Assembly: GCA_001695645.1 (NCBI GenBank)
Contig: LVZN01000012.1
Location: 180,001-212,000 of the forward strand
Origin: Erysipelotrichaceae bacterium MTC7
Lineage (GTDB): Bacteria; Bacillota_I; Bacilli_A; Erysipelotrichales; Erysipelotrichaceae
Direction: 5' to 3'
Length of the DNA: 32,000 nucleotides
Positions 1 through 32,000 of the stretch are shown here, one piece after another (positions within the stretch are counted from its first letter, which is position 1; each line of letters starts with the position of its first letter). Both the position numbers and the translations under genes were made by a program. The notes below the pieces were generated by a model, which saw only the letters and a program-made list of their open reading frames with translations, searched no databases and had not been told where the DNA came from.

Positions 1-646
1 TTGTAATATTGTGCCTAGTCACTATAAGTTAAGTGGCATTCAATCACTTTGCAAAATTGCACTGGCTTGTATTGTTGTTGGCCTAGCTTTTAGTATGACG
101 CATGTGGGAATTACCATCCTTGAAGGTATTTTAGGAGAAAATAATTACCAACTTGCTCGTTTTATCAATGCCGATAATCCGTTCACAAACATCTTTGGGA
201 CCGGATATAACTTAACGTATAGTTTATATGCAATTGCCAACGGTGGAATCACGGGACTTGGTTTGGGTCAAAGCGCTCAAAAATATGGATACTTACCAGA
301 AGCAGAAACGGACTTTATTTTACCAGTAACCATTGAAGAACTTGGATTGTTTGGTTTATTGGTCATCGTACTTTGTTATGGAATTATTCTATATCGTCTG
401 TTTTATTTTGCTAAACGTGCAGCCGATGATGGAACACGGATGATTCTTGTTGGAACCGCTGTTTACTTATCCATTCACTTTATTTTAAACATTGGTGGAG
501 TTAGTGCATTTCTACCACTTACAGGAGTGCCGTTATTATTTATTTCAAGTGGTGGTAGTTCGCTATTGTCCATTATGATTTTAATGGGTGTTTGTCAGTC
601 GATCATTTCGTTGATACGACGTCAAAGAAAGCGGGTGTTGCGATAA
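1..646 (+). CDS. FtsW/RodA/SpoVE (SEDS) family protein, C-terminal ~215 aa; 5' end lies left of the window
   Basis: The frame is open to position 2, so the GTG at 11 is only the ORF-caller start. 'GYLPEAETDFILPVTIEELG' and 'LPLTGVPLLFISSGGSS' plus several TM helices match the conserved SEDS C-terminal core. Confidence 0.85.
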   Translation, partial: CNIVPSHYKLSGIQSLCKIALACIVVGLAFSMTHVGITILEGILGENNYQLARFINADNPFTNIFGTGYNLTYSLYAIANGGITGLGLGQSAQKYGYLPEAETDFILPVTIEELGLFGLLVIVLCYGIILYRLFYFAKRAADDGTRMILVGTAVYLSIHFILNIGGVSAFLPLTGVPLLFISSGGSSLLSIMILMGVCQSIISLIRRQRKRVLR

Positions 647-1197
647 TGCGTATTAGTGCAGGAAGACATGGTTCACGTCGTTTAGAGTCACTGAAAGGCG
701 ATGTAACGCGACCAACTGGAGATAAAGTAAAAGAAGCTATCTTTTCAAGCATTGGTCCTTATTTTGATGGTGGCATTATGCTTGATTTATTTGGTGGAAG
801 TGGCGGTATGGGTCTTGAAGCAATTTCTCGTGGAATGGATTTCGCCTTTATCTGTGATAAAAATAAAGCTGCGATTCAAGTCATTAAAAAGAATGTAGCC
901 TTGTTAAAAGAAGAATCAAATACAAGTGTCATGCAAGGGGATTATCATAAGATCTTACCTTGCTTACAAAATGAAAGCTTTCGTTTGGTCTATTTGGATC
1001 CACCATATGCACTGGATGTATATGAAGAGATTATGATGTATTTACAAGAACATCAAATGCTAAGTCAAGATGCTTATGTGATTTGCGAAAGTGATGCCAA
1101 ACTTGATTTACCAGAAGTGGTAGGACATTTACATAAACAAAAAGAAAAAGTATATGGAAAAAGCAAAATCCATATGTATAGAGGAGAAGGCGAATGA
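646..1197 (+). CDS. rsmD: 16S rRNA (guanine966-N2)-methyltransferase RsmD
   Basis: The ATG at 646 overlaps the upstream stop (TAATG). It has the SAM loop 'LDLFGGSGGMGLEAISRG' and the 'YLDPPY' motif. The rsmD-coaD pairing is widely conserved. The 592 start in the ORF track would overlap ftsW. Confidence 0.85.
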   Translation: MRISAGRHGSRRLESLKGDVTRPTGDKVKEAIFSSIGPYFDGGIMLDLFGGSGGMGLEAISRGMDFAFICDKNKAAIQVIKKNVALLKEESNTSVMQGDYHKILPCLQNESFRLVYLDPPYALDVYEEIMMYLQEHQMLSQDAYVICESDAKLDLPEVVGHLHKQKEKVYGKSKIHMYRGEGE

Positions 1198-1673
1198 AAA
1201 AAGCAATCTATCCAGGAAGTTTTGATCCCATCACCAAAGGACATTACGATATTATTGAACGTTCCAGTAAAATCTTTGATGAAGTTGTCATTGTATTGAT
1301 GAACAATCCGGGAAAACAAGCACTCTTTAGTGTGGAAGAACGTTTGGAAATGATTAAACAAACGTGTACTAGTTTACATAATGTTAGTTTTGATATCGGC
1401 GAAGGACTTACGGTACACTATGCCAAAAGCAAAGAAGCAAATGTCATGATTCGTGGAATTCGTGCGGTTCAAGATTATGAATATGAACTTAGAAATGCGA
1501 CTGCAAATATGTGGTTGGACCCCAAAATTGAAACTTGTTTCTTTATGGCAAAACCTGAGTATTCCTTTCTTTCTAGCAGTTCAGTAAAAGAGATCGCTAG
1601 TTTTGGTGGCGATGTTAGTAAGTTTGTCAATCCGTTTGTGATTGAAAAACTACAAGAGAAATTCAAAAAGTAA
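1194..1673 (+). CDS. coaD: Phosphopantetheine adenylyltransferase
   Basis: N-terminus 'MKKAIYPGSFDPITKGHYDIIERS' carries the T/HxGH nucleotidyltransferase motif. Length is 159 aa. The start overlaps the rsmD stop (ATGA). Confidence 0.95.
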   Translation: MKKAIYPGSFDPITKGHYDIIERSSKIFDEVVIVLMNNPGKQALFSVEERLEMIKQTCTSLHNVSFDIGEGLTVHYAKSKEANVMIRGIRAVQDYEYELRNATANMWLDPKIETCFFMAKPEYSFLSSSSVKEIASFGGDVSKFVNPFVIEKLQEKFKK

Positions 1674-1698
1674 GAACTCGATCGAGTTCTTTTTCTTT
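1672..1698 (+). terminator. Intrinsic terminator after coaD
   Basis: Perfect palindrome AAGAACTCGA/TCGAGTTCTT followed by TTTTTCTTT. Confidence 0.8.
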
Positions 1699-1779
1699 AC
1701 CAAGTAACGTTTTTAATGTAACATAATTGATGTAACAAGTTCCTGTATACTCAAGGTAGATAAAGAGGAGGAACGAAAA

Positions 1780-2139
1780 ATGAAAGATACATTATTAGCG
1801 AAGGAATTATTAAATGGCGTATGGGATGTGGACCACGCAGCGGTCAAACGAGCCTTAACCTATGGAGCAGATGCCAACTGGATTTTTAATGGATATCCAA
1901 TTTTGGTTCATGCTGTTTATACAAGAGATTTAGAAATGGTTGAACTATTAATCTCTCACGGTGCAAGTCAAGTGGGTGAAGCATTGGGATTTGCCTTGGA
2001 ATCAGGATTAGGAGAAATGGTTGAACCTCTTGCGTATCAAGGTATTGTCCCAAAAGCAATTAAAGTAGACGAACGTTTTGGGCCGCATCCGGAACGCTTT
2101 AGTTTACCAAAACACACCTTGCAAAGCATGCAAGCTTAA
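1780..2139 (+). CDS. Small ankyrin-repeat protein (119 aa)
   Basis: SD GAGGAGG sits 8 nt upstream. 'GYPILVHAVYTRDLEMVELLISHGAS' fits the ANK consensus (xxPLHxAxxxGxxExVxLLLxxGA), with a second degenerate repeat on either side. No signal peptide. Confidence 0.7.
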   Translation: MKDTLLAKELLNGVWDVDHAAVKRALTYGADANWIFNGYPILVHAVYTRDLEMVELLISHGASQVGEALGFALESGLGEMVEPLAYQGIVPKAIKVDERFGPHPERFSLPKHTLQSMQA

Positions 2140-2168
2140 AACATCATTACAAATATAAAGGAGTCTAT

Positions 2169-3113
2169 ATGAATCGAAGTGCACTTGTCATCAAAATGTT
2201 GAATTATTTAAAAGCAAACGATGTCGTATCACGCGAAGAAATTGCCAATTATTTAGAAACCAACAAACGTAATATCTCGGAGTTTAAAAAGGAACTCGAA
2301 GTTGCTGGTTATGTGATTGAAAGCATCACTGGTAAAGATGGGGGATACCGTTTGGATGAATCAACGTTGGTCCCAACCATCAATCTAAATGATCGTGAAA
2401 TCGCATCTTTGCATGATGCAAGTGCCTTTTTGCAAATGCATCAGTACAATCAAATTGCAGTGTATAATGAAGCGTTGTTAAAGATTAAAAATGCATTACA
2501 CGAGCCAAATCAAAGCAATAACATTCATTACATTTGGAGTAGTCAAACAACAAATAATGAAAGTCAAATGATTGCTAAAATGCAAGAAGGGCGTGATCGT
2601 CATCAACATGTACGTTTTGCCTATCGTTCTCTGCAAGCAAAAGACTTTGAAACACGTTATGTACAACCATATGAGCTGATTGTTTCAGAAGATGGAAACT
2701 ATGTTCTTGCCTATGATCGTACAGAAAAAAAGAAACCTGGTTTTAAGTTTTTTAAGCTTTCTGAAATACGTATGAAACATGTAGTTGTAGAGCCAAAACG
2801 CTTTGCTCGCGACCCAGACTTCAAAATTGATCAATATGTTGGTAAACAAAACGTCATTCCAGAAGCCTATCGCGTAAAAATCAAAGTTACTGGATTGCAT
2901 GCTGTTTTATTAGCAGAGCGAAGCGTTGGGCTGCTTGAAACAAAAAGTAAAGTTGAAGATGGATTGTTGATGGAATTCACAATGGAAAACAAAACAAAAA
3001 TTCTTGAATTCATCCGTTCGCTGGGTTCAGATTGTACTTTGTTGGAGCCTTTGGAATTAAAAGACGAACTAATTACAAGTTTAAAGGAAACACTTACAAA
3101 GTATATGCTATAA
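2169..3113 (+). CDS. HTH-WYL-WCX transcriptional regulator (BrxR/CapW/PafBC-like architecture)
   Basis: N-terminal winged HTH ('VVSREEIANYLETNKRNISEFKKELEVAGYVIES'). Central WYL-type domain ('VRFAYRS...RYVQPYELIVSEDGNYVLAYD...FKFFKLSEIRMKHV'). C-terminal WCX-like tail ending 'GSDCTLLEPLELKDEL'. SD AAAGGAG upstream. Confidence 0.85.
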   Translation: MNRSALVIKMLNYLKANDVVSREEIANYLETNKRNISEFKKELEVAGYVIESITGKDGGYRLDESTLVPTINLNDREIASLHDASAFLQMHQYNQIAVYNEALLKIKNALHEPNQSNNIHYIWSSQTTNNESQMIAKMQEGRDRHQHVRFAYRSLQAKDFETRYVQPYELIVSEDGNYVLAYDRTEKKKPGFKFFKLSEIRMKHVVVEPKRFARDPDFKIDQYVGKQNVIPEAYRVKIKVTGLHAVLLAERSVGLLETKSKVEDGLLMEFTMENKTKILEFIRSLGSDCTLLEPLELKDELITSLKETLTKYML

Positions 3114-3128
3114 TAGATAAAGCGAATT

Positions 3129-4589
3129 ATGAAACATTTATCTGATATTAATAAATTACAGCGTTGTGACCGTCTGTTGTGGCTTTTTAAAAAGCAACCA
3201 CTGCCATACCAACGCTATGTAATGTTCAATGAAAATATATATGAACTAACGTTACGTTTATTTGGTATGAAGGATTACTTTAAAGGTGCTCCACATGATC
3301 CAAATGAGCGCTTCTTTAGTAGCTTGGATGCTTATGATGTGTTTGTAAGTGTACGTTTGGAATACCAAGGGTTACGAATCAAGATGCCAATCATGCGAAA
3401 AGTACACGATGGATTTGTTCTTTACTATTCATATGCCAACTGTTATCCAAAAGAAAATGAAGCACAAACCTATGCGGATCAAGAATGGGTATTGGATCAT
3501 TTGGGTATTAAGGTAGTGGACCGTTTTGTAGTGCACTTAAATCCCGCATATGTTCGCGATGGTGACTTGGATTTGGAACAACTATTAATTGTAGAAAAGA
3601 AACTCTATAATGATAAAAACAAGGCAAAGCATACCATTGGAAAATTGGTTAATGACCGTAAACGTGACTTAATTCCATTTCTAGAAGCGATTGATCAAGT
3701 GATGGAAGAAGAACCACCACGCAAAATACGAACAAACATTTGTACGCGAAAAGGGAAATGTGATTACTTTGATGTATGTTTTCCAAATCAAAAAGATACA
3801 AGTATTTTAAACCTGGTATCATCATCTAAGAAGTTTGAATTGCACGACCTTAAAGGAATCGAAACGATTTCACAGGTAGATTTTGATGACATTGAAGGTA
3901 CACGCCATCAATATGCACAGTATATGGCAGCGAAAACTGGAACTCTGTTTTTTGATGCAGTTGCTGTGGACTATTTCTTTCGTGATGTAACATATCCAAT
4001 TAGTTATTTGGATTTTGAATGGGAAACTTTTGCGTTCCCTCCATTTGATGGAATGAAACCATACGATGTATTAACGTTTCAGTACTCATTACATATTGAA
4101 AATGCGAACCATAATGTTCGACATAAAGAGTTTTTAGGAAAGGGCGATTGTCGAGAAGCTTTTGTGCAACAATTAATCCATGATATTCCAAAAGAAGGAT
4201 CTGTCATGTGTTTCAATGTAGAAGGTGCAGAAAAATTGCGTTTGAAACAACTTGCCGTACAATTTCCACAATATCACGATGCGCTTGAACAAATTTGGGA
4301 ACGAATGGTGGATTTGGCAATTCCATTTTCAAGTGGGCTGATTTATGACAATAAAATGGCTGGTATGTATTCATTAAAAAAACTCGTCAAGATTTTCACT
4401 AATAAATCGTATGATGATTTAGAAATAGGTGATGGTATAACAGCAATGCAATCCTATGCCAAGTTAGATGAAGCAGATGAGGAAACCATAAAAAATCTAT
4501 TGAAGTATTGTGCAATGGATACCTATGCGATGATTTTGGTGTATCACTGGGTTCTACGACAACTGGCAAAACGAAAGAAAAACAAATAA
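3129..4589 (+). CDS. DUF2779-type protein: N-terminal Cas4/RecB-like 4-Cys (Fe-S) domain fused to a C-terminal DEDDy-type 3'-5' exonuclease-like domain
   Basis: C13 sits in 'LQRCDRLLWL' (Cas4-like N-terminal Cys). C205/C211/C217 sit in 'CTRKGKCDYFDVC'. 'VVHLNPAYVRDG' is typical of the family as I recall it. Exo I is 'YLDFEWET' (D295/E297), Exo II-like is 'CFNVEGAEKLRL', and Exo III is 'KYCAMDTYAM' (Y460-x3-D464). Confidence 0.7.
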   Translation: MKHLSDINKLQRCDRLLWLFKKQPLPYQRYVMFNENIYELTLRLFGMKDYFKGAPHDPNERFFSSLDAYDVFVSVRLEYQGLRIKMPIMRKVHDGFVLYYSYANCYPKENEAQTYADQEWVLDHLGIKVVDRFVVHLNPAYVRDGDLDLEQLLIVEKKLYNDKNKAKHTIGKLVNDRKRDLIPFLEAIDQVMEEEPPRKIRTNICTRKGKCDYFDVCFPNQKDTSILNLVSSSKKFELHDLKGIETISQVDFDDIEGTRHQYAQYMAAKTGTLFFDAVAVDYFFRDVTYPISYLDFEWETFAFPPFDGMKPYDVLTFQYSLHIENANHNVRHKEFLGKGDCREAFVQQLIHDIPKEGSVMCFNVEGAEKLRLKQLAVQFPQYHDALEQIWERMVDLAIPFSSGLIYDNKMAGMYSLKKLVKIFTNKSYDDLEIGDGITAMQSYAKLDEADEETIKNLLKYCAMDTYAMILVYHWVLRQLAKRKKNK

Positions 4590-4627
4590 TTTTATGTTAC
4601 ACTTGTTGTAAAGCAAGAGGTGAGCAT

Positions 4628-5602
4628 ATGCCAAATTTAATTACACATAACATCTTCTGTGAAGAAGTACTCAAAGACATAAACAATAAGAAATACAAGA
4701 ACATCATCACCAACCATATGGAAGAATATCGGATTGGTAGTAATGGGCCGGATTTCTTATTTTTTCATGGCGTTTTTCCTTTGTATAAAACACCAGATTT
4801 ACACATTTCAAAACTAGGTACAAAGTTACATCGAGGTAAAGTGAATGCTTTTTATGAAAGCGCCATTACAACTTATGTACAACATGCCAATAATAAAGTA
4901 AAAGATGCGATGGCTAGTTACATTATCGGCCATTACTTACATTGGCAGTTGGATTCTGTAATGCATCCATACGTCGTTTATCTTACGGGTTTTCAAAGCG
5001 AATACGCTACGTTATACCACCATCGATTTGAATCGATGATGGACACAATCAACCTAAAAAACTATCGAAATACAGACATACGTTCATTTAAAACGTATCA
5101 AATTACAAACCGTGGAAAATATACGGATCGTGCCATAAGTGAAGTATATGTACCTGCAATTCGTGCATGTTTTGATGTGGATATTTCACAAAGTGATATT
5201 GAACAAGCGTTACGTGATTGGCAAAAAGCTCAAAAGTATTTATATGACCCACATAAAGTAAAGTATCGCTTGTTGCGAAGTTATGAAATCTTATCACGTA
5301 AACCAGGTCTTAGTGGCAATGTCGTTTTACCAGATATTGATACACGTTACGATGTGATGAATGTCGCTAAAAAAACATGGTTACATCCAACCACAGGACA
5401 ACCAAGCAATGAAAGTGAAGATGAAGTTTTCCACCGTGCTTTGCATGATGCTCAAATTGGTCTTCCACTTCTATTTGCTGCACTTGATGGAAAAGACATG
5501 AAACCATTCTTAACGTTTTTAGGTAATAAAACCTACAACAATGGCGTTAAACCTAGTGAGGCAACCCGACAATACAAAGATCCTATCTATGATCGCAAAT
5601 AA
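4628..5602 (+). CDS. Cytosolic metallohydrolase of the Zn-dependent phospholipase C / P1-nuclease fold family
   Basis: Strong SD AAGAGGTGAG lies 5 nt before the ATG at 4628; the ORF-track start at 4508 overlaps the upstream gene. The His/Asp pattern is 'ITHNIF', 'GPDFLFFHG', 'GHYLHWQLDSVMHPY' and 'HHRFESMMD', as in PF00882-type uncharacterised Firmicute proteins. No signal peptide. Confidence 0.6.
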   Translation: MPNLITHNIFCEEVLKDINNKKYKNIITNHMEEYRIGSNGPDFLFFHGVFPLYKTPDLHISKLGTKLHRGKVNAFYESAITTYVQHANNKVKDAMASYIIGHYLHWQLDSVMHPYVVYLTGFQSEYATLYHHRFESMMDTINLKNYRNTDIRSFKTYQITNRGKYTDRAISEVYVPAIRACFDVDISQSDIEQALRDWQKAQKYLYDPHKVKYRLLRSYEILSRKPGLSGNVVLPDIDTRYDVMNVAKKTWLHPTTGQPSNESEDEVFHRALHDAQIGLPLLFAALDGKDMKPFLTFLGNKTYNNGVKPSEATRQYKDPIYDRK

Positions 5603-5727
5603 ATCTAATTCATAAGATAGTGGATAGAAGGTATAAGAAAACATATGGATACACTACAGACATGCGCGTATCATGTAAGTAGAAGAGTTTATGAGAAATG
5701 TGTGATTCACACAAGGAAGGAGAACTC

Positions 5728-6903
5728 ATGGAAAATTTTAGTTTTTATGCGCCTACGTATTTCGCGTTCGGAAAAGAAAGTGAAAACGAAGCTGGGAAAT
5801 TGGTGAAACGATTTAAAGGAACAAACGTACTTATTCATTTTGGTGGAGGAAGTGTTGTGCGTTCTGGTTTGCTTGACCGTGTGAAGAAAAGTTTAGACAA
5901 AGAAAACATTAGTTACATGGAACTTGGTGGGGTAAAACCAAATCCAAGAAGTGGACTGGTGTATAAAGGTATTGATATTTGTAAGAACAATGGTATTGAT
6001 TTTGTCTTAGCAGTTGGTGGAGGAAGTGTTATTGATTCTGCCAAAGCGATTGCAGCTGGTGCCATTTACGATGGTGATTTCTGGGATTACTACCAAGGAA
6101 AACCAGTGGATCAAGCATTGCCAATCGGAACGGTATTAACCATTGCGGCGGCAGGAAGTGAAGGTTCACCAGATTCAGTTATTACCAATGAAGATGGTAT
6201 GTTCAAACGTGGAAGTTCAGGAGAAGGCTTACGTCCTAGGTTTTCTATTTTAAACCCAGAACTCACACAAACGTTACCAGCATACCAAAGTGCTGCAGGA
6301 ATTACCGATATTATGGCGCACTTGATGGAGCGTTATATGACAAACACGAAAGATGTTGAAGTTACCGATCGTATGATTGAATCGTTATTATTAACGATGA
6401 TTCACGAAGGTCCAAAAGTAATTGAAAACCCGAATAACTATCAAGCACGCGCAAATATTATGTGGGCTGGAATGATGGCACATAACAACTCATGTGGAGT
6501 GGGTCGTACACAAGACTGGGCAAGTCATGATATTGAACATGAACTTAGTGCAACTTATGATGTTACACATGGAGCTGGACTAGCAGTTGTCATGCCGCAA
6601 GTGATGCGCTACAACATGAATCATGATTTGATGCGTTTTGTCCAACTTGCACATCGTGTATGGAACGTTGAAATTGATTTCAATGATTTTGAAACAACTG
6701 CAAGTAAAGGAATTGAAGCGTTCCAAAGATACTTACGTTCTATTGGCATGCCGACAACATTTGCTGAAATTGATGCAAAAGCAGAAGATATTCCAGCTAT
6801 GGCACATAGTGCATGTTATGGAAATAAACGTACAGGAACTATTGGTGGATTTGTCAAACTCAATGAGGAAGATGTCGCAAATATTTACAAAATGTGTCTA
6901 TAA
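5728..6903 (+). CDS. Iron-containing alcohol dehydrogenase (butanol dehydrogenase/YqhD-like)
   Basis: SD AAGGAGA precedes the ATG at 5728. It has 'AVGGGSVIDSAKAIA' and the metal-binding His region 'HDIEHELSATYDVTHGAGLA'. Confidence 0.9.
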   Translation: MENFSFYAPTYFAFGKESENEAGKLVKRFKGTNVLIHFGGGSVVRSGLLDRVKKSLDKENISYMELGGVKPNPRSGLVYKGIDICKNNGIDFVLAVGGGSVIDSAKAIAAGAIYDGDFWDYYQGKPVDQALPIGTVLTIAAAGSEGSPDSVITNEDGMFKRGSSGEGLRPRFSILNPELTQTLPAYQSAAGITDIMAHLMERYMTNTKDVEVTDRMIESLLLTMIHEGPKVIENPNNYQARANIMWAGMMAHNNSCGVGRTQDWASHDIEHELSATYDVTHGAGLAVVMPQVMRYNMNHDLMRFVQLAHRVWNVEIDFNDFETTASKGIEAFQRYLRSIGMPTTFAEIDAKAEDIPAMAHSACYGNKRTGTIGGFVKLNEEDVANIYKMCL

Positions 6904-6904
6904 G

Positions 6905-6937
6905 AAAAAACTGGAAAGATGATTCCAGTTTTTTTCT
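6905..6937 (+). terminator. Intrinsic terminator after the ADH gene
   Basis: AAAAACTGGAA-agatga-TTCCAGTTTTT followed by a T-run. Confidence 0.85.
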
Positions 6938-6953
6938 ATGCTACAATAGATTC

Positions 6954-7610
6954 ATGAATGAACAACAATTACGAAAATTAAAAAATACTTTATATGCAAG
7001 TACCCGTTATAGTGGAATTGAAGATTACTTTTATGCAGCAGTCTTATTACCGTTGATATTGGTGGATGGCCAGTATCATGTACTTTTCGAAAAACGTGCA
7101 GATACCATTTCACAACCTGGTGAAATTAGTTTTCCTGGAGGTGGAATTGAAACGTTTGACCCTTCGCCTATGGATACAGCAGTACGGGAGACTGTAGAGG
7201 AGTTGGGATGTAAAGAAAACGATATCGAAGTAATTGCGAAACTAGATACCTTGATTTTGGCGAGTGGTATGGTTATTCATGCATTTGCAGGAATTTTGCA
7301 TACCACTCTTGAACAACTCAACTACAATAAAGATGAAGTTGATCACTTATTCACCGTGCCGCTTTCTTTCTTTAATGAACATGAACCTGAGGCATATCAC
7401 TGCAAGGTAGAAATTCAACCATATGTTGTTGATGAATCGGGGCAAACACATGAATTATTGCCAGTAAAGAAATTTAATTTACCAACGCATTATGAAAAGC
7501 CATGGGGAAATGCAACCCAAGTGGTCTATTTTTATGAAACACCCGAAGCTGTTATATGGGGGTTGACTGCAAATATTATGTATGATTTTACAAGAAAAAC
7601 AAAGGAATGA
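6954..7610 (+). CDS. NUDIX hydrolase, CoA pyrophosphatase-like
   Basis: Nudix box 'GGGIETFDPSPMDTAVRETVEELG', preceded by 'PGEISFPGG' typical of the NudL/CoA pyrophosphatase subgroup. The start at 6954 (MNEQQ) was chosen because 6894 lies inside the upstream terminator. Confidence 0.8.
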   Translation: MNEQQLRKLKNTLYASTRYSGIEDYFYAAVLLPLILVDGQYHVLFEKRADTISQPGEISFPGGGIETFDPSPMDTAVRETVEELGCKENDIEVIAKLDTLILASGMVIHAFAGILHTTLEQLNYNKDEVDHLFTVPLSFFNEHEPEAYHCKVEIQPYVVDESGQTHELLPVKKFNLPTHYEKPWGNATQVVYFYETPEAVIWGLTANIMYDFTRKTKE

Positions 7611-7646
7611 TTACTTTTCTACAGAGAAGAGTCATTCCTTTTCTAT
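7602..7646 (+). terminator. Intrinsic terminator after the NUDIX gene
   Basis: AAGGAATGA ... TCATTCCTT stem followed by TTCT. The 5' arm includes the stop codon. Confidence 0.6.
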
Positions 7647-7754
7647 TGGTTAACCGATTCTTCCACTTTTCATATAGATTTCACTCATCTGGAATGCTTT
7701 CATCACATAAATAGGCTATAATAGTTGTAACAAAAGAATAGGAGGTACTTGCAT

Positions 7755-8288
7755 ATGAAAGTACAAATTTATGGAAAAAACGTTACCGTAACCCCAGCTA
7801 TCGCTGAGAAGATTGAGACGAAACTCAATTTCTTGAAGAAGTATTTTATCATCGATGATGATGTTACAGCAAACGTAGTTATCCGAGTGTATCCTGTTGG
7901 ACAAAAAATTGAAGTTACAATACCAACAAAGTTTGCAGTTTTGAGGGCAGAGGTTGTCGACGATGATCTATATGCTGCAATCGACTTGGTTATCGATAAA
8001 CTAGAAGACCAAATTCGAAGACAAAAAACAAGATTAGCGAGAAATAAAGGAAAAGAAAGTCTGGCAATGGCTTTTATGGAAGAAGATGTGCCAGAAGATG
8101 ATGTAGTTGATGAAGAAGTTGTAAGAACAAAAACCATTGTTCCTGATGAAATGGACATTGATGAAGCTATTATGAGAATGGAAATGTTAGGTCACTCATT
8201 CTTCGTTTATAAAGATAATGAAACACAAGATGTAGCTGTTGTATACCGTCGTCAAAACGGTGGATACGGTTGTATCGAAACCGAATAA
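7755..8288 (+). CDS. hpf: Ribosome hibernation promoting factor, long form
   Basis: 'MKVQIYGKNVTVTPAIAEKIETKL' is the S30AE/HPF N-domain. An acidic linker and the C-terminal dimerisation domain 'MRMEMLGHSFFVYKDNETQDVAVVYRRQNGGYG' follow. SD GGAGG lies 9 nt upstream. Confidence 0.95.
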   Translation: MKVQIYGKNVTVTPAIAEKIETKLNFLKKYFIIDDDVTANVVIRVYPVGQKIEVTIPTKFAVLRAEVVDDDLYAAIDLVIDKLEDQIRRQKTRLARNKGKESLAMAFMEEDVPEDDVVDEEVVRTKTIVPDEMDIDEAIMRMEMLGHSFFVYKDNETQDVAVVYRRQNGGYGCIETE

Positions 8289-8294
8289 TCATAC

Positions 8295-8322
8295 AAGGAG
8301 CAACGAATGTTGCTCCTTTTTT
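8295..8322 (+). terminator. Intrinsic terminator after hpf
   Basis: AAGGAGCAA-cgaatg-TTGCTCCTT followed by TTTT. Confidence 0.85.
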
Positions 8323-8360
8323 AGAGATATACATTATGTTTAACTTATGAAACATGTTAA

Positions 8361-8375
8361 AAGAAAGCGCTTGCA
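8361..8375. promoter_or_regulatory. cre-like (CcpA) site overlapping the -35 of the GH3 promoter
   Basis: AAGAAAGCGCTTGCA has one mismatch to WTGNAANCGNWNNCW and a near-palindromic core, GAAAGCGCTTGC. Confidence 0.45.
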
Positions 8376-8399
8376 ATTCTATTTTTTGCATGCTATTAT
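8371..8399 (+). promoter_or_regulatory. SigA-type promoter for the GH3 leader
   Basis: TTGCAA (8371-8376), 17-nt spacer, then extended -10 TGcTATTAT (8391-8399). Confidence 0.65.
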
Positions 8400-8409
8400 G
8401 TTGCCAACA

Positions 8410-8442
8410 GGATAGTGATTGCAAAAAGCAAGCTAAACCTAT
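8410..8442 (+). promoter_or_regulatory. RAT (ribonucleic antiterminator) element, class A, copy 1
   Basis: GGATAGTGATTG-CAAAAAG-CAAGCTAAACCTAT compared with the known RAT consensus GGATTGTTACTG-N-CAGGCAAAACCTAAA. The C>T / G>A pair in the upper stem is compensatory. The 3' end overlaps the 5' arm of the terminator. Confidence 0.8.
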
Positions 8443-8493
8443 GTATAATAGATTCTCTTTTTTGAGGATGTATTTGCATAGGTTTTTCTTTTT
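8435..8493 (+). terminator. Leader terminator controlled by RAT-A1
   Basis: AAACCTATG (8435-8443) pairs with CATAGGTTT (8477-8485), followed by TTTTTCTTTTT. Confidence 0.8.
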
Positions 8494-8621
8494 GTCAGTT
8501 GCTTTAAGGGAGGTGTGTGTAAAAAAAAAGAGGGAATTAATAGGGGCAAAAAGGAAGAGAAAAGTGTGTATGTAGGTGTGTTTATAATTGAAAGAGGGAA
8601 GCTAAATGAAAAATAAAAATA

Positions 8622-11504
8622 ATGAATTTTGCTTTGGCAGGATTGTGTACTGTAGGGGTATTTAACGTATCGCCTGTACAAGCGGAAACCGAAATACAAA
8701 CATTTAATGTAAAAATGGAAAGCATTCATGCAATTGAAAATGGAACTTCAACGACAATAGACGTAGATTTTGTTACCAACCCAAATAACGGTCCAACGCT
8801 TGGATTGTTACACGAGCGAGATCAAAATGGAGACAATCCATACATTTTATCTGTAACTGAAGGTTCTTACACGTATGCATTTAAAGACATGAACCGAAAT
8901 GGTGAACTTGATGCATATGATGATTGGCGTTTATCAACAGATGAAAGAGTTCATGACTTGGCAACATCATTGGTGGAAGAAACAGATGATGCTGGTAATA
9001 AAACGGGAATTAAAAAAATTGCAGGACTGATGTTATTTAGCTCACATGAGGGCAACAGTGCACAAGGTCTTACCGAAAATCAAAAGACATATTTAACAGA
9101 CTCGTATGTGCGTAACATTACGGACTCTGCTGATAATAATGTAGATAATGCAGTCGGTTGGACAAATATGATGCAAGCATTTGTGGAAGAAAGTGATTTC
9201 AATGTACCGGTTGATTTCAGCTCAGATCCACGTTCAACAGCTGGTTCTGGTGATTTATATTCAAGTGCTGCAGAAAATAGTGATATCTCTGCATGGCCAT
9301 CAAATTTAGGTATGGCAGCAACATTCAGTGAAGATCATATGTATAATTTTGCAAAAGCAACATCTGAAGAATATCGTGCTTTAGGAATTGTGACTGCTTT
9401 AGGTCCACAAATTGATCTAGCAACGGATCCAAGATGGCTGCGTAATGGTGGTACATTTGGAGAAGATACAAAACTAGCCACAACCATGGCACAAGCATAT
9501 GTAGATGGAACACAATCAACATATGCAGCAGATGGTAATGATTTAGGATGGGGCCTATCATCAGTAAATGCAATGATTAAACACTTTCCTGGTGATGGTG
9601 CAGGTGAAGGTGGACGTGAATCACACACGACTGCTGGAAAATATGCTGTATATCCAGGAAACAACTTTGATGAACATGTAATTCCTTTTGTGGAAGGTGG
9701 ACTTCAATTAAAAGGAAAAACGGAAAGTGCAGCAGCAATTATGACAAGCTATTCAATTGGTGTAAATGCTGACGGTACTGCTCTTGGTGGACAATATGTA
9801 GGTTCTGCATATAGTGCATTTAAGATGGAATTGTTACGGATGACACTTGGATATGATGGTGTTGTATGTACAGACTGGGGTGTTACAAGCTACGGTGGAT
9901 TTGGTATGGCATATGGTTATGAAGATGCAACAACACAAGAACGTCACTATGCAATCTTAAATGCAGGTACTGACATGTTTGGTGGAAATAATGATGCATC
10001 TCCAATTGTTGATTCATATGAAAAAATGGTACAAAAAGATGGTGAAGAAGTAGCAAACGCTAGATTTGTACAAAGTGCTGAACGCTTATTAAAACTAACA
10101 ATGAATCCAGGGTTATTTGAAAACCCTTATCAAAAATTAGCAGATGCGAAAGCAATTGCTGGTTCAAAAGACAAAGTAGAAGCTGGTTACCAAGCACAAC
10201 TTGATTCAATTGTGATGGTTAAAAATGTAGACAATACCATTCAAGAAGCATCAAAAATGGAAAAAGATTCTAAGGATATGACGGTATATATTCCGACGGT
10301 TTACACAGAAGAACAACCAAGTATCTGGAGTACAACACCTGCTTCTTGGGCACCTTCAATGAACTTAGAAGTTGCTAAATCTGTATATGGTACGGTTATC
10401 ACTGATACAAAAATTGATGAAGATACATACGAAGTACCAGATCTATCAAATGTTGATAAGGTAATTGTTGGTATGCGTTCTCCAATGAATGGAGGATTAT
10501 TCTCTGGTGTTGGTCAATACACAGATGATGATGGAAATGTGAAATATTATCCACTTTCATTGCAATATAGTACGTATACTGCAGATGGTGATAATGTTAG
10601 AAAAACATCAATTACCGGTGATGTATTAGCAGATGGAACTAAAGAAAATCGTTCGTATTATGGTGGGACTTCTAGACTTATCAACGAGGGCGATTTAGAT
10701 GGTGTTTTAAAAGCAGTTGCTGCAGTTGAAGCAACAAATAAAGATATTCCAATTGTAGTTTCAATGAACGCAAGTGGTCCAGCAATCATGGCAGAATTCG
10801 AAGATAAAGTAGATGCAATTGTTGTTGGTTTCTCAGTTAGCGATAAGGCAATCTACGATGTTGTAGAAGGAAATCATGAACCAAAAGGATTGTTGCCAAT
10901 GCAATTCCCAGCAAACATGGATACGGTAGAAGCAAACTATGAAGACATAGCTTTTGATTTAGATTGCTATGTAGATAGTCAAGGCAATACGTATGATTTT
11001 GCATACGGATTAAACTGGTCAGGGATCATCGATGATGCACGTGTTAAAGAATATGTACACAACAACAACGAAGTAGTAAGAGAACTACAACTAACAGCAT
11101 CAGATTTTGCATTAACAAATGCAGAAGCAAAGACTATTGATGCAAAAGGAATTCTTGAAAAAGCACAAGCAACAGCTTCTTGGAATATTGAGACGAAAGC
11201 AAATGATGCAATCACACTTATCGTTACAGATGAAAGTATGAAAGCATTGCAAGCAGTTGATGCTAAAGGTGCGACTGTGGATGTTGTGATTCAAGCAACT
11301 AGTGATTCACAAACAAAACAAGTAACTGTTAAAGCAACAGTCGCAAAAGAAGATGTAAAATCAAATGCATCTACAGGCACAAATACAAATGGAACAGTCG
11401 ATACATCCGATCGTACAAACCAAGGTATGTTAGTTGCATTGTGTGGGGGTGCAATGCTAATCGTATTACGTAAAATGTACCAAAGAAAAGCAAACAAAGC
11501 ATAA
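8622..11504 (+). CDS. Secreted, C-terminally membrane-anchored glycoside hydrolase family 3 (beta-glucosidase/exo-glucanase type)
   Basis: 'KHFPGDGAGEGGRESH' and 'GVVCTDWG' are the GH3 catalytic-domain motifs. The N-terminal region 'DMNRNGELDAYDDWRL' is typical of large Firmicute GH3 enzymes. Cleavable signal 'VSPVQA/ETE'. C-terminal TM helix plus basic tail. The start codon is uncertain (see findings). Confidence 0.85.
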   Translation: MNFALAGLCTVGVFNVSPVQAETEIQTFNVKMESIHAIENGTSTTIDVDFVTNPNNGPTLGLLHERDQNGDNPYILSVTEGSYTYAFKDMNRNGELDAYDDWRLSTDERVHDLATSLVEETDDAGNKTGIKKIAGLMLFSSHEGNSAQGLTENQKTYLTDSYVRNITDSADNNVDNAVGWTNMMQAFVEESDFNVPVDFSSDPRSTAGSGDLYSSAAENSDISAWPSNLGMAATFSEDHMYNFAKATSEEYRALGIVTALGPQIDLATDPRWLRNGGTFGEDTKLATTMAQAYVDGTQSTYAADGNDLGWGLSSVNAMIKHFPGDGAGEGGRESHTTAGKYAVYPGNNFDEHVIPFVEGGLQLKGKTESAAAIMTSYSIGVNADGTALGGQYVGSAYSAFKMELLRMTLGYDGVVCTDWGVTSYGGFGMAYGYEDATTQERHYAILNAGTDMFGGNNDASPIVDSYEKMVQKDGEEVANARFVQSAERLLKLTMNPGLFENPYQKLADAKAIAGSKDKVEAGYQAQLDSIVMVKNVDNTIQEASKMEKDSKDMTVYIPTVYTEEQPSIWSTTPASWAPSMNLEVAKSVYGTVITDTKIDEDTYEVPDLSNVDKVIVGMRSPMNGGLFSGVGQYTDDDGNVKYYPLSLQYSTYTADGDNVRKTSITGDVLADGTKENRSYYGGTSRLINEGDLDGVLKAVAAVEATNKDIPIVVSMNASGPAIMAEFEDKVDAIVVGFSVSDKAIYDVVEGNHEPKGLLPMQFPANMDTVEANYEDIAFDLDCYVDSQGNTYDFAYGLNWSGIIDDARVKEYVHNNNEVVRELQLTASDFALTNAEAKTIDAKGILEKAQATASWNIETKANDAITLIVTDESMKALQAVDAKGATVDVVIQATSDSQTKQVTVKATVAKEDVKSNASTGTNTNGTVDTSDRTNQGMLVALCGGAMLIVLRKMYQRKANKA

Positions 11505-11750
11505 AATTAACCATAGGGGTTATGAAGTGTCATGTAGACAATCGAGACAGGTAATAAGAAATGGTGTATGAATAAGGAAGTTTCCAACTTCATATATCAT
11601 TTTTAGCACTTTATATCTATGAATATTGTTGGCTTTTTACACAGTGAAGAGGAGTAGTAAATTTTCATCTAGAAAAAGATTAAACCTGAGAAATGTGTTA
11701 TATATCAAACAACAAAAGTATAATTCATAAAAATAGGAAATAGTTTAATT

Positions 11751-11779
11751 GGATAGTTACATTGAGTTGGCTAAACCTT
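11751..11779 (+). promoter_or_regulatory. RAT-like element, class B, copy 1 (no terminator; abuts the SD of the phosphoesterase gene)
   Basis: GGATAGTTACATTGAGTTGGCTAAACCTT. It matches the copy at 27579-27607 at 25 of 29 positions and shares the GGAT.GT.AC...GGC.AAACCT RAT core. Confidence 0.6.
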
Positions 11780-11808
11780 ACTTTACAAAAAAAGTTAAGG
11801 AGAATATT

Positions 11809-14019
11809 ATGTTTAAAAAAATTGGAATCATATTACTTACATGTTTTACGCTATTTGGAACAACGGGTGTTACTGAATTTGTCAGTAAACAAGTAGATTT
11901 GACAGAAGCACCAAGCGAGACATTATCAAATTACAACGTTGTAAGTCCAACGATGAATTGGAAGTATTTGGATGATAATACAGATCCAAATGATAAAACT
12001 TGGTATCAAGGATGGAATAAGCGAAATGGATGGGCATATCCCATTGGATGGTTAGACCATGGTGCAATTGATATGGAGTTTTCAGATGAAGCTTGGCCTA
12101 CATATCAAGGAAACAAATTTACGACAACTGAAAATGATGGTGGTCAACTATTACAAACGACGGAAGATAAAACAACGTATAGTACGTATTATTTGCGTCA
12201 CACCTTCCGTTTAACCCAAAAACAGGTGGATAGCATTTATGCAATCTCTGGTACGGTGCGTTACAATGATGCAATGATTATGTACATTAATGGAAAACCA
12301 GTTGCCAATTTCTTTAACATCCCACAAAGCAATTACAAGCAAAACAAAGAATATGGATGTCAAGAAAAGGTAAATGGATACATTGAAGAAGATTTTTTAG
12401 TAGAAGATGTTTCAAGTTTGTCAAATGGGTATGTTCCTGGTCGTTATGAAACAGAGTTTAGTGAAGTGTACAAACAAGATGTACAAGTTCTAAAAGAAGC
12501 AGATACAGACGTGTATGGAAATACATTTATGGATATTACCATCGCTGTTGAACTTCATACCGCTGATCCATTGGATACAGATGCATTATTTGAACTACTT
12601 GATTTTAATATCAATCCAGCTGGTGATAAATTACCAGATAGTGATGCAATTAAGAATGTATCATTGAATGTTGGAGCAGATGAAACTTTTTTAAATCTTG
12701 CGTGGTTTGCAACATCTGATCAAGCAGGAACCCTTCAAATTATGGAAGGAAATGTGGTAGATGCGTTTGATGAAGCAAGTGCAACAACCATTCCCGTAAC
12801 TTCTATTGAAAAAGCGTACACAAAATTTACGGATACACATTATTATGCAAATAAAGTTTCTTATCAGGGTATCGAACCTGGTAAAAACTATGTGTACCGT
12901 GTAGGGAATGCTGATGGCTATTCTAAAGTGTATAAACTTTCAACCCAAGGGGTAAATGATGGATATGAATTGCTATTTCTATCAGATGCACAAATTGGTA
13001 CAGGGACCATTCCAACCGATTTACTTGGATGGCAAAATACATTAAGCAAAGCAATCACAAAATTTCCGAATGTAAGCTTTATTGCGAATACTGGAGATAT
13101 GGTTGATGTTGCAAATAAGGAAAGTGAATATGATGCATATTTTACGCCTGAAGTATTACAAGGAATTCCTTCTGCAACTGCAGTTGGAAATCATGACATT
13201 GCAAAAAACTATGGAAATCACTTTAACGAACCAAATCTATCAGGTTTGGGGGCAAGTGCAGCAAATAGTGATTACTATTTTACGTATGGCAATGTGCTTT
13301 ACATGGTCTTAAACACAAGTAACACAAACAACGAAGAACATGTAGAATTTATGCGCAATACAAATGAAGCAACAAAAGATCAAGACTTTGCATGGAAAGT
13401 TGTTATGTTTCACCAAAGTATTTACGCTTCAGGAAAACAGTCAACATACGTTGACCAAGTAGAACCACGAAAACAAACGTTTGTACCAGTGTTTGAAGAA
13501 CTTGGAGTGGATGTTGTTTTGATGGGACACGATCACTGTTATGCACGCACAAAGATTATGAAAAACTTTATGCCCGTAGATAGTATCGATGCAAATGCTA
13601 GTGAAGTAACAAATCCTGATGGAATTTTGTATCTTACAACAAGTAGTGCAAGTGGAAGTAAGTACTATGATTTAGTTGATAATTATGAATATCTAGCAAA
13701 AAGGAATCAACCAAAAGTACCAATGTTTATGCATATCTCGTTTACGGATGATACGTTTACAATGGAAGCATATCGCACGGATACTATGGAGAGTGTAGAT
13801 ACTTACACGATAAAAAAACAAGAAGTAACAGATGGTAAAGACAAACCAGTAGATGAAAAACCAGTTGTTGATGCAGGTAATGACAAACAACGTCCGTCTG
13901 TTGATGCACAAACTTCAACACCTAAAACAGGTGATCAAACAACAGTAATGCTGTTTGCAATGATGGCACTTGTTAGCGGTATGCTTCTTGGTGTCTATCG
14001 CTTGAAAAAAGAAAAATAG
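11809..14019 (+). CDS. Cell-surface calcineurin-like metallophosphoesterase (purple-acid-phosphatase-like) with TPKTG sorting signal
   Basis: SD AAGGAG lies 7 nt before the ATG at 11809, followed by signal peptide 'MFKKIGIILLTCFTLFG'. Phosphoesterase motifs are 'LFLSDAQIG', 'NTGDMVD', 'AVGNHD', 'VMFHQS' and 'LMGHDHCYAR'. The C-terminus is 'TPKTGD' plus a hydrophobic stretch plus 'RLKKEK'. Confidence 0.85.
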   Translation: MFKKIGIILLTCFTLFGTTGVTEFVSKQVDLTEAPSETLSNYNVVSPTMNWKYLDDNTDPNDKTWYQGWNKRNGWAYPIGWLDHGAIDMEFSDEAWPTYQGNKFTTTENDGGQLLQTTEDKTTYSTYYLRHTFRLTQKQVDSIYAISGTVRYNDAMIMYINGKPVANFFNIPQSNYKQNKEYGCQEKVNGYIEEDFLVEDVSSLSNGYVPGRYETEFSEVYKQDVQVLKEADTDVYGNTFMDITIAVELHTADPLDTDALFELLDFNINPAGDKLPDSDAIKNVSLNVGADETFLNLAWFATSDQAGTLQIMEGNVVDAFDEASATTIPVTSIEKAYTKFTDTHYYANKVSYQGIEPGKNYVYRVGNADGYSKVYKLSTQGVNDGYELLFLSDAQIGTGTIPTDLLGWQNTLSKAITKFPNVSFIANTGDMVDVANKESEYDAYFTPEVLQGIPSATAVGNHDIAKNYGNHFNEPNLSGLGASAANSDYYFTYGNVLYMVLNTSNTNNEEHVEFMRNTNEATKDQDFAWKVVMFHQSIYASGKQSTYVDQVEPRKQTFVPVFEELGVDVVLMGHDHCYARTKIMKNFMPVDSIDANASEVTNPDGILYLTTSSASGSKYYDLVDNYEYLAKRNQPKVPMFMHISFTDDTFTMEAYRTDTMESVDTYTIKKQEVTDGKDKPVDEKPVVDAGNDKQRPSVDAQTSTPKTGDQTTVMLFAMMALVSGMLLGVYRLKKEK

Positions 14020-14029
14020 AAAGGAGAAT

Positions 14030-14056
14030 GTACGATCGTAAGATCGTACCTTTCTT
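14030..14056 (+). terminator. Hairpin / weak terminator between the phosphoesterase and YibE/F genes
   Basis: GTACGATC-gtaa-GATCGTAC followed by CTTTCTT. Confidence 0.45.
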
Positions 14057-14060
14057 ACGT

Positions 14061-15233
14061 ATGAAAAAGATGGATAAACATAAAATTAGTACCATGCTAT
14101 TACTGTTAATTGCGTGCATTTTCTGTGTCTTTCTATATTGGTTGAATACAGAAAAACTTGGATCCTATAAACTTTTACAAGCAGACAATCTTCAATATGA
14201 AAAAGCGACAATTACAAATGTTATAGATCAATATCTTGAAGCAGATGCGCAAACAAGTTCAGGATATCGTGGAACGCAAGAAGTACAAGTAAAAGTGAAT
14301 AGTGGTAAGCTAAAAAATAAAGAATTCACAATAACTAACCATGTCACAAAAACACACAACATACTTGTCGAAAAGGGAAGTAAAATCATTGTCGCTGTGG
14401 ATGAAAATCAAGCAGGAAACAGTGTGAGTATTTACAACTATCAACGAACAAGTGGATTGTCTATCATGATTGGACTCTTCGTGGTTCTCATGATTGCTGT
14501 TGGTGGATTTAAGGGTGTAAAAGCAACCATTGGTTTAACATTTACACTGGTTACCGTGTTATTTTTCACACTCCCGTTAATCTTTCACGGGTATGCACCA
14601 ATTCTTATCGCCTTATTAAGTGCAATCATAATTTCTGGATTTACCTTGCTTATCATTGATGGACCAACGAAGAAAACACTGGTGGCATTTGTTGGAACTG
14701 CTTGTGGGCTTGTGATTGCCGGTTGTATCTTTACGATATTTTCATCCATCTTACATGTATCCGGTTTTCAACTGGAAGAAGTAGAAACGATGTTTGTGAT
14801 TGCAAATCAAACAGGTTTACACATACGTGATGTTCTTTTTGCAGGTGTATTGATTGCAGCTGTAGGAGCACTGTTAGATGTGGCGATGAGTATTGCAAGT
14901 ACGTTACATGAAATATATGAAGTCAATCCAAACTTGCGTGCTTATCAATTGTTTCAATCTGGTATGCATGTTGGTCGAGACATGATAGGAACGATGTCCA
15001 ATACATTAATTCTTGCGTACGCAGGTAGTTCGTTTGCAACGATGATTTTATTTATGGCGTACAGTGTCAATGCCAATCAGATTTTAAATATGGATTATAT
15101 AGCATTAGAAATTAGCCAAGCACTGGCAGGAAGTATAGGGATAGTTTTAACCGTTCCGTTTACTTCGCTACTTGGTGCATATATATTAACAACAAAAGCA
15201 AAGGGTTCAAAAAAACAAACAGTGCAATCATAA
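14061..15233 (+). CDS. YibE/F family integral membrane protein
   Basis: N-terminal TM helix, a ~100-aa extracytoplasmic domain, then a polytopic core with 'LLDVAMSIASTLHE' and 'GRDMIGTMSNTLILAYAGSS' typical of YibE/F. The start is ambiguous (14028, 14061 or 14070). I chose 14061 because 14028 lies 1 nt from its SD and inside the hairpin. Confidence 0.75.
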   Translation: MKKMDKHKISTMLLLLIACIFCVFLYWLNTEKLGSYKLLQADNLQYEKATITNVIDQYLEADAQTSSGYRGTQEVQVKVNSGKLKNKEFTITNHVTKTHNILVEKGSKIIVAVDENQAGNSVSIYNYQRTSGLSIMIGLFVVLMIAVGGFKGVKATIGLTFTLVTVLFFTLPLIFHGYAPILIALLSAIIISGFTLLIIDGPTKKTLVAFVGTACGLVIAGCIFTIFSSILHVSGFQLEEVETMFVIANQTGLHIRDVLFAGVLIAAVGALLDVAMSIASTLHEIYEVNPNLRAYQLFQSGMHVGRDMIGTMSNTLILAYAGSSFATMILFMAYSVNANQILNMDYIALEISQALAGSIGIVLTVPFTSLLGAYILTTKAKGSKKQTVQS

Positions 15234-15247
15234 CAAGAAAAGAAACA

Positions 15248-15278
15248 AAGCTAGGAGTAAAATACTCTTAGCTTTTTT
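15248..15278 (+). terminator. Intrinsic terminator after YibE/F
   Basis: AAGCTAGGAGT-aaaat-ACTCTTAGCTT followed by TTTT. Confidence 0.8.
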
Positions 15279-15307
15279 ATGATATACTTATAGCAAGGAG
15301 ATTTTGT

Positions 15308-16462
15308 ATGGATGTAAGAGATGATATAAAACAACTAGAGAATGAAATTTGTTTGATGCGTAGGGAACTTCATCAAATACCGGAAACCGGTTTTGAGACG
15401 AAACAAACCTTAGATTACGTGGTCAATAAACTAACTGGCTTTGGTTATGATAACTTTGACTTTAGCTTAGCTAAAAATTCTGTTGTGGTTCAACTACGAG
15501 TTAATGATGAACCAACATCGATTGGTTTTCGTAGTGATATGGACGCTTTACCATTAAAAGAAGAAACCAAACGTTCGTTTGCTTCTGTGAATGGGAACAG
15601 CCATGCCTGTGGTCATGATGGACACATGGCAGCACTTTTAGGATTATGTAAATACGTGATGGATCATAAAGAACATATAAAAAAGAACATTACCTTTGTG
15701 TTTCAACCAGCTGAAGAAGGTCCCGGTGGGGCAAAAGTCATGATTGAAAACGGTCTGTTTCAATTATATCCGATGGAATGCATCATAGGTGTTCATGTCA
15801 TGGGTGAAGTTGAAGCAGGTCGCATAGCCTGCAAGGCTGGTCCAATGATGGCACGTAATGGAGAGTTGTTTGTGAACATCACAGGCAAGGGAACACACGG
15901 AGCGACACCACACTTAGGTAGTGATGCAATTGTTGCTGGTAGTGCCTTTGTTAGTGCCTTACAAAGCATTACATCTAGAAATATCAATCCATTACATAGC
16001 AGTGTTGTGACAATTGGGACATTTCATGCAGGAAGTGCAGAAAATATCATTGCAGAAACATGTGCAATGAAGGGAACCATTCGTTCTTTTCAAGATGAAG
16101 CGTACGAAAAAATCAAAGAACGAATTCAAGAAATTGCAGAAGGCGTGTCAAAAACATACAATGTTACAATCGATGCTAAAATTGTTGACTATTACTTTGT
16201 TGTTGATAATGATGAAAAATTATACAAGCTTTTGGAGGATGTCTTACAAGATGATTTACAAGTGGTTGAACCAAAAATGGTCGCAGAAGACTTCTCGTTC
16301 TATCAAAAAGAAATACCAGGGCTTTTCTACTATATTGGAACACACACAGATCAATACGATCAAAACCTCCATAGTGCAAAATTTGACTTTGACGAAACCG
16401 TATTGCTTCATGTCATCGAAACAAATGTGCGATTGTTAGAAGGGATGCATGTATATGATTGA
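15308..16462 (+). CDS. M20 family amidohydrolase (N-acyl-amino-acid/hippurate hydrolase, N-acetyl-diaminopimelate deacetylase type)
   Basis: 'LHQIPETGFETKQT', 'HACGHDGHMA' and 'FQPAEEGPGGAK' are M20D motifs. SD AAGGAG upstream. Confidence 0.85.
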   Translation: MDVRDDIKQLENEICLMRRELHQIPETGFETKQTLDYVVNKLTGFGYDNFDFSLAKNSVVVQLRVNDEPTSIGFRSDMDALPLKEETKRSFASVNGNSHACGHDGHMAALLGLCKYVMDHKEHIKKNITFVFQPAEEGPGGAKVMIENGLFQLYPMECIIGVHVMGEVEAGRIACKAGPMMARNGELFVNITGKGTHGATPHLGSDAIVAGSAFVSALQSITSRNINPLHSSVVTIGTFHAGSAENIIAETCAMKGTIRSFQDEAYEKIKERIQEIAEGVSKTYNVTIDAKIVDYYFVVDNDEKLYKLLEDVLQDDLQVVEPKMVAEDFSFYQKEIPGLFYYIGTHTDQYDQNLHSAKFDFDETVLLHVIETNVRLLEGMHVYD

Positions 16463-17174
16463 TGTACACTGTCATATTCTGTATCGTGTAGATGATGCAA
16501 GTCAACGCTCTACAGAATCACTTGATATGTTAAAAGTAGCTGCTGCTGATGGAATTAGAACCATTGCAGCAACCAGTCATATCAAACCACCGATGTATGA
16601 AAACACCAAACAAGACTTACAAGAAGCATTGGATCGTGTTCGTGCCTTAATCCAAGCAAATCATTTAGACATTGAAGTAATTCTTGGAGCAGAAAACTTT
16701 CTTAACCATAAAAGTATGCATTTGCTTGATGAAGATGGATTTGTGAGTTATGGAGATCATGGCAAGTATATGTTGGTGGAGTTTGCTTGGACCAAAAACA
16801 TCTATGATAAACCAACCAGTTACTTACAACGTATTATAGATAAAGGCTTCATTCCAGTTGTGGCACACCCAGAACGTTATCAATGGGTTCACGAAGATTA
16901 CGAATTGGTCCGTTTGTGGCGTAACATGGGATGTTTGATGCAAGTCAATCGAACAAGTGTCTTGCAACTTGATAAAATGGAAAAAGCAAATATTTTTGCG
17001 TTACGTTTGCTTGAAGATGATTTAGTGGACTGTATTGCAACAGATTCACATGCACCATATCCACCACGTTCACCAAAACTTAGTGATGTCTACAAATACA
17101 TCAGCGAACACTATGGCGAAGCGAAAGCAAAACATTATCTTGTCGATATGCCCGCTAAAATTATTGCGAAATAG
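16449..17174 (+). CDS. PHP-domain protein-tyrosine phosphatase, CpsB/YwqE-like
   Basis: 'MIDVHCHILYRVDDAS', 'TSHI', 'HPERY' and 'ATDSHA' are the CpsB metal-binding motifs. It overlaps the M20 stop. The start is 16449 or 16455. Confidence 0.85.
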   Translation: MYMIDVHCHILYRVDDASQRSTESLDMLKVAAADGIRTIAATSHIKPPMYENTKQDLQEALDRVRALIQANHLDIEVILGAENFLNHKSMHLLDEDGFVSYGDHGKYMLVEFAWTKNIYDKPTSYLQRIIDKGFIPVVAHPERYQWVHEDYELVRLWRNMGCLMQVNRTSVLQLDKMEKANIFALRLLEDDLVDCIATDSHAPYPPRSPKLSDVYKYISEHYGEAKAKHYLVDMPAKIIAK

Positions 17175-17219
17175 AAAAAAGATGTTGGAACAAGCAATGA
17201 ACCAACATCTTTTCTTTTG
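17175..17219. terminator. Bidirectional terminator between convergent genes
   Basis: AAAAGATGTTGG ... CCAACATCTTTT is flanked by an A-run on one side and a T-run on the other. Confidence 0.8.
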
Positions 17220-17474
17220 TTATTTCGTATGTGTTTGGTTTTGTAATAAAAGTTCTTGTGTACCGTTTGATACAAGTAACGTTCCAAATCCAAATAGCGC
17301 AAAACACACAAGCGCATATGTACTAATATCTTTAATGAATGTGTACGTCTTTTCTGGAGATTGATTGCTCTCCATTGCTGGATTGGTAAGTGCCCCAATC
17401 GTTAAAAACAACATGACAACAAACCAAAGAATCGCTACGACTTTTAGTACATTTCCAATTTTTTTTGTCTGCAT
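17220..17474 (-). CDS. Small hypothetical membrane protein (84 aa, 2 TM)
   Basis: SD AAGGGAG lies upstream on the minus strand. There are two hydrophobic helices ('VVAILWFVVMLFLTIGAL', 'YALVCFALFGFGTLLV'). No recognisable family. Confidence 0.55.
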   Translation of the reverse strand: MQTKKIGNVLKVVAILWFVVMLFLTIGALTNPAMESNQSPEKTYTFIKDISTYALVCFALFGFGTLLVSNGTQELLLQNQTHTK

Positions 17475-17521
17475 AATGTAAGCTCCCTTTATGTATAGGT
17501 TTATTATATATAAAATTGCAT

Positions 17522-17548
17522 TAAAAAAGAAGGAAATTAATCCTTCTT
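17522..17548 (-). terminator. Intrinsic terminator after the HIT gene (minus strand)
   Basis: Read on the minus strand: AAGAAGGA-ttaatt-TCCTTCTT followed by TTTTTT. The hairpin includes the HIT stop codon. Confidence 0.75.
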
Positions 17549-17935
17549 AAGTAAGTTTTGTAAGGCTGGTAAATCTTGTTCTGGACTTTCTTTAAATTCA
17601 ATGACAACATCATCCGTTGCATGATAGCGGGGAATGATATGTACATGGAAATGAAATACGCTTTGTCCAGCAACTTCGTTCACATTGCTTAGAATGTTTA
17701 AACCAGTACAATCCAGTTTATTCATGTAACTCTTTGCAAGATCTTGTGCCACTACCATTACTTTTTGCATCGTTTCTGTATCTACATCAACGAAGTTTTC
17801 ATAATGTTTTTTTGGAATGACAAGCGTATGTCCTTTGGTTACTTGAGATATATCAAGGAAAGCTAGGACATCTTGATCTTCATACACTTTGTACGAGGGG
17901 ATTTCACCATCGATAATCTTACAGAAGATACACAT
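17537..17935 (-). CDS. HIT family (Hint-like) nucleotide hydrolase
   Basis: 'MCIFCKIIDGEIPS' and the histidine triad 'HFHVHIIPR'. Confidence 0.9.
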   Translation of the reverse strand: MCIFCKIIDGEIPSYKVYEDQDVLAFLDISQVTKGHTLVIPKKHYENFVDVDTETMQKVMVVAQDLAKSYMNKLDCTGLNILSNVNEVAGQSVFHFHVHIIPRYHATDDVVIEFKESPEQDLPALQNLLKKD

Positions 17936-17937
17936 AA

Positions 17938-18837
17938 TTATTTCTCAAACTTCCAACTAGATGATAGTAGTTCTTGGTAGATTTTAACATCGTGAATTGA
18001 GTAATCGTATTTCTTTAAGTAATATGCAAATGCACGATCAGCAAGAGGTTTTGGTGCATCCTCTTCTGTTGATTCTGTAATCGTAATTTCAGAGATGTTT
18101 GTAATTGCTTCATCTTTGAATTTTTCATAGTTTGTTTGTGTTACTTTTACAATGTAGTATGTTTCTGCTGTTGGATCTTGTAAGACTTTATCAACTACAC
18201 CTTTTTTAGACGCTTCTTCGATGTATTTCCAAGCAACATCAGGAAGTCCACTGTTGGTGTTATAGATAGCTTCTGATCCATTGTAAGTTCCTTCATCACC
18301 GAATTCTTTTGCGACAGCAGCAAAGTCTGCGTCTTTTTTCTTAGCAGCAGCTAATGCTTCTTTTGCTTTTGCTTCATCTTTTACTTGGATGATTTGAGCT
18401 TTCTTAGGACTGAATTCTTTTGCAAGGTCTGCTAAATTTGCTTTTACATATAATGAAGTAAGCTTGTTCATACGTGCGTTCAATAAGATAACATCGTTGT
18501 AAAAACTTTCTTCGTCTGCATAACCGTAACTCTTATATGTATTTTCCCATTGATCGCCATACGTTTCTTTATAGTATGCTAGATCTTCATCTGCTGCTTT
18601 TTTGATTTCATCGTCAACTTTTACAAGTTTATCGACAAGAATTTCGCTCATCGCACGTTGCACTGGAGTAATGTTTCCTTGTGCGACTAAACCTGTGTAA
18701 ATATCACCCTTGGTAATTTCTTCATCACCGATGGTAATTAAGACTTTATTGTCATCTTCGACTTGTGTTGTTGCATTGCTACATCCACTAACGAGTAATA
18801 GGCTAGCACAAGCAACTGTAAGTAATTTCTTTTTCAT
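17938..18837 (-). CDS. PrsA/SurA-like lipoprotein with degenerate parvulin-like domain
   Basis: Lipobox 'LLLVSGC'. The N-terminal chaperone-like region resembles PrsA. The central segment 'AQIIQVKDEAKAKEALAAAKKKDADFAAVAKEFGDEG' aligns with a parvulin domain but lacks the conserved His residues. SD AGGAGG. Confidence 0.65.
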   Translation of the reverse strand: MKKKLLTVACASLLLVSGCSNATTQVEDDNKVLITIGDEEITKGDIYTGLVAQGNITPVQRAMSEILVDKLVKVDDEIKKAADEDLAYYKETYGDQWENTYKSYGYADEESFYNDVILLNARMNKLTSLYVKANLADLAKEFSPKKAQIIQVKDEAKAKEALAAAKKKDADFAAVAKEFGDEGTYNGSEAIYNTNSGLPDVAWKYIEEASKKGVVDKVLQDPTAETYYIVKVTQTNYEKFKDEAITNISEITITESTEEDAPKPLADRAFAYYLKKYDYSIHDVKIYQELLSSSWKFEK

Positions 18838-18852
18838 TGTTGTATCCTCCTA

Positions 18853-19869
18853 TTATTCTTTCTCTTCTTCAACGCCCATGTATGTAAGCAGTTGCGATTT
18901 TAAATCTTTGTCATTAATTTTAACTCCAAGTTTTTCTGCTTTTTGCCAAACGACTTGTTTACGTAAGTTTGGGTTCGCTTCTTGAACTGCAGTGACAACT
19001 GCATCAGCGTAATCTTTTAACATTTTTTCTTTACTTGTTGTATCAATTTTAATTTTGTGGAATCCGTGTTCTGTACGAACCCATCCAGAAACTTCACCAT
19101 CTTTAAGTTTCCATGCAGCATCCTTAAACTCAGTAACTAGGGAACTGTCCTTCGTTTGGATACCTAGGCTACCATTTTTAGCAGCACTTGTTGTATCTTC
19201 AGAATATTCTTTTGCAACTTTTCCAAACGATTCATCTTTTAACAAGCTATCGATTTTATCCATTTTTGCTTGTTGTTCAGCAGTAACTTCTGCATCCTTT
19301 TCAACTGATACTAGGATATGACTGATCACGCGTGGTGATTTGTCTTCATAGATTTTGTCGAAAAGCTCTGGATTTTTATTGATGTAATCACTCATCATTT
19401 TTGTTGCTTTTTCAATGTCTAAGAAGTATTCTTCAAAGTCATCCACACCAGAATAACCAAGCTTTTGAAGTTCTGTATCCATGTAGCTTTCGTAATTCTT
19501 TCCTTGTGATGATTTAAAGCTTGCTTCAGCAGCTTCAAAGTTTGTTTCTGCTGTTTCTTTCATTTTGTCTGTTGCCTTTACACTTTGACTAACAACTTCA
19601 CGTTCTAACATTGAATAAGCAAGAATGACACCACTTGGTGTTTCACTGTCGCTTCCTGTTAATTCAAATAATTCTTTATAATATTTGTCTGCAGTGTAAT
19701 TTTTATCGGCTAAAGAGAAAATCACATCCTTACCATCAACACTTTTTGCTCCGATGGTATCTTTGTTTGTATCCCAAGCAAAATAGATCGCAAAAGCGAC
19801 TAAAATGGTTCCCACTAGAATAACAAACCAGAATTTTTTAAGGATATCCTTGATTGTTTCAATATTCAT
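18853..19869 (-). CDS. prsA: Membrane-anchored peptidyl-prolyl isomerase, PrsA-like (parvulin)
   Basis: SD AGGAGG lies 4 nt before the ATG at 19869. N-terminal TM anchor. Intact parvulin domain 'ISHILV...FGKVAKEYSEDTTSAAKNGSLG...GWVRTEHGFHKIKI'. Confidence 0.8.
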   Translation of the reverse strand: MNIETIKDILKKFWFVILVGTILVAFAIYFAWDTNKDTIGAKSVDGKDVIFSLADKNYTADKYYKELFELTGSDSETPSGVILAYSMLEREVVSQSVKATDKMKETAETNFEAAEASFKSSQGKNYESYMDTELQKLGYSGVDDFEEYFLDIEKATKMMSDYINKNPELFDKIYEDKSPRVISHILVSVEKDAEVTAEQQAKMDKIDSLLKDESFGKVAKEYSEDTTSAAKNGSLGIQTKDSSLVTEFKDAAWKLKDGEVSGWVRTEHGFHKIKIDTTSKEKMLKDYADAVVTAVQEANPNLRKQVVWQKAEKLGVKINDKDLKSQLLTYMGVEEEKE

Positions 19870-20006
19870 AATGCCTCCTACTATGTTTTTGCATTTTTGC
19901 ATATGCTAGTATATTATAAAGGAAACACTTACATAATTCTAGTGTTTACCGTAAAAGTTCACGAGAACTTCAATAAAAAAATTTTCGCAAAGTTAAGTCA
20001 TCTTCA

Positions 20007-20035
20007 TTGATTAAACGGCACTTTGTGAGTACAAT
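20007..20035 (+). promoter_or_regulatory. Candidate SigA promoter for the suf operon
   Basis: TTGATT (20007-20012), 17-nt spacer, TACAAT (20030-20035). Confidence 0.45.
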
Positions 20036-20060
20036 AATAGGAATGAGAGGTAGATAACAT

Positions 20061-20864
20061 ATGGCAAAGCTTATTATTAAAGATTTACATGTTGGAATAA
20101 ATGAAAAAGAAATTTTAAAGGGAGTAAACTTAGAAGTTGATTCTCACGAAATACATGCAATCATGGGACCAAACGGGCAAGGGAAGAGTACACTCTTGTC
20201 AGCGATTATGGGAGACCCTAAATTTACGATCACCAAAGGAAGTATTTCTTTTGATGGAAAAGATGTCTTAGCGATGAGCGTAGACGAAAGAAGTCGTATG
20301 GGTATTTTCTTAGGAATGCAATACCCTGCAGAAATTCCGGGAGTAAACAACTCGGATTTTATGCGTGCTGCAATGAATGCACGTTTAGAAAAACCAATCT
20401 CGTTATTTAAATTCATTAAGGAAATGGAAGGGGCAATTGAAGACCTTGGTTTATCAAGTGAAATGGCTCACCGTAACTTAAACGAAGGATTCTCTGGTGG
20501 AGAAAAGAAACGTAACGAAATTGTACAAATGAAATTGTTGAAACCAAATTTAGCAATGTTGGATGAAATTGACTCTGGATTGGATGTTGATGCTTTGCAA
20601 ATTGTTGCCAATGCAGTGTATGACTTATTTAACTCACAAGAGTTATCATTATTAATTGTCTCACACTACGAACGTTTCTTAGACTTGATCAAGCCAACAC
20701 ACGTTCATGTATTGCTTGATGGTAAAATCCAAGAGACTGGTGGATATGAACTCATTAAGAAAATTGATAGTGAAGGATACGACTGGGTATACGATAAATA
20801 CGGTGTTGAAAAACCTGCAATTCAAACGCGTATGTCACTAGATGCTTGTGGAGCGAAAAAGTAA
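20061..20864 (+). CDS. sufC: Fe-S cluster assembly ATPase SufC
   Basis: Walker A 'GPNGQGKST', signature 'FSGGEKKRNE' and Walker B 'LAMLDEIDSGLD'. First gene of the sufCDSUB order. Confidence 0.95.
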   Translation: MAKLIIKDLHVGINEKEILKGVNLEVDSHEIHAIMGPNGQGKSTLLSAIMGDPKFTITKGSISFDGKDVLAMSVDERSRMGIFLGMQYPAEIPGVNNSDFMRAAMNARLEKPISLFKFIKEMEGAIEDLGLSSEMAHRNLNEGFSGGEKKRNEIVQMKLLKPNLAMLDEIDSGLDVDALQIVANAVYDLFNSQELSLLIVSHYERFLDLIKPTHVHVLLDGKIQETGGYELIKKIDSEGYDWVYDKYGVEKPAIQTRMSLDACGAKK

Positions 20865-21658
20865 TGGAACAACTCGTAGGGAATACCAATCTTACGCTGG
20901 TTGATTCACAAGTAGAAATATATGAACTTCATGATACGCAGGAATTAAACATTACAACAACGGAACAAACAAAAAGCGAGTTAGTGATTCGACTTGTGGA
21001 AAACACAAATGTGAACTGTAGGATTGCTTTGGCACCATACAGTGAATTACACATCCTTTTTGATAATGAAACAAAACAAGCAAATATAAATGTTGTTGCT
21101 GATGTAAAACGTGGAGCAAGTATTCGTCTTGGTATGTATGAACTGAGTGAAAGTACGGTCAAAGAACAAGTGCTTGTGAATTTGCTTGACCAAGAAGCCA
21201 AGGCAAAAGTTATTTCAACAAGTATTTCTAGTACAAGCAAAGACTTTGATATTGAATGTATACATCATGCACCAAACACGAGTTCTGATATGAATAACTT
21301 TGAAATTTCAGATGCAGGGGCAAACTATACATTACGTGCTTGTGGAACGATAAAAAAAGGTGCTGTTGGTAGTAAATCGCACCAAATGAGTCGTATTCTA
21401 ACAACTAGTGAAAATCAAATCAGTAAGGCAACACCAGTCTTGTTGATTGATGAAAATGATGTAATGGCAAGCCATGCCAACTCGATGGGGAAAATGGACG
21501 ACCAACACCTTTACTATTTAACAAGTCGAGGAATGGATGAAAAACAAGCAAAAGAATTATTAACACTATCTTACTTGTTACCAATCAGTGAAGTGTTTGA
21601 TAACGAAGATATTCGCAGTGACTATATCAATAAAGTGCGTAGTCGCGTAGGTTTATAA
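20864..21658 (+). CDS. sufD: SufD-like Fe-S assembly protein (short form, 264 aa)
   Basis: The ATG overlaps the sufC stop (TAATG). The C-terminus 'ASHANSMGKMDDQHLYYLTSRGMDEKQAKELLTLSYL' is the conserved SufB/D motif. Position is between sufC and sufS. Confidence 0.8.
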   Translation: MEQLVGNTNLTLVDSQVEIYELHDTQELNITTTEQTKSELVIRLVENTNVNCRIALAPYSELHILFDNETKQANINVVADVKRGASIRLGMYELSESTVKEQVLVNLLDQEAKAKVISTSISSTSKDFDIECIHHAPNTSSDMNNFEISDAGANYTLRACGTIKKGAVGSKSHQMSRILTTSENQISKATPVLLIDENDVMASHANSMGKMDDQHLYYLTSRGMDEKQAKELLTLSYLLPISEVFDNEDIRSDYINKVRSRVGL

Positions 21659-21660
21659 AC

Positions 21661-22893
21661 ATGGATGTACAAAAAATAAGAGAAGACTTTCCAATGTTGA
21701 AAGTAAAAAGTAAAAAAGGTCATGACTTGATTTACTTTGACAATGCGGCAACCGCATTTAAACCTTATAGTGTAATTGATGCAGTAACTTCATATTACAC
21801 AAAGTATTCAGTGAATGCCCACCGTGGTGACTATGAACTCGGATTTACCGTGGATACGCTTTATGAAGAAGCACGTGAACGCGTGGCAAAATTTATAAAT
21901 TGTGAGAAAAAAGAAGTTGTTTTCACAACCGGAGCTAGTTTTGGCTTAAACCAAGTAGCATATGGATATGCGGGTCATATTTTGCAACCTGGAGATGTTA
22001 TTTTAACTGATGAAGCTGAACATGCATCTAACTATTTGCCATGGATGAACATCGCAGAACAAAAACAAGCGAAGCTTGAATTTATTCCACTTGATGAACA
22101 TGGGATGATTACACCTGAAAAAGTAAGAGAGATGATGTCTGACAAAGTAAAAATTGTGGCGATTGCACATGTCACAAACGTACTTGGTGCAGAAATTGAT
22201 ATAAAAGAAATTACACGTATTGTTCATGAATATGGTGCAATCATTGTGGTTGATGGTGCGCAAAGTGCACCACATATGAAAGTGGACATGCAAGATCTTG
22301 ATTGTGATTTCTTTGCTTTTAGTGGACACAAACTATGTGGACCAACTGGAATTGGCGTACTTTATGGTAAATACGAATTGCTGGAAGTTATGGAACCACT
22401 TTTACTTGGTGGTGGAAGTAATGCCCGTTACGATATGTGTGGAAACATCTTAATGAAAAACCCACCATACAAATTTGAACCAGGAACTCCACCAATTGAA
22501 GCAACGTTAGGTATGAAAGCAGCCATTGATTATATTGATAACTTGGGAATGGAAAACATTCACAAGTATGAACATGAATTACGTGATTATATGCTTAAAA
22601 AAATGCAAAGTGAACTTGATAATGTTGAAATCTACAATGCAAATGTGGAAAGTAGTATCATTACGTTCAATGTAAAAGATGTCTTTAGTCAAGATGCAGC
22701 AACGTATTTCTCAGACCAAGGAATTAGTTTACGTAGTGGACAACACTGTGCCAAACTGTTAATGGATGTATTAAAAACACCGAGTACATTGCGTGCAAGT
22801 CTATACTTCTACAACACCAAAGAAGAAGTTGATCACTTTATTGAAGTATGTAAGAGCATAAGTAAAGAATCCATGTTGGATGTATTCTTTTAG
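21661..22893 (+). CDS. sufS: Cysteine desulfurase SufS (class II)
   Basis: 'FSGHKLCGPTGIGVLYG' carries the PLP lysine and 'LRSGQHCA' the catalytic Cys. Confidence 0.95.
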   Translation: MDVQKIREDFPMLKVKSKKGHDLIYFDNAATAFKPYSVIDAVTSYYTKYSVNAHRGDYELGFTVDTLYEEARERVAKFINCEKKEVVFTTGASFGLNQVAYGYAGHILQPGDVILTDEAEHASNYLPWMNIAEQKQAKLEFIPLDEHGMITPEKVREMMSDKVKIVAIAHVTNVLGAEIDIKEITRIVHEYGAIIVVDGAQSAPHMKVDMQDLDCDFFAFSGHKLCGPTGIGVLYGKYELLEVMEPLLLGGGSNARYDMCGNILMKNPPYKFEPGTPPIEATLGMKAAIDYIDNLGMENIHKYEHELRDYMLKKMQSELDNVEIYNANVESSIITFNVKDVFSQDAATYFSDQGISLRSGQHCAKLLMDVLKTPSTLRASLYFYNTKEEVDHFIEVCKSISKESMLDVFF

Positions 22894-22905
22894 GAGGAAA
22901 TGTTT

Positions 22906-23355
22906 ATGAGTAGTATGATGAACGACCCGATGATTTTACGACAAATTATTATGGATCATGGAGAGCATCCAAGAAATCATGAATTGTCGCAAGATCCTAC
23001 ATATAAAGAAAAACACATGGCCAGCGATTCTTGTATCGATGATATCCATGTGCAAGCAAAAATTGAAGATGGAAAGATCGATGATGTACGTTTTGATGGG
23101 GTAGCATGTACCATCTCTACTTCATCAACCTCAATCATGAGTGAACTTCTCATTGGTAAAACCATCGAAGAAGCACGTGAAATTATTAAAAACTATCGTG
23201 CGATGATTGATGAAAAACCATACGATGAAGATTTACTTGAAGAAGCGGTTGCATTTAAAAACGTTGGAAAACAAGCCAACCGTATTCACTGTGCCACAAT
23301 TGGCTGGGATGGTATGGAAGCTTTAATTAATGAAAGCGAGGAACACCATGACTGA
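22906..23355 (+). CDS. sufU: Zinc-dependent sulfurtransferase SufU
   Basis: Cys/Asp ligand pattern 'DSCIDD', 'GVACTIS' and 'RIHCATIGW'. SD AGGAGG lies 8 nt before the ATG at 22906. Confidence 0.9.
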
Positions 23356-24754
23356 TAAAGAAAAAGAACTGGGACTAAGTGAAGACTATGAATATGGTTT
23401 TCATGATGAAGATACCAGTGTGTATAAAACAAAAAAAGGGTTATCAAAAGCGATCGTTGAAGAAATTTCAACAATAAAAGGTGAACCTGAATGGATGAAA
23501 GAATATCGTCTTAAAGCACTTGAATACTTTCAAAAGTCACCGATGCAAACATGGGGACCAGATTTAAGTGAAATCGATTTTGATGACTTTACATATTACA
23601 TCAAACCAAGTGATCGTACAGAGACATCTTGGGATGATGTTCCAGATACGATTAAGGAAACTTTTGATCGTTTAGGAATTCCAGAGGCAGAAAAAGACTT
23701 CTTAGCTGGAGTTACAACACAGTACGATAGTGAAGCTGTGTATCACAACATGCTACAAGAAGTACAAGATAAAGGGGTCATCTTCCTTGATACAGACACG
23801 GCATTAAAAGAACATGAAGATTTATTTAAGAAGTTCTTTGGGAAATTAATTCCTTACACGGATAACAAATTTGCAGCGTTAAACAGTGCTGTATGGAGTG
23901 GTGGTAGTTTTATTTACGTACCAAAAGGTGTGAAGTTAGATAAACCATTACAATCGTATTTCCGTATTAACACAGAACAAGGTGGTCAGTTTGAACGTAC
24001 ATTAATCATTGTCGATGAAGGTGCGGACATCCATTATGTTGAAGGTTGTACAGCTCCTGTGTATTCTAAAGATAGTTTGCATGCTGCAGTTGTTGAAATC
24101 TTTGTGCATAAAGATGCTAAATGTCGCTATTCAACAGTGCAAAACTGGAGTAGTAACATTATCAACCTTGTTACCAAACGTGCAAAAGTACTTTACAATG
24201 GAAGCATGGAGTGGATTGATGGAAATATCGGTTCAGGGATTAATATGAAATATCCTGCTTGCGTTCTAGCGGAAGAATATGCGAAAGGAACCACCGTTTC
24301 GATTGCCGTTGCAAGTAAAGGACAAGTCCAAGATGCAGGTGCCAAGATGATTCATTTAGCACCAAATACATCAAGCACGATAATTTCTAAATCAATCTCA
24401 AAAAAAGGTGGAGAAGTCAATTACCGTGGTATTGTTCGTCATGGAAAACATGCGAAATATGCCAAAAGTAAAATTGAATGTGATACACTTATATTAGACA
24501 AATTAAGTCGATCAGATACAATCCCAACAAATATCGTGGAAAACAATCACTCAACGATTGAACACGAGGCAACAGTATCAAAGATTTCTGAAGAACAATT
24601 ATACTATCTAATGAGTCGTGGGTTAACCAAAGAAGCTGCAGAAGAAATGATTGTAATGGGATTTTTAGAACCATTTACAAAAGAGTTACCAATGGAATAT
24701 GCAGTTGAACTTAACCAACTATTAAAAATGGATATGGAAGGGTCAATAGGGTAA
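23348..24754 (+). CDS. sufB: Fe-S cluster assembly scaffold SufB
   Basis: High-identity SufB motifs ('[23 protein letters not shown]', '[20 protein letters not shown]'). SD GAGGAA. The start overlaps the sufU 3' end. Confidence 0.95.
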
Positions 24755-24758
24755 TACT

Positions 24759-25289
24759 ATGAAAAAGAATCTGAGAGAAGAAACTAGAAAAAAACGTGAA
24801 GAACTTAACGAACTGCAACTTGCCAATTATTCATTGGATGTTGTTGATAAGTTGATACCTTTGCTACGAAAATATGAAAAAATCGCAATTTATCTACCGA
24901 TGAATAGCGAAGTTGATGTAACAAGTTTACTAGGTCTTGAACGTTCTTTCTTTGCGCCAGTTGTAAGTGGAAAAAGAGAAATGGACTTTTACTTAATTGA
25001 AGGTCTTGATCAATTTACCATTGGAGCATTTGGACAAAAAGAACCAATCTCGGATTTTAAAATAGCACCTGAAGATCTTGAAGTGATTATTGTGCCATTG
25101 GTCGGCTTTGATGCGAACTTGAACCGCTTGGGTCAAGGTGGTGGATATTATGATGTCTACCTTAAGAAAACAAATGCATTAAAAATCGGTGTTGGTTTTG
25201 AAGCACAAAAGGTTGCAGATATTCCAACGGAAGCTTTCGATGTTCCTTTGGATTACATTGTTAGTGAAGCCAAGGTTTACCATAGATAA
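24759..25289 (+). CDS. 5-formyltetrahydrofolate cyclo-ligase
   Basis: 'IIVPLVGFDANLNRLGQGGGYYD' is the MTHFS signature. Length is 176 aa. Confidence 0.85.
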   Translation: MKKNLREETRKKREELNELQLANYSLDVVDKLIPLLRKYEKIAIYLPMNSEVDVTSLLGLERSFFAPVVSGKREMDFYLIEGLDQFTIGAFGQKEPISDFKIAPEDLEVIIVPLVGFDANLNRLGQGGGYYDVYLKKTNALKIGVGFEAQKVADIPTEAFDVPLDYIVSEAKVYHR

Positions 25290-25651
25290 TATACAACTAG
25301 AGTCCCAATTACCAGAAATGGTAGAAATGGGATTCTTTTTTTATGCATAGACAAGGAATACAACAAGCCAATTAGCGATCCGCATAGTACAACAACAAGC
25401 ATGCACGATAGGCCAACTAGCAAATACACATAAAGTAAGTACTTTAAATCTGCACCACCAAGCATACCTTTCATGTAACCACACCACAACAGACAAAAAA
25501 ATAAAATCGCAAGTAAAACAAAGTCAATTCTTGGGTTATTGTATATAAGTAAGTCGATATACAATAGACAGAAGAAGCGATCTTGAATAAAGTTTGACTC
25601 TATATCTTGTATACAAAGGTAATAAAGTAGAAAATATGTTGTAGATTCCAT
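25277..25651 (-). CDS. Minimal A24-family (prepilin peptidase-like) membrane protein, 124 aa
   Basis: Polytopic. First Asp context is 'LCIQDIESNFIQD', second is 'GMLGGADLKYL' (GxGD-like), and the tail is 'RIPFLPFLVIG'. No convincing SD. Its 3' end overlaps the MTHFS gene by 13 nt. Confidence 0.5.
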   Translation of the reverse strand: MESTTYFLLYYLCIQDIESNFIQDRFFCLLYIDLLIYNNPRIDFVLLAILFFCLLWCGYMKGMLGGADLKYLLYVYLLVGLSCMLVVVLCGSLIGLLYSLSMHKKRIPFLPFLVIGTLVVYYLW

Positions 25652-25664
25652 ACTTTATATACAA

Positions 25665-25693
25665 TTGAAAGTTATAAGTACCTAAAATATGAT
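25665..25693 (+). promoter_or_regulatory. Candidate SigA promoter for the HAD gene
   Basis: TTGAAA (25665-25670), 17-nt spacer, TATGAT (25688-25693). Confidence 0.4.
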
Positions 25694-25720
25694 AAAATAG
25701 AAGACATTAAGAGGTATACA

Positions 25721-26479
25721 ATGAAAACATTTTTTATCGATTTAGATGGTACAATGTATCATGGAAGCATTATGATGGATGGTGCGCAAGAATTCCTTGA
25801 TCGCATCAAAGCTAGTGGCAACCGTTATGTTTTTCTAACAAACAATGCCACAAGAACCTTACAACAAAATAGGGAACACATGGAAGCCATTGGTTTTCGT
25901 GGAATTAAAGATGAAGATTTCTTTACATCAAGTATGGGGGCTGCCATGCACATTGCTCAAAATTATAAAGAACGCAATGCATTTATGATTGGTCGTGATG
26001 GTTTGCGTGAAGCATTACTGGACAATGGTTTTACTATGACTGAAAAAGATGTCGATTTTGTCTTTGTAGGATTGGATAAAGAGGGGACGTATGAAGAGTA
26101 TTCATATGCTTTGAAATTCTTACTAAACGGTGCAAAGCTTGTTGGTACCAATAGTGATCGCCGCTTGGCAACGAGTGATGGTTACGCCATTGGTAATGGA
26201 AGTGTTGTTGCTTTGTTTGAGTACGCCAGTGAACAAGAAAGTGAAAAGATTGGAAAACCATATGCACCAATCTTGAATCAAGCATTGCGTCATTTTCAAA
26301 TTGACAAAGCAGATGTCATCATGGTCGGTGATAATTTAGAAACCGATATTGCACTTGGTGAAAATACTGGAATTGAAACGATTTTAATTACATGTGGTGT
26401 ACATAAACGAGAAGATGTTCAAAAGTTGAAAATTGAGCCAACATATATTGTCGATGCATTTGATCAAATCAAAATGTAG
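25721..26479 (+). CDS. HAD-IIA family hydrolase (NagD/YutF-like sugar-phosphatase type)
   Basis: Motif I 'FIDLDGTMYHG', 'VFLTNNATRT', and motif IV 'MVGDNLETDI'. Confidence 0.85.
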   Translation: MKTFFIDLDGTMYHGSIMMDGAQEFLDRIKASGNRYVFLTNNATRTLQQNREHMEAIGFRGIKDEDFFTSSMGAAMHIAQNYKERNAFMIGRDGLREALLDNGFTMTEKDVDFVFVGLDKEGTYEEYSYALKFLLNGAKLVGTNSDRRLATSDGYAIGNGSVVALFEYASEQESEKIGKPYAPILNQALRHFQIDKADVIMVGDNLETDIALGENTGIETILITCGVHKREDVQKLKIEPTYIVDAFDQIKM

Positions 26480-26500
26480 TGAAAAAATTAAACAAATTAC

Positions 26501-26515
26501 GTGAAAGCGGTTGCA
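26501..26515. promoter_or_regulatory. cre-like (CcpA) site overlapping the -35 of the licT promoter
   Basis: GTGAAAGCGGTTGCA matches WTGNAANCGNWNNCW except at position 1. Confidence 0.5.
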
Positions 26516-26538
26516 ATTGTGTGCAATTATGTTACAAT
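26511..26538 (+). promoter_or_regulatory. SigA-type promoter for the licT leader
   Basis: TTGCAA (26511-26516), 16-nt spacer, then extended -10 TGtTACAAT (26530-26538). Confidence 0.6.
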
Positions 26539-26552
26539 GCAATTGTAAAGTT

Positions 26553-26585
26553 GGATAGTGATTGTGATTAACAAGCTAAACCTAT
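26553..26585 (+). promoter_or_regulatory. RAT element, class A, copy 2
   Basis: GGATAGTGATTG-TGATTAA-CAAGCTAAACCTAT. Both stem halves are identical to the copy at 8410-8442 and only the apical loop differs. Confidence 0.85.
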
Positions 26586-26648
26586 TTGCCCTTAATATGT
26601 ATAAAAAGAATTTCTTTTTTGTATAGGGTAGATAGGTTTTTATATTTT
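26578..26648 (+). terminator. Leader terminator controlled by RAT-A2
   Basis: AAACCTATTTGCCCT (26578-26592) pairs over 15 bp (2 G-U) with AGGGTAGATAGGTTT (26625-26639), followed by TTTTTATATTTT. Confidence 0.85.
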
Positions 26649-26661
26649 AGAAGGTGAGGAA

Positions 26662-27513
26662 ATGATGAAAATTGAGAAAATACTAAACAATAATGTCGTC
26701 GTCATTTTGGAAAAGAATCAAGAAGAAAAAATTGTAATGGGACGTGGCTTGGCTTTTGGCAAAAAAGTTGGAGAAGAAATTGATGATACAAAAATCGATA
26801 AAGAATTTGCCTTAACAAGTGATGTTGCAAATTCACGATTTCAAGAATTAATTGTAGACATTCCACTTGAATATCTAGATCTTGCAGAAGATATTATCCG
26901 CTATGCAAAAACGAAACTAGGAAAGAAATTAGATGAAAATATTCACGTTTCACTAGTTGACCATATTTATACTGCAGTTGTTCGTCAAAAAGAGGGAATT
27001 AAAGTAAAAAATGCATTGTTGTGGGAGACTAAACGTTTCTATCCAGAGGAATATGCAATTGGACTTGAAGCATTAAAAATGATTGATGAACGATTTGATG
27101 TTCAACTGCTAAAAGATGAAGCAGCATTTATTGCATTGCATATTGTAAATGCAGAAATGAATGAACAAGATATTGAAGATGTATATGAAATAACACAAGT
27201 CATGCAAGAAATATCAAATATTGTTAAGTATTACTTCAATGTGGATTTTGATGAAGATTCGGTTTATTTTTATCGCTTCATCACACATTTGAAGTTCTTT
27301 GCACAACGACTCGTGCATCATAGTACATTTTCTGGCAGTCAAGAAGATGATGAATTGCTAGATGTGATTCGATTGAAATATAAAAATGCATATGAATGTG
27401 TACGAAACATTGCAAAGTTCATTGTTGAAAAATACGATTATGTATTATCAAGTGAAGAGCAATTGTATCTTACCATTCATATTGAAAGAGTTATTTACAA
27501 AACAGATAAATAG
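26662..27513 (+). CDS. licT: BglG/LicT/SacY-family PRD-containing transcription antiterminator
   Basis: CAT domain 'MKIEKILNNNVVVILEKNQEEKIVMGRGLAFGKK' followed by two PRDs carrying conserved His (e.g. 'LVDHIYTA', 'FIALHIVNA', 'FITHLKF', 'LTIHIERV'). Confidence 0.9.
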   Translation: MMKIEKILNNNVVVILEKNQEEKIVMGRGLAFGKKVGEEIDDTKIDKEFALTSDVANSRFQELIVDIPLEYLDLAEDIIRYAKTKLGKKLDENIHVSLVDHIYTAVVRQKEGIKVKNALLWETKRFYPEEYAIGLEALKMIDERFDVQLLKDEAAFIALHIVNAEMNEQDIEDVYEITQVMQEISNIVKYYFNVDFDEDSVYFYRFITHLKFFAQRLVHHSTFSGSQEDDELLDVIRLKYKNAYECVRNIAKFIVEKYDYVLSSEEQLYLTIHIERVIYKTDK

Positions 27514-27578
27514 AATTGATTTTTCATAAACGTTAACGATGAAAGGAGGGGCGTTCATAACGTTTACAAAAATATATT

Positions 27579-29534
<1,956 letters not shown>

Positions 29535-29541
29535 AAACATG

Positions 29542-29572
29542 CAAAACATTAGGGAGACCTAATGTTTTGTTG
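29542..29572 (+). terminator. Intrinsic terminator after the PTS gene
   Basis: CAAAACATTAGG-gaga-CCTAATGTTTTG followed by TT. Confidence 0.8.
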
Positions 29573-29642
29573 CCTTTATAGATAAAAAAGAATAAAAATA
29601 ATGCATTTATTGCCTTGACTCTACAGTTGCTAGAGGGTTTAA

Positions 29643-31118
<1,476 letters not shown>

Positions 31119-31128
31119 TTAAATCATT

Positions 31129-31182
31129 GCCTGTTTATGATGTACCGAGAACTGGTAGTTGATAAACAGGCTTTATTATTTT
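31129..31182 (+). terminator. Intrinsic terminator after the GH1 gene
   Basis: GCCTGTTTAT ... ATAAACAGGC followed by TTTATTATTTT. Confidence 0.75.
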
Positions 31183-31213
31183 ACTAAAGAAAAAGAAAGA
31201 AACAGGAGGAACT

Positions 31214-32000
31214 ATGGGAAAACTTAAAATTGCAACAATTGGTGGAGGTAGTAGCTACACACCAGAACTATTTGAAGGATTTATCAAACGTAAAGATGAG
31301 TTAGATATTAAAGAAATCTGGCTTGTGGATATCGAAGAAGGAAAAGAAAAACTAGAAATCGTTGGAGCGATGGCAAAACGTATGATCAAAGCTGCCAACC
31401 TTGATTGGGAAGTGCACCTTACAATGGATCGTAGAGCTGCATTAAAAGATGCAGACTTCGTCACTACACAATTTCGTGTTGGATTACTTGATGCAAGAAT
31501 CAAAGATGAAACCATTCCATTAAAATATGGAATGATGGGTCAAGAAACAAATGGAGCTGGAGGAATGTTCAAAGCATTACGTACCATTCCAGTCATTAAA
31601 TCAATTATTGATGATATGAAAGAACTTTGTCCAAATGCTTGGTTAGTAAACTTTACCAATCCATCAGGAATGGTTACAGAAGCAGCAATCAAATACTTTG
31701 GTTGGACAAGAACGATTGGATTATGTAATGTGCCTATCGTTCATCAAAACATCGCAAATGCATTTGAAGGATTAGAACCATTCAGTGAAGAATTATACTT
31801 CAAGTTTGCAGGATTGAACCACTTCCACTGGCACCGTGTTTGGAATAAACAAGGAGAAGAAATCACAGATAAAATCATTGAGCAACAATATGGAAAAGAT
31901 ATCGCTCCTGAAGATATGCCAGAAGGAGTAAAAAACATTCCACAAATGCCTTTTGATTACGACTTGGTAAAACATGAAGGATTACTACCATGTATGTACC
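31214..32000 (+). CDS. GH4 family 6-phospho-glycosidase (CelF/LicH-like), N-terminal 262 aa; continues past the window
   Basis: It is absent from the ORF track because it has no stop in the window. SD AGGAGG lies 4 nt upstream. The NAD-binding start 'MGKLKIATIGGGSSYTPEL', 'QFRVGLLDARIKDE', 'GQETNGAGG' and 'NFTNPSG' are GH4 motifs. Confidence 0.88.
   Translation, partial: MGKLKIATIGGGSSYTPELFEGFIKRKDELDIKEIWLVDIEEGKEKLEIVGAMAKRMIKAANLDWEVHLTMDRRAALKDADFVTTQFRVGLLDARIKDETIPLKYGMMGQETNGAGGMFKALRTIPVIKSIIDDMKELCPNAWLVNFTNPSGMVTEAAIKYFGWTRTIGLCNVPIVHQNIANAFEGLEPFSEELYFKFAGLNHFHWHRVWNKQGEEITDKIIEQQYGKDIAPEDMPEGVKNIPQMPFDYDLVKHEGLLPCMY

What the first reader, a model, noticed from the sequence alone, without database searches (positions are those of the whole stretch)
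1704..5602. WYL-regulator-led accessory cassette: ankyrin protein, HTH-WYL-WCX regulator, Cas4-like/DEDDy nuclease fusion and PLC/P1-nuclease-fold hydrolase
- **Location:** A tightly packed same-strand block sits between the core pair rsmD-coaD (closed by a strong terminator at 1672-1698) and a housekeeping Fe-ADH.
- **Gene order:** ankyrin protein (119 aa), a 29-nt gap, HTH-WYL-WCX regulator, a 16-nt gap, DUF2779-type protein (486 aa), a 38-nt gap, and a PLC/P1-nuclease-fold metallohydrolase (325 aa).
- **Operon evidence:** I see no terminator inside the block.
- **Family context:** HTH-WYL-WCX regulators (the BrxR, CapW, PafBC and DriD families) are established ligand- or ssDNA-sensing switches. 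They sit directly upstream of phage-defence or DNA-damage modules.
- **Fit to that pattern:** A predicted Fe-S nuclease/exonuclease fusion followed by a second metal hydrolase is the expected effector arrangement.
- **Novelty:** I do not recognise this gene combination as any named defence system. I consider it the best candidate in the window for an undescribed system, either anti-phage/anti-plasmid or a WYL-controlled DNA-damage processing module.
- **Caveat:** No integrase or transposase flanks it, so island status is inferred only from the break in core-gene context.
Basis: partly seen in the sequence, partly recalled or inferred. Interest (0 to 1): 0.8.

Follow-up and report, generated by a model that had tools for sequence, protein, structure and literature searches.

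The report
Conserved WYL-ankyrin switch beside core exonuclease
The four genes are real, but they form an old, vertically inherited neighbourhood of the gut-bacterial family Erysipelotrichaceae rather than a mobile anti-phage island: a self-regulated sensor pair (ankyrin protein plus WYL regulator, with a newly recognised DNA operator) sits directly upstream of a family-wide exonuclease whose Cas4-like half has lost its catalytic residues.

Summary
**Observation: confirmed.** The four same-strand ORFs, their gaps, the coaD terminator and the domain calls are all present: ankyrin, HTH-WYL-WCX, DUF2779 (Cas4-like plus DEDDy) and Zn_dep_PLPC.

**Interpretation: partly supported.**
- **Not an accessory island.** Four Breznakia-type genomes carry the block at this site. 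The ank-WYL-DUF2779 order holds across more than 10 genera. Composition matches the flanks. There is no integrase, tRNA, known defence-system match or phage homologue.
- **Operator.** A conserved inverted repeat, TGTnACAT-N5-ATGTnACA (1717-1737), lies 8 nt upstream of a -10-like TATACT. About 40 related loci have it, always in front of ank-WYL.
- **Separate promoters.** DUF2779 has its own conserved extended -10 (TGCTATAAT, 3106-3114). The PLC-like gene has its own promoter in relatives. So the block is a WYL-controlled pair that reads through into a self-sufficient gene.
- **Degenerate Cas4-like domain.** It keeps four cysteines but has lost the catalytic D and ExK. Only the DEDDy exonuclease looks active.
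- **PLC/P1 fold.** This rests on Pfam and a His/Asp motif; the fold search found nothing.

WYL-DUF2779 linkage also recurs on plasmids of other phyla, in defence-like contexts. Best reading: a nucleic-acid-stress switch that tunes a housekeeping exonuclease.

The parts
1672..1698 (+). Intrinsic terminator of the upstream rsmD-coaD unit; it marks the 5' border of the block.
   Evidence: 8-bp stem, 4-nt loop, T-run; 17-nt inverted repeat.
1717..1737 (+). Predicted operator of the WYL regulator: inverted repeat TGTAACAT-aattg-ATGTAACA.
   Evidence: It is the only exact TGTNACA-N7-TGTNACA match in the 32-kb window. The core ACAT-N5-(A/G)TGT is present in front of ank (or of WYL where ank is missing) in about 40 unique genome loci. 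It is also present in 47 of 48 ank-anchored metagenome loci. It is absent from loci that lack WYL.
1746..1751 (+). -10-like hexamer TATACT of the ank-WYL promoter, 8 nt after the operator. There is no recognisable -35.
   Evidence: at a fixed distance from the repeat: T 37/42, A 37/42, T 32/42, n, n, T 40/42. The two-hexamer scan finds no promoter here.
1780..2139 (+). Small ankyrin-repeat protein (119 aa) with a conserved C-terminal tail FGxYPSRFAP; first gene of the operator-controlled unit.
   Evidence: Mean pairwise identity is 0.53 across genera, higher than WYL at 0.37.
2169..3113 (+). HTH-WYL-WCX transcription factor.
   Evidence: Pfam WYL and WCX hits are above cut-off. PADLOC generic WYL model: 6e-28. 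Profile against PDB sequences: PafBC 1.5e-12, DriD about 1e-6, CapW 1e-4, BrxR 4e-3.
3106..3114 (+). Extended -10 promoter TGCTATAAT for DUF2779, overlapping the WYL stop codon (3111-3113).
   Evidence: Sequence. TGnTATAAT lies 22-38 nt upstream of the DUF2779 start in about 35 related loci.
3129..4589 (+). DUF2779 protein: an N-terminal Cas4-like domain with four invariant Cys but no catalytic D/ExK, fused to a C-terminal DEDDy 3'-5' exonuclease domain.
   Evidence: Literature.
4628..5602 (+). Cytoplasmic Zn_dep_PLPC-family protein (324 aa) with invariant His/Asp/Glu positions. It is a syntenic neighbour and its place in the operon is uncertain.

Best explanation
**What it is.** The locus is a vertically inherited chromosomal neighbourhood of Erysipelotrichaceae, made of three transcription units that run into each other.

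1. **ank-WYL.** This pair is autoregulated. The WYL homodimer (HTH-WYL-WCX, closest by sequence to PafBC and DriD) binds the inverted repeat TGTnACAT-N5-ATGTnACA. With the predicted -10, that repeat spans about -41 to -21 of its own promoter.
2. **DUF2779.** This protein is core to the whole family. It is effectively a DEDDy 3'-5' exonuclease carrying a catalytically dead Cas4-like domain that keeps four cysteines. That domain probably serves as an Fe-S nucleic-acid-binding module. DUF2779 has its own extended -10 promoter. With only 15 nt and no terminator after WYL, it also receives every transcript that starts at the WYL-controlled promoter.
3. **PLC-like gene.** A cytoplasmic Zn-PLC-family hydrolase follows, sometimes with its own promoter.

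**Proposed logic (inferred).** The WYL domain senses a nucleic-acid signal, most likely ssDNA, as in PafBC, DriD and SiwR. It then switches the ank-WYL promoter. This raises the ankyrin protein and, by read-through, adds to the basal DUF2779 level. The result is a substrate-responsive boost of a housekeeping exonuclease. The ankyrin protein would act as a protein-level partner of the regulator or the nuclease.

**Undecided.** Whether WYL activates or represses is not settled.
For: **Anatomy read from the sequence**
- ORFs and gaps.
- Operator.
- DUF2779 promoter.

**Conservation and vertical descent**
- The same block follows coaD in four Breznakia-type genomes.
- In 75 unique DUF2779-anchored genome loci, WYL is adjacent in 44 of the 50 loci of two clades that have enough flank. 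It is adjacent in 0 of 23 loci of the third clade.
- Pairwise-identity correlation is 0.78 for DUF2779-WYL against 0.61 for DUF2779-HPF.
- Anchoring on ank instead gives WYL in 40/41 loci, DUF2779 in 37/38 and the operator in 47/48.

**Housekeeping character of DUF2779**
- In WYL-less lineages it sits between an M29 peptidase, a ROK kinase and a radical-SAM/TRAM (UPF0004) enzyme on one side and hpf on the other.
- The mycoplasma homologue MMSYN1_0389 is quasi-essential in JCVI-syn3.0 (PMC13621843).
- No phage homologues were found.
- GC content is flat.

**Active and inactive sites**
- D295, E297, N363, E368, D395, Y460 and D464 are invariant across phyla.
- The canonical VDIL/EVK motifs of plasmid homologues are replaced by MPIM/YSY-type residues here.
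- C13, C205, C211 and C217 are invariant.
- The model has pLDDT 90. Its best fold matches are RICE1, PolB exonuclease domains, Cas4 4r5q and TREX1.

**Regulator affinity**
- The family profile scores best against PafBC and DriD.
- PafBC and SiwR act from a -26 element upstream of a normal -10 with no -35.
- The proximal half-site here would span about -28 to -21.
Against: - **No expression data.** The signal, and even the binding of WYL to the repeat, are inferred from co-occurrence.
- **Independent DUF2779 expression.** DUF2779 keeps its own promoter. In Dielma it is separated from WYL by about 870 nt that contain hairpins, a separate promoter and no operator. WYL control of DUF2779 is therefore not universal.
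- **Adjacency is weak evidence here.** DUF2779-hpf adjacency is conserved too, with no obvious functional link.
- **Conflicting operator geometries.** L042 and L021 have the repeat directly before the WYL ribosome-binding site. L020 and L039 have it 5 nt from a -10. These fit only a repressor. The strict 8-nt spacing and missing -35 in most loci fit an activator.
- **No SOS evidence.** No SOS box is present.
- **Defence-like relatives.** Distant DUF2779 genes on plasmids sit in defence-like contexts.
Confidence: 0.5

Rival explanations
1. Anti-phage or anti-plasmid defence system. WYL acts as a BrxR/CapW-type repressor that keeps a nuclease effector pair (DUF2779 plus a Zn hydrolase) silent until infection.
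For: **Plasmid contexts of DUF2779 in other phyla.** In 13 plasmid contexts examined, the gene lies next to:
- WYL-domain genes in 5 cases, 3 of them directly adjacent;
- AAA or ATP-binding proteins, PD-(D/E)XK nucleases, PLD-family proteins and helicases;
- a Qat system plus dGTPase in one case.

**Regulator features**
- The operator overlaps the promoter, as for repressors, and some variants are only repressor-compatible.
- BrxR and CapW are detectable relatives of the regulator.
Against: - **No defence signature.** PADLOC gives only generic WYL and Cas4 hits and nothing for the PLC-like protein. There are no phage homologues and PHROGs gives nothing informative.
- **Conserved, not patchy.** The locus is conserved, syntenic and vertically inherited, with no mobility genes, tRNA or GC anomaly.
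- **Unregulated in sister lineages.** DUF2779 there sits among housekeeping genes with no regulator and has its own promoter.
- **Missing parts.** The ATPase partner seen on plasmids is absent, and the Cas4-like catalytic residues present in plasmid copies are lost here.
- **Essentiality.** The mycoplasma homologue is quasi-essential in a phage-free minimal cell.
Confidence: 0.15
2. Conserved synteny with no functional coupling. ank-WYL is an independent autoregulated regulator, possibly with targets elsewhere in the genome. It happens to have been fixed upstream of a constitutive core gene. DUF2779 and the PLC-like gene are unrelated housekeeping enzymes.
For: - DUF2779 and the PLC-like gene have their own promoters.
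- In Dielma, WYL and DUF2779 are separate units.
- DUF2779-hpf adjacency is equally conserved.
- Extra exact operator copies occur elsewhere in Merdibacter, in front of a small unrelated ORF. This shows the regulator can have other targets.
Against: - **Linkage survives rearrangement.** ank-WYL was not found away from DUF2779 when the search was anchored on ank (DUF2779 in 37/38 loci). This holds despite frequent insertions and rearrangements in the region.
- **Recurrence in other phyla.** WYL-domain genes recur beside unrelated DUF2779 genes on plasmids of Campylobacterota, Alpha- and Betaproteobacteria and Negativicutes. Inheritance alone would not produce that.
- **Forced co-transcription.** In the window, the 15-nt gap with no terminator forces co-transcription.
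Confidence: 0.2

Closest known systems
PafBC (Actinobacteria) and SiwR (M. smegmatis), WYL activators of DNA-damage genes
   Same: - They share the HTH-WYL-WCX architecture and give the best PDB sequence matches.
- Their promoter logic is a specific element around -26 plus a normal -10 and no -35. This resembles the repeat-N8-TATnnT arrangement found here.
- SiwR also controls adjacent genes.
   Different: - PafBC is a heterodimer of two paralogues that reads a non-palindromic motif and controls about 150 genes. Here there is one gene, a palindromic operator, and apparently a local target.
- ssDNA sensing and activation are untested here.
- The ankyrin partner has no counterpart in those systems.
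DriD (Caulobacter) and DdaA (Moraxellaceae)
   Same: - DriD is a homodimeric WYL regulator that binds a 20-bp palindrome, autoregulates and is switched by ssDNA.
- DdaA shows that a WYL activator can take over the DNA-damage response of a whole family.
   Different: - On recA, the DriD site lies 17 nt upstream of a real -35.
- Sequence similarity to the window's regulator is modest (about 1e-6).
- The breadth of the regulon is unknown here.
BrxR / CapW, WYL repressors of BREX and CBASS
   Same: They are WYL regulators encoded at the head of the genes they control, and they bind palindromes that overlap the promoter.
   Different: - No known defence system lies downstream here.
- They are more distant in sequence (1e-4 and 4e-3).
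- This locus is core-like rather than island-borne.
DUF2779 / PF11074, including MMSYN1_0389 of JCVI-syn3.0
   Same: It is the same family (E 2.2e-38). The family is already described computationally as a Cas4-like plus DEDD(y) fusion.
   Different: - The mycoplasma protein is reported to keep the D/E/K residues and to have lost two of the four Cys.
- The Erysipelotrichaceae proteins do the reverse: four Cys are kept and D/ExK are lost.
- The link to a WYL regulator is not mentioned in any of the 7 held papers that name DUF2779.
Zinc-dependent phospholipase C / P1-S1 nuclease superfamily
   Same: - The Pfam Zn_dep_PLPC hit is above cut-off.
- H7, D42, H68, H105, D109, H113, H131 and E135 are invariant. 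Their spacing is reminiscent of the trinuclear Zn site, a comparison made from my own knowledge.
- The model is all-alpha.
   Different: - No signal peptide is visible, so the protein is probably cytoplasmic.
- It has an invariant MPN N-terminus in place of the N-terminal Trp ligand.
- The confident model found no PDB fold or sequence match.
- The substrate is unknown.

Membership tests
HTH-WYL-WCX transcription factors | WYL domain and WCX domain | tested here: met
   PF13280 scores 34.6 bits (cut-off 21.8). PF25583 scores 38.1 bits (cut-off 23.9). Both.
HTH-WYL-WCX transcription factors | N-terminal (winged) HTH DNA-binding domain | tested here: inconclusive
   Rrf2, HTH_11 and HTH_34 hits are all below their cut-offs. 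The PADLOC WYL model covers residues 4-297 (6e-28). N32, R34 and N35 are invariant in the orthologue alignment.
HTH-WYL-WCX transcription factors | Binds a specific operator near the genes it controls | tested here: inconclusive
   A conserved inverted repeat always accompanies the gene and is absent where the gene is absent. Binding itself was not tested.
PafBC | Two paralogous subunits (PafB and PafC, or a fusion) acting as a heterodimer | tested here: not met
   There is a single 314-aa gene with no adjacent paralogue.
BrxR/CapW-type defence regulators | Located directly upstream of a recognised defence system | tested here: not met
   PADLOC gives only generic WYL and Cas4 hits, and none for the PLC-like protein.
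DUF2779 (PF11074) | Match to the family model above cut-off | tested here: met
   131.8 bits against a cut-off of 23.3.
Cas4 / RecB-type PD-(D/E)XK nucleases | Catalytic D ... (D/E)xK motifs | tested here: not met
   In alignment A7, plasmid homologues have VDIL and EVK. All Erysipelotrichaceae members have P87 and Y/F/N residues in those positions. The Pfam Cas_Cas4 score of 20.7 is below the 22.7 cut-off.
Cas4 / RecB-type PD-(D/E)XK nucleases | Four cysteines (one N-terminal, three C-terminal) for an Fe-S cluster | tested here: met
   C13, C205, C211 and C217 are invariant in 21 sequences. Cluster binding itself is not testable here.
DEDDy 3'-5' exonucleases (RNase H-like) | Conserved acidic residues of Exo I-III plus Tyr four residues before the last Asp | tested here: met
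   D295, E297, N363, E368, D395, Y460 and D464 are invariant across four phyla. RNase_H_2 is above cut-off. Fold matches are RICE1, PolB exonuclease domains and TREX1, at weak E-values from 2.5e-3.
Zn-dependent PLC / P1 nuclease fold | Family model match and conserved metal-ligand residues | tested here: met
   PF00882 scores 38.6 bits (cut-off 26.8).
Zn-dependent PLC / P1 nuclease fold | Three-dimensional similarity to solved PLC or P1/S1 structures | tested here: not met
   The model has pLDDT 93.7. The best Foldseek E-value against PDB is 0.49, with no PLC or P1 entry among the 50 listed matches. All-alpha folds are hard for this method, so this is weak negative evidence.
Ankyrin-repeat proteins | Ankyrin repeat sequence profile | tested here: met
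   The single sequence is just under cut-off (26.5 against 27.3). The orthologue profile hits 27,160 proteins. The 150 best listed are mostly long proteins matched in many repeated stretches.
Genomic (defence) island | Variable presence among close relatives, mobility genes or tRNA at the borders, atypical composition | tested here: not met
   The block is present at the same site in four Breznakia-type genomes. The window has no tRNA. GC is 0.35-0.39 both inside and outside the block.

The most novel reading that the evidence does not exclude
WYL-DUF2779 may be an ancient partnership that crosses phyla. On plasmids of Proteobacteria, Campylobacterota and Negativicutes, a fully active Cas4-DEDDy nuclease works with an ATPase, and often a PLD-family protein, under a WYL sensor. 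That arrangement would be an undescribed nucleic-acid surveillance or defence system. In Erysipelotrichia and Mollicutes the nuclease was domesticated into a (quasi-)essential housekeeping exonuclease. In Erysipelotrichaceae it kept a WYL switch, now paired with a dedicated ankyrin protein. That switch would act as an ssDNA-sensing, SOS-independent stress response in gut Bacillota.
Probability: 0.15. Interest if true: 0.75.

Novelty: new variant of a known kind. Interest (0 to 1): 0.45.

Why it matters
- **A testable handle on an unknown family.** DUF2779 is widespread and uncharacterised, and its mycoplasma member is quasi-essential in the minimal cell JCVI-syn3.0. A dedicated, conserved regulator with a defined operator next to it in culturable gut bacteria makes it possible to ask what signal induces it and what it degrades.
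- **WYL regulators in a new setting.** The locus extends WYL-type sensors, so far studied in Actinobacteria, Proteobacteria and defence islands, to a core chromosomal module of gut Bacillota. It adds an unprecedented ankyrin partner.
- **A caution for genome scans.** A tight same-strand block led by a WYL gene is not by itself a defence island.

Tried and rejected
- **Exact-sequence look-up of the DUF2779 protein:** not on record. The ankyrin protein is 100% identical to one from Erysipelotrichaceae bacterium MTC7.
- **Profile or sequence searches against PDB:** nothing for full-length DUF2779, for its N-terminal half, or for the PLC-like family. The missing Cas4 catalytic residues were therefore shown by alignment with distant plasmid homologues.
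- **Fold search of the PLC-like model:** no meaningful match.
- **Rfam:** no RNA family in the window.
- **LexA (Cheo) box:** GAAC-N4-GTTC is absent.
- **Other copies of the operator:** none in the WYL-DUF2779 gaps of Dielma and similar loci, and none elsewhere in the window.
- **A TGTTACA half-site and an RBS-sequestering hairpin before the PLC-like gene:** not conserved in other Breznakia, so dismissed.
- **Phage origin:** no matches in GenBank phages or IMG/VR.
- **Literature on WYL plus ankyrin:** nothing relevant.

Full report
**1.

The ORF listing gives four same-strand ORFs:
- 1780-2139 (119 aa);
- 2169-3113 (314 aa);
- 3129-4589 (486 aa);
- 4628-5602, counted from the ATG (324 aa).

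The gaps are 29, 15 and 38 nt. The block follows a clear intrinsic terminator after coaD (1672-1691 plus T-run).

- Ank_2, E 9.5e-6, just under cut-off;
- WYL and WCX, both above cut-off;
- DUF2779, 2.2e-38;
- RNase_H_2, 8.7e-6;
- a sub-threshold Cas4 match restricted to the Cys-rich C-terminal part of that model;
- Zn_dep_PLPC, 1.3e-9.

A profile of the small protein's orthologues hits 27,160 proteins in the 1.84-billion-protein library. The best-scoring hits are mostly long proteins matched in many repeated stretches, so the small protein is a genuine ankyrin-repeat protein. PADLOC returns only generic WYL and Cas4 models and nothing for the fourth protein. NCBIfam and PHROGs add nothing specific.

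**2. The organism, and whether this is an island**

The DUF2779 protein is 90% identical to that of Breznakia blatticola. The ankyrin protein is 100% identical to one from "Erysipelotrichaceae bacterium MTC7".

- The same four genes follow ftsW-rsmD-coaD in B. blatticola, Breznakia sp. PF5-3 and B. pachnodae.
- In PF5-3 and B. pachnodae the block is followed directly by hpf. The Fe-ADH+NUDIX pair is therefore the variable segment here, not the block.
- GC content is flat across the region.
- The window has no tRNA, and no integrase or transposase flanks the block.

Island status is not supported.

**3. Comparative genomics**

A scan of one genome per species with a DUF2779 alignment returned 80 loci. 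All are Erysipelotrichaceae-type genomes. Searching their six-frame ORFs with the window's proteins and clustering by DUF2779 identity gives three groups:
- **First group** (23 loci; Anaerorhabdus, Solobacterium, Holdemania and others). There is no ank, WYL or PLC-like gene. DUF2779 sits tightly between an M29 aminopeptidase, a ROK kinase and a radical-SAM/TRAM (UPF0004) enzyme on one side and hpf on the other.
- **The other two groups** (52 loci; Breznakia, Dielma, Longicatena, Massilicoli, Amedibacillus, Merdibacter, Traorella, Holdemanella, Floccifex, Absicoccus and others). WYL is adjacent in 44 of the 50 loci with enough flank, usually preceded by ank.

Pairwise identities of DUF2779 and WYL correlate at Spearman 0.78. 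That is higher than DUF2779 with the core gene hpf (0.61).

Anchoring on the ankyrin protein in metagenome contigs gives the converse test. Among unique loci with enough flank:
- WYL follows in 40/41;
- DUF2779 follows in 37/38;
- the operator described below precedes ank in 47/48.

The region is not inert. An IS110 element sits between ank and WYL in Massilicoli. Three genes are inserted there in a Longicatena MAG. A lipoprotein gene or a LexA/CI-like HTH_3-Peptidase_S24 gene sits between WYL and DUF2779 in other lineages. Between 2 and 5 kb separate DUF2779 from the PLC-like gene in many genomes. The order ank-WYL-DUF2779 survives all of this.

**4. A conserved operator**

Upstream of ank, or of WYL where ank is missing, lies an inverted repeat with consensus (A/T)TTGTnACAT-N5-ATGTnACAA(T/A). 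In about 40 unique matched loci its core is always ACA(T/C)-N5-(A/G)TGT.

- In the window it is TGTAACAT-aattg-ATGTAACA at 1717-1737. This is the only exact match to TGTNACA-N7-TGTNACA in 32 kb.
- In 1.26 Mb of related loci, matches with at most one mismatch lie almost exclusively at this position.
- The exceptions are three exact copies in Merdibacter genomes, in front of a small unrelated ORF downstream of hpf.
- The repeat is absent from WYL-less loci.
- Exactly 8 nt downstream of it lies a -10-like TATnnT, with T 37/42, A 37/42, T 32/42 and T 40/42 (window 1746-1751). No acceptable -35 exists, and the two-hexamer scan finds no promoter here.

With that -10, the repeat spans about -41 to -21 and its proximal arm about -28 to -21. 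PafBC contacts -23 to -28 of promoters that have a normal -10 and no -35, and SiwR depends on the same -26 region (PMC8635444 and PMC10693628).

A profile of the WYL orthologues scores best against:
- PafBC, 1.5e-12;
- PafB and PafC, about 1e-8 and 1e-7;
- DriD, about 1e-6;
- CapW, 1e-4;
- BrxR, 4e-3.

These points favour an activator. Three observations point the other way:
- The right arm resembles an extended -10 when n = T.
- In loci that lost ank, the repeat sits directly before the WYL ribosome-binding site (L042, L021).
- In L020 and L039 it sits 5 nt from a -10.

Those geometries suit only a repressor. I leave the direction of regulation open.

**5. It is not one operon**

A perfect extended -10, TGCTATAAT, lies at 3106-3114. 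It overlaps the WYL stop codon and ends 14 nt before the DUF2779 start. TGnTATAAT is found 22-38 nt upstream of DUF2779 in about 35 related loci. These include loci where other genes separate WYL from DUF2779.

In Dielma the roughly 870-nt spacer carries hairpins and this promoter but no operator. DUF2779 is therefore self-sufficient for transcription.

In the window the 15-nt gap leaves no room for a terminator. Transcripts from the WYL-controlled promoter must continue into DUF2779.

The PLC-like gene has its own TGcTATAAT in PF5-3 and B. pachnodae. PF5-3 also has a terminator-like hairpin plus T-run after DUF2779. In the Holdemanella-type clade the PLC-like gene overlaps the end of DUF2779, including in Dubosiella, which lacks WYL. 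The PLC-like gene is thus a frequent partner of DUF2779 but not a fixed member of a WYL operon.

**6. What the proteins are**

*DUF2779.*
- The AlphaFold model is confident (pLDDT 90).
- Its best PDB fold matches are the DEDDy exoribonuclease RICE1, family-B polymerase exonuclease domains, Cas4 (4r5q), TREX1 and RecE. Probabilities are high but E-values weak, from 2.5e-3.
- This agrees with earlier computational descriptions of the family as a Cas4-like plus DEDD fusion (PMC3985635, PMC13621843).
- New here is an alignment with plasmid-borne homologues from four other phyla. Those proteins carry the canonical motifs (..VDIL.., EVK, QxxY). All Erysipelotrichaceae members have Pro and aromatic or other residues at the catalytic D, E and K positions.
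- C13, C205, C211 and C217 are invariant.
- The DEDDy residues D295, E297, N363, E368, D395, Y460 and D464 are invariant across phyla.
- The protein is best read as a 3'-5' exonuclease with a degenerate, probably Fe-S-binding, Cas4-like module.
- The mycoplasma homologue is reported to show the opposite pattern (D/E/K kept, two Cys lost) and to be quasi-essential.

*PLC-like protein.*
- Pfam membership and invariant H7, D42, H68, H105, D109, H113, H131 and E135 suggest a multinuclear zinc site.
- No signal peptide is visible, and the N-terminus MPN is invariant.
- A confident all-alpha model (pLDDT 93.7) finds no PDB fold match. Neither the sequence nor the family profile finds a PDB sequence match.
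- The PLC/P1 fold claim therefore rests on sequence only, and the substrate is open.

*Ankyrin protein.*
- It is the most conserved of the four, with mean identity 0.53, and has an invariant-rich tail.
- It is never seen without WYL, whereas WYL sometimes occurs without it.
- This suggests it is an output or partner of the regulator.

**7. The wider family**

- There are no homologues in GenBank phages or IMG/VR.
- Thirty plasmids carry DUF2779 at 24-32% identity.
- In 13 contexts inspected, a WYL-domain gene lies within 5 kb in five: Aliarcobacter cryaerophilus, A. butzleri, Selenomonas, Sphingobium and Rhodoferax. It is directly adjacent in three.
- The Sphingobium protein matches the WYL-WCX part of the Erysipelotrichaceae profile (4.5e-10).
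- Neighbours are often AAA or ATP-binding proteins, PD-(D/E)XK nucleases, PLD-family proteins and helicases. One locus has a Qat system and dGTPase.

The WYL-DUF2779 association is therefore not just inherited synteny. In those phyla the setting looks like conflict systems. The sample is small, and no background frequency was computed.

**8. Synthesis**

*Shown:*
- the genes, their domains and the operator;
- the separate promoters;
- vertical conservation;
- loss of the Cas4 catalytic residues;
- recurrence of WYL next to DUF2779 in other phyla.

*Inferred:*
- WYL binds the repeat;
- it senses ssDNA or another nucleic-acid signal;
- switching the promoter raises the ankyrin protein and, by read-through, DUF2779.

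I rate this stress-tuned housekeeping exonuclease reading at about 0.5. I rate pure synteny at 0.2 and defence at this locus at 0.15.

The finding is a new variant of a known kind, a WYL-controlled nuclease locus. Its useful new features are the operator, the ankyrin partner and the pseudo-Cas4 domain.

Noticed in passing
window 5698-7610: The Fe-ADH and NUDIX genes between the PLC-like gene and hpf are present only in the window and B. blatticola. In Breznakia sp. PF5-3 and B. pachnodae the PLC-like gene is followed directly by hpf. This pair, not the four-gene block, is the locally variable segment.
   Followed up: partly
L036 14234-14254, L040 14228-14248, L043 15088-15108: Merdibacter genomes carry a second exact copy of the operator (TGTGACA-N7-TGTCACA) downstream of hpf. 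In L036 and L040 a -10-like box follows it. It lies just in front of a 66-86 aa ORF (MKYSIRVKEGWIGYYNC...) with no Pfam match. This may be a second target of the WYL regulator.
   Followed up: partly
L008 6982-7608 (-), L010 4002-4640 (-), L011 6942-7568 (-): In three related MAGs, a LexA/CI-like HTH_3 + Peptidase_S24 gene lies on the opposite strand between WYL and DUF2779. It is divergent from a small membrane-protein ORF and DUF2779. This hints that DNA-damage-type regulation is associated with the locus.
   Followed up: partly
L086-L098 (plasmids of Aliarcobacter, Helicobacter, Selenomonas, Sphingobium, Rhodoferax, Planktothrix and others): Plasmid-borne DUF2779 genes with intact Cas4 motifs recur next to AAA or ATP-binding proteins, WYL-domain proteins, PLD-family proteins and helicases. 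In one case they sit beside a Qat system and dGTPase. This looks like an undescribed ATPase-DUF2779(-WYL/-PLD) conflict-system candidate.
   Followed up: partly
window 3106-3131: The DUF2779 start codon (3129) has no Shine-Dalgarno sequence and lies only 14 nt after the TATAAT of its own extended -10. The mRNA from that promoter would be almost leaderless. In other genera the promoter is 30-38 nt upstream and has a good ribosome-binding site.
   Followed up: no
window 4593-4628: A hairpin (-13.8 kcal/mol, z -2.85) would sequester the ribosome-binding site of the PLC-like gene. It is not conserved in other Breznakia, where a promoter occupies this spacer instead.
   Followed up: yes
L024 5478-6659 (-); L044 1757-6949: An IS110-family transposase in Massilicoli timonensis, and three unrelated genes in a Longicatena MAG, are inserted between ank and WYL. 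In both cases the operator stays with ank.
   Followed up: partly
window 1703-1709: A third, imperfect box (AGTAACG) lies 14 nt upstream of the distal half-site, in the same register. It is not seen in B. blatticola.
   Followed up: no
L004 7047-7913: Dielma fastidiosa has an approximately 870-nt stretch between WYL and DUF2779 with no ORF of 50 aa or more. It contains several hairpins, its nature is unknown, and it shows no similarity to the genes inserted at this position in other lineages.
   Followed up: partly
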